Shown here in pieces: positions 1 to 64,000 of a DNA stretch of 64,000 nucleotides. The DNA lies in contig NZ_NXLL01000007.1 of the NCBI RefSeq assembly GCF_003364115.1, forward strand, positions 18,373 through 82,372. The letters run 5' to 3'. The stretch is from Helicobacter sp. MIT 00-7814 (GTDB lineage: Bacteria > Campylobacterota > Campylobacteria > Campylobacterales > Helicobacteraceae). Positions within the stretch are counted from its first letter, which is position 1, and each line of letters opens with the position of its first letter. Made by a program: the position numbers and the translations under genes. A model generated the notes under the pieces. That model was not told the DNA's origin. It did no database searches and saw only the letters and a program-made list of their open reading frames with translations.

Positions 1-191
1 TCTCACTTGAATATGTGATTTAAGTAAGAATTAAAAGCGTGCTTTTGGCGCGCTTGCGCTTAGTTAAAATTTTTGAATTGTGGAGAATCTAGCGGAGATT
101 CTCTAAACTTCAGAAATTTTTTAAATCTGTAAGATTTTAAGGAATTTCTGACGCCTTTAGTTAGGTGTAAGGAAAAATTTAAGGAGAAATT

Positions 192-731
192 ATGAGTAAT
201 CAAAAACCAGTAGCAACGAGCTGCACGAGATTAGATCCGATTGATAAGGCAGGATTAGAAGCTTTGATAAAAGATGGCAAGGCAAATCCAGATGTGATAA
301 AAACGCTCAAATGTAAAACCGTCGCAGAGGGGCGTTTCCGCCATGCGAACTATATCCGCAACCTCCCAGCTTACATTGTCGATGAGCCACCAACCTTGCT
401 TGGCGATGACACCGCGCCAAACCCTAGCGAAGCGGTGTTAGCAGCGCTTGGAAGCTGTTTGGCTGTGGGGATTCACGCAAATGCAATCGCGCAAGATATT
501 GTCATCACAAAGCTTGAATTGGAATTGGAAGGTGATTTAAACATTACCGCTGTTTGGGGCACGGGCGATCTTTCAAAAGACAAACCGCTAGGCTTTACGC
601 AGGTGCGTGTGAAAGTGATTTTAGAATCTAATGCCTCAAAACAAAAGCAAGATGAGCTCATCGCGCATGCGACGAAGTATTCCCCGGTGGCAAACACTAT
701 CTTGCGCGCGGTAGATTTGGATATACAATAA
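192..731 (+). CDS. OsmC/Ohr-family (organic hydroperoxide resistance / peroxiredoxin-like) protein
   Basis: 179-aa ORF with AAGGAG RBS; size and conserved Cys-containing segment (LGSCLAVG) typical of OsmC-like proteins; call from family-level resemblance only. Confidence 0.55.
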   Translation: MSNQKPVATSCTRLDPIDKAGLEALIKDGKANPDVIKTLKCKTVAEGRFRHANYIRNLPAYIVDEPPTLLGDDTAPNPSEAVLAALGSCLAVGIHANAIAQDIVITKLELELEGDLNITAVWGTGDLSKDKPLGFTQVRVKVILESNASKQKQDELIAHATKYSPVANTILRAVDLDIQ

Positions 732-1801
732 TGTCCGCGCAGATAAACGCGCTAGATTCCGAGCTTTTGCAAAATGCGCTTGCGGGCTTAAAAAGCGAGC
801 GTGCAAAAATCCACGCCGGAAGCTACCCTAGCGAGATTTTACACGCATTTGGCAAGGCTGGGCTGTATGAACCCTTTGCCAAAAACGGCGCAAAAGGCTT
901 GCAAGAAGCGCTTCTTAGCGTGCAAAAAGTTTCAGAATCTTGCGGAAATAGTGGCTTTTGCGTGTGGTGTCATCAAGCGCTTTTGTGGTATTTACTAAAC
1001 TCTGCGAATAAAACTAGCGCGCAAAAGGAGCTTTTCTCAAAGCTTGCAAGCGGGGAAATACTCGGTGGCACGGGGCTTTCAAATCCACTCAAAGCTTTTG
1101 TAGGCTTAGATAAAATGCGCCTAAGTGCAAAGCGCGTAGAGGGCGGATTTATCATCAATGGCACTTTAGCATGGGTGTCAAATCTAGCGCCCGGGCATTA
1201 TTTTGCCTTTATCGCGGAGGTTGAAAATTCTAAGGATTCTCAACCATGTCCGCCAAAGCCCAAAGAATGCATTATGGCGCTGGCGTGCTGTGAGGGCGCG
1301 CTTAAACTAAAGCCAACCACGCCTTTTTGCGCGCTGGAGGGCTCGGGGACTTATGCCACGCAGTTTAGGGATTATTTTGTGAGTGAAAAAATGGTGCTAG
1401 CAAGCCCGGCAAGCGCGATGATTCCAAAGATTAACGCGGGGTTTGTGCTGCTACAATGTGGCATGGGGCTAGGTATGAGTGAAGGCGCGATAAGGGCGAT
1501 GCAAAGAAACTGCCACAATAAAGCGCGCGTGCAAACGCTCTGTGCGCAAAAAGAAAAGTTAGAGCAAAGAGTGGCGAAAATCGCGCAAAACCCTTACGCA
1601 AAAGGTGCTTTTAGTGCGTCATTGCGCGCGAAGCTTGCAATTATCAAGCTTTTAAATGAGCTAGTCACTCTTTGTGTTTTGCAAAATGGCGCTAGCGGGT
1701 ATTTCCAAGGCGCGTATGCGAGCAAACTTCTTTTGGAATCTGCATTTTTTGGGATTGTAAGCCCAAGCCAAGGGCATATACAAAAGATTTTGGAAGCTTA
1801 G
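731..1801 (+). CDS. flavin-dependent oxidoreductase of acyl-CoA dehydrogenase-like fold (tentative)
   Basis: 356-aa ORF translationally coupled to upstream gene (ATAATG overlap); weak resemblance to ACAD-type N-terminal/middle domains; no firm motif. Confidence 0.3.
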   Translation: MSAQINALDSELLQNALAGLKSERAKIHAGSYPSEILHAFGKAGLYEPFAKNGAKGLQEALLSVQKVSESCGNSGFCVWCHQALLWYLLNSANKTSAQKELFSKLASGEILGGTGLSNPLKAFVGLDKMRLSAKRVEGGFIINGTLAWVSNLAPGHYFAFIAEVENSKDSQPCPPKPKECIMALACCEGALKLKPTTPFCALEGSGTYATQFRDYFVSEKMVLASPASAMIPKINAGFVLLQCGMGLGMSEGAIRAMQRNCHNKARVQTLCAQKEKLEQRVAKIAQNPYAKGAFSASLRAKLAIIKLLNELVTLCVLQNGASGYFQGAYASKLLLESAFFGIVSPSQGHIQKILEA

Positions 1802-1804
1802 TCC

Positions 1805-1915
1805 TTGTGTCACTTGTGCGGGGTTTTGTCCGCACAAGTTCCGATCCTATTCCTTCAATTAGTATCGTCTGCGTGGAAACGAATCGCACTTCGCCTCCGC
1901 TTCGCGCGCATACTC
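1805..1915. repeat. GC-rich palindromic repeat element (hairpin 1812-1821/1830-1839 plus conserved tail gaatcgcacttcgcctccgcttcgcgcgcatactc)
   Basis: perfect 10-bp inverted repeat acttgtgcgg/ccgcacaagt; related copies at 54425-54530, 19840-19875, 20670-20715. Confidence 0.5.
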
Positions 1916-1970
1916 TATCTTTTTTAATTAATGAGATTGTGAGATTCTATCGCCTTAGCTTAAAATCCAC

Positions 1971-2672
1971 TTATTTGCGCTTTTTGATTTCTGCGATACT
2001 TTCTACCACCACGCCCACGATGAGATTTAGCACGATAAAATTTGTAATGCAAATAAAGCTCACAAACACTGCCCACGCCCAATGATATTCCGCCATTACC
2101 GGGCGCACGATTCCCATCGACCAAGATTCTAGCGTCATTATTTGGAATAGCGTATAAAAGCTCTCCCCCAGACTTCCAAACCAATCCGGGAACTTCTCGC
2201 CAAAAAGATTCACACACAAAACCCCATAAGTGTAGTAAAACACCACAAGAAGCGCGAGAATCCCAAGCATTGAAGGCAGAGTATTTAGCATAGCAGAAGA
2301 GATAAGGCGCATTGATGGGATAACGCTAAGCAAGCGGAAAACTCGTATCACGCGCAATGCTCTAAGCACAGATATACCATTGCCCGCCGCCACGCTCACA
2401 ATGACGATAATAAAATCAAACCAATTCCACCCGCTCTCTTTGCCTATGAAAAATCTAAATCCATACGCCATTATGCGCGCCAAAATTTCTACTACAAAAA
2501 TCACCAAACATACACTATCAACGCCGCTAAGCACCGCACCAAAGCGCGCGCTTACAGGCTGTATCGTATCAAGCCCCAAAGTAAGCGCGTTTAAAAGAAT
2601 TATGCTAGTGATAAAAATACTCCACTTAGTGGATTCCAATATGCGTCTAAGCCATGAAAAACACTCAAGCAT
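1971..2672 (-). CDS. NaChBac-family prokaryotic voltage-gated sodium channel (single 6-TM domain)
   Basis: S4 voltage sensor with Arg every third residue (LRALRVIRVFRLLSVIPSMRL); pore/selectivity filter FQIMTLESWSMGIVRP nearly identical to NaChBac/NavAb TLESWSM; WNWFDF S3 motif; ends right after S6 (no C-terminal coiled coil). Confidence 0.9.
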   Translation of the reverse strand: MLECFSWLRRILESTKWSIFITSIILLNALTLGLDTIQPVSARFGAVLSGVDSVCLVIFVVEILARIMAYGFRFFIGKESGWNWFDFIIVIVSVAAGNGISVLRALRVIRVFRLLSVIPSMRLISSAMLNTLPSMLGILALLVVFYYTYGVLCVNLFGEKFPDWFGSLGESFYTLFQIMTLESWSMGIVRPVMAEYHWAWAVFVSFICITNFIVLNLIVGVVVESIAEIKKRK

Positions 2673-2680
2673 AAAGCCCC

Positions 2681-3040
2681 CTAGTTTTGTATCGCTACTA
2701 TTATGAAAAACACCACGACTACTAGCGCGATGATTTTGCCAATTTTCGTGGATAGGATTTTGCCAAGGATATTGCCTAGTATTTCTCCGCCTGCCATTCC
2801 TGCGCTAAACGCATCGGGATTAGATTTTCTTGCGTTAAGCAGTTTTGTTGTGGTGCCATCGTTAAAAGTGATAAGCAAGATTCCACCATCTGAATCAAAT
2901 CTACTTCTGCTTATCTCTCGTCTGCCGCTTTCGTCCATATAAGAGTAGCTAGCGACTTTTTCATAAACGCGCTGTGAGCCGTTTCCTTGAGTTATGATGA
3001 GTTTTGAGCCTTGTTGTGTGATATTTTTTATTGTTGCCAT
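2681..3040 (-). CDS. hypothetical small protein with C-terminal transmembrane anchor
   Basis: 119-aa ORF, hydrophobic C-terminus (IIALVVVVFFIIVAI); 8 nt upstream of channel gene on same strand. Confidence 0.4.
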   Translation of the reverse strand: MATIKNITQQGSKLIITQGNGSQRVYEKVASYSYMDESGRREISRSRFDSDGGILLITFNDGTTTKLLNARKSNPDAFSAGMAGGEILGNILGKILSTKIGKIIALVVVVFFIIVAIQN

Positions 3041-3076
3041 TGTTTGTTCCTTTCAAATGTGGCGTATCAAGTGGGA

Positions 3077-3739
3077 TTATTGAAATTTATACAAAAGGAT
3101 TTTGTCCTGCATTTGGTTGTAAGATTCTATGTCGCCGAGCTGGAAATACATTTTTGCTAGCTCTTGGAGTTGCTCTATATTTGGCGCAGTTTGAGCTGTA
3201 TTTTGGCTAGCTCCATTTTGACTATTTGGCGCGTTTTTATCCAAATCTTTTTCTATATCCTTTAGCACTTGCAAGGCTTTGGCAGTATCGATTGTTTGTG
3301 TTTCATCTTGCGTGCCTTGTGTGGAATCTAGCCCATCTAATTTAGAATCTAGCCCGCTTTTATCTTGCGCTTTTTGCGTTTCTTTGGCATAGATTTTGGT
3401 TAGATTCTGCTTTGGTAGCAAGGATATGAGCGCATTTTTATCTTTTGTGAGATCATTTTGAAGCTGTGAGATTCTGATACTTTCTAGCTTTGGATCGTTT
3501 TGCTTGAGGTGCGCTAGGAGTTGCGATCGCGCATAGATTCGCGCGCGTGCTTGTCCTTTGGCGTCAGCCTTATCCACAATAGGCGTGCAAATCACAAAAT
3601 ATTCCTGCCCCTCCAATGCTTGCTCTAATACCTTAGAATCCTTGCCCTCACATATTTGCTTAGCCTTTTCAAGTGGCGCGCCTTGCAATATCGCTACTTG
3701 CGCGCAAAGTAAAAGCGTGCAAATCCTAGAAGTCTTCAT
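3077..3739 (-). CDS. hypothetical secreted protein (signal peptide, Q/D-rich C-terminal half)
   Basis: ORF 3077-3772; start moved to Met12 (3739) where a signal peptide MKTSRICTLLLCAQVAILQG begins and overlap with upstream gene is removed; start choice uncertain. Confidence 0.45.
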   Translation of the reverse strand: MKTSRICTLLLCAQVAILQGAPLEKAKQICEGKDSKVLEQALEGQEYFVICTPIVDKADAKGQARARIYARSQLLAHLKQNDPKLESIRISQLQNDLTKDKNALISLLPKQNLTKIYAKETQKAQDKSGLDSKLDGLDSTQGTQDETQTIDTAKALQVLKDIEKDLDKNAPNSQNGASQNTAQTAPNIEQLQELAKMYFQLGDIESYNQMQDKILLYKFQ

Positions 3740-4232
3740 ATTTTTTGCTTGGCTTTTTTGGTTTCGCGTCACGATTCCAGCCTAGTGTCACGCGCACGAC
3801 TTTTGAGCTTTTATTTACCTGCGCTTTTATCGTTACGACATTTTTGAGTATGGCTTGAGATTGTGAGCTGATATTTTGCGTGAGCGTATCGACATCTTTT
3901 TTGCTGACACTTGCTTCGCCTTCAGAGCTTTGCTCGCTTAGGATTTTGCTTAGTTGTTCTTGGGACTCTTGAGATTTGATATCCTCGCTTAGGTATTTGC
4001 TGATATAGGCTTTGGCGGATAGCTCGGCTTTGGTGGTGGCTTGGCGTATATCTTTGGCATCACCAAAGTGATAGCTTGCCTCGCCGATAGAGATGATACG
4101 CGTGATTTCTTTAGTCTGCGGGTTTATGACGATTTCATTTCTTTGCACACCTAGCGTTTGCATATCTTCAAAGTCATCAGCGAGCCCTACGCTCACACAG
4201 CATATTAAAAGTAAAGAAAGAAGTTTTTTCAT
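3726..4232 (-). CDS. putative lipoprotein, possibly LPP20-like
   Basis: AAGGAG RBS; signal peptide with Cys (LLLICCVSVG); 168 aa, size/composition reminiscent of Helicobacter Lpp20-family lipoproteins; family call tentative. Confidence 0.45.
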   Translation of the reverse strand: MKKLLSLLLICCVSVGLADDFEDMQTLGVQRNEIVINPQTKEITRIISIGEASYHFGDAKDIRQATTKAELSAKAYISKYLSEDIKSQESQEQLSKILSEQSSEGEASVSKKDVDTLTQNISSQSQAILKNVVTIKAQVNKSSKVVRVTLGWNRDAKPKKPSKKYEDF

Positions 4233-4255
4233 GGTTTTGTCTCCTTGAGTGTTTT

Positions 4256-5455
4256 TTATTGTTTTTTGAGCGAAAATGAAGCTTTTATTTCACTAAGCTT
4301 TTTTACCTCCTCTTGTGTGAGATAAACTACCACCATAATATCTGGCGCATCTACGAGGAATTTACCGCCATAAGGCACTAGGAATCTATTTGGCTCATAG
4401 TTTCGTGCTGCGTTATATTCCTCCTCGCTAAACTTTTCCAATTTATGCTTATTTACATGAGCTACAGCATCATTTCCTTCTGCTGGATTCTCTTGAAAAT
4501 AATTAGGAGTAAAAAATCTTTTTGCAGGTGGGAATTCTTTATTATTTGCATCAAAAAATCTCACCTGTAGTTTTCCATAGTCAAATTTATTTAACTCTGA
4601 TTGCACATAGTTTTGAAACAAATCATTAATCCTTAGACTCCACAATACCTGCACTGCTGGCGCAAGGGTATAAAATCTCACAACGCTAGCACTGCGAATT
4701 CCGCCTATCCCAAAAAAGCTATAAGGAGCCCGACAGCCTCCATTGCTTTCACTCTCACTACTATCGCAAACCTGCCCTGCACTAGAGAGAAGCTTTTTCA
4801 CACCTTCTAGGTAGCCCTTTTGATATTTGATGCTTAATGTAAGCACATAGGCTTTATATTTGGGATCTTTTGGCATTTTAAAGGTATAGCACCAATACAC
4901 CTCATCGCGGCAATATTGATAAATCTCCGTAAGCTCTAATGGATCAAATTTCAAAATCTTTGTCTCCCATGCCTCGCCACTTTTTAGCGGCTCTATAACA
5001 GTAGCTTGGAATGCCTCTTGGAAGTTTTCTGCTTTTTTGTGGCTTTCATCGACATAGACTTTGAAAGTCCCAGAGTTCATATCTTTGACATCGACATTGA
5101 GATCTTTTAGCACGCCTACAAGCTTGCCATCTTCTATTTCTACTTGCGCTTTGACTTCATAGAGCCCATGCTGATTTTTATTAGCTGAAAGCTGTTTATA
5201 GTCCAGCACATACGCATTGCTAAAGCCGATTATTTTTTCATTGAGATTCTCATCTTCTAGCACTTGTTTGGTGCGGACGTATTCGCCCATAGATTCTCGC
5301 ACGGCGTTGGCTATGGCATCTTTTTTAGCAGCTTCTACGCTTTCACCTATGCCAATAGATTCTGTCGTTATGCTAGCGTTGAGTCCTTGCAGAAAAACAA
5401 AGGCAAAAAGACAGGCGCATATTTGCGCGCGGAATGTTTGATAAATAGTTTTCAT
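4256..5455 (-). CDS. hypothetical secreted protein (399 aa)
   Basis: AAGGAG RBS overlapping stop codon of upstream DUF285 gene (translational coupling); N-terminal signal peptide; no recognisable domain. Confidence 0.5.
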   Translation of the reverse strand: MKTIYQTFRAQICACLFAFVFLQGLNASITTESIGIGESVEAAKKDAIANAVRESMGEYVRTKQVLEDENLNEKIIGFSNAYVLDYKQLSANKNQHGLYEVKAQVEIEDGKLVGVLKDLNVDVKDMNSGTFKVYVDESHKKAENFQEAFQATVIEPLKSGEAWETKILKFDPLELTEIYQYCRDEVYWCYTFKMPKDPKYKAYVLTLSIKYQKGYLEGVKKLLSSAGQVCDSSESESNGGCRAPYSFFGIGGIRSASVVRFYTLAPAVQVLWSLRINDLFQNYVQSELNKFDYGKLQVRFFDANNKEFPPAKRFFTPNYFQENPAEGNDAVAHVNKHKLEKFSEEEYNAARNYEPNRFLVPYGGKFLVDAPDIMVVVYLTQEEVKKLSEIKASFSLKKQ

Positions 5456-5471
5456 TAGCGCTCCTTAGCGA

Positions 5472-7337
5472 TTATATGCGTCTTTTAAATTCTCTTACGC
5501 ATGACTCGTTGCGACCACAGCGCTTGCATCGATAATAGTCTTTTTCTTCACCAACTTTGTAGCTTACTCTTCTATAACTACCATCGCTTTGCTTCTCATC
5601 TTGGGTGATAATATTTTCACTCAATAACTCCGTCTTTACGAGTTTCCAGCAAAAATAGTTTCCACAGGATTCGCAGTAAGTATCACCTTTAATGCCGTAA
5701 AATACACCAACTATAGAAAGCACGATTAAAATCGCCCAAATGGTGAAAAATAATTCTTCTGAATATGCAACTCCAAAATATTTTAAAATTGCAACAATAA
5801 GCAATGTAAGGAAAAACCCAACTAAACCGCCTACGAGGATACCTCCTCCCAAAAATGACACGAGTATAGTGCCAAACCTAGTAGAAGTGCGATACTTCCA
5901 ATCTATTTTTTTAGTATTAGCGCGCTGTTTTTTCATTCGTGCTTCTTTTTTGTATTCTGGGGAGCTTATGTCATCTTGCTTGAAGCTTGTCGCACCTTCA
6001 AACATATTCTTCATACTCAAAACTTTGCTTACATTCCATTTATTAAGTGGTTGATTAAAGCTTGTCGCACCTGCAAACATATGTCCCATATTTATAACAC
6101 TACTTACATTCCATTTATTAAGTGGTTGATTAAAGCTTGCCGCATCCGAAAACATAAGAGACATATGTGCAACATTGCTTGTATCCCAATTATTAAGTGG
6201 TTGGTTGAAGCTTTTGGCGCGCTTAAACATACCAGTCATACCTGTAACACTACTTACATTCCATTTATTAAGTGGTTGATTGAAATTTTCCACACCTGAA
6301 AACATAAGCCCCATATCTGTAACACTACTTACATCCCATTTATCAAGTGGTTGATTAAAGCTTGTCGCACCTGCAAACATACACTGCATATCTGTAACAC
6401 TACTTACATTCCAATTATTAAGCGGTTGATTGAAGCTTTTGGCACTCATAAACATACTATTCATATCTGTAACACTACTTACATCCCAATTATCAAGTGG
6501 TTGATTGAAATATTCTGCATTCTCAAACATACTACTCATATCTGTAACATTACTTACATCCCAAGTCTCTATACCGCTAAAGTCCTTGCGCTTGCTCTCT
6601 TTGAAAAGCTCGCTCATATTAGTGATAGCGCTTGTATCAATATCTGCTAATGAGACATCTTCATCAAAAGCTAAAACTTTTAATACTATAGGGCTAGTTG
6701 GCTTATATTTTCCATTAATTTTTTGAAACCCTTTATTAAACCAGCTAGGGAGGCTCTGCATACCGCTAGATTCAAACATATCTTTTGCAGATATTGCTTT
6801 AACATTCCAGCTTTCAAGATTTTGATTGAAGTTTGTAGCATCCTTAAATATAAGAGCCATATCCATAACTTTGCTTACATTCCATTTATCAAGTGGTTGG
6901 TTAAAGCTTGTTGCACTCATAAATATACCTCTAATTTCTGCAACATTGCTTGTATTCCAATTGTTAAGTGGCTGGTTAAAGCTCGTTGCATGCGCAAACA
7001 TACCTTTCATATTTGTAACATTACTTATATCCCAAGAATTAAGCGGCTGATTAAAGCTTTTCGCATCTGCAAACATAAGAGACATATCTGTAACACTACT
7101 TACATCCCAAGAATCAAGTGGTTGGTTAAAGCTTGTTGTACCCGCAAACATAAACTTCATATTTGTAACATTACTTACATCCCAAGTCTCTATACCGCTA
7201 AAGTCCTTGCGCTTGCTCTCTTTGAAAAGTTCGCTCATATCAGTGATAGCACTTGTATCAATATCTCCTAAGTAGATACTTTCATCATTAACTAGATTTT
7301 GTAGTTCTTCTTTTGAGGTGGGTTTGTATTTTGCCAT
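5472..7337 (-). CDS. DUF285 (BspA-type / Mycoplasma-type leucine-rich repeat) protein with internal module duplication, two predicted TM helices and C-terminal C4 zinc ribbon
   Basis: about 12 copies of the ~26-aa repeat F..A..FNQPL..WdVS.VT.M..MF; residues 1-215 and 215-430 are near-duplicates (both contain IDTSAITDMSELFKESKRKDFSGIETWDVSNVT); hydrophobic stretches then CESCGNYFC...CKRCGRNESC; no signal peptide. Confidence 0.7.
   Translation of the reverse strand: MAKYKPTSKEELQNLVNDESIYLGDIDTSAITDMSELFKESKRKDFSGIETWDVSNVTNMKFMFAGTTSFNQPLDSWDVSSVTDMSLMFADAKSFNQPLNSWDISNVTNMKGMFAHATSFNQPLNNWNTSNVAEIRGIFMSATSFNQPLDKWNVSKVMDMALIFKDATNFNQNLESWNVKAISAKDMFESSGMQSLPSWFNKGFQKINGKYKPTSPIVLKVLAFDEDVSLADIDTSAITNMSELFKESKRKDFSGIETWDVSNVTDMSSMFENAEYFNQPLDNWDVSSVTDMNSMFMSAKSFNQPLNNWNVSSVTDMQCMFAGATSFNQPLDKWDVSSVTDMGLMFSGVENFNQPLNKWNVSSVTGMTGMFKRAKSFNQPLNNWDTSNVAHMSLMFSDAASFNQPLNKWNVSSVINMGHMFAGATSFNQPLNKWNVSKVLSMKNMFEGATSFKQDDISSPEYKKEARMKKQRANTKKIDWKYRTSTRFGTILVSFLGGGILVGGLVGFFLTLLIVAILKYFGVAYSEELFFTIWAILIVLSIVGVFYGIKGDTYCESCGNYFCWKLVKTELLSENIITQDEKQSDGSYRRVSYKVGEEKDYYRCKRCGRNESCVREFKRRI
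5740..7271. repeat. coding periodic repeat array (~78-bp DUF285 units) with higher-order ~620-bp direct duplication
   Basis: e.g. 6551-6665 vs 7176-7285 nearly identical; generates long spurious antisense ORFs. Confidence 0.7.
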
Positions 7338-7340
7338 GTT

Positions 7341-7967
7341 TTATCCTTTGTTATAAACTTTGCATTTTTCTTTATTTGCTTTGACATAATCGATAAAGTT
7401 TTGCACATCCTCTGCCTCTGTAATTTCGCCATAGCAAGTTTGCCTCTCTGGGAGATTTGGGCGGATATTTTCAGGGATGCTAAGCGCATTTTTAGGGCCA
7501 AAGTAGTAAAACTCCTCGCACACTAGCACAAAAAGTGATTTCAAATCATGTGTTTTATCATCATCATGTGATTGACATCCCGCATTATTATGTGAGCAAT
7601 CTGAACCTGCTTCACCATTTGAAGGGTGATTTTTATTTGGAAAAACTTTAAAGCCTTGTGGTTCGTCTGCGCTAGGCTCATAAATATTATCACCTTGCGT
7701 GTTGGTGGCATCCGGGCGCTTTTGTGGGTAAGATTCCCAATACTCGGCAAAAGTTAGCCTTTTGGTGATTTTGGCTAGGTAGATGAGCTTTTCTTTTCCT
7801 ATTTCTGAGCCATCAAGTGTTTTGGAGCTAAAGCCCGCTATCCACTCGCCAACTTTCGCCACCTCTCTAATATATGGCTTGCAAGTAGCAAGAGTAAGCA
7901 CGCCAAAATCATAATTTGGCGCAAATCCACTATCTACGGTCATTTTATATGAACGAAGTAAGGACAC
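7341..7967 (-). CDS. conserved hypothetical protein (N-terminal motif DSGFAPNYDFGVLTLATCKP; possibly Nmad2-like nucleotide-modification-associated domain)
   Basis: 208-aa ORF, GTG start at 7967 preceded by AGGAGG; 3-nt gap to DUF285 gene; family assignment from memory only. Confidence 0.4.
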   Translation of the reverse strand: MSLLRSYKMTVDSGFAPNYDFGVLTLATCKPYIREVAKVGEWIAGFSSKTLDGSEIGKEKLIYLAKITKRLTFAEYWESYPQKRPDATNTQGDNIYEPSADEPQGFKVFPNKNHPSNGEAGSDCSHNNAGCQSHDDDKTHDLKSLFVLVCEEFYYFGPKNALSIPENIRPNLPERQTCYGEITEAEDVQNFIDYVKANKEKCKVYNKG

Positions 7968-8013
7968 AGAACCTCCTAATTTATAAAATTAGCAAAAAAG
8001 AAGTCGCATTATG

Positions 8014-8023
8014 CCCCCCCCCC
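8014..8023. repeat. homopolymeric C10 tract (G10 on the minus/coding side) in promoter region of the 7967-1971 gene cluster
   Basis: minus strand reads TTTAATAAGGGGGGGGGGCATAATGCGAC...ATTAGGAGGTTCTGTG; tract abuts a CATAAT -10-like hexamer ~47 nt upstream of the GTG start. Confidence 0.85.
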
Positions 8024-8211
8024 TTATTAAACTTTACTTAAAAAAGCAAAACACAAGAGAATTTTTTTTAAAAAAATGTAGTTTTAGATTTTTGGGAGAT
8101 TTTTAGAAGTTTGGAATTGTGTGGGGAAAAATAAATTTAAAAAAAGGGATTAGTTCTTTTTCACTATTTTTTTTTACTATTTTAGGAATTTATGAAGCAA
8201 AAATTATTTTT

Positions 8212-27757: not shown

Positions 27758-29113
27758 CTATTCAAACTCCACTAGCACCATTCCTGCAAAAGCATCATTT
27801 TTATAAAACTCCACGCGATAAATGCGCGCGTTTGTATCAATGGCAAACTTCTTAAAAAGCGCTTCTTTTTTCACCAAAGTGTCAAATTCATTTGGCGTTG
27901 GCGAGGTATCGCCTTTTTTGACAAAGCCAATCACATTTGCACGCACGCCAGAATTTGTGCTTTTTTCATCACGCGGTGTGTGGATAAGAAAGCTTTTTTT
28001 GGCTTTCACAAGCGAGCCGATTTTTACCTCTTGCCTCACGCCATCAATGTCAAACTCCACGCTTTGCAATGATTTGTCAAACTCCAAATACAAAGGATTT
28101 AGGCGCGCCATTGTGCGATTGCCATATTTTATATCCAAAGCCGTGCCTTGAGGCGCTTGAGAAAGCCCGAGAATTTTACTCTTAGATTCTATTTTCACGC
28201 TTTGCAAATCGTTCTTTGCGCTTAAAGGCATGGGGAAAAAATTTAGAGGAGATTTGAGAGAAAAGAGCGGAAGCGTAAGAATCTCATCAATTGTAAGCGT
28301 GATGCTTGGATCGTTGATGAGCTTTGCCACCACTTGGGGGTTAAGCTCAAAATTCCTTTCAAACTCAATCCCCACAGCCTTCAAAAATCCCTCAATCCCT
28401 AGCAAATGATAATATGTCTTTTCGCGCAGGGGCAGGGTTTTGGACGCTTCATGCGCGAAAGCTGGCTTATTGTGCGTGATGGCAAAAAATGTCAAGCTTT
28501 TTTGCATTTGCGTGTCTTTTTTGGCAGTTTCTGTGTTGCGCAAATGGTATTTGTGAAATGGCTTTAAAAGCCCGCTATTTGTATGGTTTATCACCACTTC
28601 GATGATATTTTTCAAATCCCCAAAAGGGCTTACATCAATAGAATCTTGATCGATTATCGAGCAATTTCCCCAACGTTTCGGACCAAAGGTTTCATTAATG
28701 TATTTTGGGCGATAAAAGCCACTTCCATCATGCATGTGGAAAATCGCCTGCACCTTTGAATCAAGAATCTGCTCTTTAATTTTTTGAATCACGCTAAATT
28801 CTGGATCATTTGGATCTAAATCCGCAAATTTGCGGTTTAAATCCCCATACACGCCCCGACTATTATAAAACATCGAGTGCGGGCTAAGCGTTGGGATCAC
28901 GCGCACACTGCCTTTTTTAATCGTGTAGTATTGCAAAAAAAGATTTGTGGCATTATACGCGCCGGGTTCATCGCCCTGAATCCCGCTCATTATAAGCACG
29001 CTTGGTCCTTGAGAATCTTCACTTGGCATATCATATACTTTAAAATCAATCGGCGCCACACCTGCGCACAGCGTGAATTTTAAAGCAAACATTAAAAGCA
29101 AAAAGATTCTCAT
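27758..29113 (-). CDS. csd4: peptidoglycan DL-carboxypeptidase of the Csd4/Pgp1 family (cell-shape determinant)
   Basis: signal peptide; Gln46, Glu49 (GIQGDE) and His128 (FHMHDGSG) at exactly the atypical zinc-ligand positions described for H. pylori Csd4; 451 aa three-domain size. Confidence 0.8.
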   Translation of the reverse strand: MRIFLLLMFALKFTLCAGVAPIDFKVYDMPSEDSQGPSVLIMSGIQGDEPGAYNATNLFLQYYTIKKGSVRVIPTLSPHSMFYNSRGVYGDLNRKFADLDPNDPEFSVIQKIKEQILDSKVQAIFHMHDGSGFYRPKYINETFGPKRWGNCSIIDQDSIDVSPFGDLKNIIEVVINHTNSGLLKPFHKYHLRNTETAKKDTQMQKSLTFFAITHNKPAFAHEASKTLPLREKTYYHLLGIEGFLKAVGIEFERNFELNPQVVAKLINDPSITLTIDEILTLPLFSLKSPLNFFPMPLSAKNDLQSVKIESKSKILGLSQAPQGTALDIKYGNRTMARLNPLYLEFDKSLQSVEFDIDGVRQEVKIGSLVKAKKSFLIHTPRDEKSTNSGVRANVIGFVKKGDTSPTPNEFDTLVKKEALFKKFAIDTNARIYRVEFYKNDAFAGMVLVEFE

Positions 29114-29261
29114 TTATTCCCCTTATTTTAAGAAAATTAAAATTTTAAGACAAAAAATCCCGCGATTATAGCATAACTTCGTCCTGCCTAAATGGAATAA
29201 AATGTGCTTAAAACTCACATATTTAAGGAGCTTTGAAAATCTTATTTAGCAAGGAAAAGTA

Positions 29262-29795
29262 ATGATAGATTCTAAGACTTTAGCGCAGATTTCTAGCGCG
29301 CAAACTACCCTTAATCGCGAGACTTCACAGCAGGCAAATAAGCGCTTTGGCGAGGATATAAAAGGCGTGAATGAATTTATTGGTGCTTTGCAAAGTGCGC
29401 AAATTGTGCTTGCAAAGATTCTCAAAATCGCGCAGGGTTGCTTGTATGATGCTGCTGATTTGCAACAAGCAAAAATAAGTGAATCTGAACTTACTTCTAA
29501 AAAATCCCTTGCCACAAGTGAAATCGCCTCGCTCGTGGCAGAAGCGCAGTTTTTAGGCACGCCACTTTTTGATACGAATCTAAGCGCGAATATTAATGGC
29601 ACAAAGCAAGAAATTTGCTTTACTTCCCCGCTAAGCTTAGCGCCTGATTTTCACGCGCTAAGTGCGTATGTGCAAGAAAAGCAAGAAGAGAGTATGCAGC
29701 TTTTGCTTCTTTTAAGCGAGGCGCTTAGCACGCCTTCAAATGCGCGCTTTGAAAGCGTGGATTCCAACGCGCTTGCGTCCATGCTAAAGGGCTAA
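29262..29795 (+). CDS. hypothetical protein (coiled-coil, possibly flagellar-associated)
   Basis: 177 aa, Q/A/L-rich; no firm motif. Confidence 0.3.
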   Translation: MIDSKTLAQISSAQTTLNRETSQQANKRFGEDIKGVNEFIGALQSAQIVLAKILKIAQGCLYDAADLQQAKISESELTSKKSLATSEIASLVAEAQFLGTPLFDTNLSANINGTKQEICFTSPLSLAPDFHALSAYVQEKQEESMQLLLLLSEALSTPSNARFESVDSNALASMLKG

Positions 29796-29796
29796 A

Positions 29797-31119
29797 ATGT
29801 TGCGTTTTGCGCCATCGCCAACGGGCGATATGCATATTGGGAACTTGCGCGCAGCGATTTTTAACTACATTATCGCTAAGCAAACAAATCAGCCATTTTT
29901 AATCCGCATTGAAGATACCGACACAGCGCGCAATATCGAGGGCAAAGACAAGGAGATTCTAAGCATTCTCAATCTCTTTGGGCTTTTGTGGGATAAGCTC
30001 GTGTATCAAAGTGAAAATTTCCCCCGCCATCGGCAGTTAGCAGAATATCTCATCGCGCAGGATAAGGCGTTTTATTGCTATTGTAGCAAGGAGTTTTTGG
30101 ATAAAAAGCGCGAGGAGGCAAAGGAGCAAAAGAGGGCGTTTCGCTATGATAGCGCATGGGCGGAGATTGAGAGAGATTCTAACCCAAAGCCTGTGGTGCG
30201 CTTGCGTGGGGCGGATAGAGAGATAAGCTTTGAAGACGCGATAAAAGGAAAGCTCACTTTCGCGCCAAATGAGGTGGAAAGCTTTGTGATTTTAAAAGAT
30301 GATGGGATTCCCACTTATAACTTTGCCTGCGCGGTAGATGATATGCTTTATGATGTGAGCTTTATCGTGCGTGGCGAGGATCATGTGAGCAATACGCCAA
30401 AGCAGATTCTCGTGCATAAATCTTTGGGCTATGACAAAAATATCGGCTACGCGCATTTGCCAATCATTTTGGGCGAGAATGGAAGCAAAATGAGCAAGCG
30501 CGATAGCGCATCAAGTGTGAGCTGGCTTTTAGAGCAGGGCTACTTGCCACAGGCGATTTGTAACTATCTCATCGGTATGGGGAACAAAACGCCATGCGAG
30601 GTGTTTAAATTGCAAGATGCGCTTGAGTGGTTTGATATTAAAAATGTCGCAAAAGCGCCGGTGAAGTTTGATATCAAGCGTCTGCGTTATTTGAATAGAG
30701 AGCATTTGAAGCGGCTCAATGAATCTGAACTCGCACTTCTTTTGCAATCAAGCGATGCGAGTATCGGCGCGATTGCAAAGCTGCATTTACAAGAAGCTAG
30801 CACGCTTAATGAAATCCGCGAGAAAATGGATTGTATTTTCGCGCCAAAGGATATTTACGCGCTTTATGAAGGGCAGGATTTTAGCAAGGAAGCGCAGATT
30901 CTCTACAATGCACTGCAGGAACTCATACAAGCAGAATCTAGCGCCTTGCAAGAATATGAAAGTCTGAAAGAAGCTCTCTTAGCGCGCACAAACCTAAAAG
31001 GCAAAAGCTTTTTTAAGCCCTTGCGTATTTTGCTAACAGGCAATTCTCATGGATTAGAGCTAAACGAGCTGTATCCATACTTGCGATTTTTCTTAAATGG
31101 GATTGTGAGGCTGAGGTAA
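29797..31119 (+). CDS. gltX: glutamyl-tRNA synthetase
   Basis: HIGH-type motif (SPTGDMHIGNLR) and KMSKR motif (SKMSKRD); 440 aa. Confidence 0.9.
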   Translation: MLRFAPSPTGDMHIGNLRAAIFNYIIAKQTNQPFLIRIEDTDTARNIEGKDKEILSILNLFGLLWDKLVYQSENFPRHRQLAEYLIAQDKAFYCYCSKEFLDKKREEAKEQKRAFRYDSAWAEIERDSNPKPVVRLRGADREISFEDAIKGKLTFAPNEVESFVILKDDGIPTYNFACAVDDMLYDVSFIVRGEDHVSNTPKQILVHKSLGYDKNIGYAHLPIILGENGSKMSKRDSASSVSWLLEQGYLPQAICNYLIGMGNKTPCEVFKLQDALEWFDIKNVAKAPVKFDIKRLRYLNREHLKRLNESELALLLQSSDASIGAIAKLHLQEASTLNEIREKMDCIFAPKDIYALYEGQDFSKEAQILYNALQELIQAESSALQEYESLKEALLARTNLKGKSFFKPLRILLTGNSHGLELNELYPYLRFFLNGIVRLR

Positions 31120-31278
31120 ATTGATCGATAAAAAAATAGATTCTAAACAGCCAAATCGCGCGAGGAATCTCTTTCGATCTTAATCAAGGTTTTGATTAAA
31201 AATCTTTAATCATTTTCAGCCCATATTTGCTACAATGCGCGGGATTTTTTTATATTTTTAAAATAGAAGGCAAAAGTT

Positions 31279-32769
31279 ATGTATGCAGATTCTGCGTTGA
31301 GTTTGGTGGTGCCGATTTTTGTGATTGCGCTTGTGTTTATCACAAAGCGCGTGGTGCTTTCACTGCTTTTGGGTATCGTGCTTGCGAGTTTTATGATGAA
31401 AGGGAGCGATATTTTTGGCGCGGTGGAATATGTGATAACAAAGATTGGCGCGGTGTTTTATGAAGATGGCGCGCTTAATATGCAAAGCGTGTATGTGTTT
31501 GGATTTTTGCTCTTGCTTGGAATCTTAACGCAGCTTATGAGCCACTCTGGCGGTATTGGCGCATTTGTGAAATGGGCTAGGAAGCGCGTCAAAAGTGCGC
31601 GAGGTTCGGAATTTGTGGCTTTTATCGCGGGGATTGTGATTTTTATTGATGATTATTTTAATGCTTTGAGCGTGGGGCAGATTAGCAAATCCTTAAATGA
31701 CGCTAATCACTCTACGCGCGAACGCCTTGCGTATGTGATTGATTCTACTTCTGCGCCGGTTTGCATTTTGATGCCCATTTCTAGCTGGGGCGCGTATATC
31801 CTCGTGCAGTTGGATAAAAATTTTAGCGGAGATAATTTTTTGCTTTTGTTTGAAAGCATTTGGGCGAATTTTTATGCGTGGTTTGCGCTTTTGGGCGTGT
31901 TTTTGACAATTTTATGGCAGATTAATTTGCCCGCTATGCACAAATATCGAAATGTCGGTGTGGTGGAGAGCTTCGAGCTAGATTCTAGCAAAAATACGAG
32001 CGTGTGGCTTTTAGTCATTCCTGTCCTTGCGCTTATTTGCTTTGTGGCGGGGCTTATTTTTTACACCGGCTATCGCAATAGCGGGGAGTTTAACCTTATT
32101 TCAATGCTAGGCAAAACGGACACGGGATTTTCACTTTTTTGGGGTGGATTTGGCGCGTTTATCCTCACAATTTTGCTTTCTTTTAAGAATCTAAAGCTAG
32201 CGGATTTTGCGCCAATATTTAGGCAAGGAAGTGCGGCGATGTTGCCTGCGTGCCTTATTTTGGTGCTTGCGTGGGCGATAGGACCGATTATCAAAGATGA
32301 CTTAAGCACGGGGCAATATTTGGCAAATCTTAGCCGTGAATTTTTAGAATCTAGCACGATGAATGCGAGCTTTGTGATTGTTTTGGTGAGCTTTCTTATC
32401 TCTGGGTTTATCGCATTTTGCACAGGCACGAGTTGGGCGACTTTTGCGATTATGATTCCCATCGGGGCGAGTTTGGCGCAGGTGAATGGGATTGAAATCG
32501 TGCTTGTGATTTCTGCGATTTTGAGTGGTGCGGTGTTTGGCGATCATGCCTCGCCCATTTCTGATACGACTATTCTTTCAGCCACAGGGGCTGGGTGCTC
32601 GGTGCAGAGCCACTTTTTGACGCAGTTACCTTATGTTTGCACGGCGGCATTTATTGCGCTTGTGTGCTTTAGTATCGCTGGACTTAGCGGATCGATTTTG
32701 CTCGCACATTGCGTAGGTTTGGCGCTTGGAGTAGGGATATTTTATTTGTATAAGCGGGCGTATTGCTAG
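31279..32769 (+). CDS. NhaC-family Na+/H+ antiporter
   Basis: 496 aa, 11-12 TM, NhaC-family conserved segments (DSTSAPV, ISDTTILS). Confidence 0.8.
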   Translation: MYADSALSLVVPIFVIALVFITKRVVLSLLLGIVLASFMMKGSDIFGAVEYVITKIGAVFYEDGALNMQSVYVFGFLLLLGILTQLMSHSGGIGAFVKWARKRVKSARGSEFVAFIAGIVIFIDDYFNALSVGQISKSLNDANHSTRERLAYVIDSTSAPVCILMPISSWGAYILVQLDKNFSGDNFLLLFESIWANFYAWFALLGVFLTILWQINLPAMHKYRNVGVVESFELDSSKNTSVWLLVIPVLALICFVAGLIFYTGYRNSGEFNLISMLGKTDTGFSLFWGGFGAFILTILLSFKNLKLADFAPIFRQGSAAMLPACLILVLAWAIGPIIKDDLSTGQYLANLSREFLESSTMNASFVIVLVSFLISGFIAFCTGTSWATFAIMIPIGASLAQVNGIEIVLVISAILSGAVFGDHASPISDTTILSATGAGCSVQSHFLTQLPYVCTAAFIALVCFSIAGLSGSILLAHCVGLALGVGIFYLYKRAYC

Positions 32770-32772
32770 GAT

Positions 32773-33798
32773 ATGCCTTTGCTTTTTTCCTCTTTGCCTT
32801 TGGTGCAACAGCGCATTTTAGAATGGTATGGCAAAGCTGGGCGTAAAGAGCTTCCATGGCGCAACCTTAGGCGTGATGGGAGCGAGGCGTATGGCGTGTA
32901 TGTGAGCGAGATTATGCTACAGCAGACACAGGTTTCGCGCGTTTTGGAGTCTTTTTATTTTCCATTTTTAGAGCGATTTCCGACTTTGCGCGCACTAAGT
33001 GACGCGCAAGAATCTGAAGTGCTTTTGTTATGGCAGGGGCTAGGCTACTATTCCCGCGCGCGCAATATGCGAAAATGCGCACAAATTTGCGTGAGGGATT
33101 ATGGCGCGCGGCTGCCCGCAGATGTGGAATCTCTAAAGCAACTTCCGGGCATTGGGAGCTACACAGCAGGGGCGATTGCGTGTTTTGGCTTTGGGGAGAG
33201 TGTAGGATTTGTGGATTCTAATATTAAGCGACTTTTTGCGCGCCTTTTTGCGTTGCAAAATCCAACTCAAAAAGAGCTTGAAAGTCTCGCGCAACGCCTG
33301 CTTAATAAAGATGCGAGTTTTGATCACAATCAAGCTTTGCTTGATTTGGGGGCGCTTATTTGCACGCCTGCCCCGCGTTGCTTGATTTGCCCTTTGAGTG
33401 AATTTTGTCAAGGCAAAGCTGCGCCTATGCAATACCCTTTGAAAACTGCCAAAAAATATGAGAATCTGCATCTTAAGCTTTGTATTTTTTATACGCGGGA
33501 TTCTGAAGGTATTTGCTTTGCGCTTCAAAAGGCAGAAAGTGGCTTGTATGCGGGGCTTTATAATCTGCCACATTTGGGGGATTTCTCATCTGAGCAACAA
33601 GCCAAAGCGCGCTATATAGGGGATTTTAAGCATTCTTATACAAAATACAAAATCACTGCTTCTGTGTATGCACTAGAATTCCCGCTAGATTCTAAAAATC
33701 CATTAGGTAGCGACTTTGTTTTCGCGCATTTGGGGGATTTACTGCCGATTTCAAACCTCACTAAAAAGGCATTGAAATTTATGGGCGCTATTACCTAA
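32773..33798 (+). CDS. mutY: A/G-specific adenine DNA glycosylase
   Basis: HhH-GPD motif (LPGIGSYTAGAIACFGF), 4Fe-4S Cys cluster (C..PRCLICP...C), C-terminal MutT-like domain. Confidence 0.85.
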   Translation: MPLLFSSLPLVQQRILEWYGKAGRKELPWRNLRRDGSEAYGVYVSEIMLQQTQVSRVLESFYFPFLERFPTLRALSDAQESEVLLLWQGLGYYSRARNMRKCAQICVRDYGARLPADVESLKQLPGIGSYTAGAIACFGFGESVGFVDSNIKRLFARLFALQNPTQKELESLAQRLLNKDASFDHNQALLDLGALICTPAPRCLICPLSEFCQGKAAPMQYPLKTAKKYENLHLKLCIFYTRDSEGICFALQKAESGLYAGLYNLPHLGDFSSEQQAKARYIGDFKHSYTKYKITASVYALEFPLDSKNPLGSDFVFAHLGDLLPISNLTKKALKFMGAIT

Positions 33799-33810
33799 TT
33801 AAATGTATCA

Positions 33811-33835
33811 CTCATAAGAGTGAAACTCTTATGAG
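33811..33835. terminator. perfect 10-bp stem hairpin (ctcataagag-tgaaa-ctcttatgag) between convergent mutY and slyD
   Basis: seen directly; no strong T-run, so intrinsic-terminator function is uncertain. Confidence 0.35.
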
Positions 33836-34020
33836 CTCCGCTCCGCTTTCAACTGCGCGGAAATAAATTCCGCTTTGTTTCCAACTGCGCGCACATACAA
33901 AGCCTTTTTGTATTGTTTGGATTCTGTAGATTCTTTAACGCTATTTGGTTGTTTGAGAATCTGCTCCTTTTTATTTTGGTATCGCCTCTGATCCAGCTCC
34001 GCACACATACATGAGCTTTT
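33836..34020. repeat. dispersed GC-rich repeat element, copy A (about 80% identical to the reverse complement of 42535-42670)
   Basis: shared blocks ctccgctccgcttccaactgcgcggaa...ttccgctttgtttcc...gattctgtagattct(t/g)taacgctatttggt. Confidence 0.55.
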
Positions 34021-34101
34021 TTAATTGCTAAGGTTATGGGATTGTATTATAAGGGGTTGAGGTTAGAGAATCTCACTAGATTCTCTAAAATGTAGTAAAT
34101 A

Positions 34102-34650
34102 TTAATGTCCGCAGCCACAACCGCCACTACTGCAGCAGCCACCGCGTCCGCCATGATCATGTCCGCCCTCGCTTCCACAGCCACAGCCTCCACCTACGCC
34201 ACCTTGCAAGATTTCAAGCTCGCTCGCATCGCGCACACCAAGCACTTTCACTTCAAAGCTAAGCGCTTTCCCAGCTAGCGGGTGATTGTAGTCGATAATC
34301 ACAACTTCATCATTAAAGCCCTTCACAATCACTTGCGTAGTCTGCCCATCATCGCTTTGTCCAAAAAGCGTCATGCCTTCTTTTAAATCAATGCCACTAA
34401 ACTGCTCGCGCGCCACCTCTTGGATAAGATCGGCTTGATACACGCCATAGGCATCTTCAGGCTTTATCTCTGTTTTGATAACTTCGCCTGTTTTCTTGCC
34501 TAAAAGTGCATTTTCTAAGCCAGCGATGACTTGATTTGCCCCGACTAAAAATTCTAGCGGTGCGCCACCTTTGTTGGAATCTATAATATTCCCACTTTGC
34601 GTATCGATTACCTCATATTCAATACTTGCTACTTTGTTTTTTTCAATCAT
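34102..34650 (-). CDS. slyD: FKBP-type peptidyl-prolyl cis-trans isomerase SlyD with His/Cys-rich metal-binding tail
   Basis: FKBP + IF-chaperone domains; C-terminus GGGCGCGSEGGHDHGGRGGCCSSGGCGCGH. Confidence 0.85.
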   Translation of the reverse strand: MIEKNKVASIEYEVIDTQSGNIIDSNKGGAPLEFLVGANQVIAGLENALLGKKTGEVIKTEIKPEDAYGVYQADLIQEVAREQFSGIDLKEGMTLFGQSDDGQTTQVIVKGFNDEVVIIDYNHPLAGKALSFEVKVLGVRDASELEILQGGVGGGCGCGSEGGHDHGGRGGCCSSGGCGCGH

Positions 34651-34661
34651 TTTTATTTCCT

Positions 34662-35540
34662 TTATTTTGTTGATTTGGGTTTGTTGGAATTTTTGCTTTG
34701 TAGCTCCCTTGCTTGGGCTGCCTCTTTGCTCTTTGGATAGTTTGCAATAAGGGCTTCCAAGAAGTTATTATAATTTGTTAAATCTTTAATCCCCTTGAAA
34801 GACAGCGCACTATGAAGCAAAAGTGTGGGGATATATTTGCCTTGCTCGCTTAAACCAACACTTTGCTTATAATAGCGGATAGCAAGGTTATAGTCTTTTT
34901 GCAAATACGCCACCTCGCCTAGGTAAAAAAGTACCTCTGGTTGATTGTAATTTAGACTTTTAAGCCATAACAAAATTTCTTTAGAATCCTTATAGCGCTT
35001 TGCGTTAAGATGTTCTTTTGCCTGTGCGAAAAGTTCTGGTTGCTTTGTTTTATCAAAAGTCTTTGGTTTAGAATCTTGAGGCTTTTTAGATTCTTGCGTG
35101 GTTGCTTTTGGCGCATTATTAGCGTTGAGCTTTTCTAATTGCGTAAGGATAGAATCTTGAGTTTTCACCACAAGCGCTTGCATTTCTTTGATTTGAGATT
35201 GCAGAAGTGTGATATTTTTGGTGTTTTCCTCGCTTTGCTTTTTGAGATTTTCTAGCTCTGTTTTTAGCGCTAGAATCTCTTGCTCATTTGTCAGCGCCTT
35301 GTTTGCAGTGGTTTGGAGCTTTTGACTTTGGGATTCATAGAGACTTTGCAAGCCCTCTTGAGACTGCTTGATTCCATCTGTTTGAGATTGTAGATTTTCG
35401 ATGACATTATTAAGGCTTTGGATTGAGTTTTGCAGAGTGGATAAATCTTTTTTTGTAGCACCACTTTGCTTTTCAAATGCGGAAGGCTCTTTGGCAAAGC
35501 TAAAAAGCACAAGGAGCAAAAAAAGTGAAAATACCTTCAT
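34662..35540 (-). CDS. cpoB: Tol-Pal system protein YbgF/CpoB (coiled coil + TPR)
   Basis: signal peptide, long coiled coil, C-terminal TPR-like repeats; immediately downstream of pal and tolB. Confidence 0.65.
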   Translation of the reverse strand: MKVFSLFLLLVLFSFAKEPSAFEKQSGATKKDLSTLQNSIQSLNNVIENLQSQTDGIKQSQEGLQSLYESQSQKLQTTANKALTNEQEILALKTELENLKKQSEENTKNITLLQSQIKEMQALVVKTQDSILTQLEKLNANNAPKATTQESKKPQDSKPKTFDKTKQPELFAQAKEHLNAKRYKDSKEILLWLKSLNYNQPEVLFYLGEVAYLQKDYNLAIRYYKQSVGLSEQGKYIPTLLLHSALSFKGIKDLTNYNNFLEALIANYPKSKEAAQARELQSKNSNKPKSTK

Positions 35541-35578
35541 CGCCTTCCTTGCGCTTGCTTTTTAATGTTTTGTGGCAA

Positions 35579-36136
35579 TTATTGCACGACTTTAAATTCA
35601 ACGCGTCTATTTGCTTGATAGCATTCTTTTGTGGGTTGTGTGCATACAGGCTTGCTTTCACCATAAGTAACGGTTGAGATATTTTGAGAATCTACACCGC
35701 GTGTAGTGAGTGCATTTTTCACAGAATCTGCGCGTTTTTTGCCAAGTGCGAAGTTATATTCATCGCTTCCAAATGAGTCTGTATTGCCTTCTAATACGAC
35801 TTTTACGCCGGCATTTTTTAGCGCATTTGCTGCTTCATCTACTCTTTCTACCATGCTTGCTTGTATATCGTATTTATCAAATTTAAAAAGGATATTTTTC
35901 AAGCTTGAGCTATCAGGCTGCACGAAATTATCAGTGCCTGTTTGTGTAGTTTGTGCAGTTTGTGTGGTAGTGCCTGTAGAAGCATCTACAACTTGCACAT
36001 TTTGCGCATCAGCCCCTTGCACTGCTACCGCGCCACTTCCGCCTGTTGTCACAGTCGCATCATCGCCACAACCACTCAAAAATAGCATGCCCCCAACAAG
36101 GCTTCCAAATAAGCCAAGAGTTAAAACCTTTTTCAT
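35579..36136 (-). CDS. pal: peptidoglycan-associated lipoprotein (OmpA-family)
   Basis: lipobox LSGC; OmpA_C domain motifs (NTDSFGSDEYNFALGKKRA). Confidence 0.85.
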   Translation of the reverse strand: MKKVLTLGLFGSLVGGMLFLSGCGDDATVTTGGSGAVAVQGADAQNVQVVDASTGTTTQTAQTTQTGTDNFVQPDSSSLKNILFKFDKYDIQASMVERVDEAANALKNAGVKVVLEGNTDSFGSDEYNFALGKKRADSVKNALTTRGVDSQNISTVTYGESKPVCTQPTKECYQANRRVEFKVVQ

Positions 36137-36237
36137 TTCATCGCTCCTTGTGTAAAAGTCTCAATATTATAGCCTCTAAATATTTTTTGTCAAGGAATAC
36201 AATCACACTTCCTAAACAACCGCATAAACGCGTATTC

Positions 36238-37500
36238 TTACCAATCATAGGCTTGAATCTTCACCTTTGGCAAAGGGAAAAAGTAGCTTTTATTATAATC
36301 TAAGCGGATAATGCCTAGCGCGCTTTGATTTGCAGTGTGCTTGATAAACATAATATTGCTTCCATCTTTTGAAAATGTCGGCATTTGATTTGAGCCTTCA
36401 CTTGTTAAGCGACGGATATAATCTGAGTTAAGCGCGATAAGATAGATATTAAAAGTGTTTGCGCCAAACTCATTGTTGCTTTCCCTGCTTGTATAAACTA
36501 CTCTTTTATCATGGCTTGAGACAGAGCTATTATTGCGCCCGTGGAAAACGACTTGCTCCACCGCGCCACCATCAATGCTTGTGGAAAATACATTTGGATA
36601 GCCTAGCCTATCAGAGATAAATACCACTTCCTTTTCGTTGTTGATAAACTTCCCGCCTACATCAATGCCAGAAAAGGTTGTAAGTTTTTTTAGATTCTTT
36701 GCATTGACATCATAGAGATACACATCAGCCGCGCTTCCAGCAGGTGTGAGTGATAAAAGCAGTTTTGAGCCATCTTCGCTTACATCAGAGACTACCGCCA
36801 TACCATCGCTACTTACCACGCCTTCAATTGCATTTGTGAGCAAATCATATTTCAAAATCGTTGGTTTATTGTCAATGTATTTTGTGAAGTAAAGAACGCT
36901 TTTATTCTTATTGCCCCATTTTGGGAAAATATTAAACCCGCCTTTGATGATTTCTTTTTGAAAAGTAAGCGTGTAATCAGCCAGCATAATATCCGCATTC
37001 CCAGAAGTCGTGTATTTTGAAAGCACGACAGGTTGTTTTACCCATTCAATGCTCGGGGCTTTGATATAAGCGTTAATATCACTTGCCATTGCATGCGCGA
37101 CAAAGGGAAACTCTGCCAAAGATTCCCTATTATAACTGCGCTCTAGCACCTTTGAAGCGGAATTCACATCATAAAGCGCGAGATTCCCAATCACGCCACC
37201 GCTTTTTTTTGTCACACTCACACGCGCGATGAGATCGATTTTTTTGTCCTTATAGCTTTGAAAATCAATAGAAGAATCTTTCACATCGCCACTTTTTTCC
37301 ACTTGAAAATGACTGCTCACACGCAAATCCGCATCAAGATGGGCGATGACTTTTTGCCCATACTCGCTATTGTCAGAAATATGCTCGATTGTGATAAATG
37401 GAAGTTTGCTAGAATTTTTGACAATCTCTAGCGTGGCGTCAATCCCAAAGAGATTCCCACAAAAAAATACAATAAACACACAAGCAAAACGCCTTAGCAT
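36238..37500 (-). CDS. tolB: Tol-Pal system beta-propeller protein TolB
   Basis: 420 aa, signal peptide, N-terminal TolB domain plus WD40-like beta-propeller repeats; gene order tolB-pal-ybgF. Confidence 0.85.
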   Translation of the reverse strand: MLRRFACVFIVFFCGNLFGIDATLEIVKNSSKLPFITIEHISDNSEYGQKVIAHLDADLRVSSHFQVEKSGDVKDSSIDFQSYKDKKIDLIARVSVTKKSGGVIGNLALYDVNSASKVLERSYNRESLAEFPFVAHAMASDINAYIKAPSIEWVKQPVVLSKYTTSGNADIMLADYTLTFQKEIIKGGFNIFPKWGNKNKSVLYFTKYIDNKPTILKYDLLTNAIEGVVSSDGMAVVSDVSEDGSKLLLSLTPAGSAADVYLYDVNAKNLKKLTTFSGIDVGGKFINNEKEVVFISDRLGYPNVFSTSIDGGAVEQVVFHGRNNSSVSSHDKRVVYTSRESNNEFGANTFNIYLIALNSDYIRRLTSEGSNQMPTFSKDGSNIMFIKHTANQSALGIIRLDYNKSYFFPLPKVKIQAYDW

Positions 37501-37630
37501 GCAAACTCCTTTGAGATAATTTGAGCACGCATTATACTAAGATTCTCTTTGAGAAATTTAATTGCGCGCTTTGTTTTGTAATTTATGACAGCACTTTGCG
37601 TGCCTTTTTAAAATTATCGAGATTGAGAAT

Positions 37631-38533
37631 CTACTTATCCATTAGCGCATTGAGGCTAGTTTTTGCGTCCTTGCCTTCAATGATGGCGCTTACTTCGCGT
37701 GCTATGGGCGCGTGGATTGCGTGTTTTTGGCTGATTTGCGTGATGGCTTTTGCTGTGATGACACCTTCAGCCACTTCGCCAAGCTCACAAAGGATAGAAT
37801 CTATCTTTTTGCCTTGACTTAGAGCAAGCCCCACGCGGTAATTGCGCGACATTGTGGAATTTGAAGTAAGAAACAAATCTCCCGCGCCAGAAAGTCCCAA
37901 AAAAGTTTCCATTTTTGCGCCAAAAAATTCTCCAAAGCGACTCATCTCTACCAGCCCACGCGCTAAAAGCGAAGCCTTCGCATTTTTACCTAGCTCCAAA
38001 CCATCGCAAATCCCCCCAGCAATGGCGATGACATTTTTATACGCGCCTGCGATTTCTCCGCCAATCACATCAGCGCTTGCATACGCTTTGATAAAGCTAG
38101 GAAAGAGCGCACCAAACGCATTTGCAAGAGCGAGATTCTTAGAATGCACTACCAGCGCGCAAGGAAGGGATTGCATCACTTCAGCAGCAAAGCTAGGACC
38201 GCAAAGATACGCAAGATTGTTTGAATCTATAAAATTTTCATAAATATCGCTTACAAAGGCGCTGTTTGTGGTTTCTATGCCTTTTGACGCACAGAGAATC
38301 TTACTTGTCTTTGGCAGATTCACACTTTCAAGCCAGCCTCGCAAAGCATTTGTCGCAATGGCTATAATGAAAAATTCAGAATCTAGCCCTTTGCTAATAT
38401 CCACCTGCGTGATATTTGGGCTAAGATTCTCTAACTTTTTGCGCGAGATAATTTTGACTTGATTTTTTTGTGAAAATGCAAAAGCCAGCGCCCTTCCCCA
38501 CGCGCCCCCGCCAAAAACACTAACATTTGCCAT
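37631..38533 (-). CDS. gpsA: NAD(P)H-dependent glycerol-3-phosphate dehydrogenase
   Basis: N-terminal Rossmann motif [12 protein letters not shown]; 300 aa. Confidence 0.9.
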
Positions 38534-38536
38534 AGG

Positions 38537-39946
38537 CTACTTCCAGCATTCTGTGTTTGTTAGCCCAATATCAGCGGCTTTGAAATGCGGGTCAAGCCCG
38601 GCTTTGCGCTGTCTTTCGTAGTCTTTTAACACGCGCAGTGCGATATTCCCAAGCAATACAATCGCCACAATATTTGTAATCGCCATAATCCCCATAAAAA
38701 TATCTGCCAAATCCCATGCAAAGCCAAAATTTATTTGCGTGCCAAAAAACACCATAAGCACAGCGCTTAGGCGAAAAATATTTAGCAGAATCTTATTTTC
38801 TGTGATAAATTTGAAATTTATCTGCGCGTAGAAAAAATTCCCAATCAGCGAAGTAAAGGCAAAAAGCACCACAGAAAGGCTTACAAAATGCAGTCCAAAA
38901 CTGCCAAAATAGCCCTCCATCACCTTTTGCATAATAGGCAAACCTTTGAGCCCACTCACATCAGCACTTGAGCAAAGCACCACAAGCGCGGTAGCCGTGC
39001 AGATAATAAGCGTGTCAATAAAGACAGAAAGCGTTTGCACCATGCCTTGTTTTGCTGGGTGGGTTGTGTGCGCGCTGGCTGCAGCATTTGGCGCAGAGCC
39101 CATACCTGCTTCATTTGAAAAAAGCCCGCGCTTAATGCCAATCACCATCGCACTTCCTGCAAAGCCCCCAAAAATCGCTTGAAAATCAAAAGCCTTTTCA
39201 AAAATATGGCTAAAAGCTTGTGGCAAAAGCGCAAAGTTATTAATAATCACAAAAAACGCCACGCCAAGATAGCCCACCGCCATAATAGGCACAAGAATAG
39301 AAGTGATGAAAGCTGAAGATTTGTTTGTACCAAAGAAAAAAGCCGAGACAAATAAGCCCAAAATCACACCAATAAACACTTTAAAATGCCCTTCCTCAAA
39401 GGCTTGCGCGCCGACATAGACTTCAAAAGCTGAAGTGAGTGTGTAGGCTTGCAAGGCATTAAACCCATAAGCAAAGCAAAAGATAAGAGAGATTGCAAAG
39501 CAGATTCCAAAGGTTTTTGAGCCAAGCGCGGATTCTATGTAATATGCCGGTCCGCCTTTGTAGTTATACGCGCCGTCCTTGCGTTTATACACTTGTGCTA
39601 GTGTGCTTTCTACAAAAGCACTCGCTCCGCCCAAAATCGCAGTCACCCACATCCAAAAGAGCGCACCAACGCCCCCTGCGCTAATAGCCACCGAAACACC
39701 GACAATATTGCCAATGCCAACGCGCGAAGCCGTAGAAATCATCAATGCGCCAAATGGGCTTACATGCTCCTCGTGTCCGCGCTCGCGTAAGAGTTTGAAA
39801 GCATAGGGTAAAAAGCGGATTTGAATAAAACGCGTGCGAATAGTAAAATACAGCCCGCAGGCAATGAGCGCAAACACCAAAAAATAGGTATAAAGAAAGC
39901 CATTAGCCTCGCCCACAAATTTTTGAATCCACTCTACAAACTCCAC
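38537..39946 (-). CDS. alanine/glycine:cation symporter (AGCS family)
   Basis: 469 aa polytopic protein with AGCS-family architecture and conserved N-terminal region. Confidence 0.8.
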   Translation of the reverse strand: MEFVEWIQKFVGEANGFLYTYFLVFALIACGLYFTIRTRFIQIRFLPYAFKLLRERGHEEHVSPFGALMISTASRVGIGNIVGVSVAISAGGVGALFWMWVTAILGGASAFVESTLAQVYKRKDGAYNYKGGPAYYIESALGSKTFGICFAISLIFCFAYGFNALQAYTLTSAFEVYVGAQAFEEGHFKVFIGVILGLFVSAFFFGTNKSSAFITSILVPIMAVGYLGVAFFVIINNFALLPQAFSHIFEKAFDFQAIFGGFAGSAMVIGIKRGLFSNEAGMGSAPNAAASAHTTHPAKQGMVQTLSVFIDTLIICTATALVVLCSSADVSGLKGLPIMQKVMEGYFGSFGLHFVSLSVVLFAFTSLIGNFFYAQINFKFITENKILLNIFRLSAVLMVFFGTQINFGFAWDLADIFMGIMAITNIVAIVLLGNIALRVLKDYERQRKAGLDPHFKAADIGLTNTECWK

Positions 39947-40008
39947 GCAACCCCTCCTTAAAAGTCTTAAATTTTTAGAGAATCTAAATTATTTTTGCAA
40001 TTTTAGCA

Positions 40009-40569
40009 TTATTGTTCCCAATCCTTGAGGCTTTTTAGCACTTCTTGCAATGGAGGCTTTTTGGAAAGATAAGGTTTTAGCTCTTCATCACTTAGTCTGC
40101 TCCATATTTTTGTCTCGCCTATAATCCCAGCAGAATCCATACTCGCACGCAAAGTGAGTTTGTCGCCTTCAAGTGTGATTTTAGCGTAATAAATCTCGCC
40201 ACTATCGTAATTATATACCTTGCCATTTTTGTAAGTTCCATCATCGCCTTCTAAGCCATATATAAAAATCGTCACATTGTCATAGCGCTCGCGCAGGTTT
40301 GGATTCTTATTGTGGATATCTTTTGCAGGTGGCGTGCCATCGACATTTGCAAAGCCATAGGCATAGTATTTTCCATCTTTTTGGAAAAATTCTACAATGC
40401 TTTGACGCCCGCTTTTCCCTACATGTGTTTTGTAGAATCCTGAAAGCAAATCTTGGCTAAAGCAAAAAGTAAGCGCGCCAAATGCACCAAAAATAAGGAG
40501 CAAAAAAACATTTTTCAAGCTTTTCATGGAAAAATCCTTTAAGAGAATTTTAAGCTTAAGTATATCCAA
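40009..40569 (-). CDS. DUF2147-family secreted protein
   Basis: signal peptide; pattern G.Y....G.....F.KDGKYY...........PPAKD..NPN..LR.R.....I..GL.....Y..G.VYN.D.G..Y.AKI.L.GD.L.LR characteristic of DUF2147. Confidence 0.55.
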   Translation of the reverse strand: MDILKLKILLKDFSMKSLKNVFLLLIFGAFGALTFCFSQDLLSGFYKTHVGKSGRQSIVEFFQKDGKYYAYGFANVDGTPPAKDIHNKNPNLRERYDNVTIFIYGLEGDDGTYKNGKVYNYDSGEIYYAKITLEGDKLTLRASMDSAGIIGETKIWSRLSDEELKPYLSKKPPLQEVLKSLKDWEQ

Positions 40570-40621
40570 AAATGCTAAAATTACGCAAAAATTTTTGATA
40601 TGAATTTTAGAGGGAGAAAGC

Positions 40622-41317
40622 TTGAAGCGAAGTTTGATTGGTTTGAGTTTATTAGCTTTGTGCGCGTGCGTGTGCGAGGCTAAGATGATTTGGACTGAAG
40701 ATAAAAAAGAAGTGCGCTATGATTCTGATTTGAAGCCTACTGAAGAGGTTTTGCAAGAGGTAGAAAAGACGCGTCAAGCATTGCTTGATAAGGCTGCGGG
40801 CAAGCCAGAGCCAAAAAAGCCAAAAGATCCGCGACAAAAATTTTATCTAGGTTTTAATCTTAATGCTTTAGCAAGCCCAAAAATAGGCTTAGGCTATGGC
40901 ATAGGCGTTGAGGGCGGATATAATTTTGTCGTGCAAAAAAATAATTCCCTGCGCCTTTTTGTCTTTTTTGATCGCTTTAGCAATAGCTACAGCGATTTTA
41001 ACTTCAACCCAAATGAGCGCAACGCCTTTCAAATCTACCGCTTTGGAATCTCTGCTGAATACCGCGCGTATGTCAATCCCTACTTTGGATTCCGTGCGCG
41101 ATTGATTTCTTTTGGCATACGCGATTTTGCACTTAATTCTGATACGCTTACCCCCACAACCACGCGCGCCAAAAAGATTGGGATTTTGCCCACCATCGCC
41201 TTTGGTCCGATTTTTAACTACAAACAACACGAGCTTTTTATAGGTTATGATTTGATTGATTACACTTTTGAAAATGGTCCGAGTGTGAATTTCTTGCAAT
41301 ATAGTTTGAGATTCTAA
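40622..41317 (+). CDS. small outer-membrane beta-barrel protein (Helicobacter OMP-like)
   Basis: signal peptide; alternating amphipathic beta-strand pattern; C-terminal ...YSLRF aromatic terminus. Confidence 0.55.
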
Positions 41318-41369
41318 AACCTTAGAATCTGTAAAATCCCGCACTACACGCAAATACAAGGAGGCAAAA

Positions 41370-41978
41370 ATGGATATTAAACAATATTATCTGCAATCAA
41401 ACGCACTGCTAAATGGGCATTTTCTCTTAAGTAGCGGGAATCACTCTTCTTGCTATTTGCAATCAGCAAAGGTGCTTGAAAATCCACAAGTCGCAGAAAT
41501 CCTCGCAACTGCTTTGGCAGAAAAAATCACGCAATATGGTTTGAGCGTCTCTTGTGTGTGCTCACCTGCACTTGGCGGGATTTTGGCTGGATATGAGCTA
41601 GCGCGCGCGCTAAAGGCACGCTTTATTTTCACAGAGCGCGTGAATGGTGAGATGACTTTGCGCCGTGGCTTTGAAGTGGCAAAGGGTGAAAAAGTGCTGA
41701 TTTGCGAAGATATTATCACCACAGGCGGTTCAGCACTAGAATCTGCTAAATGTGTAGAGGCGCTAGGTGCGGAAATCGTGGGCTTTGCTGGGCTTGCAAA
41801 TCGCGGGCTTTGTAAGCGCGTAGATTCTGAGCTAACGCCTAGTCCATTAGCCAAACTTCCACAGGATAAGCCACTTTTTGCCTTGCAGGACTTTGTCTTT
41901 GAAATGTATGAGCCAAAAGACTGCCCAATGTGCAAAGAAGGAAGTGTGGCGATAAAGCCCGGCAGCAGAGGCAACTAA
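41370..41978 (+). CDS. pyrE: orotate phosphoribosyltransferase
   Basis: PRPP-binding motif [13 protein letters not shown]; 202 aa. Confidence 0.9.
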
Positions 41979-42526
41979 TGCCAAAACAGCAAAAGGTGCG
42001 CTGGCGCAAGACTTTAGCAACTAAGGATTCTCACGCACAAGGTGCGAAAAATGCCACAAGCGCACGCCACGCGCAAAAAAGCAAAAAAGCGCCTTTTTAC
42101 CTCGTCGATAGGCTTGTGGCGTTTGTCACGGATATGTTTATGATAAATATGCCAATTTTGTATGTGGCGACTTACCTTGTGCTGGGCTCTAAAGAGGCAT
42201 TTTTGGAAAATCAGGTGGCGATTTTTATTTGTGTGGCGCTTTTTGGGATTGTGCTTTCAATCTTTTTTGCGCTAAGCGGGCAGACGCCGGGCTACAAATA
42301 CGCGGGCTTGCGACTTGTCAATGAGCCAGATTCTAACAATTTTTCAGAATCCAAGCGCAATCCGTCATTTTTAATTGCATTCTTGCGCTATTTGCTGTGG
42401 ATTGTGAGTGTGGCAAGTATTGTTGGCGTGTTGATGGCGCTTTTTAGGAAAGATTCTCGGACATTTTATGATGTGGTGTGCAAGACGCAAGTTATTTCTG
42501 CAAAGCCCACAAAGCCAATGCTTTAA
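41978..42526 (+). CDS. RDD-family membrane protein
   Basis: start taken at ATG overlapping pyrE stop (TAATG); TM helices and RDD-family-like Arg/Asp pattern; N-terminal basic tail. Confidence 0.5.
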   Translation: MPKQQKVRWRKTLATKDSHAQGAKNATSARHAQKSKKAPFYLVDRLVAFVTDMFMINMPILYVATYLVLGSKEAFLENQVAIFICVALFGIVLSIFFALSGQTPGYKYAGLRLVNEPDSNNFSESKRNPSFLIAFLRYLLWIVSVASIVGVLMALFRKDSRTFYDVVCKTQVISAKPTKPML

Positions 42527-42534
42527 GATTCTTA

Positions 42535-42670
42535 AAACTACCAAATAGCGTTACAGAATCTACAAAATCTTAGTAACCAAAAAACGCTAGGTATGGGCGC
42601 GAAGCTGGAAACAAAGCGGAATTCACTTCCGCGCAGTTGGAAGCGGAGCGGAGCTTTGGCGTTAGCCAAA
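42535..42670. repeat. dispersed GC-rich repeat element, copy B (inverted relative to 33836-34020)
   Basis: see copy A; sits between convergent RDD-protein gene and xth. Confidence 0.55.
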
Positions 42671-42696
42671 GTGATACATTTCAAAGGAATAAAACC

Positions 42697-43452
42697 TTAA
42701 ATTTTAATTTCCAACCCCACAGGGCAATGATCGCTTCCTAAAATTTCTGGGTAAATGCACGCGTTTTGCAATTTGGATTCTAAAATTTTCGAGCAAAGGA
42801 AGTAATCAATCCGCCAACCCGTGTTGTTTTCCCTAGCTTTTCCCATATAACTCCACCAAGTGTAAGCGCCCTCTTTGTCCGGGTAAAAATGCCTAAAAGT
42901 ATCAATAAACCCAGAATCCAAAAGCGCGCTCATTTTCTCGCGCTCTTCGTCGGTGAAGCCGGCGTTGCGGCGGTTTGTTTTGGGGTTTTTAAGATCGATT
43001 TCTTTATGCGCGACATTGAGATCGCCACATACGATGACGCCCTTATGCTTTTCTAGGTTTTTCAAAAACGCGCGAAAGTCATCTTCCCACTCCATGCGGT
43101 ATTCTAAGCGTTCCAGCTCGCGCTTGCTATTTGGCGTATAAACATTGACAAGATAAAAATCGCTATATTCCGCGGTGATAATGCGCCCTTCTTTGTCATG
43201 GTGCGTGATTCCCATATCATAGGCGACATTTAAAGGCACTTGTTTGCTAAAAATCGCCACGCCAGAATAGCCCTTTTTTTCCGCGCTATTCCAGTATTCC
43301 TCATAGTTTGGGAAATCAAATGTAGCTTGTTCGCGCAACATTTTAGATTCTTGTATGCAAAACACATCTGCATTCACAGCGTTAAAAAAATCCATAAAGC
43401 CCTTATTCATGCATGCGCGCAAGCCATTGACATTCCAAGAAATAAGCTTCAT
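42697..43452 (-). CDS. xth: exodeoxyribonuclease III
   Basis: EEP-family nuclease; N-terminus MKLISWNVNGLRA, catalytic motifs CIQESK, GDLNVAH, SDHCPV. Confidence 0.9.
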   Translation of the reverse strand: MKLISWNVNGLRACMNKGFMDFFNAVNADVFCIQESKMLREQATFDFPNYEEYWNSAEKKGYSGVAIFSKQVPLNVAYDMGITHHDKEGRIITAEYSDFYLVNVYTPNSKRELERLEYRMEWEDDFRAFLKNLEKHKGVIVCGDLNVAHKEIDLKNPKTNRRNAGFTDEEREKMSALLDSGFIDTFRHFYPDKEGAYTWWSYMGKARENNTGWRIDYFLCSKILESKLQNACIYPEILGSDHCPVGLEIKI

Positions 43453-43462
43453 TGACGCGCGC

Positions 43463-44428
43463 CTATTGTATGGAATCTAAGCGTTTTTTAATCTCAAGCA
43501 CAATTTCATAGCCGTGATTAAGCGCTGCGGCGATTGAGCCACCGCTTTTAAACAAAATATCCCCAGCGATGAAAAGATTTTTTATCGAGCTTTCATGGTT
43601 TGTCGCCACAGGCACGCCGTTTTCATCAAGCTCTAAATTGCATTTTTTGAGAAAATCCACAGGCGCAGCCCCACCGATAGCATACACCACCCTATCAAAC
43701 ACCTCGCTTGTGCCATCAGTGAAGCACACTTTGACTTTTCCTTCACTATCTTCTAGCGCGTTTATATCAATGCCTAGCCTAGTTTTAAGCTTTCCGCTTT
43801 GGATAGAATCTTGCAATTGCTCATTATTAACTTCATTAATCCTGCTAAATTCGCTGCGACGGTAATTAAGCGTTGCGTCATTGCTTTGACAAAGGAAGTT
43901 TGCGTATTCTACAGCGGAATTTCCCCCGCCAACGATAAGCACTTTTTCGCCAGATTCTATGTTGTTTGCGTTGTATTGCACTTTTTTGCGGATTGATGAG
44001 GGGATTTGGTAGCTTGGCTTATTTGGCTGTCCCATTTTACCTATAGCAATAATCACAAAGCGCGCCTTAAAGCTCTGTCCGCCGCTTGTATGCACGATAA
44101 AAATTTCCCCTTCTTTGCGCACAGATTCTATCTCGCTTTTAAAGCGCACATCAATTTGCTTTGTTTTTAGCAATTCATCAAAAAGATCTAGCGTGCTTTC
44201 TTTGGTGCCATCGACAAAGTAGATATTTCCGTTTAGCTCGACTTTTTGCCCTTTATAGTCCTTATCCACGCGCTTGCCGTCTTTGTAAAATTGACGGATA
44301 GTCGCAGAGTGATTTTCGCCCTTTTCAAACATAATAAGCTTTTTAATCCCCAAAGTTATGCTCTCAACCGCCGAAGCAATCCCGCCGGGTCCGCCACCAA
44401 TAATGGCAATATCATAGATTTCAGACAT
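43463..44428 (-). CDS. FAD/NAD(P)-dependent oxidoreductase (thioredoxin-reductase-like fold, no CxxC redox pair)
   Basis: two Rossmann GxGxxG motifs (IIGGGPGG; LIVGGGNSAVE). Confidence 0.6.
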   Translation of the reverse strand: MSEIYDIAIIGGGPGGIASAVESITLGIKKLIMFEKGENHSATIRQFYKDGKRVDKDYKGQKVELNGNIYFVDGTKESTLDLFDELLKTKQIDVRFKSEIESVRKEGEIFIVHTSGGQSFKARFVIIAIGKMGQPNKPSYQIPSSIRKKVQYNANNIESGEKVLIVGGGNSAVEYANFLCQSNDATLNYRRSEFSRINEVNNEQLQDSIQSGKLKTRLGIDINALEDSEGKVKVCFTDGTSEVFDRVVYAIGGAAPVDFLKKCNLELDENGVPVATNHESSIKNLFIAGDILFKSGGSIAAALNHGYEIVLEIKKRLDSIQ

Positions 44429-44443
44429 TTTCTCTCCTTTATG

Positions 44444-44668
44444 TTATTTGTGTTTGGGATTGTGCGTAAGCTCTTGCAAAAAGTCTTGTTTATCCTCGGC
44501 GCTAGCGACTTTGTTTAAATCTTCAGGCGAGTCAAAAAGCACGCCTTCCATCATTTTATTTTCATCATCAAATTGTCCATTTTTCAGTCCCCAGACAAAT
44601 GCTAGTAAGCCAAAAAACCCCAAAACAAGCGAAACGCCTAGCATAAGCGCGATAATCCCTACATTCAT
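44444..44668 (-). CDS. ccoS: cbb3-type cytochrome oxidase maturation protein CcoS/FixS
   Basis: 74 aa; single TM followed by WGLKNGQFDD...VLFD, matching the CcoS signature. Confidence 0.7.
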   Translation of the reverse strand: MNVGIIALMLGVSLVLGFFGLLAFVWGLKNGQFDDENKMMEGVLFDSPEDLNKVASAEDKQDFLQELTHNPKHK

Positions 44669-44796
44669 ACTTCTAGCCTTTGCATAGAGTTTGCACCGCT
44701 TTTAAGCTTTGCTAAATCTTTTCAAGCCGCGTATTTTGCCAAAATCTTACTAAAAGATATTTTAATGCGTCAGAATCAATGTTGTTTTAAGTGCGC

Positions 44797-46188
44797 CTAT
44801 TTTTGCTCTTTTTTCTGACTTATTTTATCAAGCAAGTTTTTGCCTAGCTCGCTTTGTGCGAGTCCTTCAAGCATTGCGCCTAGTTGCGTGCCACCTTTTG
44901 CGGAGAAAAACTCGCTCACACTTTGGAGTCCTTCATTGACATTGCCATTATTTGCGTTTGCGATGATTTTGATGTCAGCCTTATCAAGCGCTTTTGCCTG
45001 CTCGATACCTATGGCTTGAGAGGCTTCGATTTGGCGGATTGAGATGAGGTAGCTTTGGTAGCCTTGATTTTCGCCTATTTCTTGTGCGAGTGAGATTTGC
45101 GCTTCGATTGGTGCCATTTGCATGAGCTTTTCACTTTGCGCTTTTGCGGCACCTTCTAGCTCGATACCTTTTGATTCTTTAGTTTTCATCTCTAGCAATG
45201 CTTCAGCCTCGCGCTTTTTAGATTCTAGCAATGCTTCAGCTTTTAAGATATCTTTTTGCTTGTCACCTTCTGCGTTGATGATGGCGGTTTGCTTGATTTC
45301 TTCAGCCTTTACGACATTGACATCTTTGGTGATTTCTGCGCGCTTGATATCAGCGACTTTGATGACTTCCATTTCTTTTTCTTTGGTGACTTTTTCTTGC
45401 TCTTTAACAAGCTGTGCGGCTTTTTGCGCGGAGATATCAACTTCTCTTTGAGATTCCACGGTTTTTAGTCCCACGACTTGCTTTGCGATTTGTTCTTGGA
45501 TCTGCGTGGCTTGCTCGGCGTTGATTTCAGCGATTTCAGCATTTTTGATATTTTCTGCCACTTCGACGCGACTTTGCATTTCGATGAGAGATTTTTTCTT
45601 TTCCATGATATTGCGGATTACATTAGAATCTTGACTATCCCTTATATCCATAAGCTCCAAATTTTTCACCGTTTCAACGCCCCAGCTTGCGAGCTGTTCG
45701 CGCACTTCTTTGGTAAAGCTATCGCCAAAAGTGCTTCTTGAGTGCATAATATCTTCAATCTCATGGGAAGAAAGTATCGTCCTAACTGATCCTTGAATAA
45801 TCGCGCGCAACTGCTCGATAAGCTCACTAAAGCTACTCACTCTTTGCGCCGCGACATTAGAATCTTTAATGCGGAAAAAAGCCGTAATATCCACGATAAA
45901 AGGCACCCTGCCTTTATCATAGGCTTCATAGCCATTGAGGTTAATATCAAACACAGAAACAGGCAAAACGATTTTTGTCACCCCAAAAATAGGCAGCCAA
46001 GAGGGCCACTCATAGTAAGTATTGCCATTTCCGGTGTCTTTGCCAAAAGAGGTGGTGTTTTTGGCAGATTGGATAATATGCACTTCATTTGTCGCCACCA
46101 CACGGCGGAAAAGCAGTGCCACCAAAACAACCAGCACAAGCAACGCCACCAAAATCCCAACCAGAATCAAAGCAAAATCTATCATCAC
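44797..46188 (-). CDS. flotillin-like SPFH domain protein (YqiK family)
   Basis: N-terminal TM, SPFH domain, long EA-rich coiled-coil flotillin tail. Confidence 0.8.
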   Translation of the reverse strand: MMIDFALILVGILVALLVLVVLVALLFRRVVATNEVHIIQSAKNTTSFGKDTGNGNTYYEWPSWLPIFGVTKIVLPVSVFDINLNGYEAYDKGRVPFIVDITAFFRIKDSNVAAQRVSSFSELIEQLRAIIQGSVRTILSSHEIEDIMHSRSTFGDSFTKEVREQLASWGVETVKNLELMDIRDSQDSNVIRNIMEKKKSLIEMQSRVEVAENIKNAEIAEINAEQATQIQEQIAKQVVGLKTVESQREVDISAQKAAQLVKEQEKVTKEKEMEVIKVADIKRAEITKDVNVVKAEEIKQTAIINAEGDKQKDILKAEALLESKKREAEALLEMKTKESKGIELEGAAKAQSEKLMQMAPIEAQISLAQEIGENQGYQSYLISIRQIEASQAIGIEQAKALDKADIKIIANANNGNVNEGLQSVSEFFSAKGGTQLGAMLEGLAQSELGKNLLDKISQKKEQK

Positions 46189-46284
46189 AAGTCCTTTAAA
46201 GTGTAAAATTTGCCAAAAAGCATAACATAAAATTTATTTTCAAAAAATAAAATGCTACAATTAAAATAAAAACAAAGGAAAATT

Positions 46285-47277
46285 ATGTCAAATGCTCTTA
46301 TACAAAGCTTTGATACAGCGCTAAGTGAAAGGAAGATTTCAAGGGATATCATCGATGAATTTGATAAAGATGAAAAGGAGCAATCTCTCGCGCTGTGTGA
46401 AAATATCAAGGGCAATGTAGCGCATTTTGAGCAAAATGATGGATTTATTTTTGAGACGCTAAATGCGATTAGGGCAAATATAGATTCTATTAATCCGCAT
46501 AATTTTAAGCTGTCGTTTTTTGATAGAATCTTTGGTAAGCAAACGCAGAAATTTAAAAAATATTTTGAAAAATTTAACACAAATAAGAGCATTTTAAATC
46601 AGCTTGTGGCAAAGCTTGACGAGGGTAAGGAGATTTTAATAAGGGATAATATTACGCTTTCGCTTGAAGCGGAGAAAAACGCGTCTTTAAGCGCGTTACT
46701 CAAAACAAAGCTAGATATTCTCAAAGAAGCTGATTTGTATGCGGAAAATAAGCTTGCAGAGATCGAAAATGACGCGCTAAAGGCGGATTTTGAAAAGCAG
46801 ATTCTTTTTATCTTGAAGCAAAAAATCATCGATCTAAGCCAGCAAATCGCTGTGCATACGCAAGGTGAGCTTGCGCTAAAAACGCTTATAAACAACAACA
46901 AAGAACTTATAAACGCGGTTGAGCGCACAAAGGCTGTAACGCTTAATGCGCTAAGTGTGGCGGTTATCACCGCGCAAGGATTGGATCAGCAAAAGCGCGT
47001 TTTAAACGCGGTGCAGGGGATAAACGAGCAGACAAGCGATCTCATCGCGCATAATGCAAAAGCGCTAAAAGAGCAGGGCAAGGCTATTCAAGAGGGCGCG
47101 AGTGAAGCGATGCTAGATATGGAGAAGCTAAAGGGCGCGTTTGATGATGTGTTGGATGCTTTGCACTCCGCGCAGGAATACAAGCAAAACGCATTGCCAA
47201 AAATGCGCGAAAATATCAAAGTCTTTGATTCCTATCTTGCGAAAGCCACGCATTTAAATAAGGCAAATTTTGGCTGA
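46285..47277 (+). CDS. TelA-like (toxic anion resistance family) coiled-coil protein, tentative
   Basis: 330 aa, all-helical, resemblance to TelA/KlaB family; weak. Confidence 0.35.
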   Translation: MSNALIQSFDTALSERKISRDIIDEFDKDEKEQSLALCENIKGNVAHFEQNDGFIFETLNAIRANIDSINPHNFKLSFFDRIFGKQTQKFKKYFEKFNTNKSILNQLVAKLDEGKEILIRDNITLSLEAEKNASLSALLKTKLDILKEADLYAENKLAEIENDALKADFEKQILFILKQKIIDLSQQIAVHTQGELALKTLINNNKELINAVERTKAVTLNALSVAVITAQGLDQQKRVLNAVQGINEQTSDLIAHNAKALKEQGKAIQEGASEAMLDMEKLKGAFDDVLDALHSAQEYKQNALPKMRENIKVFDSYLAKATHLNKANFG

Positions 47278-47968
47278 TTTTATCGCAAGATTTAATAAAA
47301 ATTTAGAAAAAATAGATTCCCTCGCGCTGTCGTTTTATGAAAAAGATTTGCTTTTTAGCGCGTATTACAATCACCTAAACCACCTTGAGATAAGCCCGCA
47401 GACAAGGGAGCTTATGAGTAAGCTTGGCATAAGTTTTAAGCATAAAAATATTATTTTTGAATCTAAAACGCTAGATTCTCACACGTTACAAAGCAATGCG
47501 CAAAATAATCAGCCCAAAGAGCGCGAAGAGCGCGCGCTAAGTCTTTTTGCACTAAGCCTTTTTGAATGTAGTGAGCGGGCAAAAACTCTGCAGATTGAAA
47601 GCGAGCATTTTTTGGAGCAAATTAAGCTAAACCTTGAAAAAACACTTCACCCACAAGAGCTCGCGTTTTTAAAAATTAGCTCAATTTATCAAAAACTAGA
47701 GCAAGAAAAAACGCGTTTGCAAGAGGCTTTGAGCGAACTTACTGCAAATTTTTTGCAAGGATTTGAAAACCTTGAAGCACCTTTGCAAGATGAAATCACA
47801 CAAAAGGCTAATGCGCTCACACACGCGCTAGAAAAGCAAAAAAACCTTTCCGCAAAACTCTGCTTTAAAATCCTAGAAATAAAAAACGCCCAAACAAAGA
47901 ATCCAACTTCCCTTGAAACGCTTATAAACGAGCTAGACGCATATTTACAAAATATAAAACATAAATAA
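47270..47968 (+). CDS. hypothetical coiled-coil protein
   Basis: overlaps upstream ORF by 8 nt; no motif. Confidence 0.35.
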   Translation: MADFIARFNKNLEKIDSLALSFYEKDLLFSAYYNHLNHLEISPQTRELMSKLGISFKHKNIIFESKTLDSHTLQSNAQNNQPKEREERALSLFALSLFECSERAKTLQIESEHFLEQIKLNLEKTLHPQELAFLKISSIYQKLEQEKTRLQEALSELTANFLQGFENLEAPLQDEITQKANALTHALEKQKNLSAKLCFKILEIKNAQTKNPTSLETLINELDAYLQNIKHK

Positions 47969-48667
47969 AAGGATTAAAACATATACCACAATTATAAGCG
48001 GTCTAAACCACCACTTATAAAGAATTCCCTTGTTGGTTGCGGTGTTTTTGCTTGTTTCTTCTGAATTTTTGGACGCAAAATTTTCTAGATTCTGCATGAA
48101 ATTTTTCATTATCTTTTGTCGCTCGAGCTCTCTTTTGCGCGATTTTATGTCAAAATTTGCCCTTTTTGTTTTGATTGTATTTTGTTGATGTAGATACACA
48201 ATCTTTGAATCTTCCATGCTTGGCGTGATTTGTGTAATTTGCGTGATTTGGGAATCCCACCCATCTTGCGAATCCTTTATAATTTGAGACACCTTTACAA
48301 TTTGCGAATCCTTTGTATTTTGCAAATCCTGTTTGGGAGCTGGCGTTTGGGGATTTTGCGCTTTTGGGGCGGGTGTTTTTGGCGCATGTGTTTTTTGCGC
48401 TCGCTCTTGTGTTTGAAAATGTGTTTGCGTTTGAGAGTGCATTTGCACCTGCGCTTTTCTTGCCTTTAATGCCTCTGTAAAGCTTTTTTCCTCATTTGTG
48501 ATATTTGTCGTTTCATTTTCATCTAAAATATTTTTAAGATTTTTTTCTAAATCCTGCGTGTAGCCATCAAGCCTTTTGCTAAATCTTTGCCCCTCTTGCG
48601 TCCTTTTGGTGCGATTAGATTCTCTTTGTTCCCTTCGTTGTTGCGCTTTTTGCAAAAACTCATTCAT
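47945..48667 (-). CDS. hypothetical Q/T-rich protein with C-terminal TM anchor and ~21-nt imperfect tandem repeats
   Basis: repeats at 48225-48335 encode SQIVKVSQIIKDSQDGWDSQITQITQITPS. Confidence 0.35.
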   Translation of the reverse strand: MNEFLQKAQQRREQRESNRTKRTQEGQRFSKRLDGYTQDLEKNLKNILDENETTNITNEEKSFTEALKARKAQVQMHSQTQTHFQTQERAQKTHAPKTPAPKAQNPQTPAPKQDLQNTKDSQIVKVSQIIKDSQDGWDSQITQITQITPSMEDSKIVYLHQQNTIKTKRANFDIKSRKRELERQKIMKNFMQNLENFASKNSEETSKNTATNKGILYKWWFRPLIIVVYVLILLFMFYIL

Positions 48668-48701
48668 TTTTTAGCCCCGTATTTAAGATTCTCATTAACT
48701 T

Positions 48702-50240
48702 TTAATGCAAGAAATGGCGCACACCGCTAAAATACATTGCAATCCCGTGTTTATCGCATTCTGCGATCACTTCATCATCGCGTATGCTGCCCCCGGGCTG
48801 GATTATCGCGCTAACCCCCGCACTTTGGGCAAGTTCTACGCTATCTTTAAATGGGAAAAACGCCTCGCTTGCCATCGCGCTTCCTTGCAAGGAAAGTCCC
48901 ATGTCCTTTGCCTTTTGCATTGCTGCGCGCGCAGAATCTATGCGGCTTGTCATACCCATTCCAATGCCCACCAGCGCGCCATCTTTGACATAAGTGACGC
49001 AATTTGATTTTGTGAGACTTGCGATTTTATACGCGATTTCTAAATCCCGCATTTGCTCTTTTGGCGCGCTTTTTTGACTAACAAGCTTTGCATTTGCCAC
49101 CTCATCTTTTTCTACTTTGTCGCTTTGCTGATAGACAAAGCCCCCTTGTATGTGCTTAAAATCATACTTATCAAGCGCAAATTCTAGCGTGTTGCGCGCA
49201 TTTGTAAGTATAAAAATTTTGGTGCGTTTTTTTGACGCAAATACTTCTAGCGCCTCATCTGTAATCCCTGCAGCGATAATTACTTCGATAAAAATTTCAT
49301 TCATTTTCTGCGCCAAATCTTTTTCAATAACGCCATTTACCGCCACCACGCCACCATATGCGCTCACACTATCGCATTTTAGCGCGCTCACATAAGAATC
49401 TAGTAAATTTTCTTTTATCGCAAAGCCACAGGCATTGCCATGCTTTACAATGCTTACCGCCTTTGCCTCGCCAAATGCGCTAGCAAGCAAAAGCGCGGCA
49501 TTCATATCGGTGAAGTTATTAAAGCTCGGCTCGCCTTTTAAGATTCTAAAATTTTCACTCCAAAAGTTTTCAAACTCATACAGCGCGCCTTTTTGATGCG
49601 GATTTTCCCCATAGCGCGTATCGCGCACCTTGCTTCCTACGATAAATTGCTTCTCCCCAAAGCCTTCGCAAAATCGCCCATTCATATAATTTGCGATCAT
49701 ACAATCATAGCTTGCTGTATGTGAAAATGCCTTTATCATCAATTCCCTGCGTAGTTCCAGCGTGTTATTGTTTGTCTTTAACGCCTCAATCACGCGTGCA
49801 TAATCCTTGCAATCCGTCACCACAAGCACGGATTCAAAGTTTTTCGCCCCTGCGCGCACGAGGCTTGGTCCGCCTATGTCGATATTTTCGATGATTTCAG
49901 CAAAATCATCAGTGCGCTCAATTGTTTGCTTAAACGGATAGAGATTCACACACACAAGGCTAATTGACGCGATATTATGCGCCTTTGCGCTTGCAATGTC
50001 ACTTTCATTTGTCCGCCGATACAAAATCCCCCCAGCGATTTTTGGGTGCAAGGTTTTCACACGCCCATCAAAAAGCTCCTCACTTTGCGTGTATTCGCTC
50101 ACCTCAAGCGCATTTATGCCAGATTCTGCTAAAGTCTTTAGCGTCCCGCCTGTGCTTAAGATTTTATAGCCTAAGCCCACTAATTCACGCGCAAATTCCA
50201 CAATCCCGCTTTTATCGCTCACACTTAGAAGTGCATACAT
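48702..50240 (-). CDS. purH: bifunctional AICAR transformylase / IMP cyclohydrolase
   Basis: MGS-like N-terminal domain ([16 protein letters not shown]...G..ILSTGGT) and AICARFT domain; 512 aa. Confidence 0.95.
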
Positions 50241-50331
50241 TTTCGCCCCTTTTTATCTTTCATTAGCTACAATTTGGAATCTGCAATTGTAGCTTGATTT
50301 CGCTCTAATTTAGATTAAAGGAGTTTAGAGA

Positions 50332-51216
50332 ATGATTTGTGTGTTTGACATAGAGACGATCCCGGATACGCATTTACTGCGCGCGAAGTTTGATTTTGAA
50401 AAGAATCTAAGTGAAAAAGAGGTGTGCGAGCACGCTTTTAAAGAACAAAAAGAAAAAAGTGGCTCGGAATTTTTGCCTATTCCATTTCATCGTGTTATTA
50501 GCATTTCAAGCGTGATGAGCGATGAGTTTGGGCGATTTATCAAGGTTGGGAACTTTGGCAGAAAGGCAAAAGAGGAGTTTTTGCAAGAAGTTAAAAATGC
50601 AGATTCTCTGTCCTTAGAGTTGTTAGATTCTTATGAATGTGGGCTTTTGCGCGATTTTTGGGAATTTTTTAATAAAAAGCAACCAAAACTTGTAAGCTTC
50701 AATGGCAGGGGCTTTGATATGATTGCGCTAAGTTTGCGCGCGATGCGTTACAATATCGATGCAAGCGGATTTTTCGAGCAGATAAACCCGCAATTTAACA
50801 AAACAAAATGGGAAAATTACCGCCAACGCTACAGCGAGCAATTTCACACAGATTTACTTGATAGCTTAGGTGGATTTGGCGCGGTGCGCGGGCTGAACCT
50901 TGATACACTCTGTCAAATGAGCGGACTTGTGGGGAAATATGATATGGATGGCGCACAGGTGTATGAGTGCTTTTTTGAATCCAAAGAAAACCTGCAAAAT
51001 GGTTTAGAGCGCATAGAATCTTACTGCCAAAGCGATGTTATCAACACCTATTGGCTGTATTTGAAATACCTCATTACTAAGGGTGAGTTGCTGCTGCCTG
51101 ATTATGCCGAGATTTTGAGCGACTTAGCCCAAAAGCTCCCAAAAGAGCAGGAATATTACGAAGTTTTTAATAAGCAGATTCAAAAAGAGCTAGAAAAATT
51201 AGCCAAAGAAATTTGA
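50332..51216 (+). CDS. predicted 3'-5' exonuclease related to the PolB exonuclease domain (RNase H-like fold)
   Basis: ExoI FDIETIPD, ExoII FNGRGFDM, ExoIII YCQSDV motifs. Confidence 0.65.
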   Translation: MICVFDIETIPDTHLLRAKFDFEKNLSEKEVCEHAFKEQKEKSGSEFLPIPFHRVISISSVMSDEFGRFIKVGNFGRKAKEEFLQEVKNADSLSLELLDSYECGLLRDFWEFFNKKQPKLVSFNGRGFDMIALSLRAMRYNIDASGFFEQINPQFNKTKWENYRQRYSEQFHTDLLDSLGGFGAVRGLNLDTLCQMSGLVGKYDMDGAQVYECFFESKENLQNGLERIESYCQSDVINTYWLYLKYLITKGELLLPDYAEILSDLAQKLPKEQEYYEVFNKQIQKELEKLAKEI

Positions 51217-51239
51217 AATAAAAAATGTAGGGTGAAATT

Positions 51240-52613
51240 GTGAATCTCACGCTTTTGCAGCAAATTGCGCGCTATATAGCTCAATTTAAAAAGATTTATT
51301 TTTGCAAGCGCATTGATGATAATGTGTTTTTGCTCAATTTAGAAAACACGCTTTTTTATATCGATTTAGCGCGTGGGAATAGCGGGATTTATTGTATTGA
51401 GCGCGAGATTTTGGGGGTGAAGTCTTTTAATGCGCCGATGGATTTAAAGTTGCGCGAGTATTGCACAAATGCCACTTTAACAGACTGCCACACAGATGGG
51501 AATAATCGCATTTTGTGTCTGCATTTTTTGGCAAAGTCTTCTTATAAAAGTGAATCTTTTTGCCTTGAGTTTGAATTTACCGGGAAATTTACCAATGCGA
51601 TTTTACTTAATCAAAAGCGCGTGGTTATCGAGGCTCTGCGCCATTTGCCAAATGCAAAGCGTCCTTTGCAAGTTGGCAGAATCTTACCAAAGCTTCCCCA
51701 GCAAACGCGTGCGTTAGAATTGTTGCAAGATTCTAAAAATGTAGATTCCCAAAATATAAATAAAGCCTTTTTATGTGAGCTTTTTACAAGGCATTGCGCT
51801 CAAAAGCTAGAATCTGCCAAAGCCCAAGCGCAGAAAAATCTAGATTCTAAAAAACTTGTGCTAGAAAAAAGCCTGCAAAACTTGCCGGATAAAAATGAAT
51901 TAGAGCATTTAAGCGAGCAGAGCGCACTTTTTGCGCGCTGTATTTTGGCGCATTTGCATGAGATTGAGCCTACAAGTATTTATGCCTCGCATATTTTTTT
52001 GGAGCAAAATTTAGATTCTCTTAATCCTACAGAATCTAAAACCTTACAAATCCCTATCCCAAAGGAAATTGCTAGTTTTTCTGATTTAGCGCAGTATTAT
52101 TTTTTGCTGTCAAAAAAATACGCCAAAAAAGCGCAGAATCTTCATTTGCAAATAGAAAATTTGCAAGATTCCCTGCGTTTTTTAGATTCCCAAAAAGCCC
52201 TTATACAAAAGGCTACTAGCCTTGAAGAGCTAAAAATTTTCACCCCGCAAAAGCAAAGTGGCAAAAAAAATGACAAAAAAAGTGGAACAGCTTTTGAAGT
52301 GTTTTTCATCGCAGGGGTGAAAGTGGGCGTTGGCAAAAATGCTAGCCAAAATATCGCCCTGTTAAAAGCCGCAAGCGCTGAGGATATATGGCTACATGTG
52401 CGCGATGTACCTAGCTCGCATATGATACTTTTTTGCGGGAAGGCTAAAGTGGCGGAATCCGTGTTGCAAAAAGCAGGGCAGATTCTCATCGAGCTTTGCG
52501 GGATTAAGGGAGGGAATTTATCAGTCGATTATACCAAACGCAAATTTGTGAAAATCACACAAGGCGCGAATGTAGTCTATGCCAAATACCAGCGATTAGA
52601 GTTTAAGAGCTAA
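51240..52613 (+). CDS. NFACT-family protein (FbpA/RqcH-like) with C-terminal DUF814/NFACT-R domain
   Basis: C-terminal WLHVRDVPSSHMIL...YTKRKFVKI motif typical of DUF814; GTG start. Confidence 0.65.
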   Translation: MNLTLLQQIARYIAQFKKIYFCKRIDDNVFLLNLENTLFYIDLARGNSGIYCIEREILGVKSFNAPMDLKLREYCTNATLTDCHTDGNNRILCLHFLAKSSYKSESFCLEFEFTGKFTNAILLNQKRVVIEALRHLPNAKRPLQVGRILPKLPQQTRALELLQDSKNVDSQNINKAFLCELFTRHCAQKLESAKAQAQKNLDSKKLVLEKSLQNLPDKNELEHLSEQSALFARCILAHLHEIEPTSIYASHIFLEQNLDSLNPTESKTLQIPIPKEIASFSDLAQYYFLLSKKYAKKAQNLHLQIENLQDSLRFLDSQKALIQKATSLEELKIFTPQKQSGKKNDKKSGTAFEVFFIAGVKVGVGKNASQNIALLKAASAEDIWLHVRDVPSSHMILFCGKAKVAESVLQKAGQILIELCGIKGGNLSVDYTKRKFVKITQGANVVYAKYQRLEFKS

Positions 52614-52632
52614 ATCTTGCAAGGAGGGGATT

Positions 52633-52938
52633 ATGGCGGTAAGCTTTGTAGGAAATATCACTTATATCAACCAAAACACGCAAGCAAGTTCAGTCGCGCT
52701 ATCAAACGCGCAGGCACGCCCTGACATCGTGCAAGAGGCGAGCCTCAATGAGTTTGAGCGCAAACTTCAAGAAATAGAATCTATCACGCCAGCTGATGAG
52801 GCGCAAAATATCAATAAAGACAGCGGTGGGGGCAATGGCGCATATGCAGATTCTAACGCGTCTGAAAACAAAGAAGAGGATAAAAAAGAGCAAGAGATTC
52901 ACTACCACTACGATGGGCTTTTAAATGTAAGGGCGTAA
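52633..52938 (+). CDS. hypothetical protein
   Basis: 101 aa, AGGGGA RBS; no motif. Confidence 0.3.
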   Translation: MAVSFVGNITYINQNTQASSVALSNAQARPDIVQEASLNEFERKLQEIESITPADEAQNINKDSGGGNGAYADSNASENKEEDKKEQEIHYHYDGLLNVRA

Positions 52939-53076
52939 AGCGTGTTTTCTAGTTTTTGAAATTTTCTTTCTTTGTGGTCGCAGAAAAAAATTAAAATTAT
53001 AAAGCCAAAAATCGCTAGAATTGCACTTTAGATTCTAATCTACAAATAATTTAAAGGCAAGCAAAAAGGAGTAAAA

Positions 53077-54408
53077 ATGGTTGAGCGATACGCAAGAAGT
53101 GAGATGAAAAATCTTTGGAGTATGGAGGCGAAATACAGCGCGTGGCTAGAAGTGGAGAAAGCCCTTGTGCGCGGGTGGAATCGCTTGGGACTAATTCCAG
53201 ATTCTGATTGTGAGAAAATCTGCAAAAACGCGCGCTTTGACATCGCGCGCATTGATGAAATCGAGGCGGTGACAAAGCATGATTTGATAGCTTTTACCAC
53301 GAGCGTGGCGGAGTCTTTGGGTGAAGAGTCGCGCTGGGTGCATTATGGCATCACTTCAAGCGATTGCATTGATACGGCGGTGGCGTTGCAGATTCGCGAT
53401 TCGCTAAAAATCATCATAAAAGACTTGCAAGACTTACGCGAAGCGATAAAAACGCGCGCAATGGAGCATAAATACACGCTTATGGTTGGGCGCAGTCATG
53501 GGATCCACGGCGAGCCTATCACCTTTGGGCTGGTGTGCACGGTGTGGTATGATGAGATAGGGCGCCACCTCAAAGCACTAGAATCTAGCATGAAAACCAT
53601 AAGCGTAGGACAGCTAAGTGGCGCGATGGGGAATCTCGCGCATACGCCAATCGAGCTAGAAGAGCTTGTATGCGAGGAGCTAGGACTAAGCCCCGCGCCT
53701 GTGAGCAATCAAGTAATCCAGCGTGATCGCTATGCGCGCGTGATGAGCGATCTTGCACTGCTTGCAAGTAGCTGTGAAAAAATTGCGGTGGAAATCCGCC
53801 ATTTACAGCGCACAGAGGTGTATGAAGCTGAAGAATTCTTTGAAGTCGGGCAAAAAGGAAGCTCTGCTATGCCACACAAGCGCAATCCTGTATTGAGTGA
53901 AAATATCACCGGGCTTTGTCGTATGATACGCTCTTACGCCCTGCCTGCGATGGAAAATGTCGCGCTGTGGCATGAGCGCGATATCAGCCATTCAAGCGTG
54001 GAGCGCTTTATTTTGCCTGATGGCTTTATCACCACGGATTTTATGCTTGTGCGCTTAAGCAATCTTATAAAAAAGCTCGTCGTCTATCCTAAAAATATGC
54101 TAAAAAATCTAAATCTTACCGGCGGGCTTGTGTTTTCCCAGCGCATACTTTTGGAGCTTCCCAAAAAGGGCGTCTCAAGGGAAGATGCGTATAAAATCGT
54201 CCAGCGCAACGCGATGAAAGTGTGGCAAGATCTGCAAGAGGGCAAAAGTGCGCTCAATGAAAAGGGCGAGAGTTTGTATCTGCAGTATTTACTAGCAGAT
54301 AGCGAGCTTGTGGGGCTTATCGGTGCGGATGCGGTGCGCGAGTGCTTTGAGTTTGACTACTATACCAAAAGTGTAGATTCTATCTACAAGCGCGTGTTTG
54401 GGGAGTAG
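53077..54408 (+). CDS. purB: adenylosuccinate lyase
   Basis: fumarate-lyase signature GSSAMPHKRNP; 443 aa. Confidence 0.95.
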   Translation: MVERYARSEMKNLWSMEAKYSAWLEVEKALVRGWNRLGLIPDSDCEKICKNARFDIARIDEIEAVTKHDLIAFTTSVAESLGEESRWVHYGITSSDCIDTAVALQIRDSLKIIIKDLQDLREAIKTRAMEHKYTLMVGRSHGIHGEPITFGLVCTVWYDEIGRHLKALESSMKTISVGQLSGAMGNLAHTPIELEELVCEELGLSPAPVSNQVIQRDRYARVMSDLALLASSCEKIAVEIRHLQRTEVYEAEEFFEVGQKGSSAMPHKRNPVLSENITGLCRMIRSYALPAMENVALWHERDISHSSVERFILPDGFITTDFMLVRLSNLIKKLVVYPKNMLKNLNLTGGLVFSQRILLELPKKGVSREDAYKIVQRNAMKVWQDLQEGKSALNEKGESLYLQYLLADSELVGLIGADAVRECFEFDYYTKSVDSIYKRVFGE

Positions 54409-54424
54409 GCGCGCTGTTTTTTAC

Positions 54425-54530
54425 TATATCACTTGTGCGGGCGAAGCCTACACAAGCTCCGCTTCGCGCTCATATAAAATTTTTTAAGAATCTTCGATTG
54501 TCTCGCTTACGCTCGCGATGACGAAATCAC
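54425..54530. repeat. GC-rich palindromic repeat element (same family as 1805-1915)
   Basis: shares tcacttgtgcgg...cacaag hairpin and ctccgcttcgcgc(t)cata tail. Confidence 0.45.
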
Positions 54531-54560
54531 CGCTTTAAAATCTTTTAGATTCTATAAAAC

Positions 54561-55328
54561 CTATTCTAAATACTTTTCATCGCAAAAGCTTCCCGCGTGC
54601 AGGTGCGAGAAAGCATTTTTGAGTGATTTAAAAAAATCTGGATTTTTAGATTCTAAACTTGCGAGAAATTGCTTTGTGTTTTCGCGTGCAAAGGGGCGTT
54701 TGTCATCATCAAGCCAATTTATGGGACAATTGCAATCAGGCGCGATATAGATTTGGTTATGCGCGATGAAGTCAATAATTTGGCGCTCGCGCACAAAAAT
54801 AAGCGGGCGGATAACTTTCAACCCATTGTGCGCAGTATAGATTGGTGGCATTGAGCGTAGCGCGCCATTATAGGTGAGATTCATAAAAAAGCTCTCCGCC
54901 GCATCATCTAAATGGTGCGCCAAAGCAAGCTTGGTAAAGCCCCCTTCTAGCGCCTTTGTATAAAGCGCACCCCTACGCATACGCGAGCAAAAACTGCAAT
55001 ATATCGTCCCCTCTCTCTTGTGATCCTCTAAAATCTTATAAATATCCGTGCGGTAGAGCTCATAGGGCATTCCGATGCGCTCGCAGTATTCAAAAATATA
55101 CTCATACTCGCCCCCGCGCCCATAATCCACGGTGAGCGCCTTAACCTCAAAATCAAAAGGCGCGTGGCGCTTCATATAGGCTAAAAGTGTGGCTAAAAGG
55201 ATAGAATCTTTGCCTCCGCTTAAGCCCAAAAGCACCTTGTCGCCCTCTTGTATGAGCTTGTATTGCGCGTTTGTCTTGCCTGTGAGACTTAGGATTTTTT
55301 TGCTGATTTGTGGGTAGGTGCTGCCCAT
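54561..55328 (-). CDS. ttcA: tRNA 2-thiocytidine(32) synthetase TtcA-like PP-loop ATPase
   Basis: PP-loop SGGKDS; CxxC pairs (CSFCSRMRRG; CNCP). Confidence 0.75.
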   Translation of the reverse strand: MGSTYPQISKKILSLTGKTNAQYKLIQEGDKVLLGLSGGKDSILLATLLAYMKRHAPFDFEVKALTVDYGRGGEYEYIFEYCERIGMPYELYRTDIYKILEDHKREGTIYCSFCSRMRRGALYTKALEGGFTKLALAHHLDDAAESFFMNLTYNGALRSMPPIYTAHNGLKVIRPLIFVRERQIIDFIAHNQIYIAPDCNCPINWLDDDKRPFARENTKQFLASLESKNPDFFKSLKNAFSHLHAGSFCDEKYLE

Positions 55329-55458
55329 GAAATTCCTTTGAAATCTTTAGATTCCGCAATTATACAAAAGAAAATCACATAAAATCGCGCAGTTTGATTT
55401 AACCTTTGCTTAGAATCTTTTCATTATAATGCGAAAAATTATTTTTTAAGGTGAGTTT

Positions 55459-56421
55459 GTGTGCGGGATTAAAAAGATTGTGAGCGTTTTTTTGCTTTGT
55501 GGGATTGTGGCGCAGGGGGCAAATTTGCAAGATTCTACGCAAGAATCTACGCAAAAACGCGTAGATTCTCCCAAGCGCGCGCAAGCCACAACGCAAACTA
55601 AAAATCGTGCGCAAACATCACAAATTGCTAAAAAATCAAACACGCAAAAGCAAAGCGCAACTTTGCAGGAAAATGACTTGACAGATAATGACGCAGAGCA
55701 GGGCGCTTTGCAAGATTTAGAACAAAAGCGATCAAGTGAAGAAGAGCGCAGAAAGTCCTTAAAACCGCTTGATTATAGCAATCTTTTTAGCAAGCCACCC
55801 ATTGAGTGGGGCAAAATCGCTTCTGAAAAAAGCGGGCTTTTTGTGGGTGTTGGCGGGGCGCTTATCCCAACTATTCGCGCTGAAAATACCGCCGCACAAG
55901 CATATAGAGCAGATTATCCCTTTGGGTATGGATATGATTTGAAATTAGGATTTATGTATTTTTCAAATCCTTATGTGGGCTTTCGTTTATATGGGCAGTA
56001 TGCTAATGCAAAGTCTTTTGAGCCTTACACCAGCGCGCGTAGCACACTTTCTAGGGAATATCGAGTGAGTATGTATAGTGTGGGGCTTAGCGTGATTTTG
56101 GACACTACGCTAGGAAGTCGCTATGAACACGCCATAAGCGTGGCGATTGATGTGTCTTATAGCCCAAAGATTGATTTTCAATCGCGTTGGTGCGATGAGT
56201 TTGGCAATAGAGGCGTAAATGCCTTTAGCGCGGGAAATAAGATCGTGCTAGGGCTCGGACTTGGCTATGTGTATCGCTCAAAACACCGCCTTGAAGTGAT
56301 GTTTAAGCGTTTTACGGACATTAGAGAGAGTGCAGATTCTTTTGTGGCGATTAGAAATACCGCGCCTGTCGTGTTTAATCAACTACTTGGCGTGAGCGTA
56401 GGATATAGCTATGTTTTTTAA
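55459..56421 (+). CDS. putative outer-membrane beta-barrel protein with Q-rich N-terminal extension
   Basis: GTG start with AAGGTGA RBS; signal peptide; C-terminal ...VGYSYVF. Confidence 0.45.
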   Translation: MCGIKKIVSVFLLCGIVAQGANLQDSTQESTQKRVDSPKRAQATTQTKNRAQTSQIAKKSNTQKQSATLQENDLTDNDAEQGALQDLEQKRSSEEERRKSLKPLDYSNLFSKPPIEWGKIASEKSGLFVGVGGALIPTIRAENTAAQAYRADYPFGYGYDLKLGFMYFSNPYVGFRLYGQYANAKSFEPYTSARSTLSREYRVSMYSVGLSVILDTTLGSRYEHAISVAIDVSYSPKIDFQSRWCDEFGNRGVNAFSAGNKIVLGLGLGYVYRSKHRLEVMFKRFTDIRESADSFVAIRNTAPVVFNQLLGVSVGYSYVF

Positions 56422-57337
56422 AAAGCTTTTTTTATTTTGCGCTCTTATTTGTGTTTTTTACGCCGATGAGCTAGCGCAATTCCCAACAAAGCAAGAATTT
56501 AGCCTTGCAAAAAGCTATGTCGTGGAGGATTCTAAAATTTACGCCCATACGCTTTTCCCAGAAATCCAAAAGCGCTTTTTGCTCGCTGTGATACCGCAAG
56601 ATTCTTTAAATCTTATAATGCCTTCTTTTGAGGTGGCGCGCATTTTTGAACGCAATGGCTACAAATTGCAAACGCCTTTTAAAGAAGTACTTTTCACCTA
56701 TCAAGCAAGTTTGAAGCTCCAAAAGCCACGAGAATTTCTCCAAAAGCTCTACACGGATTTTTTTAATGCCAACTGCCCGCAGAGTTTGCGAGTGGATTCT
56801 ATAAAATTTAGCAATTTAGAGGAATTGCAGGGCGTGGATTTCACAAACGCGGATTTTGAACTTTTTGGCAAAAGTAGCGCGCTCAAAAAATCTAGTGGCA
56901 CGCTTGTGGCGAAATTCCCGCAGGATAAGAAAAAAATTTTTTTGCAATATGAAGTGCATGCGTTTGTGAAAATTCTTTCTACAACGCGCAATGTGAGTGC
57001 TGGCGAGGAATTGCAAGATTCTATCTTTGCGCAAGAAGTGGCGTTTGAGCGCTTTTCTGCTTTGCCTGCGTGTGAGAGCGACTTAACTCTTGCAAGCGCG
57101 AAAGTCTATCTTGCAAAAGGAAGCTTTGTAAGCAAAGACAAACTGCGCCCAAAGATTTTGGTAAAAAAGGGCGAATTTGTGTTGGTGCAGAGTGAAGGTG
57201 AGGGATTTAGCATGCAAAACAGCCTTGAAGCGTTGCAAAATGGGAGCTTTGGCGAGGTGATAAATGCTAAAAATACGCAAAGTGGCAAAGTCGTGCGCGT
57301 AAAAATCACAAACAAAAATAAAGGTGTGCTTTTATGA
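56411..57337 (+). CDS. flgA: flagellar basal-body P-ring formation protein FlgA (SAF domain)
   Basis: signal peptide; C-terminal SAF/FlgA-like segment (GE.I....N..SGKVVRVKI...GV). Confidence 0.55.
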   Translation: MFFKKLFLFCALICVFYADELAQFPTKQEFSLAKSYVVEDSKIYAHTLFPEIQKRFLLAVIPQDSLNLIMPSFEVARIFERNGYKLQTPFKEVLFTYQASLKLQKPREFLQKLYTDFFNANCPQSLRVDSIKFSNLEELQGVDFTNADFELFGKSSALKKSSGTLVAKFPQDKKKIFLQYEVHAFVKILSTTRNVSAGEELQDSIFAQEVAFERFSALPACESDLTLASAKVYLAKGSFVSKDKLRPKILVKKGEFVLVQSEGEGFSMQNSLEALQNGSFGEVINAKNTQSGKVVRVKITNKNKGVLL

Positions 57338-57927
57338 ATTATCCAAAAAAGCTCGCAGTTGGGATTTGCGGGGCAAGTGGCGTGCATTTGGCATTGCGAT
57401 TTATTGAATCTTTGCCCCAAGATATTGAAGTTTTTGTCGTGCCAAGTGAAGGCGCGCTAAAGGTGTATGAGCGCGAGATAAGCGCTTTTAAGAGTGATTG
57501 TGCGCGCTCGCTTGAAAGTGCGATTTTAGGCTTAAAGCGCGCAAATCTCACACTTTTAAAATCTCACGCGCTAGATTCTTGTATTTCTTCTGGGAGTTTT
57601 GGACTTGAAGCACTTTGTATAATCCCCACAAGCACCGATACGCTGGCAAAAATCGCGCATGGCATTAGCGATAATTTAATCACGCGCGCTGCAAGTGTGG
57701 TGCTAAAAGAGCGCAAGATTCTCTTACTAGCAGTGCGTGAAATGCCCCTAAATGCGATAATGTTAGAAAATATGCTTTTACTTTCAAAGCTAGGCGCGCA
57801 TATCGCCCCGCCCATTGTTGGCTATTACGCGCAGACTGCGGATTTGGATTTGATGGAGAGGTTTTTTATCGGCAAGTGGTTTGATTTACTGCATATCCCG
57901 CACACGCTTTTTAAGCGCTGGGAGTAG
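57334..57927 (+). CDS. ubiX: flavin prenyltransferase UbiX
   Basis: flavoprotein fold with N-terminal GICGASG and conserved IIPTSTDTLAKIAHGISDNLITRAA segment. Confidence 0.85.
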   Translation: MNYPKKLAVGICGASGVHLALRFIESLPQDIEVFVVPSEGALKVYEREISAFKSDCARSLESAILGLKRANLTLLKSHALDSCISSGSFGLEALCIIPTSTDTLAKIAHGISDNLITRAASVVLKERKILLLAVREMPLNAIMLENMLLLSKLGAHIAPPIVGYYAQTADLDLMERFFIGKWFDLLHIPHTLFKRWE

Positions 57928-57929
57928 AA

Positions 57930-59525
57930 ATGTCGCTTTTAAAAGTGCAGAATCTAAATTTTTGCGTGAGCGAAAGTTTTGCGTTGCAAAGTATCAATTT
58001 TGAGCTAGAAAAAAATGAGATTCTCGCCATTGTGGGAGAATCTGGCAGTGGCAAAAGCATGCTTGCGCAACTTTTGCTAAATCTCTTGCCACAGGCAAAG
58101 TTTCCAAAACAAAGCATTTTTTTTGAAGGGAAAGATTTAAGCGAGCTAAAAAATTGGCGCGCACTGCGTGGGAAGCAAATCGCCTACATTCCGCAAGAGC
58201 CACTAAGCGCGCTCAATCCTTTGCAAAAAATTGGCAAGCAAATTTTAGAAACCTATCTTTTGCATAATCCAAAGCCTACAAAAGCGCGTCTTAATGAGAT
58301 TCTTACAGAATCAATGCAGCGCGTTGGGCTGGATTTTGAGCTAGCAAATCGTTATCCGCACGAGCTAAGCGGTGGGCAAAGACAGCGCGCACTCATCGCG
58401 CTAAGCGTGATTAATAAGCCACAGATTCTCATTTGCGATGAGCCAACAACCGCGCTTGATAGCATTTTACAGGCGCAAATTATAGAGCTTTTGGGAAGTT
58501 TGGCAAAAAATTGTGCGCTTATTCTTATCACGCATGATTTGGCGCAGGTGAGGGACTTTGCGGATAAAATCATCGTTATGCAAAAGGGCAAAATTATAGA
58601 ATCTAACAGCGCGGATAAGCTTTTTAGCGCGCCACAGCAGGCTTATACAAAGGAGCTTTTAAACGCGCTTGATTTTGGAGAATTTAGGCTTAATAACTTT
58701 AGCGAGGAAATTCTTTTGGAATTGCAGGATTTTAGCGCGGTGGTTGCAAGCGGAGGATTTTTGCGCAAAAAAGATAAGGCGCTTGTTAGTGGCGTAAATA
58801 TGCGCTTGCATAAAGGCGAGATTCTAGGTGTAGCTGGAGAATCTGGCAGTGGGAAGTCAAGCCTAGCCTTTAGTATTTTGCGCCTTATGCGCCATAGCGG
58901 TGCGTTGCGCTTTTTTGGCAAGGATATAAGGGACTTTACAAATGCGCAAGCGCGCGCGCTGTGTCAAAAAATTAGCATTGTGTTTCAAGATCCATTTGCT
59001 TCGCTTAGCCCTAGAATGCGTATAGGCGAGATTATCACAGAGGGCTTGGAAGTGGCTTTGCAAGGCAAGGGCGCGCGTAAAGATAAAAATGCGCGCAATG
59101 AGATTCTGACACGCGCACGGATAGAATCCTTGCAACGCGTTGGGTTGGATAAAGAATTAGCAAATCGCTATCCGCACGAGCTAAGCGGTGGGCAAAGACA
59201 GCGCGTAAGTATCGCTCGTGCGCTTGCGCTAAAGCCAAATATTTTGGTGCTAGATGAGCCTACAAGCGCGCTTGATAAATCCTCGCAAAAGCAGATTCTG
59301 CGCCTTTTGTTGCAATTGCAAAAAGAGCTTGATTTGTCACTTCTTTTTATCACGCATGATTTGGAAATTTTGCAAGCGCTAAGTCATAATATTTTGGTGC
59401 TAAAAGATGGCAAAGTGCTCGAACAAGGCGCGAGTAAAGAGGTTTTTAGCATGCCAAAAAGTGCTTATATGAAAGCACTTTTGCAAGCGCAGGTTAAAAA
59501 GAATTTAAATATAAAGAGTGTATAA
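57930..59525 (+). CDS. ABC transporter ATP-binding protein with duplicated ATPase domains (YejF/DppDF-like)
   Basis: two sets of Walker A (GESGSGKS x2), ABC signature (LSGGQRQR x2), Walker B. Confidence 0.85.
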   Translation: MSLLKVQNLNFCVSESFALQSINFELEKNEILAIVGESGSGKSMLAQLLLNLLPQAKFPKQSIFFEGKDLSELKNWRALRGKQIAYIPQEPLSALNPLQKIGKQILETYLLHNPKPTKARLNEILTESMQRVGLDFELANRYPHELSGGQRQRALIALSVINKPQILICDEPTTALDSILQAQIIELLGSLAKNCALILITHDLAQVRDFADKIIVMQKGKIIESNSADKLFSAPQQAYTKELLNALDFGEFRLNNFSEEILLELQDFSAVVASGGFLRKKDKALVSGVNMRLHKGEILGVAGESGSGKSSLAFSILRLMRHSGALRFFGKDIRDFTNAQARALCQKISIVFQDPFASLSPRMRIGEIITEGLEVALQGKGARKDKNARNEILTRARIESLQRVGLDKELANRYPHELSGGQRQRVSIARALALKPNILVLDEPTSALDKSSQKQILRLLLQLQKELDLSLLFITHDLEILQALSHNILVLKDGKVLEQGASKEVFSMPKSAYMKALLQAQVKKNLNIKSV

Positions 59526-59568
59526 TCGCGGATTTTTTAACTTAAATCACTTGTGAAAAGGAGTGCGT

Positions 59569-64000: not shown

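What the first reader, a model, noticed from the sequence alone, without database searches (positions are those of the whole stretch)
1971..8060. Seven-gene minus-strand cluster under a phase-variable promoter: DUF285 membrane zinc-ribbon protein, three secreted proteins and a voltage-gated Na+ channel
Seven co-directional genes run from 7967 down to 1971 with gaps of 3-36 nt. The RBS of the 399-aa gene overlaps the DUF285 gene's stop codon (CGCTAAGGAGCGCTAATG), which argues for co-transcription. The lead gene sits about 47 nt below a G10 tract that abuts a CATAAT hexamer, a promoter-spacer geometry that typically gives ON/OFF or graded switching. The products are an unusual mix: a Cys-containing 208-aa protein of unknown function; a 621-aa DUF285/BspA-type LRR protein with no signal peptide, two predicted TM helices and a C4 zinc ribbon, so its repeat domain may be cytoplasmic; three proteins with signal peptides, one lipoprotein-like; a tail-anchored small protein; and a NaChBac-type Na+ channel. 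I know of no described system with this combination, and a voltage-gated channel co-expressed with stochastically switched surface or secreted proteins is unexpected.
Basis: partly seen in the sequence, partly recalled or inferred. Interest (0 to 1): 0.8.

Follow-up and report, generated by a model that had tools for sequence, protein, structure and literature searches.

The report
Phase-variable Helicobacter operon with sodium channel
An accessory gene block in an intestinal Helicobacter sits behind a slippery run of Gs in its promoter; its conserved core links three exported LPP20-like proteins to a bacterial voltage-gated sodium channel, a pairing not described before, but its function is still unknown.

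Summary
Seven tightly packed minus-strand genes (7967 to 1971) follow a G10 tract (8014-8023) that abuts a CATAAT hexamer. The window is Helicobacter sp. MIT 00-7814/99-10781.

Comparison with relatives shows that the seven genes are a composite, not one unit:
- The whole block (1827-8187) is missing from the syntenic site in H. himalayensis.
- The DUF285 repeats (5914-7350) are missing in a strain whose 399-aa gene (g3) product is 96% identical.
- The first gene is an Nmad2-family protein, reduced to a 12-codon stub in another lineage.
- g3 through the channel gene g7 (1971-5455) recurs as a cassette at four or more genomic sites in at least six Helicobacter lineages.

The promoter motif TTAAG[CT]–G(7-13)–[CT]ANAAT heads ten operon starts. 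Tract lengths differ between strains (G9/G10; G11/G13), and total spacing stays at 20-22 nt.

g3 and g4 look LPP20/FlgT_N-like, on weak sequence and fold evidence. The g3-g4 pair also occurs without a channel. g7 is a canonical BacNaV (TLESW filter, four S4 arginines) that lacks the C-terminal coiled coil.

Verdict: a real, probably phase-variable contingency operon with new gene content. Co-transcription and function are untested.

The parts
8008..8046 (-). Putative phase-variable promoter: TTAAGT box (8041-8036), a 12-nt spacer, G10 (8023-8014) and the -10-like CATAAT (8013-8008).
   Evidence: Sequence. The same architecture is aligned at 10 operon starts, with the TTAAG box, G run and A.AAT invariant. 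Box-to-hexamer spacing is 20-22 nt, and the non-G spacer compensates for G length. Tract length is polymorphic between strains.
7341..7967 (-). g1: Nmad2-family protein, 208 aa, cytoplasmic, GTG start.
   Evidence: Pfam PF18753, E 7.3e-39. The source record names it Nmad2 family. A 59%-identical copy in Helicobacter sp. MIT 05-5293 lies in a separate G11-promoter operon next to that strain's cassette. It is reduced to 12 codons in L009.
5472..7337 (-). g2: DUF285/PARCEL repeat protein, 621 aa, fused to a 2-TM plus C4 zinc-ribbon module (about residues 480-621). The repeat domain is predicted to be cytoplasmic.
   Evidence: Pfam and NCBIfam. TM segments and Cys positions. 75-nt tandem repeats. 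The repeat-coding part (5914-7350) is absent from L008, where a stand-alone TM/zinc-ribbon ORF remains. The zinc-ribbon module is 30% identical to a stand-alone 131-aa protein in L007.
4256..5455 (-). g3: exported 399-aa protein with an LPP20/FlgT_N-like N-terminal domain. First gene of the conserved cassette.
3726..4232 (-). g4: exported 168-aa protein with an LPP20-like fold and a conserved C-terminal Y-[END]-[DQ]-F.
3077..3739 (-). g5: exported protein of about 220 aa with a conserved C-terminal helix motif (L.ELA.IY..LG....Y).
   Evidence: Alignment A3. 28% identical to the L007 counterpart. No family or PDB match.
2681..3040 (-). g6: tail-anchored 119-aa protein, present in only some lineages.
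   Evidence: C-terminal TM. 38% identical to the 133-aa protein in L019, whose stop overlaps the channel gene's start codon. Absent in L007 and L016.
1971..2672 (-). g7: short BacNaV-type voltage-gated Na+ channel, 233 aa, without the C-terminal coiled coil.
   Evidence: Ion_trans E 8e-45. NavMs (5hvx) E 1.7e-62 over residues 8-231, with an identical TLESWSM filter and four aligned S4 arginines; the protein ends where NavMs residue 230 of 277 aligns. 56-69% identical to other short Helicobacter and Campylobacter channels.
1827..8187 (.). Extent of the accessory block relative to H. himalayensis.
   Evidence: blastn: window 1-1826 and 8188-12600 align to CP014991 at about 88%. The block is replaced there by 1.1 kb that carries autotransporter remnants.

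Best explanation
This is a composite, accessory contingency operon of an enterohepatic Helicobacter.

Switch (inferred). Slipped-strand mispairing in the G tract changes the distance between a conserved TTAAG box and the -10-like hexamer. That distance is 22 nt here, the commonest value among relatives. The change raises or lowers transcription of one polycistronic message.

Content of the message:
- Two lineage-variable head genes: a cytoplasmic Nmad2 enzyme, and a membrane-anchored DUF285::zinc-ribbon fusion with its repeats facing the cytoplasm.
- A mobile, conserved cassette: three exported proteins (g3-g5; at least g3 and g4 have an LPP20/FlgT_N-like fold, typical of oligomeric periplasmic or outer-membrane-associated proteins), a tail-anchored protein (g6), and a coiled-coil-less BacNaV Na+ channel (g7).

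Proposed function (inferred). When ON, the cell gains a periplasmic LPP20-like assembly together with a depolarisation-gated Na+ entry path. This alters envelope and antigenic make-up as well as Na+ and membrane-potential physiology. Switching hedges that cost or benefit during gut colonisation.

Shown: gene content, modular boundaries, conservation of the g3-g4-g5-channel order, promoter architecture and between-strain tract polymorphism.
Inferred: co-transcription, which tract lengths are ON, localisation, any physical link between the exported proteins and the channel, and the physiological role.
For: - Packing and ribosome-binding sites. No excess of internal promoter or terminator matches.
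- The block is absent at the syntenic site of H. himalayensis.
- Window 1971-5455, exactly g7 stop to g3 start, is 90% identical to L009 at another genomic site. Window 3074-5455, covering g5 to g3, is 83% identical to CLO-3.
- The g3-g4-g5-(g6)-channel order holds in the window, L008, L009-12, L005-7, L016 and L019-20, at four or more sites.
- Pairwise homology between the window and L007: g4 40%, g5 28%, channel 56%, zinc-ribbon module 30%.
- G-tract promoters: G9/G10, G11/G13, assembly breaks at tracts, and ten aligned promoters with 20-22 nt spacing.
- A second mode of switching in another lineage: a C9 tract inside g3 leaves it frameshifted in L005 but intact in L007.
- Promoter poly-G tracts with read-level length variation are documented in H. 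canadensis (PMC2823697).
- LPP20-like evidence. Channel evidence.
Against: - There are no transcript data, so internal promoters cannot be excluded. The consensus scan does not model Helicobacter promoters well.
- Tract differences are between assemblies, not within one population.
- The g3-g4 pair exists without a channel (CLO-3; C. showae). Channels that are 69% and 56% identical have unrelated upstream partners. The link may therefore be facultative.
- Nothing indicates what Nmad2 or the DUF285 protein contribute.
Confidence: 0.55

Rival explanations
1. Dedicated channel complex. g3-g5 (and g6) are auxiliary subunits that assemble with, localise or gate the coiled-coil-less BacNaV. The cassette is then one machine, and the head genes are passengers.
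For: - Conserved order and tight spacing of g3-g4-g5-(g6)-channel at several genomic sites.
- The g6 stop overlaps the channel gene's start codon in L019.
- All cassette channels lack the C-terminal domain found in the solved BacNaV homologues NavMs and NavAb.
- Other short Campylobacterota channels also sit behind small lipoproteins or membrane proteins.
Against: - The g3-g4 pair occurs without a channel in CLO-3 and in a C. showae mobile element.
- The g3 family has over 1000 representatives, far beyond the distribution seen for this cassette.
- g6 is missing in two lineages.
- There is no interaction evidence of any kind.
Confidence: 0.2
2. Conflict or defence island. The block acts against phages or competitors, for example by superinfection exclusion through periplasmic proteins, or by abortive infection with the channel as a membrane-depolarising effector. 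Nmad2 would be a nucleotide-modifying component.
For: - Accessory, mobile and at variable sites.
- Next to restriction-modification genes in L005 and L007.
- The g3-g4 pair in C. showae lies in an integrase/Rad52/HigBA element.
- Nmad2 is by name associated with nucleotide modification.
- Phase-variable control is common for restriction-modification systems in this group (background knowledge).
Against: - No PADLOC hit for any of the seven proteins.
- PHROGs hits only for the DUF285 repeats and two marginal ones.
- The channel is a canonical voltage-gated, Na+-selective BacNaV, not a known defence effector.
- No sensor or nuclease domain was detected.
Confidence: 0.12
3. Coincidental juxtaposition. 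These are unrelated contingency genes collected at a recombination hot spot, with their own promoters and no shared function.
For: - The head genes vary freely.
- In MIT 05-5293, Nmad2 and the cassette have separate G11 promoters.
- H. himalayensis has different remnants (autotransporter) at the same site.
Against: - The g3-to-channel order is conserved at 42-56% protein identity across sites.
- The window has only one G-tract promoter for all seven genes.
- Gaps within the block are 36 nt or less.
Confidence: 0.13

Closest known systems
BacNaV channels (NaChBac, NavAb from Arcobacter butzleri, NavMs)
   Same: Six-TM Ion_trans architecture, four S4 arginines and an identical TLESWSM selectivity filter. 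E is about 1e-62 to the solved structures.
   Different: It ends a few residues after S6, so the neck and coiled-coil C-terminal domain are missing. It is encoded in a conserved cassette behind exported LPP20-like proteins and under a G-tract promoter. No such partners or control were found in the papers searched.
Helicobacter pylori Lpp20 (HP1456), HP1454 and Tip-alpha
   Different: No sequence-level match to any PDB chain, even with profiles. No canonical lipobox. The H. pylori genes are not known to be linked to a channel (background knowledge).
Promoter-located homopolymeric contingency loci (H. canadensis poly-G promoters; Neisseria porA/opc/fetA; H. pylori sabA poly-T)
   Same: A G tract of at least 9 between promoter elements, with length polymorphism. 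H. canadensis shows read-level variation of promoter G tracts (PMC2823697).
   Different: Here the tract directly abuts the -10-like hexamer. It belongs to a reused cassette (TTAAG box, short spacer, Gn, -10) that heads several unrelated operons in several species. The Neisseria and sabA examples are from background knowledge.
FlgT (with FlgP): LPP20/FlgT_N-type periplasmic flagellar basal-body proteins
   Different: There are no flagellar genes in the block, and a BacNaV is not a stator. Sequence similarity is marginal.

Membership tests
BacNaV (bacterial voltage-gated Na+ channel) | Single six-TM Ion_trans domain homologous to NaChBac/NavAb | tested here: met
   Pfam Ion_trans E 8.1e-45. NavMs E 1.7e-62 over residues 8-231.
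BacNaV (bacterial voltage-gated Na+ channel) | S4 with arginines at every third position, and a TLESW selectivity filter | tested here: met
   RALRVIRVFR aligns to NavMs S4. TLESWSMGIVRPVM is identical to NavMs.
BacNaV (bacterial voltage-gated Na+ channel) | C-terminal neck and four-helix coiled coil | tested here: not met
   The protein ends at residue 233, aligned to NavMs residue 230 of 277. The short form is shared by the closest Helicobacter and Campylobacter homologues (228-251 aa).
BacNaV (bacterial voltage-gated Na+ channel) | Voltage-gated, Na+-selective current | not testable with these tools
   Needs electrophysiology.
Phase-variable (contingency) promoter | Homopolymeric tract long enough to slip (about 8 or more) | tested here: met
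   G10 at 8014-8023.
Phase-variable (contingency) promoter | Tract lies between or within core promoter elements | tested here: inconclusive
   The tract abuts a CATAAT hexamer. A conserved TTAAG box lies 20-22 nt upstream of the hexamer in 10 promoters. There are no transcription-start data, and the generic sigma-70 scan did not call this site.
Phase-variable (contingency) promoter | Tract length varies among closely related genomes | tested here: met
   Window G10 vs L008 G9 at the same locus. L012 G11 vs L010 G13 vs L009 >=13 followed by an N gap.
Phase-variable (contingency) promoter | Length heterogeneity within one population, correlated with expression | not testable with these tools
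   Needs reads, amplicons and expression data.
Operon (single transcription unit) | Co-directional genes with short gaps and no internal terminators | tested here: met
   Gaps run from a 14-nt overlap to 36 nt. Terminator-like sites are no more frequent than in shuffles. A hairpin lies only downstream of g7, at about 1803-1835.
Operon (single transcription unit) | One transcript spans all the genes | not testable with these tools
   Needs RNA-seq or RT-PCR.
LPP20 / FlgT_N superfamily (g3 N-domain, g4) | Pfam LPP20 or FlgT_N hit above threshold | tested here: not met
   The window g3 and g4 proteins have no LPP20 or FlgT_N hit. There are only weak hits in relatives: LPP20 in 12 of 20 (best E 0.0098) and FlgT_N in 5 of 40 distant members (best 4.4e-6).
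LPP20 / FlgT_N superfamily (g3 N-domain, g4) | Beta-alpha-beta-beta fold similar to Lpp20 and Tip-alpha | tested here: inconclusive
LPP20 / FlgT_N superfamily (g3 N-domain, g4) | Lipoprotein signal (lipobox Cys) | tested here: not met
   N-terminal hydrophobic segments are present, but no canonical L-[AS]-[GA]-C lipobox is visible by eye. No predictor was available.
Nmad2 (PF18753) | Pfam model above the gathering score | tested here: met
   133.8 bits vs 26.1, covering residues 2-199.
DUF285 / PARCEL / BspA-like surface protein | DUF285 repeats | tested here: met
   PF03382 504 bits; TIGR02167 192 bits.
DUF285 / PARCEL / BspA-like surface protein | Export signal placing the repeats on the cell surface | tested here: not met
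   There is no N-terminal hydrophobic segment. A strongly basic stretch precedes TM1 and the zinc ribbon follows TM2, which implies cytoplasmic repeats.
Known anti-phage defence systems | Match to any PADLOC model | tested here: not met
   No hits for the seven proteins at E <= 0.01.

The most novel reading that the evidence does not exclude
The conserved g3-g4-g5(-g6) proteins are dedicated periplasmic or membrane auxiliary subunits of a coiled-coil-less BacNaV. That would be the first prokaryotic counterpart of eukaryotic NaV beta or CaV alpha2-delta subunits. The whole excitable module would be switched stochastically by a promoter G tract, giving a genetic handle on what BacNaV channels do in a host-associated bacterium.
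Probability: 0.15. Interest if true: 0.85.

Novelty: new variant of a known kind. Interest (0 to 1): 0.55.

Why it matters
The physiological role of bacterial voltage-gated sodium channels is, to my knowledge, still poorly understood, although they are major structural models. Here a BacNaV gene sits in a conserved, mobile cassette with exported LPP20-like proteins. Its promoter class shows natural G-tract length polymorphism. This offers natural ON and OFF variants, candidate partner proteins and a host-colonisation context in which to test what such a channel is for. It also documents a reusable G-tract promoter cassette in enterohepatic Helicobacter and Campylobacter. If the genes prove functionally unlinked, the result is only one more contingency locus.

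Tried and rejected
- An exact-peptide scan of species-representative genomes for g3 found nothing. The profile scan found only Helicobacter sp. CLO-3, so synteny had to come from metagenome contigs.
- PADLOC gave no hits. PHROGs matched only the DUF285 repeats plus two marginal hits. Rfam found nothing in 1500-8500.
- PDB searches with g3 profiles (E up to 10 and up to 1) returned nothing; g4 and g5 profiles (E up to 10) returned only chance-level hits with E above 0.6.
- Profile-profile comparison of g3, g4 and g5 with each other showed no detectable paralogy.
The afdb50 fold library was unavailable.
- Literature searches for Nmad2, 8xMP, BacNaV auxiliary subunits or operons, and BacNaV in Helicobacter or Campylobacter found nothing relevant.
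- The idea that the L016/L019 221-aa 2-TM protein equals the 8xMP protein of L007 was rejected: there is no similarity.
Full report
**Source and observation**

The window comes from Helicobacter sp. MIT 00-7814 / MIT 99-10781. The cluster proteins looked up exactly carry accessions within RDU55491-RDU55497. All seven ORFs exist as described on the minus strand: g1 7341-7967, g2 5472-7337, g3 4256-5455, g4 3726-4232, g5 3077-3739 (or 3772 with a GTG start), g6 2681-3040 and g7 1971-2672.

Junctions are 3, 16 and 23 nt, then a 14-nt overlap, then 36 and 8 nt. Six of the seven starts have a clear Shine-Dalgarno-like motif.

A G10 run lies at 8014-8023 and directly abuts CATAAT. The GTG start of g1 follows 40 nt after the hexamer. 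Generic promoter and terminator consensus hits inside the block are no more frequent than in shuffled sequence. No Rfam family is present. A hairpin that could terminate both convergent units lies about 140 nt after g7.

The in-frame stop of g2 is the TAA at 5474-5472, so the AAGGAG lies after it and does not overlap it.

**What the genes are**

- **g1** is not an unknown protein. It is a clear Nmad2-family member (PF18753, 133.8 bits).
- **g2** is a DUF285/PARCEL repeat protein (504 bits). It has no N-terminal hydrophobic segment, two TM segments at about 488-553, and CxxC...CxxC at 555/558/604/607. The basic stretch before TM1 and the zinc ribbon after TM2 imply that the repeats face the cytoplasm.
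- **g3 and g4** have hydrophobic N-termini, and g5 has a weaker one. None matches a Pfam or NCBIfam family.
- **g6** is tail-anchored.
- **g7** matches NavMs and NavAb at about 1e-62, with four aligned S4 arginines and an identical TLESWSM filter. It stops where NavMs residue 230 of 277 aligns, so the neck and coiled coil are missing. The nearest Helicobacter and Campylobacter homologues are similarly short, at 228-251 aa.

**The block is accessory and modular**

H. himalayensis (CP014991) shares the flanks at about 88% identity. Window 1827-8187 is replaced there by 1.1 kb with autotransporter remnants.

L008 is a metagenomic strain whose g3 product is 96% identical. It has the same locus but lacks window 5914-7350, which is exactly the DUF285 repeats. 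A stand-alone TM plus zinc-ribbon ORF remains, interrupted at a T8 run, and its end and the g3 ribosome-binding site are nearly the same as in the window.

A second lineage (L009-L012; g3 product 84% identical) carries window 1971-5455 at 90% DNA identity at a different chromosomal site. That interval runs exactly from the g7 stop to the g3 start. This lineage has a different DUF285 gene, with a single C-terminal TM and no zinc ribbon, and only a 12-codon remnant of Nmad2.

Helicobacter sp. CLO-3 carries only g3-g5 (83% identity to window 3074-5455), and no channel gene lies in the flanks examined.

More distant lineages keep the order g3-g4-g5-(g6)-channel with other head genes:
- L005/L007 have a small protein, a stand-alone TM/zinc-ribbon protein (30% identical to the g2 C-terminus), an 8xMP-family membrane protein and a Cys-rich 416-aa protein.
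- L016 (Helicobacter sp. MIT 05-5293) and L019 have a homologous small protein and an unrelated 2-TM protein.

In MIT 05-5293 an Nmad2 gene (59% identical) lies just upstream, in its own operon.

The conserved unit is therefore g3-g4-g5 plus the channel, with g6 optional. Nmad2 and DUF285 are variable head genes.

**The linkage is not obligatory**

A full profile search finds 1066 cluster representatives of the g3 family (111 at E <= 1e-10).

In Campylobacter showae a g3-like protein is followed by a g4 homologue (hhalign 99.3%). The pair sits inside an integrase/Rad52/HigBA element with no channel.

Conversely, a channel 69% identical to g7 (L014) is preceded by TM2-domain proteins and a small lipoprotein. 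The C. lanienae channel is preceded by other small proteins.

**The promoter**

The architecture TTAAG[CT], then 9-13 nt, then G7-13, then [CT]ANAAT recurs at ten operon starts across these loci. These include both operons of MIT 05-5293, the cassette and the next gene in L019, and the channel operons of L014 and C. lanienae.

Tract length differs at orthologous positions: G10 in the window vs G9 in L008, and G11 in L012 vs G13 in L010 vs at least 13 followed by an assembly gap in L009. Several contigs end at such tracts.

The distance from the TTAAG box to the hexamer stays at 20-22 nt, and 22 nt in six of ten cases. Shorter G runs are offset by longer non-G spacers. This argues that the G run sets a functionally constrained spacing.

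In a different lineage the switch sits inside g3. A C9 tract leaves the gene frameshifted in L005/L006, while it is intact in L007.

Promoter poly-G tracts with read-level length variation are already documented in the enterohepatic species H. canadensis (PMC2823697). The mechanism is therefore of a known kind.

**Fold of the exported proteins**

Twelve of 20 close g3 relatives give weak Pfam LPP20 hits. Five of 40 distant ones hit FlgT_N, down to 4e-6. UniRef labels the C. showae member a FlgT N-terminal domain protein.

I read g3 (N-domain) and g4 as LPP20/FlgT_N-like periplasmic proteins, with moderate confidence. Membership of the Pfam families is not met for the window proteins themselves. 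g5 remains unclassified.

**Interpretation**

The best-supported reading is a probably phase-variable, horizontally mobile contingency operon. Its conserved payload couples exported LPP20-like proteins to a truncated BacNaV. The head genes are lineage-specific additions.

Three alternative readings are all compatible with the data:
- The exported proteins work physically with the channel. This is the most novel reading.
- The block serves phage or competitor conflict.
- The block is merely a collection of co-regulated contingency genes.

None of the defence models matched, and no paper found in the library describes this combination.

**Verdict**

This is a new variant of a known kind, namely a contingency locus and a BacNaV. 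Interest is moderate to high because it provides candidate partners and a natural switch for a channel family whose role in bacteria is, to my knowledge, unresolved.

Noticed in passing
window 9173-10110 (G11 at 9425-9435): A Methyltransf_23-type gene is split into 101-aa and 188-aa ORFs at a G11 tract. It is intact (309 aa) in H. himalayensis and also split, with a G10 tract, in L008. This looks like a second, intragenic phase-variable locus about 1.4 kb from the block. The local sequence TTAGC-G11-CAAAAT also resembles the promoter cassette.
   Followed up: partly
window 26152-26161: Another C10 homopolymer tract, not examined further.
   Followed up: no
L005 10618-10626 and L006 2118-2126, compared with L007 10001-11086: A C9 tract inside the g3 homologue leaves it frameshifted (241 + 124 aa) in one metagenomic strain, while it is intact (361 aa) in another. 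This lineage appears to switch translationally rather than at the promoter.
   Followed up: partly
L016 1341-1374 and 4536-4569: Two nearly identical G11 promoter cassettes, including about 40 nt of upstream sequence, head adjacent operons in Helicobacter sp. MIT 05-5293. This suggests a duplicated or mobile promoter module.
   Followed up: partly
L014 6600-8870; L018 6260-8702: Short BacNaV genes without g3-g5 also sit at the end of small operons behind G-tract promoters (G10; G7). Those operons encode TM2-domain or other small membrane proteins and a small Cys-containing lipoprotein. L014 also has a T14/T18 tract upstream.
   Followed up: partly
L021 8001-9953: In Campylobacter showae the g3-like/g4-like pair lies as cargo in an integrated element, with integrase, Rad52, DUF932 and HigB/HTH genes.
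   Followed up: partly
window 3726-3740 (g4 C-terminus) and homologues: The g4 family ends in a conserved Y-[END]-[DQ]-F (YEDF, YNDF, YDQF) from Helicobacter to C. showae. This may be a C-terminal docking or sorting signal.
   Followed up: no
L008 9535-9990: The stand-alone TM/zinc-ribbon gene is interrupted at a T8 run. This could be another slippage site or an assembly error.
   Followed up: no
window 5958-7253: The DUF285 gene contains two arrays of 75-nt tandem repeats (6 + 4 copies, 62-80% identical). These are a likely substrate for recombinational size variation, and the indel relative to L008 spans them.
   Followed up: partly
L007 6963-9886; L005 8570-9963: The head of the cassette in this lineage includes a Pfam 8xMP ('octameric membrane protein') member and a 416-aa protein with many CxxC repeats. 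Neither is characterised in the literature searched.
   Followed up: partly
L023 6225-7354: At the site where the window carries the block, H. himalayensis has short ORFs, one with a faint autotransporter hit. The site looks like a hot spot for variable envelope genes.
   Followed up: no

What the first reader, a model, noticed from the sequence alone, without database searches (positions are those of the whole stretch)
1971..2672. NaChBac-family voltage-gated sodium channel lacking the C-terminal cytoplasmic domain
The selectivity filter TLESWSM and the four-Arg S4 segment are textbook NaChBac/NavAb features. The ORF ends 12 residues after S6, so the coiled-coil/neck region that mediates tetramer assembly and gating modulation in NaChBac and NavAb is absent. 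The gene is the last member of the phase-variable cluster.
Basis: partly seen in the sequence, partly recalled or inferred. Interest (0 to 1): 0.6.

Follow-up and report, generated by a model that had tools for sequence, protein, structure and literature searches.

The report
Natural tail-less bacterial voltage-gated sodium channel
This Helicobacter gene encodes an intact NavAb/NaChBac-type voltage-gated sodium channel that naturally ends right after its last membrane helix, as do all its close Helicobacter and Campylobacter relatives, so it is a natural counterpart of the tail-deleted channels made in the laboratory and not a broken gene.

Summary
Window 1971-2672 (- strand) is a 233-aa ORF. 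It matches Pfam Ion_trans (8e-45) and aligns end to end with NavMs (1.7e-62) and NavAb (~1e-60). It has the NavAb filter TLESWSM, four S4 arginines and the conserved voltage-sensor residues. It stops at the NavAb-228 equivalent, two residues beyond engineered NavAb/1-226, so neck and coiled coil are absent.

This is not a frameshift. No frame downstream encodes a tail. A 94%-identical strain has the same stop, with dN/dS 0.07. All 42 closest homologues form one NJ clade with tails of 5-47 residues and no heptad repeat. These include Helicobacter spp., Campylobacter lanienae and metagenome sequences. The 80 more distant homologues carry 31-72-residue acidic-neck/coiled-coil tails.

The clade has also lost the S4-S5-linker basic residue that pairs with the neck glutamates in NavMs (0/43 against 68/80), and it has changed S6 positions.

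The host is Helicobacter sp. MIT 00-7814 (WP_115574537.1, "ion transporter"). The gene ends a tightly packed co-directional gene run, headed by a poly-G promoter tract whose length varies between strains (G9/G10).

Verdict: a functional, naturally CTD-less BacNav, which is a new variant of a known kind. I found no description in the searched literature. Interest is moderate.

The parts
1971..2672 (-). CDS of the 233-aa single-domain voltage-gated channel. It has the BacNav transmembrane core S1-S6 and no cytoplasmic C-terminal domain. It is identical to WP_115574537.1 of Helicobacter sp. MIT 00-7814.
2334..2363 (-). S4 gating charges R104, R107, R110 and R113 (RALRVIRVFR), equivalent to NavAb R99, R102, R105 and R108.
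   Evidence: R104 is invariant and R107/R110/R113 are at least 90% conserved in alignment A1
2115..2135 (-). Selectivity filter TLESWSM (residues 180-186), identical to NavAb T175-M181.
1971..1994 (-). Post-S6 tail AEIKKRK (residues 227-233, net charge +3) plus the TAA stop. It ends at the NavAb-228 / NavMs-E229 equivalent.
2304..2306 (-). Codon for L123 in the S4-S5 linker, at the position of NavMs R119, the salt-bridge partner of neck residue E229. It is hydrophobic in 43/43 tail-less clade members and R/K in 68/80 CTD-bearing homologues.
2677..2682 (-). AGGGGG Shine-Dalgarno-like sequence overlapping the stop codon of the upstream 119-aa ORF. The gap to the channel ATG is 8 nt, consistent with co-transcription and translational coupling.
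1812..1839 (-). Hairpin with a 10-bp G+C-rich stem (ACUUGUGCGG / CCGCACAAGU) between the convergent channel gene and the 356-aa gene. It is the likely terminator of the gene run. The whole 3' intergenic region is strongly structured (z = -4.1).
2681..7967 (-). Six co-directional ORFs upstream with gaps of at most 36 nt: Nmad2 (7341-7967), DUF285/PARCEL-repeat surface protein (5472-7337), 399-aa (4256-5455), 168-aa lipoprotein-like (3726-4232), 231-aa (3077-3772) and 119-aa tail-anchored (2681-3040). The 399/168/231 trio plus the channel is syntenic in Helicobacter sp. MIT 05-5293.
8014..8023 (-). G10 tract immediately 5' of a CATAAT -10-like hexamer, 47 nt upstream of the Nmad2 start. The same site is G9 in L082 and G10 in L083. 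A G11-CATAAT arrangement heads the equivalent gene run in Helicobacter sp. MIT 05-5293.

Best explanation
The gene encodes a functional homotetrameric, voltage-gated, Na+-selective channel of the BacNav (NaChBac/NavAb/NavMs) type. It consists of the transmembrane core only. S6 runs as one helix to the last residues and ends in a short basic stub (AEIKKRK), in place of the usual acidic neck and four-helix coiled coil. The missing tail is the ancestral state of a whole Helicobacter/Campylobacter clade, not a lesion in this genome. Assembly would have to rely on the domain-swapped transmembrane contacts alone, as it does in engineered NavAb/1-226. By analogy with that construct and with NavMs delta-223, I infer that gating is set by the voltage sensor and S6 without the CTD 'brake'. 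That would mean easier opening (a negative shift of activation), no CTD-dependent use-dependent inactivation, and inactivation kinetics set by the altered S6 hub. The clade replaces NavAb T206 with N/S/G, a Pro with S205, and the Met at the S6 end with I/L. It has also dropped the S4-S5-linker Arg/Lys that pairs with the neck glutamates in NavMs, so the linker-neck interaction has been lost from both sides. Shown here: homology, intact functional residues, absence of a CTD, clade-wide conservation, purifying selection and the co-varying substitutions. Inferred: tetramerisation, Na+ selectivity, the direction of the gating changes, co-transcription with the upstream lipoprotein genes, and any physiological role.
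For: Homology and fold: Pfam Ion_trans 8e-45; NavMs 1.7e-62 and NavAb about 1e-60 over residues 8-231; the AF2 model has pLDDT 89.1 and a continuous helix 199-232, and its best PDB matches are NavAb chains, including NavAb 1-226 (6mvy), and NavMs. Functional residues aligned to NavAb are retained: N28, D35, D52, F59, E62, R66, D86, R104/107/110/113, T180-M186, N216 and gate V222. It is not a truncation artefact. There are stops in all frames and no CTD-like coding downstream. The same stop codon occurs in strain L082, with 32 synonymous against 9 non-synonymous differences and dN/dS 0.07. Clade-wide pattern: the top ~40 homologues have tails of 5-47 aa, and named members are Helicobacter sp. 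MIT 05-5293 (231 aa) and C. lanienae (233 aa). H. labetoulli, H. magdeburgensis and an uncultured Helicobacter have 24-33-aa low-complexity tails, while 70+ other named species have 26-72-aa tails with a coiled-coil pattern. An NJ tree on the TM core places all short-tail sequences in one clade, with heptad scores of 0-2 against 3-6. Co-variation: position 123 is L/V/I/M in 43/43 against R/K in 68/80; position 205 is S in 43/43 against P in 72/80; position 226 is I/L against M in 77/80; position 211 is G/S/N against T in 65/80; the first 10 tail residues have net charge +0.3 against -2.9. Literature: NavAb-delta40 (=1-226) gives robust currents, a -14 mV activation shift, faster voltage-independent early inactivation and no use-dependent inactivation (PMC6363407). 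NavMs delta-223 is functional with about 7-fold slower inactivation and lower current density (PMC3791462). The NavMs E229-R119 interaction motif is described in PMC5460950.
Against: There are no functional data for this protein or for any clade member. Truncation phenotypes differ between BacNavs: inactivation is faster in NavAb but slower in NavMs and NavSulP, NaChBac 233-delta is non-functional, and NaChBac 239-delta is poorly inserted into the membrane. The direction of any gating change is therefore uncertain. A 97%-identical allele (P0001) carries R107C at gating charge R2, and the H. cinaedi CCUG 18818 copy is frameshifted, which shows the gene is dispensable in some strains. Only a monomer could be modelled.
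Confidence: 0.8

Rival explanations
1. The gene is truncated. A frameshift, nonsense mutation or sequencing error removed the CTD, and the gene is a decaying pseudogene in this genome.
For: The CTD is described as a general feature of bacterial Nav channels (PMC9754703; PMC9303580). One relative, H. cinaedi CCUG 18818, does carry a 1-nt deletion that splits the gene.
Against: The stop is at the same codon in an independent strain that is 94% identical at the DNA level, with dN/dS 0.07. The exact protein occurs in NCBI and Logan assemblies. All 42 nearest homologues lack a coiled coil. No CTD remnant exists in any downstream frame. The linker partner residue has co-evolved.
Confidence: 0.03
2. 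The channel core is intact, but the assembly or gating function of the missing CTD is supplied in trans by a partner protein encoded in the same gene run. Candidates are the 119-aa tail-anchored protein immediately upstream and the conserved 399/168/231-aa secreted proteins. The functional unit would then be a channel plus auxiliary subunit.
For: An 8-nt gap separates the 119-aa ORF from the channel ATG. The 399/168/231 trio plus the channel is syntenic in two Helicobacter species at 45/72/36% identity. TM2-domain membrane-protein genes lie just upstream of the channel in both the H. cinaedi group and C. lanienae. NaChBac truncations insert poorly without a tetramerisation domain.
Against: The 119-aa gene is absent from Helicobacter sp. 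MIT 05-5293, and no single neighbour is shared across the whole clade. The trio proteins look exported or lipoprotein-like, so they would sit on the wrong side of the membrane to replace a cytoplasmic bundle. NavAb/1-226 needs no partner.
Confidence: 0.07
3. The protein is a BacNav homologue whose role has shifted. With the CTD lost and the S6 hub and linker changed, it would no longer behave as a fast voltage-gated Na+ channel. It might instead be a leak-like or constitutively inactivated pore, or differ in ion preference.
For: The clade has diverged at the NavAb T206 inactivation hub, at the S6 Pro-to-Ser position and at the linker R119 position. Clade relatives carry altered filters, such as TLEGWSD/E, which is like the CavMr filter TLEGWVD. 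An R2-to-Cys allele circulates.
Against: In the window protein the filter is identical to NavAb and NavMs, and every voltage-sensor charge and counter-charge is retained. Purifying selection is strong. Engineered CTD-less NavAb remains voltage-gated and Na+-conducting.
Confidence: 0.1

Closest known systems
NavAb (Aliarcobacter butzleri) and its engineered truncation NavAb/1-226 (NavAb-delta40; PDB 5vb8, 6mvy)
   Same: Identity is 43% over the whole TM core. The filter TLESWSM is identical. The four S4 Arg, the charge-transfer-centre residues, the S6 Asn and the fold are the same. The natural protein ends only two residues beyond the delta40 truncation point. NavAb also comes from the phylum Campylobacterota.
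   Different: Wild-type NavAb has a further 39-41 residues (neck plus four-helix bundle) that control use-dependent inactivation. Here that segment is naturally absent. T206 is replaced by N211, M221 by I226, and the stub is basic (KKRK) where NavAb has QKEE. In the NJ tree NavAb falls among the CTD-bearing sequences and is not sister to this clade.
NavMs (Magnetococcus marinus), with its delta-223 construct and its 'interaction motif'
   Same: It is the best-scoring single-domain solved relative (1.7e-62, about 46-48% identity). W77 is conserved as W82.
   Different: NavMs uses neck residues Q228 and E229-E231, paired with linker residues R119 and Q122, to stabilise the open state. Here the chain stops at the E229 position with a Lys, and R119 is Leu. 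NavMs delta-223 is an artificial construct with reduced current density.
NaChBac (Bacillus halodurans) and the 239-delta / 233-delta truncations
   Same: It is the founding member of the family, with the same six-TM architecture, four S4 arginines and a TLESW filter core.
   Different: NaChBac has the filter TLESWAS and a 39-residue tail with a heptad coiled coil. Its truncations express poorly in the membrane or are non-functional. The Helicobacter protein ends at about the NaChBac-242 equivalent and yet is under purifying selection.
CavMr / ancestor-like BacNav relatives (filter TLEGWVD)
   Same: Some members of the same tail-less clade (P0010, P0011, P0014, P0016) carry TLEGWSD or TLEGWSE, which resemble the CavMr filter quoted in PMC8002053.
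   Different: The window protein itself has the Na+-type TLESWSM filter. The CavMr relationship was not tested phylogenetically here.

Membership tests
BacNav (NaChBac/NavAb-type single-domain voltage-gated sodium channels) | A single six-TM Ion_trans domain of about 230-290 aa with the voltage-sensor plus pore fold | tested here: met
   Pfam PF00520 8e-45 covering residues 17-232. AF2 model with pLDDT 89 whose best PDB matches are NavAb and NavMs (prob 1.00, TM about 0.7).
BacNav (NaChBac/NavAb-type single-domain voltage-gated sodium channels) | An S4 segment with four Arg at every third position, plus the S1-S3 counter-charges and the charge-transfer-centre Phe | tested here: met
   R104/R107/R110/R113, together with N28, D35, D52, F59, E62, R66 and D86, align with NavAb N25, E32, N49, F56, E59, R63 and D80.
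BacNav (NaChBac/NavAb-type single-domain voltage-gated sodium channels) | Selectivity filter TLESW(S/A)(M/S) with the high-field-strength Glu | tested here: met
   TLESWSM at residues 180-186, identical to NavAb and NavMs.
BacNav (NaChBac/NavAb-type single-domain voltage-gated sodium channels) | A conserved pore-facing S6 Asn and a hydrophobic activation gate | tested here: met
   N216 is invariant in 123/123 aligned sequences. V222 lies at the NavAb I217 position.
BacNav (NaChBac/NavAb-type single-domain voltage-gated sodium channels) | A cytoplasmic C-terminal domain made of an acidic neck and an a-d heptad four-helix coiled coil, described as conserved in PMC9303580 and PMC9754703 | tested here: not met
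   Only 7 residues (AEIKKRK) follow the NavAb-M221 equivalent. The heptad score is 0, against 3-6 in 80 CTD-bearing homologues. There is no downstream coding remnant. The protein is therefore filed as a CTD-less variant of the family and not as a canonical member.
BacNav (NaChBac/NavAb-type single-domain voltage-gated sodium channels) | Homotetrameric assembly | not testable with these tools
   Only a monomer could be modelled. Precedent: NavAb/1-226 and NaChBac 239-delta form tetramers without the CTD.
BacNav (NaChBac/NavAb-type single-domain voltage-gated sodium channels) | A voltage-activated, Na+-selective, inactivating current | not testable with these tools
   This requires electrophysiology. 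It is inferred only from conserved residues.
Phase-variable (contingency) locus | A homopolymeric tract in a promoter or 5' coding region whose length differs between closely related strains | tested here: met
   The G tract at 8014-8023 is G10 in the window, G9 in L082 and G10 in L083, and directly abuts CATAAT. A G11-CATAAT arrangement heads the syntenic run in L086.
Phase-variable (contingency) locus | The channel gene is transcribed from that variable promoter | not testable with these tools
   The only evidence is indirect: the genes are co-directional, gaps are at most 36 nt, there is no convincing internal terminator (9 sites found against 7.5 expected by chance), and a hairpin follows the channel.

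The most novel reading that the evidence does not exclude
A whole clade of host-associated Campylobacterota (enterohepatic Helicobacter, Campylobacter) has dispensed with the BacNav C-terminal neck and coiled coil, and has re-tuned the S4-S5 linker and S6 to gate without it. In at least two Helicobacter species the channel would be expressed as the last gene of a poly-G phase-variable operon of exported or surface proteins. Voltage-gated Na+ entry would then be switched on and off at the population level together with surface antigens.
Probability: 0.15. Interest if true: 0.65.

Novelty: new variant of a known kind. Interest (0 to 1): 0.42.

Why it matters
The CTD of bacterial sodium channels has been studied for more than a decade. 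It has been treated as the tetramerisation module, as a temperature-sensitive gate spring, and as the controller of inactivation. All of that work used engineered deletions, and the results conflict between orthologues.

A naturally CTD-less clade under purifying selection offers an evolved, presumably well-behaved minimal BacNav. Its compensating substitutions are the linker R/K changed to a hydrophobic residue, the S6 Pro changed to Ser, the Met changed to I/L, the T206-hub changes, and the basic stub. These point to residues that could be tested for how the pore and voltage sensor are coupled without the neck.

A minimal channel of this kind could also be convenient for structural work or for engineering excitability. 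It is one of the few BacNavs from animal-associated Campylobacterota, a group in which the physiological role of such channels has not been studied.

On the other side, the protein family, the fold and the consequences of tail removal are already well known. The gene is already in RefSeq as a generic 'ion transporter'.

Tried and rejected
1. Frameshift or sequencing error. I translated all frames downstream and ran tblastn with 82 CTD-containing tails against window 1400-2100. Only noise came back.

2. Pseudogene decay. dN/dS against a sister strain is 0.07.

3. An anti-phage defence effector, prompted by the neighbouring Nmad2 gene. PADLOC found no hit for any of 8 cluster proteins. NCBIfam has no model for the channel.

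4. 'Loss of a temperature-sensing neck because the host is homeothermic'. This idea is weakened because rumen and gut Lachnospiraceae, Ruminococcus and Ruminiclostridium homologues keep 43-72-residue coiled-coil tails.

5. The 119-aa upstream protein as a conserved partner. It is not present in Helicobacter sp. MIT 05-5293.

6. Uniqueness of the tail-less state. Among 55 single-domain 50%-identity representatives, the median tail is 53 residues. Two unrelated clusters (P0151, filter TMESWAS; P0269, filter TLEGWSG) also have tails of 7-8 residues, so loss has probably happened more than once.

7. Literature. Eight full-text searches found no paper describing a Helicobacter or Campylobacter BacNav, or a natural CTD-less BacNav. 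The library lacks most subscription-journal papers, so absence is not proof.

8. The genome-contig scan did not return the window's own species (best hit 71%). The organism was identified instead by exact protein look-up.

Full report
**What is there.** Window 1971-2672 holds a 233-aa ORF on the minus strand, with an ATG start and a TAA stop at 1971-1973. The protein matches Pfam Ion_trans at 8e-45 over residues 17-232. Against all PDB sequences, its best single-domain hits are NavMs (5hvx, 1.7e-62) and many NavAb entries (about 1e-60). These align without large gaps over residues 8-231. Four-domain T-type Ca channels also score highly because each of their repeats matches. An AlphaFold2 model built on 42 homologues has mean pLDDT 89.1 and the expected helices. 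S6 is modelled as one continuous helix from 199 to 232. Foldseek against the PDB returns NavAb chains, including the 1-226 construct 6mvy, and NavMs as the top matches. By exact-sequence look-up the protein is WP_115574537.1 / RDU55491.1 of Helicobacter sp. MIT 00-7814, annotated only as 'ion transporter' or 'hypothetical protein'.

- TLESWSM is at residues 180-186 (window 2115-2135) and is identical to the NavAb filter.
- The S4 segment RALRVIRVFR supplies R104, R107, R110 and R113.
- Aligned to NavAb, the voltage-sensor counter-charges and the charge-transfer centre are retained: N28, D35, D52, F59, E62, R66 and D86.
- The S6 Asn (N216) and a hydrophobic gate residue (V222, equivalent to I217) are also retained.
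- The chain ends ...VVVESIAEIKKRK. K233 aligns with NavAb E228 and, after the +3 offset of the 5hvx chain, with NavMs E229.
- The protein is therefore two residues longer than NavAb/1-226 (= NavAb-delta40). It has none of the acidic neck or heptad coiled coil.

**Is the short end real?** Five independent lines say yes.
1. Downstream of the stop, every frame on the coding strand meets stops within about 25 codons. The convergent 356-aa gene ends at 1801.
2. tblastn with 82 tails of CTD-bearing homologues against window 1400-2100 gives nothing above 16 bits.
3. A related strain (contigs L082-L085, protein P0001) is 94% identical in DNA and has the same length and the same stop. It shows 32 synonymous and 9 non-synonymous differences, giving dN/dS 0.07, which is comparable with the neighbouring genes.
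4. In the 5.8-billion-protein search, the roughly 40 best hits (52-97% identity) all have only 5-25 residues after the S6 end. Three exceptions have 36-47-residue low-complexity K/S/T/E/Q-rich tails. Named members are Helicobacter sp. MIT 05-5293 (231 aa), Campylobacter lanienae and Campylobacter sp. P0085 (233 aa).
5. Among 80 named genomes, only the Helicobacter loci (H. labetoulli, H. magdeburgensis and an uncultured Helicobacter, with 24-33-residue polar tails) lack the pattern. Every complete non-Helicobacter sequence has a 26-72-residue tail with the familiar '...EIxxLRxEIxxLK...' repeat. These come from Alphaproteobacteria, Colwellia, Pseudoalteromonas, alkaliphilic Bacillaceae, and rumen Lachnospiraceae and Ruminococcus.

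**Clade structure and how rare the state is.**
- A neighbour-joining tree on the transmembrane core places all 42 short-tail sequences plus the query in one clade. There was no bootstrap.
- A simple a/d heptad score is 0-2 in that clade and 3-6 elsewhere. NavAb falls among the CTD-bearing sequences.
- In the exhaustive search of 50%-identity representatives, the whole clade collapses to one representative (P0013).
- Of 55 single-domain representatives in the top 150, the median tail is 53 residues. Only two other clusters (P0151, P0269) are similarly tail-less.
- The state is therefore rare but probably arose more than once.

**Co-evolved changes.** I compared the 43 tail-less sequences with the 80 CTD-bearing ones in the same alignment.

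| Position (query numbering) | Equivalent | Tail-less clade | CTD-bearing |
|---|---|---|---|
| 123, S4-S5 linker | NavMs R119 | L/V/I/M in 43/43 | R/K in 68/80 |
| 205 | not mapped | Ser in 43/43 | Pro in 72/80 |
| 226 | NavAb M221 | I/L | Met in 77/80 |
| 211 | NavAb T206 | G/S/N (N in the window) | Thr in 65/80 |
| first ten post-S6 residues | neck | net charge +0.3 | net charge -2.9 |

In NavMs, R119 forms a salt bridge with neck residue E229 as part of the 'interaction motif' proposed to stabilise the open state (PMC5460950). The tail-less clade has lost both sides of that pair but keeps the invariant S3 Trp (W82). NavAb T206 is the 'hub' coupling activation to early inactivation (PMC6363407). 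These changes argue that the channel has adapted to working without a CTD, and has not simply lost a piece.

**How it most likely works.** Established results on engineered channels give the frame.
- NavAb-delta40 conducts robust voltage-dependent Na+ current. It activates about 14 mV more negatively, inactivates faster and voltage-independently during a pulse, and has lost the late use-dependent inactivation.
- NavMs delta-223 is functional in Sf9 cells, with lower current density and about 7-fold slower inactivation.
- NaChBac 239-delta still forms tetramers but inserts poorly into the membrane, and 233-delta is non-functional.
- Neck disordering favours opening in NavAe and NavSp (as quoted in PMC9754703).

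I therefore infer a homotetramer held together by the domain-swapped TM core. It would be Na+-selective, because the filter is identical to NavAb. It would be voltage-gated by an intact S1-S4, without the CTD's restraint on opening and without CTD-mediated slow inactivation. Its kinetics would be set by the modified S6. The basic KKRK stub at the membrane interface may interact with anionic lipids. All of this paragraph is inference. None of it could be tested with the tools available.

**Surroundings.** The channel is the 3'-most of seven co-directional ORFs: Nmad2; a DUF285/PARCEL-repeat surface protein; 399-aa; a 168-aa lipoprotein-like protein; 231-aa; a 119-aa tail-anchored protein; and the channel.
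- Gaps between the ORFs are at most 36 nt. Only 8 nt, with an AGGGGG motif, precede the channel ATG.
- Downstream, the 170-nt spacer to the convergent gene is strongly structured (z = -4.1). It includes a hairpin with a 10-bp G+C-rich stem.
- A G10 tract directly abuts a CATAAT hexamer 47 nt upstream of the Nmad2 start (8014-8023). The same tract is G9 in L082 and G10 in L083.
- In Helicobacter sp. MIT 05-5293, whose channel is 64% identical, a G11-CATAAT arrangement heads a run of 117-, 221-, 388-, 172- and 201-aa genes followed by the channel. The last three of those are homologues of the window's 399/168/231 trio, at 45/72/36% identity.
- The DUF285 gene is missing from the 97% strain.
- In the H. 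cinaedi group and in C. lanienae the neighbourhood is different: TM2-domain genes and small lipoprotein genes lie upstream, and an oxidoreductase gene lies downstream.

Co-transcription is not demonstrated, and the association is not clade-wide. PADLOC gives no defence-system hit for any cluster protein.

**Comparison with what is known, and novelty.** By its TM core, this is a BacNav. By architecture, it fails the one feature that reviews and primary papers describe as general to the family, namely the neck plus coiled-coil CTD. I therefore file it as a CTD-less variant of the family and not as a canonical member. Functionally, the nearest thing is an artificial construct, NavAb/1-226. Eight full-text searches found no report of a Helicobacter or Campylobacter BacNav, or of a natural tail-less BacNav clade. 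The library omits many subscription papers, so this is absence of evidence only.

**Assessment.** A specialist would find this useful rather than astonishing, because truncated channels are already known to work. Its value lies in being an evolved minimal channel with identifiable compensating substitutions, and in the possible link to phase-variable expression. Interest is 0.42.

Noticed in passing
window 8014-8023 (- strand G10); L082 4024-4032 (G9); L083 1414-1423 (G10); L086 2553-2563 (G11): A poly-G tract immediately 5' of a CATAAT -10-like hexamer differs in length between near-identical strains. It recurs in the same arrangement ahead of the syntenic gene run in Helicobacter sp. MIT 05-5293. 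This looks like a promoter-type phase-variation switch.
   Followed up: partly
window 9425-9435 (G11) and 26152-26161 (C10): Two further long G/C homopolymer tracts occur in the window. They may be additional contingency loci. Their gene context was not examined.
   Followed up: no
window 3077-5455 (-); L086 3656-5944: A trio of uncharacterised, signal-peptide or lipoprotein-like proteins (399, 168 and 231 aa) has no Pfam family. It is conserved next to the channel in two Helicobacter species (45%, 72% and 36% identity). The N-terminal parts resemble each other in an 'IGIGE...A(K/T)K(D/A)A...' motif.
   Followed up: partly
window 5472-7337 (-): A 621-aa DUF285/PARCEL-repeat surface protein (Pfam 5e-154) with a C-terminal TM region and a Cys-rich end is present here and in L001. 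In the 97%-identical strains L082 and L083 it is replaced by a 55-aa ORF, so it is a strain-variable insertion inside the gene run.
   Followed up: partly
L060 (H. cinaedi CCUG 18818) about 7400-7520: The channel orthologue carries a 1-nt deletion in a GGGG run (TATGGGGTG to TATGGGTG). This splits it into 224-aa and 100-aa ORFs. It is either a strain-specific pseudogene or an assembly error. Other H. cinaedi-group genomes have the gene intact.
   Followed up: partly
P0010, P0011, P0014 (TLEGWSD), P0016 (TLEGWSE), P0021 (TLDSWSS), P0034 (TLENWSV), P0051 (TLESWSN): Members of the same tail-less clade carry altered selectivity filters. Several resemble the Ca2+-selective CavMr filter TLEGWVD, which suggests that ion-selectivity switches have occurred within the clade.
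   Followed up: no
P0001 / L082 8001-8702, residue 107: The 97%-identical allele, found on 12 metagenome contigs, has Cys instead of Arg at gating charge R2 (RALCVIRVFR). This is an unusual natural substitution in an otherwise conserved S4.
   Followed up: no
L002-L004, L060 (H. cinaedi group) and L088 (C. lanienae), 0.3-3 kb upstream of the channel: One to three TM2-domain (PF05154) small membrane-protein genes, 51-59% identical between the two genera, lie just upstream of the channel together with small lipoprotein genes. This is a second recurrent neighbourhood for the tail-less channel.
   Followed up: partly
window 1802-1970 (- strand RNA): The 3' intergenic region folds much better than shuffled controls (-52 kcal/mol, z = -4.1) into three hairpins. 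That is more structure than a simple terminator needs. It is largely conserved in L082.
   Followed up: partly
window 731-1801 (+): The 356-aa convergent neighbour has no Pfam hit and only sub-threshold NCBIfam similarity to acyl-CoA dehydrogenases. It is translationally coupled to an OsmC-family gene (192-731).
   Followed up: no
P0151 (242 aa, filter TMESWAS) and P0269 (228 aa, filter TLEGWSG): Two unrelated 50%-identity clusters of single-domain channels also end 7-8 residues after S6. This indicates further independent natural losses of the CTD. Their taxonomic origin is unknown.
   Followed up: partly

Follow-up and report, generated by a model that had tools for sequence, protein, structure and literature searches.

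An in-frame fusion of DUF285/PARCEL repeats to a rare membrane zinc-ribbon protein in Helicobacter sp. MIT 00-7814

DUF285/PARCEL proteins and the closest described relatives

The closest described counterparts of the gene considered here are the PARCEL proteins, with which it shares tandem units of 25 residues or 75 nt (PF03382, TIGR02167), a patchy phyletic distribution and placement in assorted membrane-protein frameworks, including those with two transmembrane (TM) segments, signal-less ORFs and opposite-strand ORFs. ORFs with two TM segments, ORFs without targeting signal and ORFs on the opposite strand have all been reported for PARCEL sequences, and a multi-module layout and varied membrane topologies are likewise published traits (Röske et al., 2010, BMC Genomics 11:430, PMC2996958). 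Examples include HH0050 of Helicobacter hepaticus and LppQ and LppC of Mycoplasma mycoides, the latter two being surface or secreted mycoplasma DUF285 proteins that have been studied experimentally (PMC2996958). MbovP0145 and MbovP467 are also reported to be mycoplasma surface lipoproteins or secreted DUF285 proteins. The gene differs from these systems in several respects: a framework of two TM segments plus a four-cysteine zinc ribbon does not figure in the sections of PMC2996958 considered here, and its repeats are predicted to be cytoplasmic, whereas those of the studied proteins belong to surface lipoproteins.

A second group of relatives came from a DUF285 search in which 7,832 of 8,000 scored candidates reached E ≤ 1e-20. 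Ranks 2-4 of the top matches to the repeat part fall to Campylobacter devanensis/lanienae proteins in which DUF285 repeats follow a DarT domain (P0003, P0005, P0023, P0033, P0067, P0073), with identity reaching 57% across 89% of the query. These proteins have the same head motif and are also multi-module and signal-less, but they carry an N-terminal DarT ADP-ribosyltransferase, lack TM segments and have an acidic tail at the C-terminus; the surroundings of the one at locus L023 contain no DarG gene. The DUF285 family varies by whole modules, as seen in these Campylobacter orthologues, which have near-identical N-termini and one to four module heads. Leucine-rich-repeat (LRR) solenoids such as YopM, the TLR4 ectodomain and SHOC2 resemble the protein in having one beta-strand per unit of about 25 residues (AF2). 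LRR proteins also top the Foldseek list of the full-length model against the PDB, although not significantly (best E=0.02, TM-score ~0.12, from a single-sequence model with pLDDT 64). A PDB sequence search with the protein returned no match, nor did any solved structure of a DUF285 protein turn up by sequence. Literature searches on Nmad2, 8xMP, octameric membrane protein and DarT plus DUF285 yielded nothing relevant.

The fusion gene, its junction and its repeats

The gene lies at 5472-7337 on the minus strand (stop codon 5472-5474) of the 64-kb stretch of Helicobacter sp. MIT 00-7814 DNA analysed here, hereafter called the window, and its 621-aa product is identical to the NCBI protein of this organism (P0002). 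The preliminary description had recognised a DUF285 repeat protein, and this holds for a real ORF that scores 504 bits against PF03382 (cut-off 25, E=5e-154) and 192.5 bits against TIGR02167 'PARCEL repeat' (cut-off 30, E=4e-58, nine stretches). DUF285 is the sole significant Pfam domain, and neither a DarT nor a T9SS sorting domain was detected. The start codon is preceded at about 8 nt by an AAGGA Shine-Dalgarno sequence and is separated by only 3 nt from the stop codon of the upstream Nmad2 gene. What had been missed is that the gene is a lineage-specific in-frame fusion: aa 476-621 (146 aa) belong to a separate and rare protein family, called ZnR below. The gene is thus a chimera of an ordinary, known DUF285/PARCEL domain and a rare membrane zinc-ribbon protein, and it is the chimera that is new.

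Comparison with the closest relative, whose locus (L001-L003) is collinear, locates the junction. The relative carries 26 bp (a TAA stop, AAGGAG and ATG) in place of 1437 bp of the window; positions 1-691 of L003 correspond to window 8007-7351 (Nmad2) and positions 718-1172 to window 5913-5463 (ZnR), so that in the relative Nmad2 is followed directly by a small ZnR gene. The missing block of 1.44 kb (5914-7350, minus strand) holds aa 1-475, that is, the whole DUF285 part, and the fusion keeps the reading frame exactly at what was the ZnR start codon. Homology to stand-alone ZnR begins at aa 476 ('KKIDWKYR' versus 'MSKKINWKHR'). The junctions carry A-rich microhomology, so that insertion in the lineage of the window and deletion in that of the relative are both possible. 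The 41-aa zinc-ribbon core is identical in the two genomes at a gene nucleotide identity of about 82%, and in the TM region 13 nonsynonymous changes were counted versus 3 of synonymous type. The fusion has been seen in one genome only (the cluster of P0002 has size 1).

The repeat part consists of two modules. Module 1 (aa 1-207; 6717-7337, minus strand) comprises a head 'MAKYKPTSKEELQNLVNDESIYLGDIDTSAITDMSELF', six further 25-aa units and a C-cap '...SLPSWF', and module 2 (aa 208-458; 5964-6716, minus strand) a second head 'GKYKPTS...DIDTSAITNMSELF' and eight further 25-aa units, without a C-cap, the array stopping mid-unit ('GATSFKQ'). Fourteen 'W[ND]xS' anchors and two partial first units are present, giving head plus 7 units for module 1 and head plus 9 for module 2, counts that may be wrong in a short-read assembly. 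These limits replace the initially proposed ones (1-215 and 215-430, about six repeats each), and the repeat period, first given as about 78 bp or 26 aa, was measured as 75 bp or 25 aa: tandem repeat finding (TRF) on the gene returned period 75 with 7.8 and 4.6 copies, and an independent repeat search found the same spacing. Nor are the modules near-identical as had been claimed, their identity amounting to 61.6% at the earlier limits and 66.7% for the true modules. In the case of the direct repeat of about 620 bp, the offset of 621 bp is real, but near-identity is confined to a head segment of about 140 bp. This segment, covering the end of the head and the first unit, lies at 7145-7287 in module 1 and at 6524-6666 in module 2 (both minus strand; 131 of 144 identical, 91%), and identity rises to 97-98% in 60-nt windows at gene positions 91-180, over a 110-nt core. 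The shared head and first unit have 93% DNA identity between modules; units beyond them are 64-86% alike and out of register, and identity at offset 621 falls to background (18-40%) past gene position ~510.

Only the head/first-unit segment therefore looks recently homogenised, and the identity between 6524-6666 and 7145-7287 is likely to reflect recent gene conversion between modules. A recent whole-module tandem duplication, as first suggested, is rejected because the 491-aa DUF285 protein of another bacterium (L024, see below) has the same two-module layout and aligns in register to both modules with 50% identity. The 75-nt units and the 97-98% identical core repeated 621 bp apart make recombinational gain or loss of units or modules plausible. 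The long antisense ORFs noted earlier are indeed present (6723-7271, 5976-6299 and 6351-6650); ORFs of 182, 107, 104 and 99 aa occur on the plus strand within the gene. The longest, 6723-7271 (182 aa), is repeat-driven, since the 75-nt consensus unit has one stop-free antisense frame, and a coding role for it has no support. Unlike PARCEL sequences, the gene showed no dyad symmetry: no inverted repeat of at least 12 nt (seed 7, distance ≤80) was found in 5900-7340, by a search that differs from the statistical motif method of Röske et al. (2010), and such symmetry may be eroded according to PMC2996958. The repeat traits noticed at the outset are ordinary for the DUF285/PARCEL family.

The zinc-ribbon family and its gene neighbourhoods

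The C-terminal part of the protein follows a basic linker (aa 459-487; 5877-5963, this and the following features on the minus strand) with 11 K/R and 3 D/E. The two hydrophobic helices and the CxxC...CxxC zinc ribbon of the preliminary description were both recovered. Hydrophobic segment 1 (aa 488-521; 5775-5876) is unusually long at 34 aa and contains a GGG kink, and a loop without K/R ('GVAYSEEL') connects it to segment 2 (aa 530-551; 5685-5750). The zinc-ribbon domain (aa 552-621; 5475-5684) is a beta sheet of three strands whose knuckles are formed by C555-x2-C558 and C604-x2-C607. An exhaustive HMMER search of 1.84e9 representatives, using a profile built from the window C-terminus and P0001, found 24 ZnR proteins at E ≤ 1e-3 (P0001 and P0122-P0144; P0122 at 2.5e-16), all sharing the four invariant cysteines (fragment positions C80, C83, C129 and C132). 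These 24 matches measure 95-208 aa, save one of 411 aa. DUF285 repeats are absent from all 14 sequences retrieved, and most of the remainder lack the length needed for a module. The 621-aa fusion protein, which contains the ZnR motif 'TE(T)LSE ... Y.VG.E..YY.C..CG', is therefore an atypical member in size. The AF2 model of ZnR has pLDDT 82.7 overall and 94-97 over the ribbon; Foldseek gave no significant PDB match for it (best E=0.25). A tblastn search of plasmid and phage collections with ZnR was negative, hence no sign of carriage by mobile elements.

Gene order around stand-alone ZnR genes links them to the window. Four genes 3' of the fusion gene form a conserved cluster (1971-5455, minus strand): a 399-aa secreted protein (4256-5455), a 168-aa protein (3726-4232), a 231-aa protein (3077-3772) and an Ion_trans channel (1971-2672), all on that strand. 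L025, whose ZnR is 45% identical to that of the window (blastp, E=2e-21), shares this set of genes, ZnR being placed at the opposite end of the cluster, and has matches for all four neighbours, the 231-aa protein being matched only there. The order in L030 is ZnR, 8xMP, a 360-aa, a 210-aa and a 216-aa gene and Ion_trans; homologues of the 399-aa, 168-aa and Ion_trans genes are found there in the window's order as the 360-aa, 210-aa and Ion_trans genes, and the 216-aa gene is unmatched. By these sequence comparisons, ZnR can be regarded as native to the window locus.

Other contexts bring ZnR together with 8xMP and DUF285. The 8xMP gene occurs in L024, L030-31, L033 and L034; L034, an extra locus from a metagenome scan with a narrower ZnR alignment, has the order Nmad2-ZnR-8xMP. 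In L024 and L033, co-directional and tightly spaced genes encode ZnR, 8xMP and a DUF285 protein. DUF285 is a neighbour of ZnR in only these two of nine other lineage contexts examined, and the two are related (P0122 and P0125, 70% identical). The DUF285 proteins of L024 (1594-3069, 491 aa, beginning 'MAKYTPKTREEL...') and L033 (6076-7251, 391 aa) have the N-terminus of the window protein, 'MAKY(K/T)P...EEL..LV.DESIYLGDIDTS', are signal-less like it and have a membrane anchor preceded by a basic linker; the L024 protein, which has a C-terminal TM segment, also shows the two modules, C-cap and second head in the same order. They differ in that DUF285 and ZnR are separate genes with 8xMP between them and DUF285 has a single TM segment of its own, whereas in the window the ZnR helices would anchor DUF285 and no 8xMP gene is present: tblastn detected no 8xMP (PF24838) homologue in the 64 kb. 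Since ZnR is a separate gene in such Nmad2/ZnR/8xMP/DUF285 cassettes, the fusion suggests a DUF285-ZnR partnership.

Upstream of the fusion gene lies the gene of a 208-aa Nmad2 domain protein (7341-7967, minus strand), with which it is probably co-transcribed; a promoter/terminator scan gave no excess over shuffled sequences and no terminator between the two. A G10 homopolymer (8014-8023, minus strand; C10 on the plus strand), one of only three G/C runs of at least 7 in the 64 kb, lies 47 nt before the start of Nmad2, abutting the 5' end of a CATAAT hexamer, and is a candidate phase-variation tract for the operon. Nmad3 (PF18754) was not found in the window, where Nmad2 stands alone, whereas the Bacteroidales loci examined have the two paired. 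Nmad2 was rejected as an obligate ZnR partner in general, because it is missing from most ZnR contexts. In PDB sequence searches Nmad2 had a chance match only and 8xMP none.

The same data could describe a functionless recent accident, be it a decaying chimera or an assembly artefact, in which a small gene already on its way out of this lineage was hit by a mobile repeat block or mis-joined to one. That the fusion is confined to one genome would fit, as would the missing 8xMP partner, TM-region changes that look relaxed, the susceptibility of repeats to misassembly and the state of ZnR elsewhere, where homopolymers put its gene out of frame: a T8 tract in the closest relative, as seen in each of three independent assemblies, and an A8 tract in L034. 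However, a frame of 621 codons stays open across 16 units that are prone to recombination, the two parts meet in frame at the former start codon with a good Shine-Dalgarno sequence and tight coupling to Nmad2, the zinc-ribbon core was kept identical despite the nucleotide divergence, and DUF285 occurs together with ZnR, as an independent case, in L024 and L033. We consider such an accident unlikely.

Membrane topology and possible role of the fusion protein

As already noted in the preliminary description, a signal peptide is missing (maximum 19-residue Kyte-Doolittle mean of 0.43 in the first ~48 residues), and no lipobox was found. The proposal that this is unusual for DUF285 proteins was overstated, as by crude hydropathy 70 of the 120 best DUF285 matches also lack a signal-peptide-like N-terminus, five of these 70 having a C-terminal TM segment. 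The positive-inside rule, together with a crude hydropathy scan, gives an orientation for the fusion protein: 11 K/R fall within the 29 aa that precede TM1, against none in the loop joining the helices, and among family members with separable helices the loops have 2 K/R versus 9 D/E and the 15 residues past TM2 have 36 K/R versus 8 D/E. The most likely arrangement places the DUF285 modules and the zinc ribbon on the cytoplasmic side, with the ZnR hairpin as inner-membrane anchor, and the repeats are thus probably inside the cell and not on its surface. Note also that three TM segments may be present, given the 34-aa length of hydrophobic segment 1.

A conventional surface or secreted BspA/DUF285 adhesin, exported by a non-classical route (an N-out/C-out hairpin, flagellar type III export or another), would agree with the experimentally studied mycoplasma proteins (LppQ, LppC, MbovP0145, MbovP467), with the NCBI product name of the fusion protein, 'BspA family leucine-rich repeat surface protein', and with the signal-peptide-like N-termini of 50 of the 120 best matches, many of which carry the T9SS sorting domain PF18962. 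But the fusion protein has none of the features that define surface or secreted members of the 'BspA family' (signal peptide, lipobox or C-terminal sorting domain), its N-terminal domain of 475 aa would need to pass through the membrane unaided by a signal, the strongly basic stretch before TM1 marks the cytoplasmic side, the charge bias of the ZnR members analysed puts the ribbon inside, and the four invariant cysteines fit a cytoplasmic zinc site. In addition, sister modules are joined to DarT, an enzyme domain whose target is DNA within cells. An adhesin is accordingly a decidedly improbable reading.

By analogy with immune proteins that sense through repeats, the nucleotide-modification-associated Nmad2, a membrane-tethered, repeat-based DUF285 sensor and the ZnR hairpin as membrane effector might form a phase-variable conflict or defence module, as could be suggested by Nmad2 directly upstream in the window, L001-3 and L034, by the DarT toxin domain of the closest DUF285 relatives, by the G10 tract in the promoter region and the ZnR homopolymer frameshifts, and by a Type ISP restriction-enzyme fragment nearby in L029, but this is very improbable given that PADLOC scans matched neither the six locus proteins (none below E=0.097) nor the cassette proteins of L024, L030 and L033 (none below E=0.008, none credible), that Nmad3, the usual partner of Nmad2, is missing and Nmad2 itself is missing from most ZnR contexts, that the neighbours are housekeeping, envelope or channel genes and no defence island, and that ZnR is unmatched in the phage and plasmid collections.

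On balance we favour, with some confidence, a lineage-specific chimera in which a signal-less two-module DUF285 protein was joined in frame to a pre-existing zinc-ribbon protein with two TM segments and which reflects a partnership at the inner membrane. In such a chimera, the two-module unit would have joined the start of the locus-native small ZnR gene, the ZnR hairpin would anchor the product in the inner membrane with the solenoid modules and the ribbon facing the cytoplasm, and DUF285 modules and ZnR would normally cooperate as a membrane-associated complex whose repeats serve as a binding surface. The fusion has the look of a Rosetta stone that links DUF285 to the zinc ribbon as partners on the cytoplasmic side of the inner membrane. 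Whereas the domain identities, the indel, the rarity and separate existence of ZnR, the neighbourhood links and the repeat anatomy are shown directly, the topology, the physical partnership and any role of the protein are inferred.

A more far-reaching proposal, which we regard as possible though rather doubtful, is that one Campylobacterota DUF285/PARCEL clade consists not of surface proteins but of cytoplasmic, membrane-tethered binding modules working with a previously undescribed ZnR and 8xMP membrane apparatus, sometimes including Nmad2. With the same modules joined to the DarT DNA ADP-ribosyltransferase in sister genes, they would be a family of intracellular repeat sensors or adaptors serving envelope signalling or a phase-variable conflict system. 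The small membrane zinc-ribbon family and the variable Nmad2/ZnR/8xMP/DUF285 cassette are newly defined here, and the fusion together with the ZnR-DUF285 cassettes provides a concrete, testable partner for one DUF285 clade. DUF285/PARCEL proteins are numerous and routinely annotated as 'surface' proteins, and the fusion gives reason to doubt this blanket label.

The fusion protein and its DUF285 repeats

The ORF at 5472-7337 on the minus strand encodes a 621-aa protein identical to P0002 (NCBI, Helicobacter sp. MIT 00-7814), annotated as 'BspA family leucine-rich repeat surface protein', and matches both Pfam DUF285 (PF03382; E=5e-154) and NCBIfam TIGR02167 (E=4e-58), presently named 'PARCEL repeat-containing surface protein'. 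Tandem Repeats Finder and a second repeat search agree on a period of 75 nt (25 aa), which replaces the approximately 78 bp (26 aa) of the preliminary description. When the array is divided at its conserved 'W[ND]xS' anchor, two modules emerge: the first (aa 1-207) comprises the head 'MAKYKPTSKEELQNLVNDESIYLGDIDTSAITDMSELF', six further units and the C-cap 'SLPSWF', and the second (aa 208-458) another head followed by eight more units, without a C-cap. A basic linker then leads to a pair of hydrophobic helices (about aa 488-521 and aa 530-551), behind which lies a CxxC...CxxC domain; the helices and this domain had been correctly recognized, as had the absence of a signal peptide from the hydrophilic N-terminus.

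The direct repeat cited in the DNA is real, 6524-6666 and 7145-7287 being identical at 131 of 144 positions at an offset of 621 bp, with 97-98% identity in 60-nt windows over gene positions 91-180. Near-identity does not extend to whole modules as had been thought, since these share only 61.6% identity with the boundaries first proposed and 66.7% as true modules: the first units are 93% identical in DNA, and the other units are 64-86% alike without an in-register match between modules. The long antisense ORFs noticed earlier also exist (182, 107, 104 and 99 aa), because one antisense frame of the consensus unit is stop-free. Overall, the preliminary observation holds in part. No inverted repeat of at least 12 nt was found in the gene, and the dyad trait of PARCEL sequences is not seen here. 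With units of 75 nt and a 110-nt core of 97-98% identity, a change of unit or module number by recombination is plausible; the presence/absence difference from the nearest relative and Campylobacter orthologues with one to four modules point in the same direction.

PARCEL repeats are 25-residue/75-nt tandem units spread patchily by horizontal transfer, and their carriers include lipoproteins, membrane proteins of the bitopic and two-TM types, and ORFs that lack a targeting signal (Röske et al., 2010; PMC2996958). Crude hydropathy scoring of the 120 database sequences that best match the repeats found a signal-peptide-like N-terminus in 50, neither signal nor TM segment in 62, and a TM segment without signal in eight (C-terminal in five). 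Several modules are present in P0008 of H. cinaedi, and proteins of Campylobacter devanensis/lanienae with a near-identical N-terminal DarT (DNA ADP-ribosyltransferase toxin) domain carry one to four module heads, direct evidence that module number shifts between close relatives. Layouts of several modules are usual among the nearest relatives, and to call the architecture atypical is an overstatement, the features first noticed being ordinary for this published gene family. The DarT domain (ssDNA thymidine ADP-ribosyltransferase, PF14487) precedes one to four DUF285 modules in P0003, P0005, P0023, P0033, P0067 and P0073, and the Campylobacter proteins end in an acidic tail, '...DDDEIPF'. At the single locus examined (L023, 6001-7935), the gene is surrounded by housekeeping genes, with no DarG/macrodomain gene nearby; our literature search found no paper mentioning DarT together with DUF285.

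A small zinc-ribbon family and its gene partners

The C-terminal 146 aa belong elsewhere. An exhaustive HMMER search of 1.84 billion representatives, using a profile of residues 476-621 and one close homologue, returned only 24 proteins at E<=1e-3, which are small (95-208 aa, with one exception of 411 aa). The 14 sequences retrieved all lack DUF285 repeats and have in common a hydrophobic N-terminal part, with two TM helices in most, and the ribbon motif 'C..C ... TE(T)LSE ... Y.VG.E..YY.C..CG', of which the four cysteines are invariant in the 24-sequence alignment. Pfam contains no family above threshold for these proteins, giving only weak generic zinc-ribbon matches. An AlphaFold2 model based on the same alignment reached a pLDDT of 82.7 (94-97 over the three-stranded ribbon) and had no significant Foldseek match in the PDB. 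By profile and alignment, the C-terminus of the fusion protein is thus a family distinct from DUF285, here called ZnR. Note that a word-index search with the C-terminal 176 aa missed P0002 although it is in the database, so that negatives of that search do not mean absence.

As judged from gene order, ZnR is native to this neighbourhood. The fusion gene is followed by genes for 399-aa, 168-aa and 231-aa proteins and an Ion_trans channel, and locus L030 has the order ZnR, 8xMP (a membrane protein family, PF24838), 360-aa, 210-aa and 216-aa proteins and Ion_trans; identities are 54% (360/399), 40% (210/168) and 56% (channel), with no match between the 216-aa and 231-aa proteins. The same genes are present at locus L025, with ZnR at the opposite end of the cluster, and all four neighbours match there (27% for the 187/231 pair). 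The conserved cluster (window 1971-5455; L025 1682-4826; L030 1534-4572) encodes a secreted protein of approximately 360-400 aa, one or two proteins of approximately 170-230 aa, and a single-domain, voltage-gated-channel-like Ion_trans protein of approximately 240 aa; its non-channel proteins have no Pfam match.

In loci L024 and L033, ZnR, 8xMP and a DUF285 gene follow each other co-directionally with little or no spacing. The DUF285 protein of L024 (491 aa, starting 'MAKYTPKTREELRYLVQDESIYLGDIDTS') has two modules that align in register with those of the window at 50% identity, C-cap and second head included; it lacks a signal peptide and ends in a basic linker and one TM segment. L033 encodes a one-module version. 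At L034 (contig coverage 2x), the C-terminus of Nmad2, a nucleotide-modification associated domain protein (42% identity, E=8e-17), is followed by ZnR, whose reading frame is broken at an A8 tract (564-571, after TM2), and the N-terminus of 8xMP. Gene content therefore defines, at the sequence level, a cassette of varying composition, with Nmad2, ZnR, 8xMP and TM-anchored DUF285 as its members. The association is recurrent, not universal, as these partners are absent from the other ZnR contexts examined (L026, L029, L035-38 and L039-40; L027/28 are too short to judge). L024 and L033 are related lineages, and two independent DUF285-ZnR links are counted, the window's fusion included. 8xMP ('octameric membrane protein family') directly follows ZnR in four lineages (L024 792-1601; L030 773-1537; L033 5361-6065; L034 about 806-1046), often so closely that the stop codon overlaps the next start; we found no literature on the family and no PDB sequence match.

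Origin of the fusion and the upstream Nmad2 gene

Three metagenome contigs of a close relative (L001-L003) are collinear with the window, with flanks 80-97% identical. The relative's Nmad2 aligns to 8007-7351 and its ZnR gene to 5913-5463; the gap between them is 26 bp, holding the Nmad2 stop, AAGGAG and the ATG of 'MSKKINWKHR...', versus 1437 bp in the window, coding for residues 1-475. Homology restarts exactly at the old ZnR start codon ('TKKIDWKYR' in the window). The junctions are A-rich (window 'ATGGCAAAA...' and 'ACTAAAAAAATA', relative 'ATGAGTAAAAAAATA'), so that mechanistically either an insertion in the window lineage or, through microhomology, a deletion in the relative is possible. 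Since ZnR stands alone in all more distant genomes, the fused state is derived and, on this comparison, the DUF285::ZnR fusion is lineage-specific. The reading frame of the relative's ZnR is off by one base at a T8 tract within TM1, identically in three independent assemblies (L001 675-682, L002 and L003). Each stand-alone ZnR gene that lies behind Nmad2 has such a one-base homopolymer frameshift (T8 in L001-L003, A8 in L034), for which phase variation or gene decay might account, as might a sequencing error in L034. Nucleotide identity between L002 and the window is 96.8% in the 399-aa gene (799-1229 vs 5276-4846), 83% in ZnR (243-788 vs 5913-5372) and 80% in Nmad2 (2-216 vs 7565-7351), a mosaic suggesting that the Nmad2-ZnR segment may have recombined or evolved faster.

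Nmad2 (7341-7967, minus strand; compared at L004-L022) is rare in Campylobacterota: among GTDB species representatives, its best match is one Helicobacter MAG (54% identity) and the 18 others are Bacteroidales/Bacteroidia (39-51%). In many Bacteroidales loci a gene of approximately 266 aa follows, which is Nmad3 (PF18754) in both cases tested, and sometimes a WYL/WCX regulator is near, together with an HD-domain gene. Nmad3 is absent beside the window's Nmad2, suggesting that Nmad2 was acquired horizontally on its own. A G10 run (8014-8023, minus strand), 47 nt ahead of the GTG start and immediately followed by a CATAAT hexamer, looks like a candidate promoter-spacer tract through which the Nmad2-DUF285::ZnR operon could vary in phase. 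G/C homopolymers of at least 7 nt number just three in the 64 kb; besides this run they are G11 (9425-9435) and C10 (26152-26161), both intergenic and upstream of genes. Contig L003 starts 6 nt past the position matching the G10 run.

Predicted topology and possible function

In the fusion protein, 11 K/R lie within the 29 residues before helix 1, and the inter-helix loop has no K/R and two acidic residues. In ZnR members with separable helices, the loops total 2 K/R vs 9 D/E, and the 15-residue stretches behind helix 2 together hold 36 K/R vs 8 D/E. The positive-inside rule would place both the ribbon and the segment joined to the DUF285 modules in the cytoplasm, and the invariant cysteine quartet fits a predicted cytoplasmic zinc site. 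Helix 1 spans 34 residues with a GGG kink, and the number of membrane passes is therefore provisional; the predicted location of the repeats in the cytoplasm depends solely on the basic flank and the absence of a signal. We consider it reasonably probable that the protein is an in-frame chimera in which the ZnR hairpin would tether two DUF285 solenoid modules, as a putative binding surface, to the cytoplasmic face of the inner membrane, and which would mirror a functional partnership of products that elsewhere are encoded by separate, neighbouring genes.

It is unlikely that the fusion is a functionless accident or artefact, although it is unique, ZnR is frameshifted in the relatives, 8xMP is missing from the window and the TM part shows 13 nonsynonymous vs 3 synonymous changes: the 621-codon frame is intact, the junction is exactly in frame, with a Shine-Dalgarno sequence, the ribbon core is identical over 41 aa, and DUF285 and ZnR are independently co-encoded in L024 and L033. 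The experimental record of the DUF285 family and the database annotation would favour a surface adhesin reaching its site by non-classical export, which we regard as distinctly unlikely given the charge distribution around the helices, the lack of a signal and the existence of DUF285 modules fused to DarT. A conflict or defence module, as might be read from Nmad2 at the locus, DarT-fused sister proteins, homopolymer tracts and the listing of a nucleotide-modification associated domain in a defence-prediction paper (PMC13092281), is very improbable with no PADLOC matches, no Nmad3, no defence-island surroundings and no phage or plasmid matches.

The traits that first drew attention to this gene were already published for PARCEL/DUF285; what is new is the partner to which the repeats are fused, the indel that separates the window from its sister lineage, and the cassette of ZnR, 8xMP, DUF285 and Nmad2.

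What the first reader, a model, noticed from the sequence alone, without database searches (positions are those of the whole stretch)
7968..8211. Promoter poly-G tract abutting a -10-like hexamer
On the coding (minus) strand the region reads TTTAATAA-G10-CATAATGCGACTTCTTTTTTGCTAATTTTATAAATTAGGAGGTTCTGTG. Homopolymer-length changes here would alter promoter spacing or UP-element phasing rather than reading frame, which gives graded or on/off transcriptional control of all seven downstream genes.
Basis: partly seen in the sequence, partly recalled or inferred. Interest (0 to 1): 0.55.

Follow-up and report, generated by a model that had tools for sequence, protein, structure and literature searches.

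The report
Slippery poly-G promoter switch in Helicobacter
A run of ten G's sits inside the promoter of a seven-gene surface-protein and sodium-channel operon in a rodent-type Helicobacter; it changes length between otherwise identical genomes and most likely turns the operon up or down at random, a well-known bacterial trick seen here in a new place.

Summary
G10 lies at window 8014-8023 on the minus strand, directly followed by CATAAT, 46 nt upstream of the GTG start of an Nmad2 gene. The window has three G/C runs of 10 or more, against about 0.02 expected.

The promoter reading is supported by comparison, not by expression data:
- In genomes at least 99.9% identical, the tract is the only indel over 7-17 kb (G9/G10, and G11/12/13 in another species). 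Assemblies also break at it.
- The layout (T/A)TTAAG, AT-rich spacer, Gn, TAnAAT-type hexamer, about 45 nt leader, SD and start recurs in at least four Helicobacter lineages. It precedes the same operon core and other genes. The hexamer varies only at positions 1 and 3.
- The non-G spacer (13, 12 or 10 nt) and the commonest tract length (10, 11 or 13) always sum to 23 and never exceed it. This indicates selection on the distance between the upstream element and the -10 hexamer.

No structured RNA, Rfam family or conserved ORF explains the tract.

It is a new member of a known kind: homopolymer-in-promoter phase variation, as in meningococcal porA/opc and H. pylori NikS/sabA. Two points go beyond that. 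The promoter is a reusable, multi-copy cassette, and the switched operon ends in a NavAb-type voltage-gated sodium channel.

The parts
8014..8023 (-). Homopolymeric G10 tract (C10 on the + strand). It is the hypermutable element and occupies about -13 to -22 of the predicted promoter.
   Evidence: Length polymorphism G9/G10 in the sister lineage, and 6/11/12/13 at the orthologous promoter of other species.
8008..8013 (-). CATAAT, the predicted -10 hexamer, directly abutting the tract.
   Evidence: Invariant next to the tract in the window, L003-5, L007 (two copies), L008, L010-13 and L093. Replaced only by TAAAAT or TAGAAT in L141-L143, so A2, A4, A5 and T6 are always kept. It lies 42-49 nt from the start codon in eight contexts.
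8033..8042 (-). TTTAAGTAAA, an upstream promoter element resembling the Campylobacter '-35 region' consensus TTTAAGTnTT. TTTAAG ends 23 nt before CATAAT.
   Evidence: (T/A)TTAAG is conserved in all lineages, at a distance that compensates for tract length. Consensus and spacer data come from PMC3824568.
8024..8032 (-). AT-rich non-G part of the spacer (GTTTAATAA). With TAAA of the 10-mer it makes 13 nt between TTTAAG and the tract.
7999..8004 (-). Predicted transcription start zone, 4-9 nt after the hexamer. Inferred only.
   Evidence: Inference from sigma-70-type geometry. The duplicated promoter copies in L007 lose similarity a few bases after CATAATACA.
7972..7977 (-). Shine-Dalgarno AGGAGG, 4 nt before the start codon.
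   Evidence: The same AGGAGGTTCT(A/G)TG is found in L003-6 and as a remnant in L010.
7341..7967 (-). Gene 1: Nmad2-family protein, 208 aa, GTG start.
   Evidence: Pfam PF18753, E 7e-39. Homologues.
5472..7337 (-). Gene 2: DUF285 / PARCEL-repeat surface protein, 621 aa, with C-terminal membrane segments and a Cys-rich tail.
   Evidence: Pfam PF03382, E 5e-154. NCBIfam PARCEL repeat.
4256..5455 (-). Gene 3: 399-aa secreted protein of unknown function. It is the most conserved marker of the operon core.
   Evidence: No Pfam or PDB match.
3726..4232 (-). Gene 4: 168-aa protein with an N-terminal signal or lipoprotein-like sequence.
   Evidence: Conserved next to gene 3 in all lineages.
3077..3772 (-). 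Gene 5: 231-aa secreted protein of unknown function. The true start is probably downstream of the listed GTG, because relatives are 200-227 aa.
2681..3040 (-). Gene 6: 119-aa protein with a C-terminal membrane anchor.
1971..2672 (-). Gene 7: bacterial voltage-gated sodium channel of the NavAb/NavMs type, 233 aa, with an S4 arginine ladder and the filter sequence TLESWSM.
   Evidence: Pfam Ion_trans, E 8e-45. PDB NavMs/NavAb chains, E 1e-60 to 1e-62 over the full length.

Best explanation
The G10 run is a simple-sequence contingency tract built into the core of a housekeeping-sigma (sigma-70/80 type) promoter.

Proposed anatomy (inferred): CATAAT is the -10 hexamer. The G run fills about -13 to -22, the place where Campylobacter and Helicobacter promoters normally carry a T-run ('-16 region'). 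TTTAAGTAAA, 19 bp upstream of the hexamer (TTTAAG is 23 bp upstream), is the epsilonproteobacterial '-35 region' element. Transcription would start about 7 nt after the hexamer. That gives a leader of about 35 nt with AGGAGG and the GTG of the Nmad2 gene.

Proposed mechanism: slipped-strand mispairing during replication adds or removes a G. These bacteria lack MutSLH mismatch repair (established knowledge). Each change shifts the distance, and the rotational phase by about 34 degrees per bp, between the upstream element and the -10 hexamer. RNA polymerase binding, and so transcription of the operon, then changes heritably, reversibly and at random. The operon is Nmad2, a PARCEL surface protein, four secreted or membrane proteins and a NavAb-type sodium channel.

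Shown here: the tract, its hypermutability, the conserved promoter-like architecture, and the compensation between spacer and tract length.

Inferred: the start site, the effect on expression, which length is ON, and co-transcription of all seven genes. Because one total distance (23) is the mode in all three cassette types seen in more than one assembly, I take G10 in this window to be the favoured, probably expressing, state.
For: (1) Non-random tract: 3 G/C runs of 10 or more against about 0.02 expected, and none of length 7-9.

(2) Hypermutability.
- L003 vs L004: 16,818 nt, 1 mismatch, 2 gaps. The gaps are the two G tracts.
- L003 vs L005: 1 gap, which is this tract (G9 vs G10).
- L010, L012 and L013 (another species): 7-10 kb, 3-6 mismatches, 1 gap, which is the orthologous tract (13/11/12).
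- Contigs L006 and L015 begin at the tract, L143 ends inside one, and L009 has a scaffold gap right after it.

(3) The architecture (T/A)TTAAG, N10-13, Gn, [CT]AnAAT, about 45 nt, SD, start recurs in the window, L003-5, L007 (two copies), L008, L010-13, L093 and L141-143, while the flanks diverge. The hexamer changes only at positions 1 and 3 (CATAAT, TAAAAT, TAGAAT).

(4) The two L007 copies are near-identical from about 76 nt upstream of the tract to CATAATACA and unrelated beyond. The conserved unit therefore ends at the predicted start site.

(5) Compensation: 13+10, 12+11 and 10+13 all give 23. That total is found in 14 of the 20 tract copies whose length could be read. The others are 22, 22, 22, 21, 21 and 16. 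None is above 23 (L009).

(6) In L007, L010, L141 and L142 the upstream gene is on the opposite strand, so a promoter must lie in that intergenic region.

(7) In a further lineage the same operon has TTGACA-AGG(C)-T8/T14-G-TATAAT, a variable homopolymer in the same promoter position.

(8) A consensus TTTAAGTATT placed 19 bp from TATAAT raised the activity of a C. jejuni promoter, and natural spacers are 15-19 bp (PMC3824568).
Against: There are no expression or start-site data.

TTTAAG at a fixed distance is not a general feature of other promoter-like sites in this window. Only two clear cases were found, both at 21 nt rather than 23. The optimum length therefore cannot be fixed from sequence.

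CLO-3 (L008) keeps the operon with only G6, a distance of 16. The upstream element may not be essential, or that promoter may be locked at a different level.

In the window lineage all isolates and assemblies show G10. Variation there rests on the sister lineage (G9 vs G10).

Tract lengths taken from short-read assemblies can carry errors.

The standard E. coli-type promoter scan does not call this site. That is expected for a promoter without TTGACA.
Confidence: 0.75

Rival explanations
1. The tract is transcribed as part of the mRNA leader, from a promoter further upstream or by read-through from the DUF455 gene. It would then act after transcription, for example as the target of a C/U-rich small RNA, as in the H. 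pylori RepG/tlpB G-repeat system, with tract length tuning translation or stability.
For: In the window the upstream DUF455 gene is on the same strand, and no terminator-like site lies between them. G-repeats in 5' UTRs are a proven regulatory target in H. pylori (PMC8295292).
Against: No -10-like hexamer is conserved upstream of the tract across lineages, whereas the hexamer immediately downstream is invariant in form. In four lineages the tract lies in a divergent intergenic region, so read-through is impossible there. Similarity between duplicated copies ends just after the hexamer rather than extending through a leader. Compensation with the upstream DNA spacer has no rationale for an RNA target. 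The intergenic RNA is not unusually structured (z = 0.23), and there is no Rfam hit even at E <= 1. A RepG-like sRNA could not be searched for outside the 64 kb.
Confidence: 0.08
2. The tract is part of the promoter, but its length acts other than through the TTAAG-to-hexamer distance. It could be the binding site of a regulator, or a rigid G:C block next to the -10 that sets melting or curvature. The upstream TTAAG would be incidental.
For: TTTAAG is not generally enriched at a fixed distance in other promoter-like sites of the window. CLO-3 has the operon with G6 and a 16-nt distance. In H. pylori sabA, tract length works through DNA shape and UP-like contacts rather than a strict -35 (PMC4081817).
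Against: Three cassette types with different non-G spacers (13, 12 and 10 nt) have modal tracts of 10, 11 and 13, giving the same total of 23. That is hard to explain unless distance to an upstream element is what is selected.
Confidence: 0.1
3. The tract is a neutral mutational hotspot with no regulatory consequence, for instance a relic of polymerase slippage tolerated in non-coding DNA.
For: No functional data exist. Intergenic DNA tolerates indels.
Against: An uninterrupted long G run is kept at the same promoter position in lineages whose proteins are only 44-67% identical. Its length clusters tightly and compensates for the flanking spacer. Neutral tracts would decay through interruptions and drift in length.
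Confidence: 0.05
4. The tract belongs to a small ORF on the opposite strand. The complement of CATAAT supplies an ATG followed by Pro codons (window 8011-8106, MPPPLIK...), which would make this ordinary frameshift phase variation of a peptide.
For: One search lists this 31-aa ORF. In L008/L010 a GGAG lies 4-5 nt before that ATG (read).
Against: The peptide is not conserved: 13 aa in L007 and an unrelated sequence elsewhere. There is no SD in L007. Where the hexamer is TAAAAT or TAGAAT (L141-143) there is no ATG at all.
Confidence: 0.02

Closest known systems
Neisseria meningitidis porA (poly-G) and opc (poly-C) promoters
   Same: A G:C homopolymer lies inside the core promoter between the -10 and the upstream element. 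Slippage by single bases changes promoter geometry and gives high, intermediate or no transcription of a surface protein. (van der Ende 1995 and Sarkari 1994, titles as listed in the references of PMC5084427; the details are from my own knowledge.)
   Different: The phylum and promoter grammar differ: here there is no TTGACA but a TTAAG-type upstream element 23 bp away. The tract abuts the -10 directly. It drives a seven-gene operon rather than one gene. The promoter occurs as a multi-copy cassette.
H. pylori NikS (HPnc4160) T-repeat promoter, and other -35/-10 T/A tracts listed for H. pylori 26695
   Same: Same genus. A homopolymer in the promoter region varies during infection and gives multiphasic expression (PMC8035401). 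Nine loci with tracts between -35 and -10 are listed in PMC4081817.
   Different: Those tracts are T or A runs, which fit the normal AT-rich spacer. Here the run is G, in the place of the usual T-rich '-16 region'. The organism is a non-pylori Helicobacter.
H. pylori sabA T-tract 'rheostat'
   Same: Intergenic tract length tunes RNA polymerase binding by changing the alignment of upstream contacts with the core promoter (PMC4081817).
   Different: The sabA tract lies upstream of, and adjacent to, the -35 element, not between the upstream element and the -10. It is a T-tract.
H. pylori tlpB leader G-repeat targeted by RepG sRNA
   Same: A variable G-repeat upstream of an operon in Helicobacter, with lengths of 6-16 G in strains (PMC8295292).
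   Different: That repeat is transcribed and acts after transcription. Here the anatomy places the tract upstream of the start site.
Bordetella pertussis fim2/fim3/fimX promoters (poly-C tract; own knowledge, not checked here)
   Same: A family of related promoters, each with a C:G homopolymer between the -10 and an upstream site, gives independent phase variation of several genes.
   Different: Those promoters serve paralogous fimbrial genes and depend on the activator BvgA. Here the cassette precedes unrelated genes, and no activator is known.

Membership tests
SSR-mediated transcriptional phase variation (homopolymer inside a core promoter; porA/opc type) | Uninterrupted homopolymer long enough to slip (about 8 or more G/C) | tested here: met
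   G10 at 8014-8023. Run-length distribution.
SSR-mediated transcriptional phase variation (homopolymer inside a core promoter; porA/opc type) | The tract lies outside any reading frame, between a -10 hexamer and an upstream promoter element | tested here: met
   No conserved ORF spans it. The conserved flanks are TTAAG and [CT]AnAAT. That these are the functional promoter elements is inferred.
SSR-mediated transcriptional phase variation (homopolymer inside a core promoter; porA/opc type) | Tract length differs between otherwise near-identical genomes | tested here: met
   It is the only indel in 7-17 kb of at least 99.9% identical DNA.
SSR-mediated transcriptional phase variation (homopolymer inside a core promoter; porA/opc type) | The transcription start lies downstream of the tract | not testable with these tools
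   No transcriptome data. Indirect support only: the hexamer is 42-49 nt from start codons, and the duplicated module ends just after the hexamer.
SSR-mediated transcriptional phase variation (homopolymer inside a core promoter; porA/opc type) | Transcript or protein level depends on tract length, with reversible switching within a clone | not testable with these tools
   Hints only: spacer/tract compensation and assembly breaks at the tract.
sabA-type rheostat (T/A tract adjacent to the -35 element) | A T- or A-tract placed upstream of, or adjacent to, the -35 element | tested here: not met
   The tract is G and abuts the -10. Definition from PMC4081817.
RepG-type sRNA-targeted leader G-repeat | The G-repeat lies inside the transcribed 5' UTR | tested here: inconclusive
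   No conserved -10 upstream and an invariant hexamer downstream argue against this. There are no start-site data.
RepG-type sRNA-targeted leader G-repeat | A cognate C/U-rich sRNA is present in the genome | not tested
   Only the 64-kb window was available. The only Rfam gathering-threshold hit in it is one tRNA.
Translational (intragenic) phase variation | The tract lies within a conserved ORF, so that length changes shift the frame | tested here: not met
   In contrast, the other two tracts of the window are intragenic.

The most novel reading that the evidence does not exclude
The tract is one copy of a dispersed, portable promoter cassette of about 60-95 bp: (hairpin)-(T/A)TTAAG-N10-13-Gn-TAnAAT. 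Non-pylori Helicobacter would have duplicated or recombined this cassette in front of unrelated operons. Copies were seen before a 378-aa gene with Nmad2, a TM2-protein and Nmad2 cluster, the 399-aa/sodium-channel operon, a 173-aa gene and a lipoprotein gene, with up to two copies within 5 kb.

Each copy would switch independently, giving combinatorial surface and ion-channel phenotypes. Selection would hold each copy at one exact element-to-hexamer distance. This would be a mobile 'random switch' promoter rather than a locus-specific repeat. It would also make a voltage-gated sodium channel a phase-variable trait.
Probability: 0.4. Interest if true: 0.65.

Novelty: new member of a known kind. 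Interest (0 to 1): 0.5.

Why it matters
Promoter-located homopolymers are an established way for host-adapted bacteria to randomise expression. This case adds three things.

1. It shows the mechanism with a G-run, not the usual T/A-run, sitting where Helicobacter and Campylobacter promoters normally have their T-rich -16 region. This is in poorly studied non-pylori helicobacters, found in an isolate genome, gut metagenomes and unannotated sequencing runs.

2. The natural compensation between spacer and tract length (13+10, 12+11, 10+13) amounts to a ready-made genetic experiment. It indicates that a TTAAG element 23 bp from the -10 matters in these bacteria, whose '-35' determinants are still debated. 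The prediction can be tested directly with a handful of reporter constructs.

3. The switched genes include a NavAb-type voltage-gated sodium channel, next to secreted proteins of unknown function. The biological role of bacterial Nav channels is largely unknown. A natural ON/OFF switch tied to surface proteins suggests a host-interaction role and offers isogenic ON and OFF variants for study.

Tried and rejected
- The E. coli-type promoter/terminator scan found nothing at the site and no excess over shuffles. It is not informative for promoters of this type.
- Rfam: the only gathering-threshold hit in the window is a tRNA. No hit at E <= 1 in 7800-9700.
- RNA folding of the intergenic region gave z = 0.23, so no structured element.
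- The antisense small ORF starting at the complement of CATAAT is not conserved and was rejected.
- I first thought every long G tract in these genomes abuts a -10. This is wrong. The tract at 26152 is followed by TATTTG and is intragenic. The tract at 9425 is intragenic in a Zn-ribbon methyltransferase.
- Testing whether TTTAAG at a fixed distance is a general promoter feature of this genome gave too few sites. There were two clear promoters at 21 nt and no enrichment.
- The genome-contig scan with the 399-aa family returned one locus only.
- A metagenome scan for the window-lineage promoter found nothing.
These were essentially chance matches, with one Helicobacter-like hit (L093).
- P0001, the NCBI 200-aa version of the Nmad2 protein, could not be looked up.
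- Function of the operon's unknown proteins: Pfam, NCBIfam and PADLOC gave nothing significant. PDB sequence search gave nothing. The AlphaFold model of the 399-aa protein was mediocre (pLDDT 69), and Foldseek against the PDB had no match with E < 0.2.
- Wosten 1998 (PMC106926) is not held. The consensus is therefore cited through PMC3824568.

Full report
**1. The observation.** On the minus strand the window reads TTTAAGTAAAGTTTAATAA-G10-CATAATGCGACTTCTTTTTTGCTAATTTTATAAATTAGGAGGTTCTGTG.

| Element | Window coordinates (minus strand) |
|---|---|
| G10 | 8023-8014 |
| CATAAT | 8013-8008 |
| AGGAGG | 7977-7972 |
| GTG | 7967-7965 |

G and C runs in the 64 kb are never longer than 6, apart from three runs of 10, 10 and 11. 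About 0.02 (independent bases) or 0.005 (first-order Markov) runs of 10 or more are expected. The same G10 is present in an NCBI assembly and in two Logan assemblies of the same or a sister isolate, so it is not an assembly artefact.

The GTG start is correct. The Pfam Nmad2 match begins at residue 2, and relatives have ATG at exactly that codon. NCBI's annotation starts 8 codons later.

**2. Organism and genes.** The best protein match is Helicobacter sp. MIT 00-7814. G+C is about 42%. Seven minus-strand ORFs follow the tract, with gaps of 3, 16, 23, -47, 36 and 8 nt:

- Nmad2 (PF18753);
- a 621-aa DUF285/PARCEL-repeat surface protein;
- a 399-aa secreted protein, a 168-aa signal or lipoprotein-like protein, a protein of about 220 aa and a 119-aa membrane-anchored protein, all without known family;
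- a 233-aa channel that matches NavMs/NavAb chains over its full length at E about 1e-60. It has the TLESWSM filter sequence; that this is the NavAb filter is my own knowledge.

Terminator-like hairpins inside the operon do not exceed the shuffled expectation. Co-transcription is plausible but not shown.

**3. The tract is hypermutable.** A sister lineage is about 94% identical in DNA.
- Three metagenome-derived contigs of this lineage are 99.98-100% identical to each other over 12-17 kb.
- Their only indels are the two G tracts. This tract is G9 in L003 and G10 in L004 and L005.
- A fourth contig, L006, begins right after the tract.

At the orthologous promoter of another Helicobacter species:
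- contigs differing by 3-6 substitutions in 7-10 kb carry G13, G13, G12 and G11, and this is again the only indel;
- one scaffold has an N-gap immediately after the tract;
- one contig begins at the tract's last G.

Helicobacter sp. CLO-3, a relative of that species, has G6 at the same place.

**4. It sits in a promoter.** The same layout was found in the window, L003-5, L007 (Helicobacter sp. MIT 05-5293, two copies), L008, L010-13, L093 and L141-143. The layout is (T/A)TTAAG, an AT-rich stretch of 10-13 nt, Gn, a hexamer, a leader, then SD and start codon. The flanking sequence is otherwise diverged.
- The hexamer is CATAAT, TAAAAT or TAGAAT. Only positions 1 and 3 vary, the pattern expected of a working -10 box.
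- The hexamer is 42-49 nt from the start codon in eight contexts. This is close to the 30-43 nt typical for C. jejuni (PMC3824568).
- The two copies in L007 are nearly identical from about 76 nt upstream of the tract to CATAATACA and unrelated beyond. The conserved unit therefore ends about where transcription should start.
- In L007, L010, L141 and L142 the upstream gene is divergent, so a promoter has to lie in that intergenic region.
- No -10-like hexamer is conserved upstream of the tract.
- In a more distant lineage (L016, L017) the same operon is preceded by TTGACA-AGG(C)-T8 or T14-G-TATAAT. That is a variable T-run in the equivalent position.

**5. Spacing compensation.** The non-G stretch between TTAAG and the tract differs between cassette types.

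| Cassette type | Non-G stretch | Commonest tract | Total |
|---|---|---|---|
| Window type | 13 nt | G10 | 23 |
| L007/L141-143 type | 12 nt | G11 | 23 |
| L008-13 type | 10 nt | G13 | 23 |
| L093 (single copy) | 11 nt | G10 | 21 |

Of the 20 tract copies whose length could be read, 14 have a total of 23. The others are 22, 22, 22, 21, 21 and 16, and none exceeds 23 (L009). Several of these copies are repeat assemblies of the same isolate, so they are not all independent.

A mutational equilibrium or a sequencing bias cannot know the length of the adjacent AT stretch. Selection on the distance between TTAAG and the hexamer is the simplest explanation.

In C. jejuni the '-35 region' consensus is TTTAAGTnTT, and spacers from that 10-mer to TATAAT are 15-19 bp. 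A construct with TTTAAGTATT placed 19 bp from TATAAT (TTTAAG 23 bp away) was more active than the natural promoter (PMC3824568). The window's G10 gives that same geometry. I therefore take G10 as the favoured, probably expressing, state. This is an inference.

**6. Rivals.**
- *RepG-like reading* (tract in the 5' UTR, PMC8295292). It is disfavoured by the anatomy in section 4, by the lack of RNA structure (z = 0.23) and by the absence of Rfam matches. It cannot be excluded without a start-site map.
- *Small antisense ORF* starting at the complement of CAT. It is not conserved and cannot exist where the hexamer is TAAAAT or TAGAAT.
- *Neutral hotspot.* It does not explain the tight, compensated length distribution.
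- *Promoter effect independent of TTAAG* (DNA shape, or a bound regulator). This remains possible. TTTAAG is not generally enriched at a fixed distance in the window: two clear promoters have it at 21 nt. CLO-3 also lives with G6.

**7. History of the locus.**
- In the L010 lineage the promoter is followed by a remnant of the Nmad2 start (AGGAGGTTCTATG, MSLLRSYKMIVD...). A DUF285 gene and the core genes come next.
- In CLO-3 the promoter sits directly before the core genes.
- In L003 most of the DUF285 gene is missing.
- In L007 the gene set is split into two units, each with its own copy of the cassette.

The promoter and the core are the stable partners, and the first genes vary. The core is the 399-aa, 168-aa, about 220-aa and about 120-aa proteins plus the sodium channel.

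**8. Comparison with what is known.** Functionally this is transcriptional phase variation by a homopolymer inside a core promoter. The closest cases are:
- meningococcal porA and opc (references listed in PMC5084427);
- H. pylori NikS T-repeat (PMC8035401);
- the -35/-10 T/A tracts listed for H. pylori 26695 (PMC4081817).

It is not a sabA-type tract, because both position and base differ. By anatomy it is not a RepG-type leader repeat. In Campylobacter only about 20% of phase-variable gene groups have intergenic tracts (PMC6321876). I found no paper on this organism's tracts.

**9. Verdict.** It is a new member of a known kind. The added value lies in three points: the reusable cassette, the spacing compensation, which gives a directly testable rule for epsilonproteobacterial promoters, and a NavAb-type sodium channel placed under a stochastic switch. 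What is missing is any direct measurement of transcription.

Noticed in passing
window 26152-26161 (+ strand C10), gene 26118-27723: Intragenic poly-C tract 34 nt after an SD+ATG. With C9 or C12 the ORF runs 534/535 aa and is a DUF6056 membrane protein. With the C10 present it stops after 22 codons. This is a classical frameshift-type phase-variable gene, OFF in this window.
   Followed up: yes
window 9425-9435 (+ strand G11), ORFs 9173-9478 and 9544-10110: The tract lies inside a split gene. It separates an N-terminal CxxC...CxxC zinc-ribbon ORF (good SD) from a Methyltransf_23 ORF. G9 or G12 fuses them into a 311/312-aa protein. Observed lengths are 11 (window), 13 (NCBI sister assembly), 10 and 11 (sister lineage), all out of frame for the fusion. 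Oddly, its flanks TTAGC-Gn-CAAAATAC match the promoter cassette of L007 (TTAGC-G11-CATAATAC) at 12 of 13 bases. This is unexplained.
   Followed up: partly
L017 10618-10626 and L018 2118-2126; compare L016: In another Helicobacter lineage the homologue of the 399-aa gene carries an intragenic C9. It is split into 241 + 124 aa, whereas L016 has CCCC at that site and an intact 361-aa gene. The same operon thus seems to be switched by a frameshift tract there, instead of or in addition to a promoter tract.
   Followed up: partly
L016 about 6860-6900; L017 about 8490-8530: The promoter of the homologous operon reads TTGACA-AGG-T8-G-TATAAT in L016 and TTGACA-AGGC-T14-G-TATAAT in L017. This is a poly-T run of very different length between a perfect -35 and an extended -10.
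   Followed up: no
L142 5169-5179 and 5776-5784; L142 10753-10762; L143 4696-4702: Two more long G/C tracts lie inside a split glycosyltransferase gene. A second copy of the G-tract promoter cassette lies downstream of the sodium-channel gene, before a 173-aa gene. The L143 contig ends inside that tract.
   Followed up: no
L093 4294-4303 (OWJG01000316.1): A Helicobacter-like metagenome contig (neighbouring ORFs resemble tRNA-guanine transglycosylase, a DegT-type aminotransferase and a DUF354-like protein by eye, not searched; G+C 0.49) has ATTAAGCAGATTCTAAT-G10-CATAATACC 65 nt upstream of a lipoprotein gene (MKKSLLFGIVVGALFFAGCSQ...). The cassette therefore also precedes genes unrelated to this operon.
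   Followed up: partly
window 1971-2672 (-): The last gene of the operon is a full-length NavAb/NavMs-type bacterial voltage-gated sodium channel (E about 1e-60 to PDB chains, TLESWSM filter). It is conserved at the end of this secreted-protein operon in every lineage examined.
   Followed up: partly
window 7977-7991 (-): A near-perfect AT palindrome, TAATTT-TAT-AAATTA, lies in the predicted leader and ends at the first base of the Shine-Dalgarno sequence. It is conserved in the sister lineage but not in L007. It could be an operator or a weak RNA hairpin.
   Followed up: no
window 5913-7351 vs L003; L010 2897-3060; L009-L015: The gene content behind the promoter is fluid. Most of the DUF285 gene is missing in the sister lineage. 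Only a 12-codon remnant of Nmad2 survives in the L010 lineage. The 399-aa homologue there is frameshifted (323 + 73 aa) at a T-run in all samples.
   Followed up: partly
window 7941-7967 (-): The public annotation of the Nmad2 protein (200 aa) starts at an internal ATG. The domain alignment and the relatives support the GTG 8 codons upstream, which has the strong AGGAGG.
   Followed up: yes

What the first reader, a model, noticed from the sequence alone, without database searches (positions are those of the whole stretch)
33836..34020. Dispersed GC-rich palindromic repeat family at gene ends (MITE/REP-like), copies in opposite orientation at 33836-34020 and 42535-42670
The two intergenic copies are about 80% identical over ~130 bp when one is reverse-complemented (ctccgctccgcttccaactgcgcggaa-N-ttccgctttgtttcc ... 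gattctgtagattct-taacgctatttggt). Both sit between convergent genes (mutY/slyD and RDD-protein/xth). Related shorter elements with a cacttgtgcgg...cacaag hairpin and a ctccgcttcgcgc(g/t)cata tail follow the genes ending at 1801 and 54408. The elements are internally palindromic and could form terminators, small RNAs or recombination sites.
Basis: seen in the sequence. Interest (0 to 1): 0.55.

Follow-up and report, generated by a model that had tools for sequence, protein, structure and literature searches.

The report
Mosaic hairpin repeat family in Helicobacter
The two look-alike stretches are real copies of a previously undescribed family of small, hairpin-bearing "selfish" DNA repeats. In one Helicobacter lineage these repeats sit at gene ends and are even spliced in frame into genes, including the essential enzyme gene tsaD, and their ends coincide with a seven-letter word that is itself extraordinarily common in this genome.

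Summary
Window 33799-33962 and 42527-42696 are inverted copies (121 nt at 84%; blastn E=3e-31).

They belong to a modular family with at least 10 units at 6 loci in this window (Helicobacter sp. MIT 00-7814). Further copies occur in metagenomic relatives and in H. himalayensis, including a prophage. The modules are:
- A: GTATC, a hypervariable hairpin, then CTCCGC.
- B: GCGCNCATAC followed by a T-run.
- C: an inverted pair of AGAWTCT.

Both hairpins covary strongly. The element has no terminal inverted repeats and no Rfam match, and it is not GC-rich.

A 96-98% identical relative lacks the xth/RDD copy, leaving 6 nt between the two stop codons. So the unit is gained or lost as a whole.

In the window, 4 of 7 convergent junctions carry the element, against 0 of 57 other junctions. 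Where it must be transcribed through, it always lies in the opposite orientation. This covers 7 ORFs, all in frame, and 3 operon spacers.

Its 3' boundary coincides with AGAWTCT. This heptamer occurs 194 times in 64 kb (17 times expectation) and is conserved above matched controls, in the manner of cyanobacterial HIP1.

Verdict: a new member of the REP/BIME-, RPE- and SDR-like small interspersed repeats. How it is mobilised is unknown. The heptamer may be the more novel lead.

The parts
33799..33962 (+). Full 'intergenic-type' element directly after the mutY stop. It contains TGTATCAC; hairpin H1 (33811-33835); CTCCGCTCCGC..CAAC; hairpin H2 GCGGAAataaaTTCCGC (33857-33873) followed by TTTGTTT; module B (GCGCGCACATAC..T-run); and module C, TAGATTCT..AGAATCT (33927-33962).
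   Evidence: nhmmer E=2.5e-31; H2 terminator-like
33963..34050 (+). Degenerate second unit (A remnant 'ggtatcgcc', CTCCGCACACATAC, T-run).
   Evidence: D2; 33986-34041, E=2.4e-5; diverges faster than the flanks from relative L011, including a 7-nt indel
34065..34086 (.). 9-bp hairpin made of an inverted AGAWTCT pair (AGAGAATCT-cact-AGATTCTCT), 15 nt beyond the slyD stop codon.
42527..42696 (-). Full intergenic-type element in the opposite orientation, filling the RDD/xth convergent spacer. Bases 42536-42696 are absent from the 96-98% identical relative L011, which has only 6 nt between the two stop codons. The element is flanked by TTAA..TTAA.
   Evidence: (E=5.7e-33)
1802..1950 (+). Composite copy in the convergent spacer after the gene ending at 1801: an H1-type hairpin module (1806-1846) plus one 'ORF-type' unit (1847-1950).
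   Evidence: (E=2.2e-22)
54425..54499 (+). Short copy after purB (which ends at 54408), in a convergent spacer: ATATCAC, H1 hairpin, CTCCGCTTCGCGCTCATAT, T-run, then directly AGAATCT.
   Evidence: (weak, E=0.011)
19818..20112 (+). Tandem array (a partial A, one full unit and one truncated unit). It lies in frame, in reverse orientation, inside the membrane-protein ORF.
   Evidence: Orthologues of 183, 213, 272 and 290 aa differ only in repeat content.
20641..20884 (+). Two tandem units (135 + 108 nt) in frame, in reverse orientation, after codon 12 of the AtpI-like (PF09527) ORF. They are absent from relative L007 (116 aa against 196 aa).
19473..20348 (-). Host gene 1: a membrane protein (CQA49_03350) with conserved N- and C-terminal transmembrane parts flanking the repeat insert.
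20335..20925 (-). Host gene 2: an AtpI-like protein that carries the 80-aa repeat insert.

Best explanation
SHOWN. This is a lineage-specific family of small (about 108-170 nt), non-autonomous, mosaic interspersed repeats in the clade that holds Helicobacter sp. MIT 00-7814 and H. himalayensis.

Each unit runs from CTATTCC..TGTATC through three parts. First comes a hairpin whose stem sequence is free but whose pairing is kept. Then comes CTCCGC/GCGCNCATAC plus a T-run. The unit ends in an inverted pair of the heptamer AGAWTCT.

Whole units are gained or lost between close relatives, and arrays expand and contract.

INFERRED (mobilisation). New copies are laid down by a hairpin- or microhomology-guided copy-and-join process that is anchored on one side at a pre-existing AGAWTCT word. 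That word is available about every 330 bp. The process is not a cut-and-paste transposase acting on terminal inverted repeats. The variable 5' flanks, the truncated copies that all end on the heptamer or on GAATC, and the shuffled modules fit this reading.

INFERRED (what selection leaves). In the forward orientation (hairpin, then T-tract) the element behaves as a one-way transcription stop or 3'-end hairpin. It therefore survives only behind the last gene of a transcription unit, which in practice means convergent junctions. In the reverse orientation it has no T-tract, and one reading frame is open and hydrophilic. It is therefore tolerated inside operon spacers and as an in-frame, weakly constrained loop in proteins such as TsaD, an AtpI-like protein, membrane, OMP-like and TPR proteins.
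For: Family and dispersal:
- A profile search finds 9-10 units at 6 window loci, plus units in L004, L006, L007, L011, L022, L032 and the H. himalayensis prophage L023/L025.
- Short-read contigs of the same strain end inside the copies.

Gain and loss:
- L011 has stop-6 nt-stop where the window has 161 nt.
- L007 lacks the 240-nt AtpI-like insert.
- L011 has a partial element at gpsA/tolB where the window has 20 nt.
- Other indels of 6 nt or more between these genomes are few.

Hairpins:
- H2: 97% of cells paired, 3 of 6 pairs with two-sided changes, 0 of 500 shuffles as high.
- H1: 95.5% paired, 7 of 10 pairs compensatory, 0 of 500.

Absence of classical features:
- No terminal inverted repeats.
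- The 5' flanks are not conserved.

Heptamer anchoring:
- The empty sites read AGAATCT (two cases) or AAAATCT (one case) exactly at the junction.
- Truncated units end on AGAATCT or GAATC.

Placement:
- 4 of 7 convergent junctions against 0 of 57 others. My hypergeometric calculation from the counts gives P of about 5e-5.
- Reverse orientation in all 10 read-through contexts.
- At the convergent site in L004, two elements lie tail to tail, each forward to its own gene.
- H2 plus TTTGTTT is flagged as terminator-like.

In-frame inserts:
- TsaD carries about 88 extra residues between residues 225 and 230 of PDB 8iey_A.
- Closely related TsaD proteins are 391 to 487 aa long and differ only in that loop.
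- pN/pS is 0.38 for the AtpI-like insert against 0.09 for its host part.
Against: - The direction of change (insertion or precise deletion) was not resolved with an outgroup for any site.
- Only three empty/filled pairs exist. One of them has a one-mismatch heptamer, and one is a replacement rather than a clean insertion.
- The terminal heptamer belongs to the element itself. An 'empty' site with AGAATCT could therefore be a deletion footprint.
- The xth/RDD copy is flanked by TTAA..TTAA, which also fits a 4-bp target duplication or microhomology deletion.
- No enzyme was identified, and neither whole genome could be scanned.
- The orientation rule rests on 3 operon spacers once the ORF cases are set aside, because in ORFs stop codons and the peptide encoded largely constrain the orientation. 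Part of the TsaD insert in P0132/P0133 uses another frame.
- Terminator activity is only a consensus match on one subfamily. ORF-type units lack the T-tract after H2.
- Whole-element folding z-scores are modest (-0.6 to -4.5).
Confidence: 0.55

Rival explanations
1. The element is mobilised as single-stranded DNA by a Y1 (HUH) transposase, in the manner of a REP/RAYT system or a PATE/mini-IS605 derivative. A TnpA- or RAYT-type enzyme would recognise the subterminal hairpins in single-stranded DNA and insert the element 3' of a short target word.
For: - There are no terminal inverted repeats and no fixed target duplication.
- The hairpins are conserved in structure rather than in sequence.
- The one clean insertion lies immediately 3' of TTAA.
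- Five of six window loci have the forward strand on the + strand, which has a net positive GC skew.
- The IS200/IS605 family is the typical insertion sequence of the genus Helicobacter (my own knowledge).
Against: - The 5' flanks of ten independent copies share no target tetranucleotide.
- The hairpin stems are hypervariable, whereas RAYT and TnpA substrates are normally sequence-conserved within a genome.
- No transposase-like gene appears in the Pfam-annotated neighbourhoods fetched, about 150 kb in all.
- The H. himalayensis genome paper reports no IS elements (PMC7685656).
- In relatives both orientations occur within 2-4 kb of each other.
Confidence: 0.17
2. It is a classical MITE: an internally deleted insertion sequence moved in trans by its parent's DDE transposase.
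For: It is a discrete 161-nt presence/absence with TTAA on both sides. Its size and copy number are typical of MITEs (review PMC10969869).
Against: - There are no terminal inverted repeats.
- The junctions differ from site to site.
- The units are modular, truncated and tandem.
- No IS elements are reported in H. himalayensis.
- The element has no match in the plasmid collection.
Confidence: 0.06
3. It is primarily a functional RNA element, such as a bidirectional terminator, an mRNA 3' stabiliser or a small RNA. It would have been duplicated because the cell needs it at gene ends, and the in-ORF copies would be by-products.
For: - It is restricted to convergent ends in the window.
- The hairpins covary.
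- H2 followed by a T-tract is a terminator-like site.
Against: - Three of the seven convergent junctions have spacers of at most 34 nt and no element. The L011 relative manages with 6 nt between xth and the RDD gene. So the element is dispensable.
- The copies evolve faster than their flanks.
- No Rfam family matches.
- Many copies lie inside ORFs or operons, where termination would be harmful.
Confidence: 0.15
4. It is a protein-coding repeat module (a functional peptide domain) that has been shuffled between genes. The intergenic copies would be decayed pseudogene fragments.
For: The same reading frame and peptide (..SHQPNSVAES..AEAKCDSLARDDTING..) recurs in six unrelated proteins. pN/pS of the insert is below 1 (0.38).
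Against: - Intergenic copies have stops in that frame, yet they keep the hairpins and flanks.
- The peptide has no Pfam match, and only 4 proteins among 1.84 billion representatives match it.
- Constraint on the insert is about four times weaker than on the host part.
- Insert length varies freely between close relatives.
- Part of the TsaD insert is read in another frame.
Confidence: 0.04
5. The similarity is chance, or the result of a single local duplication.
For: None beyond the fact that the two best copies lie only 8.6 kb apart.
Against: E=3e-31. There are 6 loci in the window and copies in other contigs, strains and a second species.
Confidence: 0.01

Closest known systems
REP / BIME (bacterial interspersed mosaic elements) of enterobacteria and pseudomonads
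   Same: Short hairpin units come in sub-types that differ by compensatory stem changes. They are combined with other short motifs into mosaics, sit at the 3' ends of genes and between convergent genes, and are linked to termination or mRNA stabilisation.
   Different: There is no GTAG head (GTATC instead), and no RAYT gene has been seen. The stems are far more variable. The units are longer (108-170 nt). Copies occur in frame inside ORFs, which REPs avoid.
Rickettsia palindromic elements (RPE)
   Same: Units of about 100-150 nt are inserted in frame into unrelated genes, essential ones included. One frame is open and hydrophilic, and the host protein keeps both of its halves (PMC10969869).
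   Different: The taxon and sequence are unrelated. This family is also abundant at convergent gene ends, forms tandem arrays of variable length, and is not a single long palindrome.
SDR5 small dispersed repeats inserted in the HIP1 palindrome of Nostocaceae
   Same: A small repeat module has insertion points that coincide with a hyper-abundant, conserved (quasi-)palindromic word of the genome (PMC4390886, PMC5861425).
   Different: SDR5 is 21 nt and sits precisely between bases 3 and 4 of HIP1. Here the element is 5-8 times longer, only one end maps to the word, and the word is a 7-mer (AGAWTCT) in a Campylobacterota genome.
Neisseria intergenic mosaic elements (NIME: RS units flanked by dRS3) and paired DNA uptake sequences acting as terminators
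   Same: Variable repeat blocks are delimited by a short, very abundant inverted-repeat word, and inverted pairs of an abundant word lie behind genes. (This comparison rests on my own knowledge.)
   Different: The word and the units are different. Genome-wide, AGAWTCT is not paired (spacing is Poisson). Uptake specificity is unknown in this organism.
Pneumococcal BOX elements (boxA-boxB(n)-boxC)
   Same: They have a modular A-B-C build with variable module numbers and form stable hairpins in transcripts (PMC10969869).
   Different: The sequence is unrelated. BOX elements are intergenic and are not known for in-frame insertion into essential genes.

Membership tests
Classical MITE | Terminal inverted repeats | tested here: not met
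   The repeat finder on both full copies finds only internal hairpins and the palindromic TTAA flanks.
Classical MITE | Target-site duplication of constant length | tested here: inconclusive
   TTAA..TTAA at xth/RDD. About 6-12 nt of imperfect direct repeat (aTTTTGG.. / aTTTGG..) at the AtpI-like site. A replacement at gpsA/tolB.
Classical MITE | Parent IS with matching ends in the genome | not testable with these tools
   The whole genome was not available. PMC7685656 reports no IS in H. himalayensis. No transposase appears in the neighbourhoods fetched.
REP / BIME | Imperfect palindrome of 20-40 nt whose structure is conserved | tested here: met
   H2: 97% paired, 3 of 6 pairs compensatory. 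H1: 95.5% paired, 7 of 10 pairs compensatory.
REP / BIME | Conserved GTAG tetranucleotide at the foot of the hairpin | tested here: not met
   The conserved head is (T)GTATC(A/G)(C/T)C.
REP / BIME | Strictly extragenic location | tested here: not met
   In-frame copies occur in at least 7 ORFs.
REP / BIME | Cognate RAYT (Y1 transposase) gene | not testable with these tools
   There is none in the window or the loci fetched. The genome could not be scanned (one search found only chance hits).
RPE-like in-frame selfish DNA (behaviour, not sequence family) | Repeat inserted in frame in unrelated conserved genes, with both halves of the host protein retained | tested here: met
   TsaD is split between residues 225 and 230 of 8iey_A. 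The AtpI-like protein is 116 aa in one relative and 196 aa here. The membrane protein is 183 to 290 aa. TPR, OMP-like and P0130 proteins also carry it.
RPE (Rickettsia families RPE-1 to -10) | Sequence similarity to an RPE consensus | not tested
   No RPE sequences were at hand. The organism is unrelated, so membership is not claimed.
SDR/HIP-type association | Insertion point lies in a hyper-abundant palindromic word | tested here: inconclusive
   The 3' boundary lies at AGAATCT in 2 of 3 empty sites and at AAAATCT in the third. The 5' boundary is not at the word.
Intrinsic (Rho-independent) terminator | G+C-rich stem directly followed by a T-run | tested here: inconclusive
   H2 plus TTTGTTTCC is listed by the scan at 33857 and 42632. 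ORF-type units lack the T-run, and there are no expression data.
Any curated RNA family (Rfam 15) | Covariance-model match | tested here: not met
   The only window-wide hit is a tRNA. Nothing with E of 1 or less at 33700-34150. Only a chance mir-217 hit, far below its threshold, at 19600-21000.

The most novel reading that the evidence does not exclude
AGAWTCT is a HIP1- or DUS-like genome-wide signal in this Helicobacter lineage. It would be a methylated, uptake-related or recombination-related word kept by selection at about 3 per kb. The mosaic repeats would be its SDR5-like parasite or cargo, copied into breaks or nicks at that word and carrying extra copies of it. If so, this is the first HIP-plus-small-dispersed-repeat system outside cyanobacteria, in a genus whose best-studied member, H. 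pylori, imports DNA through a type IV secretion system (my own knowledge). The same element can also remodel essential proteins in frame.
Probability: 0.2. Interest if true: 0.8.

Novelty: new member of a known kind. Interest (0 to 1): 0.55.

Why it matters
Small interspersed repeats are the least understood mobile DNA of bacteria. None is listed for Helicobacter in the recent MITE review (PMC10969869), and the H. himalayensis genome paper mentions neither repeats nor IS elements.

This family is the main source of structural difference between genomes that are 91-98% identical. It breaks short-read assemblies. It also changes the length of proteins, including the essential TsaD, so it matters for annotation, strain typing and protein evolution in enterohepatic helicobacters.

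Two further features give concrete handles on how such elements move and on what a hyper-abundant word is for. Its junctions coincide with a 17-fold over-represented, conserved heptamer, and it follows a strict orientation rule. Both questions are still open for REPs, RPEs and HIP1.

Tried and rejected
- Genome-collection and metagenome scans with TAGATTCTNNAACGCTATTTG gave only chance hits in unrelated taxa. The pattern was too strict, because A/G variants such as ..GCTGTTTG exist. The host genome also gave no match in the GTDB collection, so it may be absent from it or masked.
- Exact-protein look-ups for the neighbours of the 1801 and 54408 sites returned only the same strain.
- P0005 and P0133 are not on record.
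- The H. winghamensis xth locus is not syntenic, so it could not serve as an outgroup.
- Rfam gave no family, and the plasmid collection gave no match.
- The IMG/VR scan found only the H. himalayensis prophage.
- Whole-element folding gives modest z-scores and no single global structure.
- I tested whether AGAWTCT sites cluster in hairpin-forming pairs, as DUS terminators do. They do not; the spacing is Poisson.
- I tested whether the genome-wide heptamers are decayed module-C copies. They are not; the flanks carry no extended consensus beyond T-1/A+7.
- I considered a crossover inside the heptamer at both ends. This is rejected because the 5' flanks are not AGAAT.
- I considered a fixed 5' target word, as in the IS605 family. 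This is rejected because the 5' flanks differ at every locus.

Full report
OBSERVATION. The two stretches exist as described. The repeat finder reports arms 33834-33954 and 42535-42655, 121 nt and 84% complementary. blastn extends this to 130 nt at 83.8%, E=2.6e-31. The flanking genes are mutY (HhH-GPD) and slyD (FKBP_C), and an RDD-family gene and xth (Exo_endo_phos); both pairs are convergent. The shorter relatives after the genes ending at 1801 and 54408 are also real. The organism is Helicobacter sp. MIT 00-7814, with locus tags CQA49_.

ANATOMY. I aligned seven units, built a profile and searched with it. The search finds 9-10 units at six window loci:
- 1848-1950
- 19818-20112 (a partial unit, a full unit and a truncated unit)
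- 20641-20884 (two units)
- 33835-33958, plus a degenerate unit at 33986-34041
- 42532-42655 on the minus strand
- 54427-54499

I call 'forward' the orientation in which a unit reads as follows:
- CTATTCC(w)TT(n)AA(n)TGTATC(A/G)(C/T)C.
- A hairpin, followed by (C)CTCCGC(TYCGC). Together with the head above, this is module A.
- GCGCNCATAC plus a T-run (module B).
- TAGATTCT-about 20 nt-AGAATCT (module C).

There are two sub-types. A 'gene-end' type of about 165 nt has two hairpins: H1, then CTCCGCTCCGCTTCCAAC, then H2 followed by TTTGTTTCC. A shorter 'ORF' type of 108-135 nt has one hairpin.

The elements are not GC-rich: 0.39-0.45 against 0.423 for the window. They have no terminal inverted repeats and match no Rfam family.

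HAIRPINS. The stems vary while pairing is kept.
- H2, 12 distinct copies: 97.2% of cells are paired and 3 of 6 pairs carry two-sided changes (GCGGAA/TTCCGC, GCGGGA/TCCCGC, GTGCGA/TCGCAC). None of 500 shuffles reaches this, and slid controls give 31-47% paired.
- H1, 7 copies with almost unrelated stems: 95.5% paired, 7 of 10 pairs compensatory, 0 of 500 shuffles.

This shows constraint on a folded single strand, or a mutation process that maintains palindromes. Wobble pairs do not tell which strand folds, or whether the folded molecule is RNA or DNA.

IT IS DISPERSED AND IT COMES AND GOES.
- Short-read contigs of the same strain stop inside the copies.
- Relative L011 is 96-98% identical and has xth-stop, 6 nt, RDD-stop ('acTTAAaaatctTTAag'). 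The window has a 161-nt element there, flanked by TTAA on both sides.
- Relative L007 (about 91% identical) has an AtpI-like protein of 116 aa. The window and L006 have 196 aa, with the extra 80 residues being two repeat units inserted after codon 12.
- L011 carries a partial element at gpsA/tolB, where the window has 20 nt.
- Orthologues of the neighbouring membrane protein are 183, 213, 272 and 290 aa long and differ only in repeat content.
- Other indels of 6 nt or more between these genomes are few, so the repeat loci are the main structural variation.
- Further loci in relatives: Bax1-I/ABC (convergent) and an OMP-like ORF (L004); cbpA/hspR and tsaD (L022); a 289-aa ORF and a spacer upstream of an amino-acid kinase gene (L032).
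- The family is also present in H. himalayensis. 1.6 units lie inside a 65-aa ORF of its prophage (nhmmer E=4e-28), and its TsaD carries the insert. P0133 comes from a 1,829,936-bp contig, which is the genome size given in PMC7685656.
- Scans of the species-representative genomes and of JGI metagenomes with one strict pattern found only chance hits. The family is therefore rare, but the pattern missed known A/G variants.

PLACEMENT RULES. My rough gene map of the window has 7 convergent, 7 divergent and 50 co-directional junctions.
- The element occupies 4 of the 7 convergent junctions, and these are all the convergent spacers longer than 100 nt. It occupies none of the other 57 junctions; my hypergeometric calculation gives P of about 5e-5.
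- In relatives it does occur in three co-directional spacers, and there it is always in reverse orientation relative to transcription.
- All seven ORF insertions are also in reverse orientation. They use one open, hydrophilic frame (..SHQPNSVAES..AEFTSAQTIQSKE / AEAKCDSLARDDTING..). Part of the TsaD insert of P0132/P0133 uses a second frame.
- At the L004 convergent site two elements lie tail to tail, each forward to its own gene.
- H2 followed by TTTGTTTCC is picked up as terminator-like in both main copies.

My reading, which is inferred, is that the forward strand stops or ends transcripts and is purged from anywhere that must be read through. The reverse strand is neutral enough to persist in operons and proteins. 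The element itself is dispensable: three convergent junctions have spacers of at most 34 nt, and L011 has 6 nt at xth/RDD.

IN-FRAME INSERTS.
- TsaD of a relative (P0128, 458 aa) aligns to PDB 8iey_A as residues 3-249 and 338-438, so about 88 repeat-encoded residues lie between chain residues 225 and 230.
- Five closely related TsaD proteins are 391, 404, 440, 458 and 487 aa long and differ only in that loop. Other Helicobacter TsaD proteins (346-366 aa) have no insert.
- The repeat peptide matches only 4 proteins among 1.84 billion cluster representatives and has no Pfam family.
- Between the window and L006, pN/pS is 0.38 in the AtpI-like insert and 0.09 in the host part. The counts are small.

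This is the behaviour known from Rickettsia palindromic elements (PMC10969869).

THE HEPTAMER.
- AGAWTCT occurs 194 times in the window, against 11.5 expected from base composition, and it is the commonest 7-mer. TAGATTCT occurs 85 times against 1.9 in shuffles.
- AGASTCT is absent, and GASTC as a whole is avoided: 17 sites against about 100 expected.
- The word occurs in all three reading frames and both orientations, at 2.9 per kb in genes and 5.1 per kb between them. Its spacing is Poisson.
- All relatives of this lineage have 2-4 per kb. H. winghamensis has 0.65, the H. himalayensis prophage about 0.5, and unrelated DNA 0.1-1.2.
- Outside the repeat loci the sites are conserved above controls matched for frame and GC: 52 of 57 against 42.9 expected (z=2.8) for L006; 27 of 34 against 19.8 (z=2.5) for L007; 25 of 26 against 22.2 for L011.

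This profile is that of cyanobacterial HIP1, which is 15-300-fold over-represented, found in all frames and conserved by selection (PMC5861425).

The repeat is tied to this word in several ways. Every unit ends in it, and truncated or internally deleted units end on it or on GAATC. The three 'empty' sites read AGAATCT, AGAATCT and AAAATCT exactly at the junction. The 5' flanks share nothing, which argues against a fixed target word of the IS605 or RAYT kind. The nearest precedent is the SDR5 module, which is inserted inside HIP1 in Nostocaceae (PMC4390886).

MECHANISM, WITH CONFIDENCE.
- Shown: this is a discrete, modular, structured repeat that is gained or lost as a unit. It forms arrays of variable length. 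It is filtered by position and orientation, and it is translated in frame in several proteins.
- Inferred (about 0.5): copying is anchored at AGAWTCT by microhomology or by an enzyme acting at that word, and the forward strand acts as a one-way terminator or 3' hairpin.
- Rivals: mobilisation as single-stranded DNA by a Y1 transposase (0.17); a function-first RNA element (0.15); a classical MITE (0.06); a coding domain (0.04); chance (0.01).

The direction of gain or loss, the enzyme involved and any RNA activity remain untested.

NOVELTY. The literature searches found no description of this family or of the heptamer. The kind of element is known: REP/BIME, NIME, BOX, RPE and SDR. I therefore file it as a new member of a known kind. 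The HIP-like heptamer, and its coupling to the repeat, is the part that could turn out to be more than that.

Noticed in passing
whole window (e.g. 84-102, 34067-34084, 55530-55569): The quasi-palindromic heptamer AGAWTCT is the commonest 7-mer: 194 sites in 64 kb, about 17 times expectation. It occurs in all reading frames and between genes, with Poisson spacing. It is present at about 3 per kb in all relatives of the lineage but at 1.2 per kb or less in every other sequence examined. It is conserved above controls matched for frame and GC. It behaves like cyanobacterial HIP1 or a DNA uptake sequence, and its function is unknown.
   Followed up: partly
whole window: GAGTC/GACTC is strongly avoided (17 sites against about 100 expected), and AGASTCT is absent. 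This suggests a restriction system that targets GASTC, in contrast to the excess of GAWTC.
   Followed up: no
window 19703-19810: A different 108-nt (36-codon) palindromic element with perfect 12-nt terminal inverted repeats (TGGATTGCTTCG / CGAAGCAATCCA) and inner arms CTCGCAATGACG / CGTCATTGCGAG. It is inserted in frame in the same membrane-protein ORF and is absent from relative L006. A single related arm lies at 54505-54523. It looks like a true MITE of another family.
   Followed up: partly
window 5472-7337 (minus strand), repeats 5976-7186: A 622-aa ORF built of 75-nt (25-aa) tandem repeats with the motif FNQPLxxWDVSxVTxMxxMF, followed by a C-terminal membrane and Cys-rich part. It is a BspA/DUF285-like leucine-rich-repeat surface protein.
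   Followed up: no
L023 3981-4171 (BK070129.1, H. himalayensis prophage); L025 3682-3872: The repeat family is carried inside a small ORF of a prophage. This is a possible vehicle for moving the family between Helicobacter species. The prophage stretch has only about 0.5 AGAWTCT per kb.
   Followed up: partly
L022 8001-9377 and proteins P0128, P0131-P0134: One surface loop of the essential enzyme TsaD varies from about 30 to about 130 extra residues among close relatives through repeat-unit gain and loss. A separate large group of TsaD proteins, about 44% identical and including one from a named Helicobacter genome, is 456-490 aa long; whether that extra length lies in the same loop was not examined.
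   Followed up: partly
L032 19646-19675; L022 6548-6575: The reverse strand of the element's 5' end (..AAAGGAATAA..) lies immediately upstream of the start codon of the amino-acid kinase gene. It may supply that gene's ribosome-binding site. In L022 the element abuts the AGGAGG of hspR.
   Followed up: no
window 24000-24060: Short tandem duplications that contain GAGAATCCCGC differ between the window and L006/L007 (indels of 9-36 nt) inside a gene. This is a second, minor hot spot of length variation next to heptamer-like words.
   Followed up: no
window 48246-48335: An 18-nt tandem repeat (TTGCGAATCCTTTATAAT, about 3.6 copies) inside the ORF 47945-48667 (minus strand).
   Followed up: no
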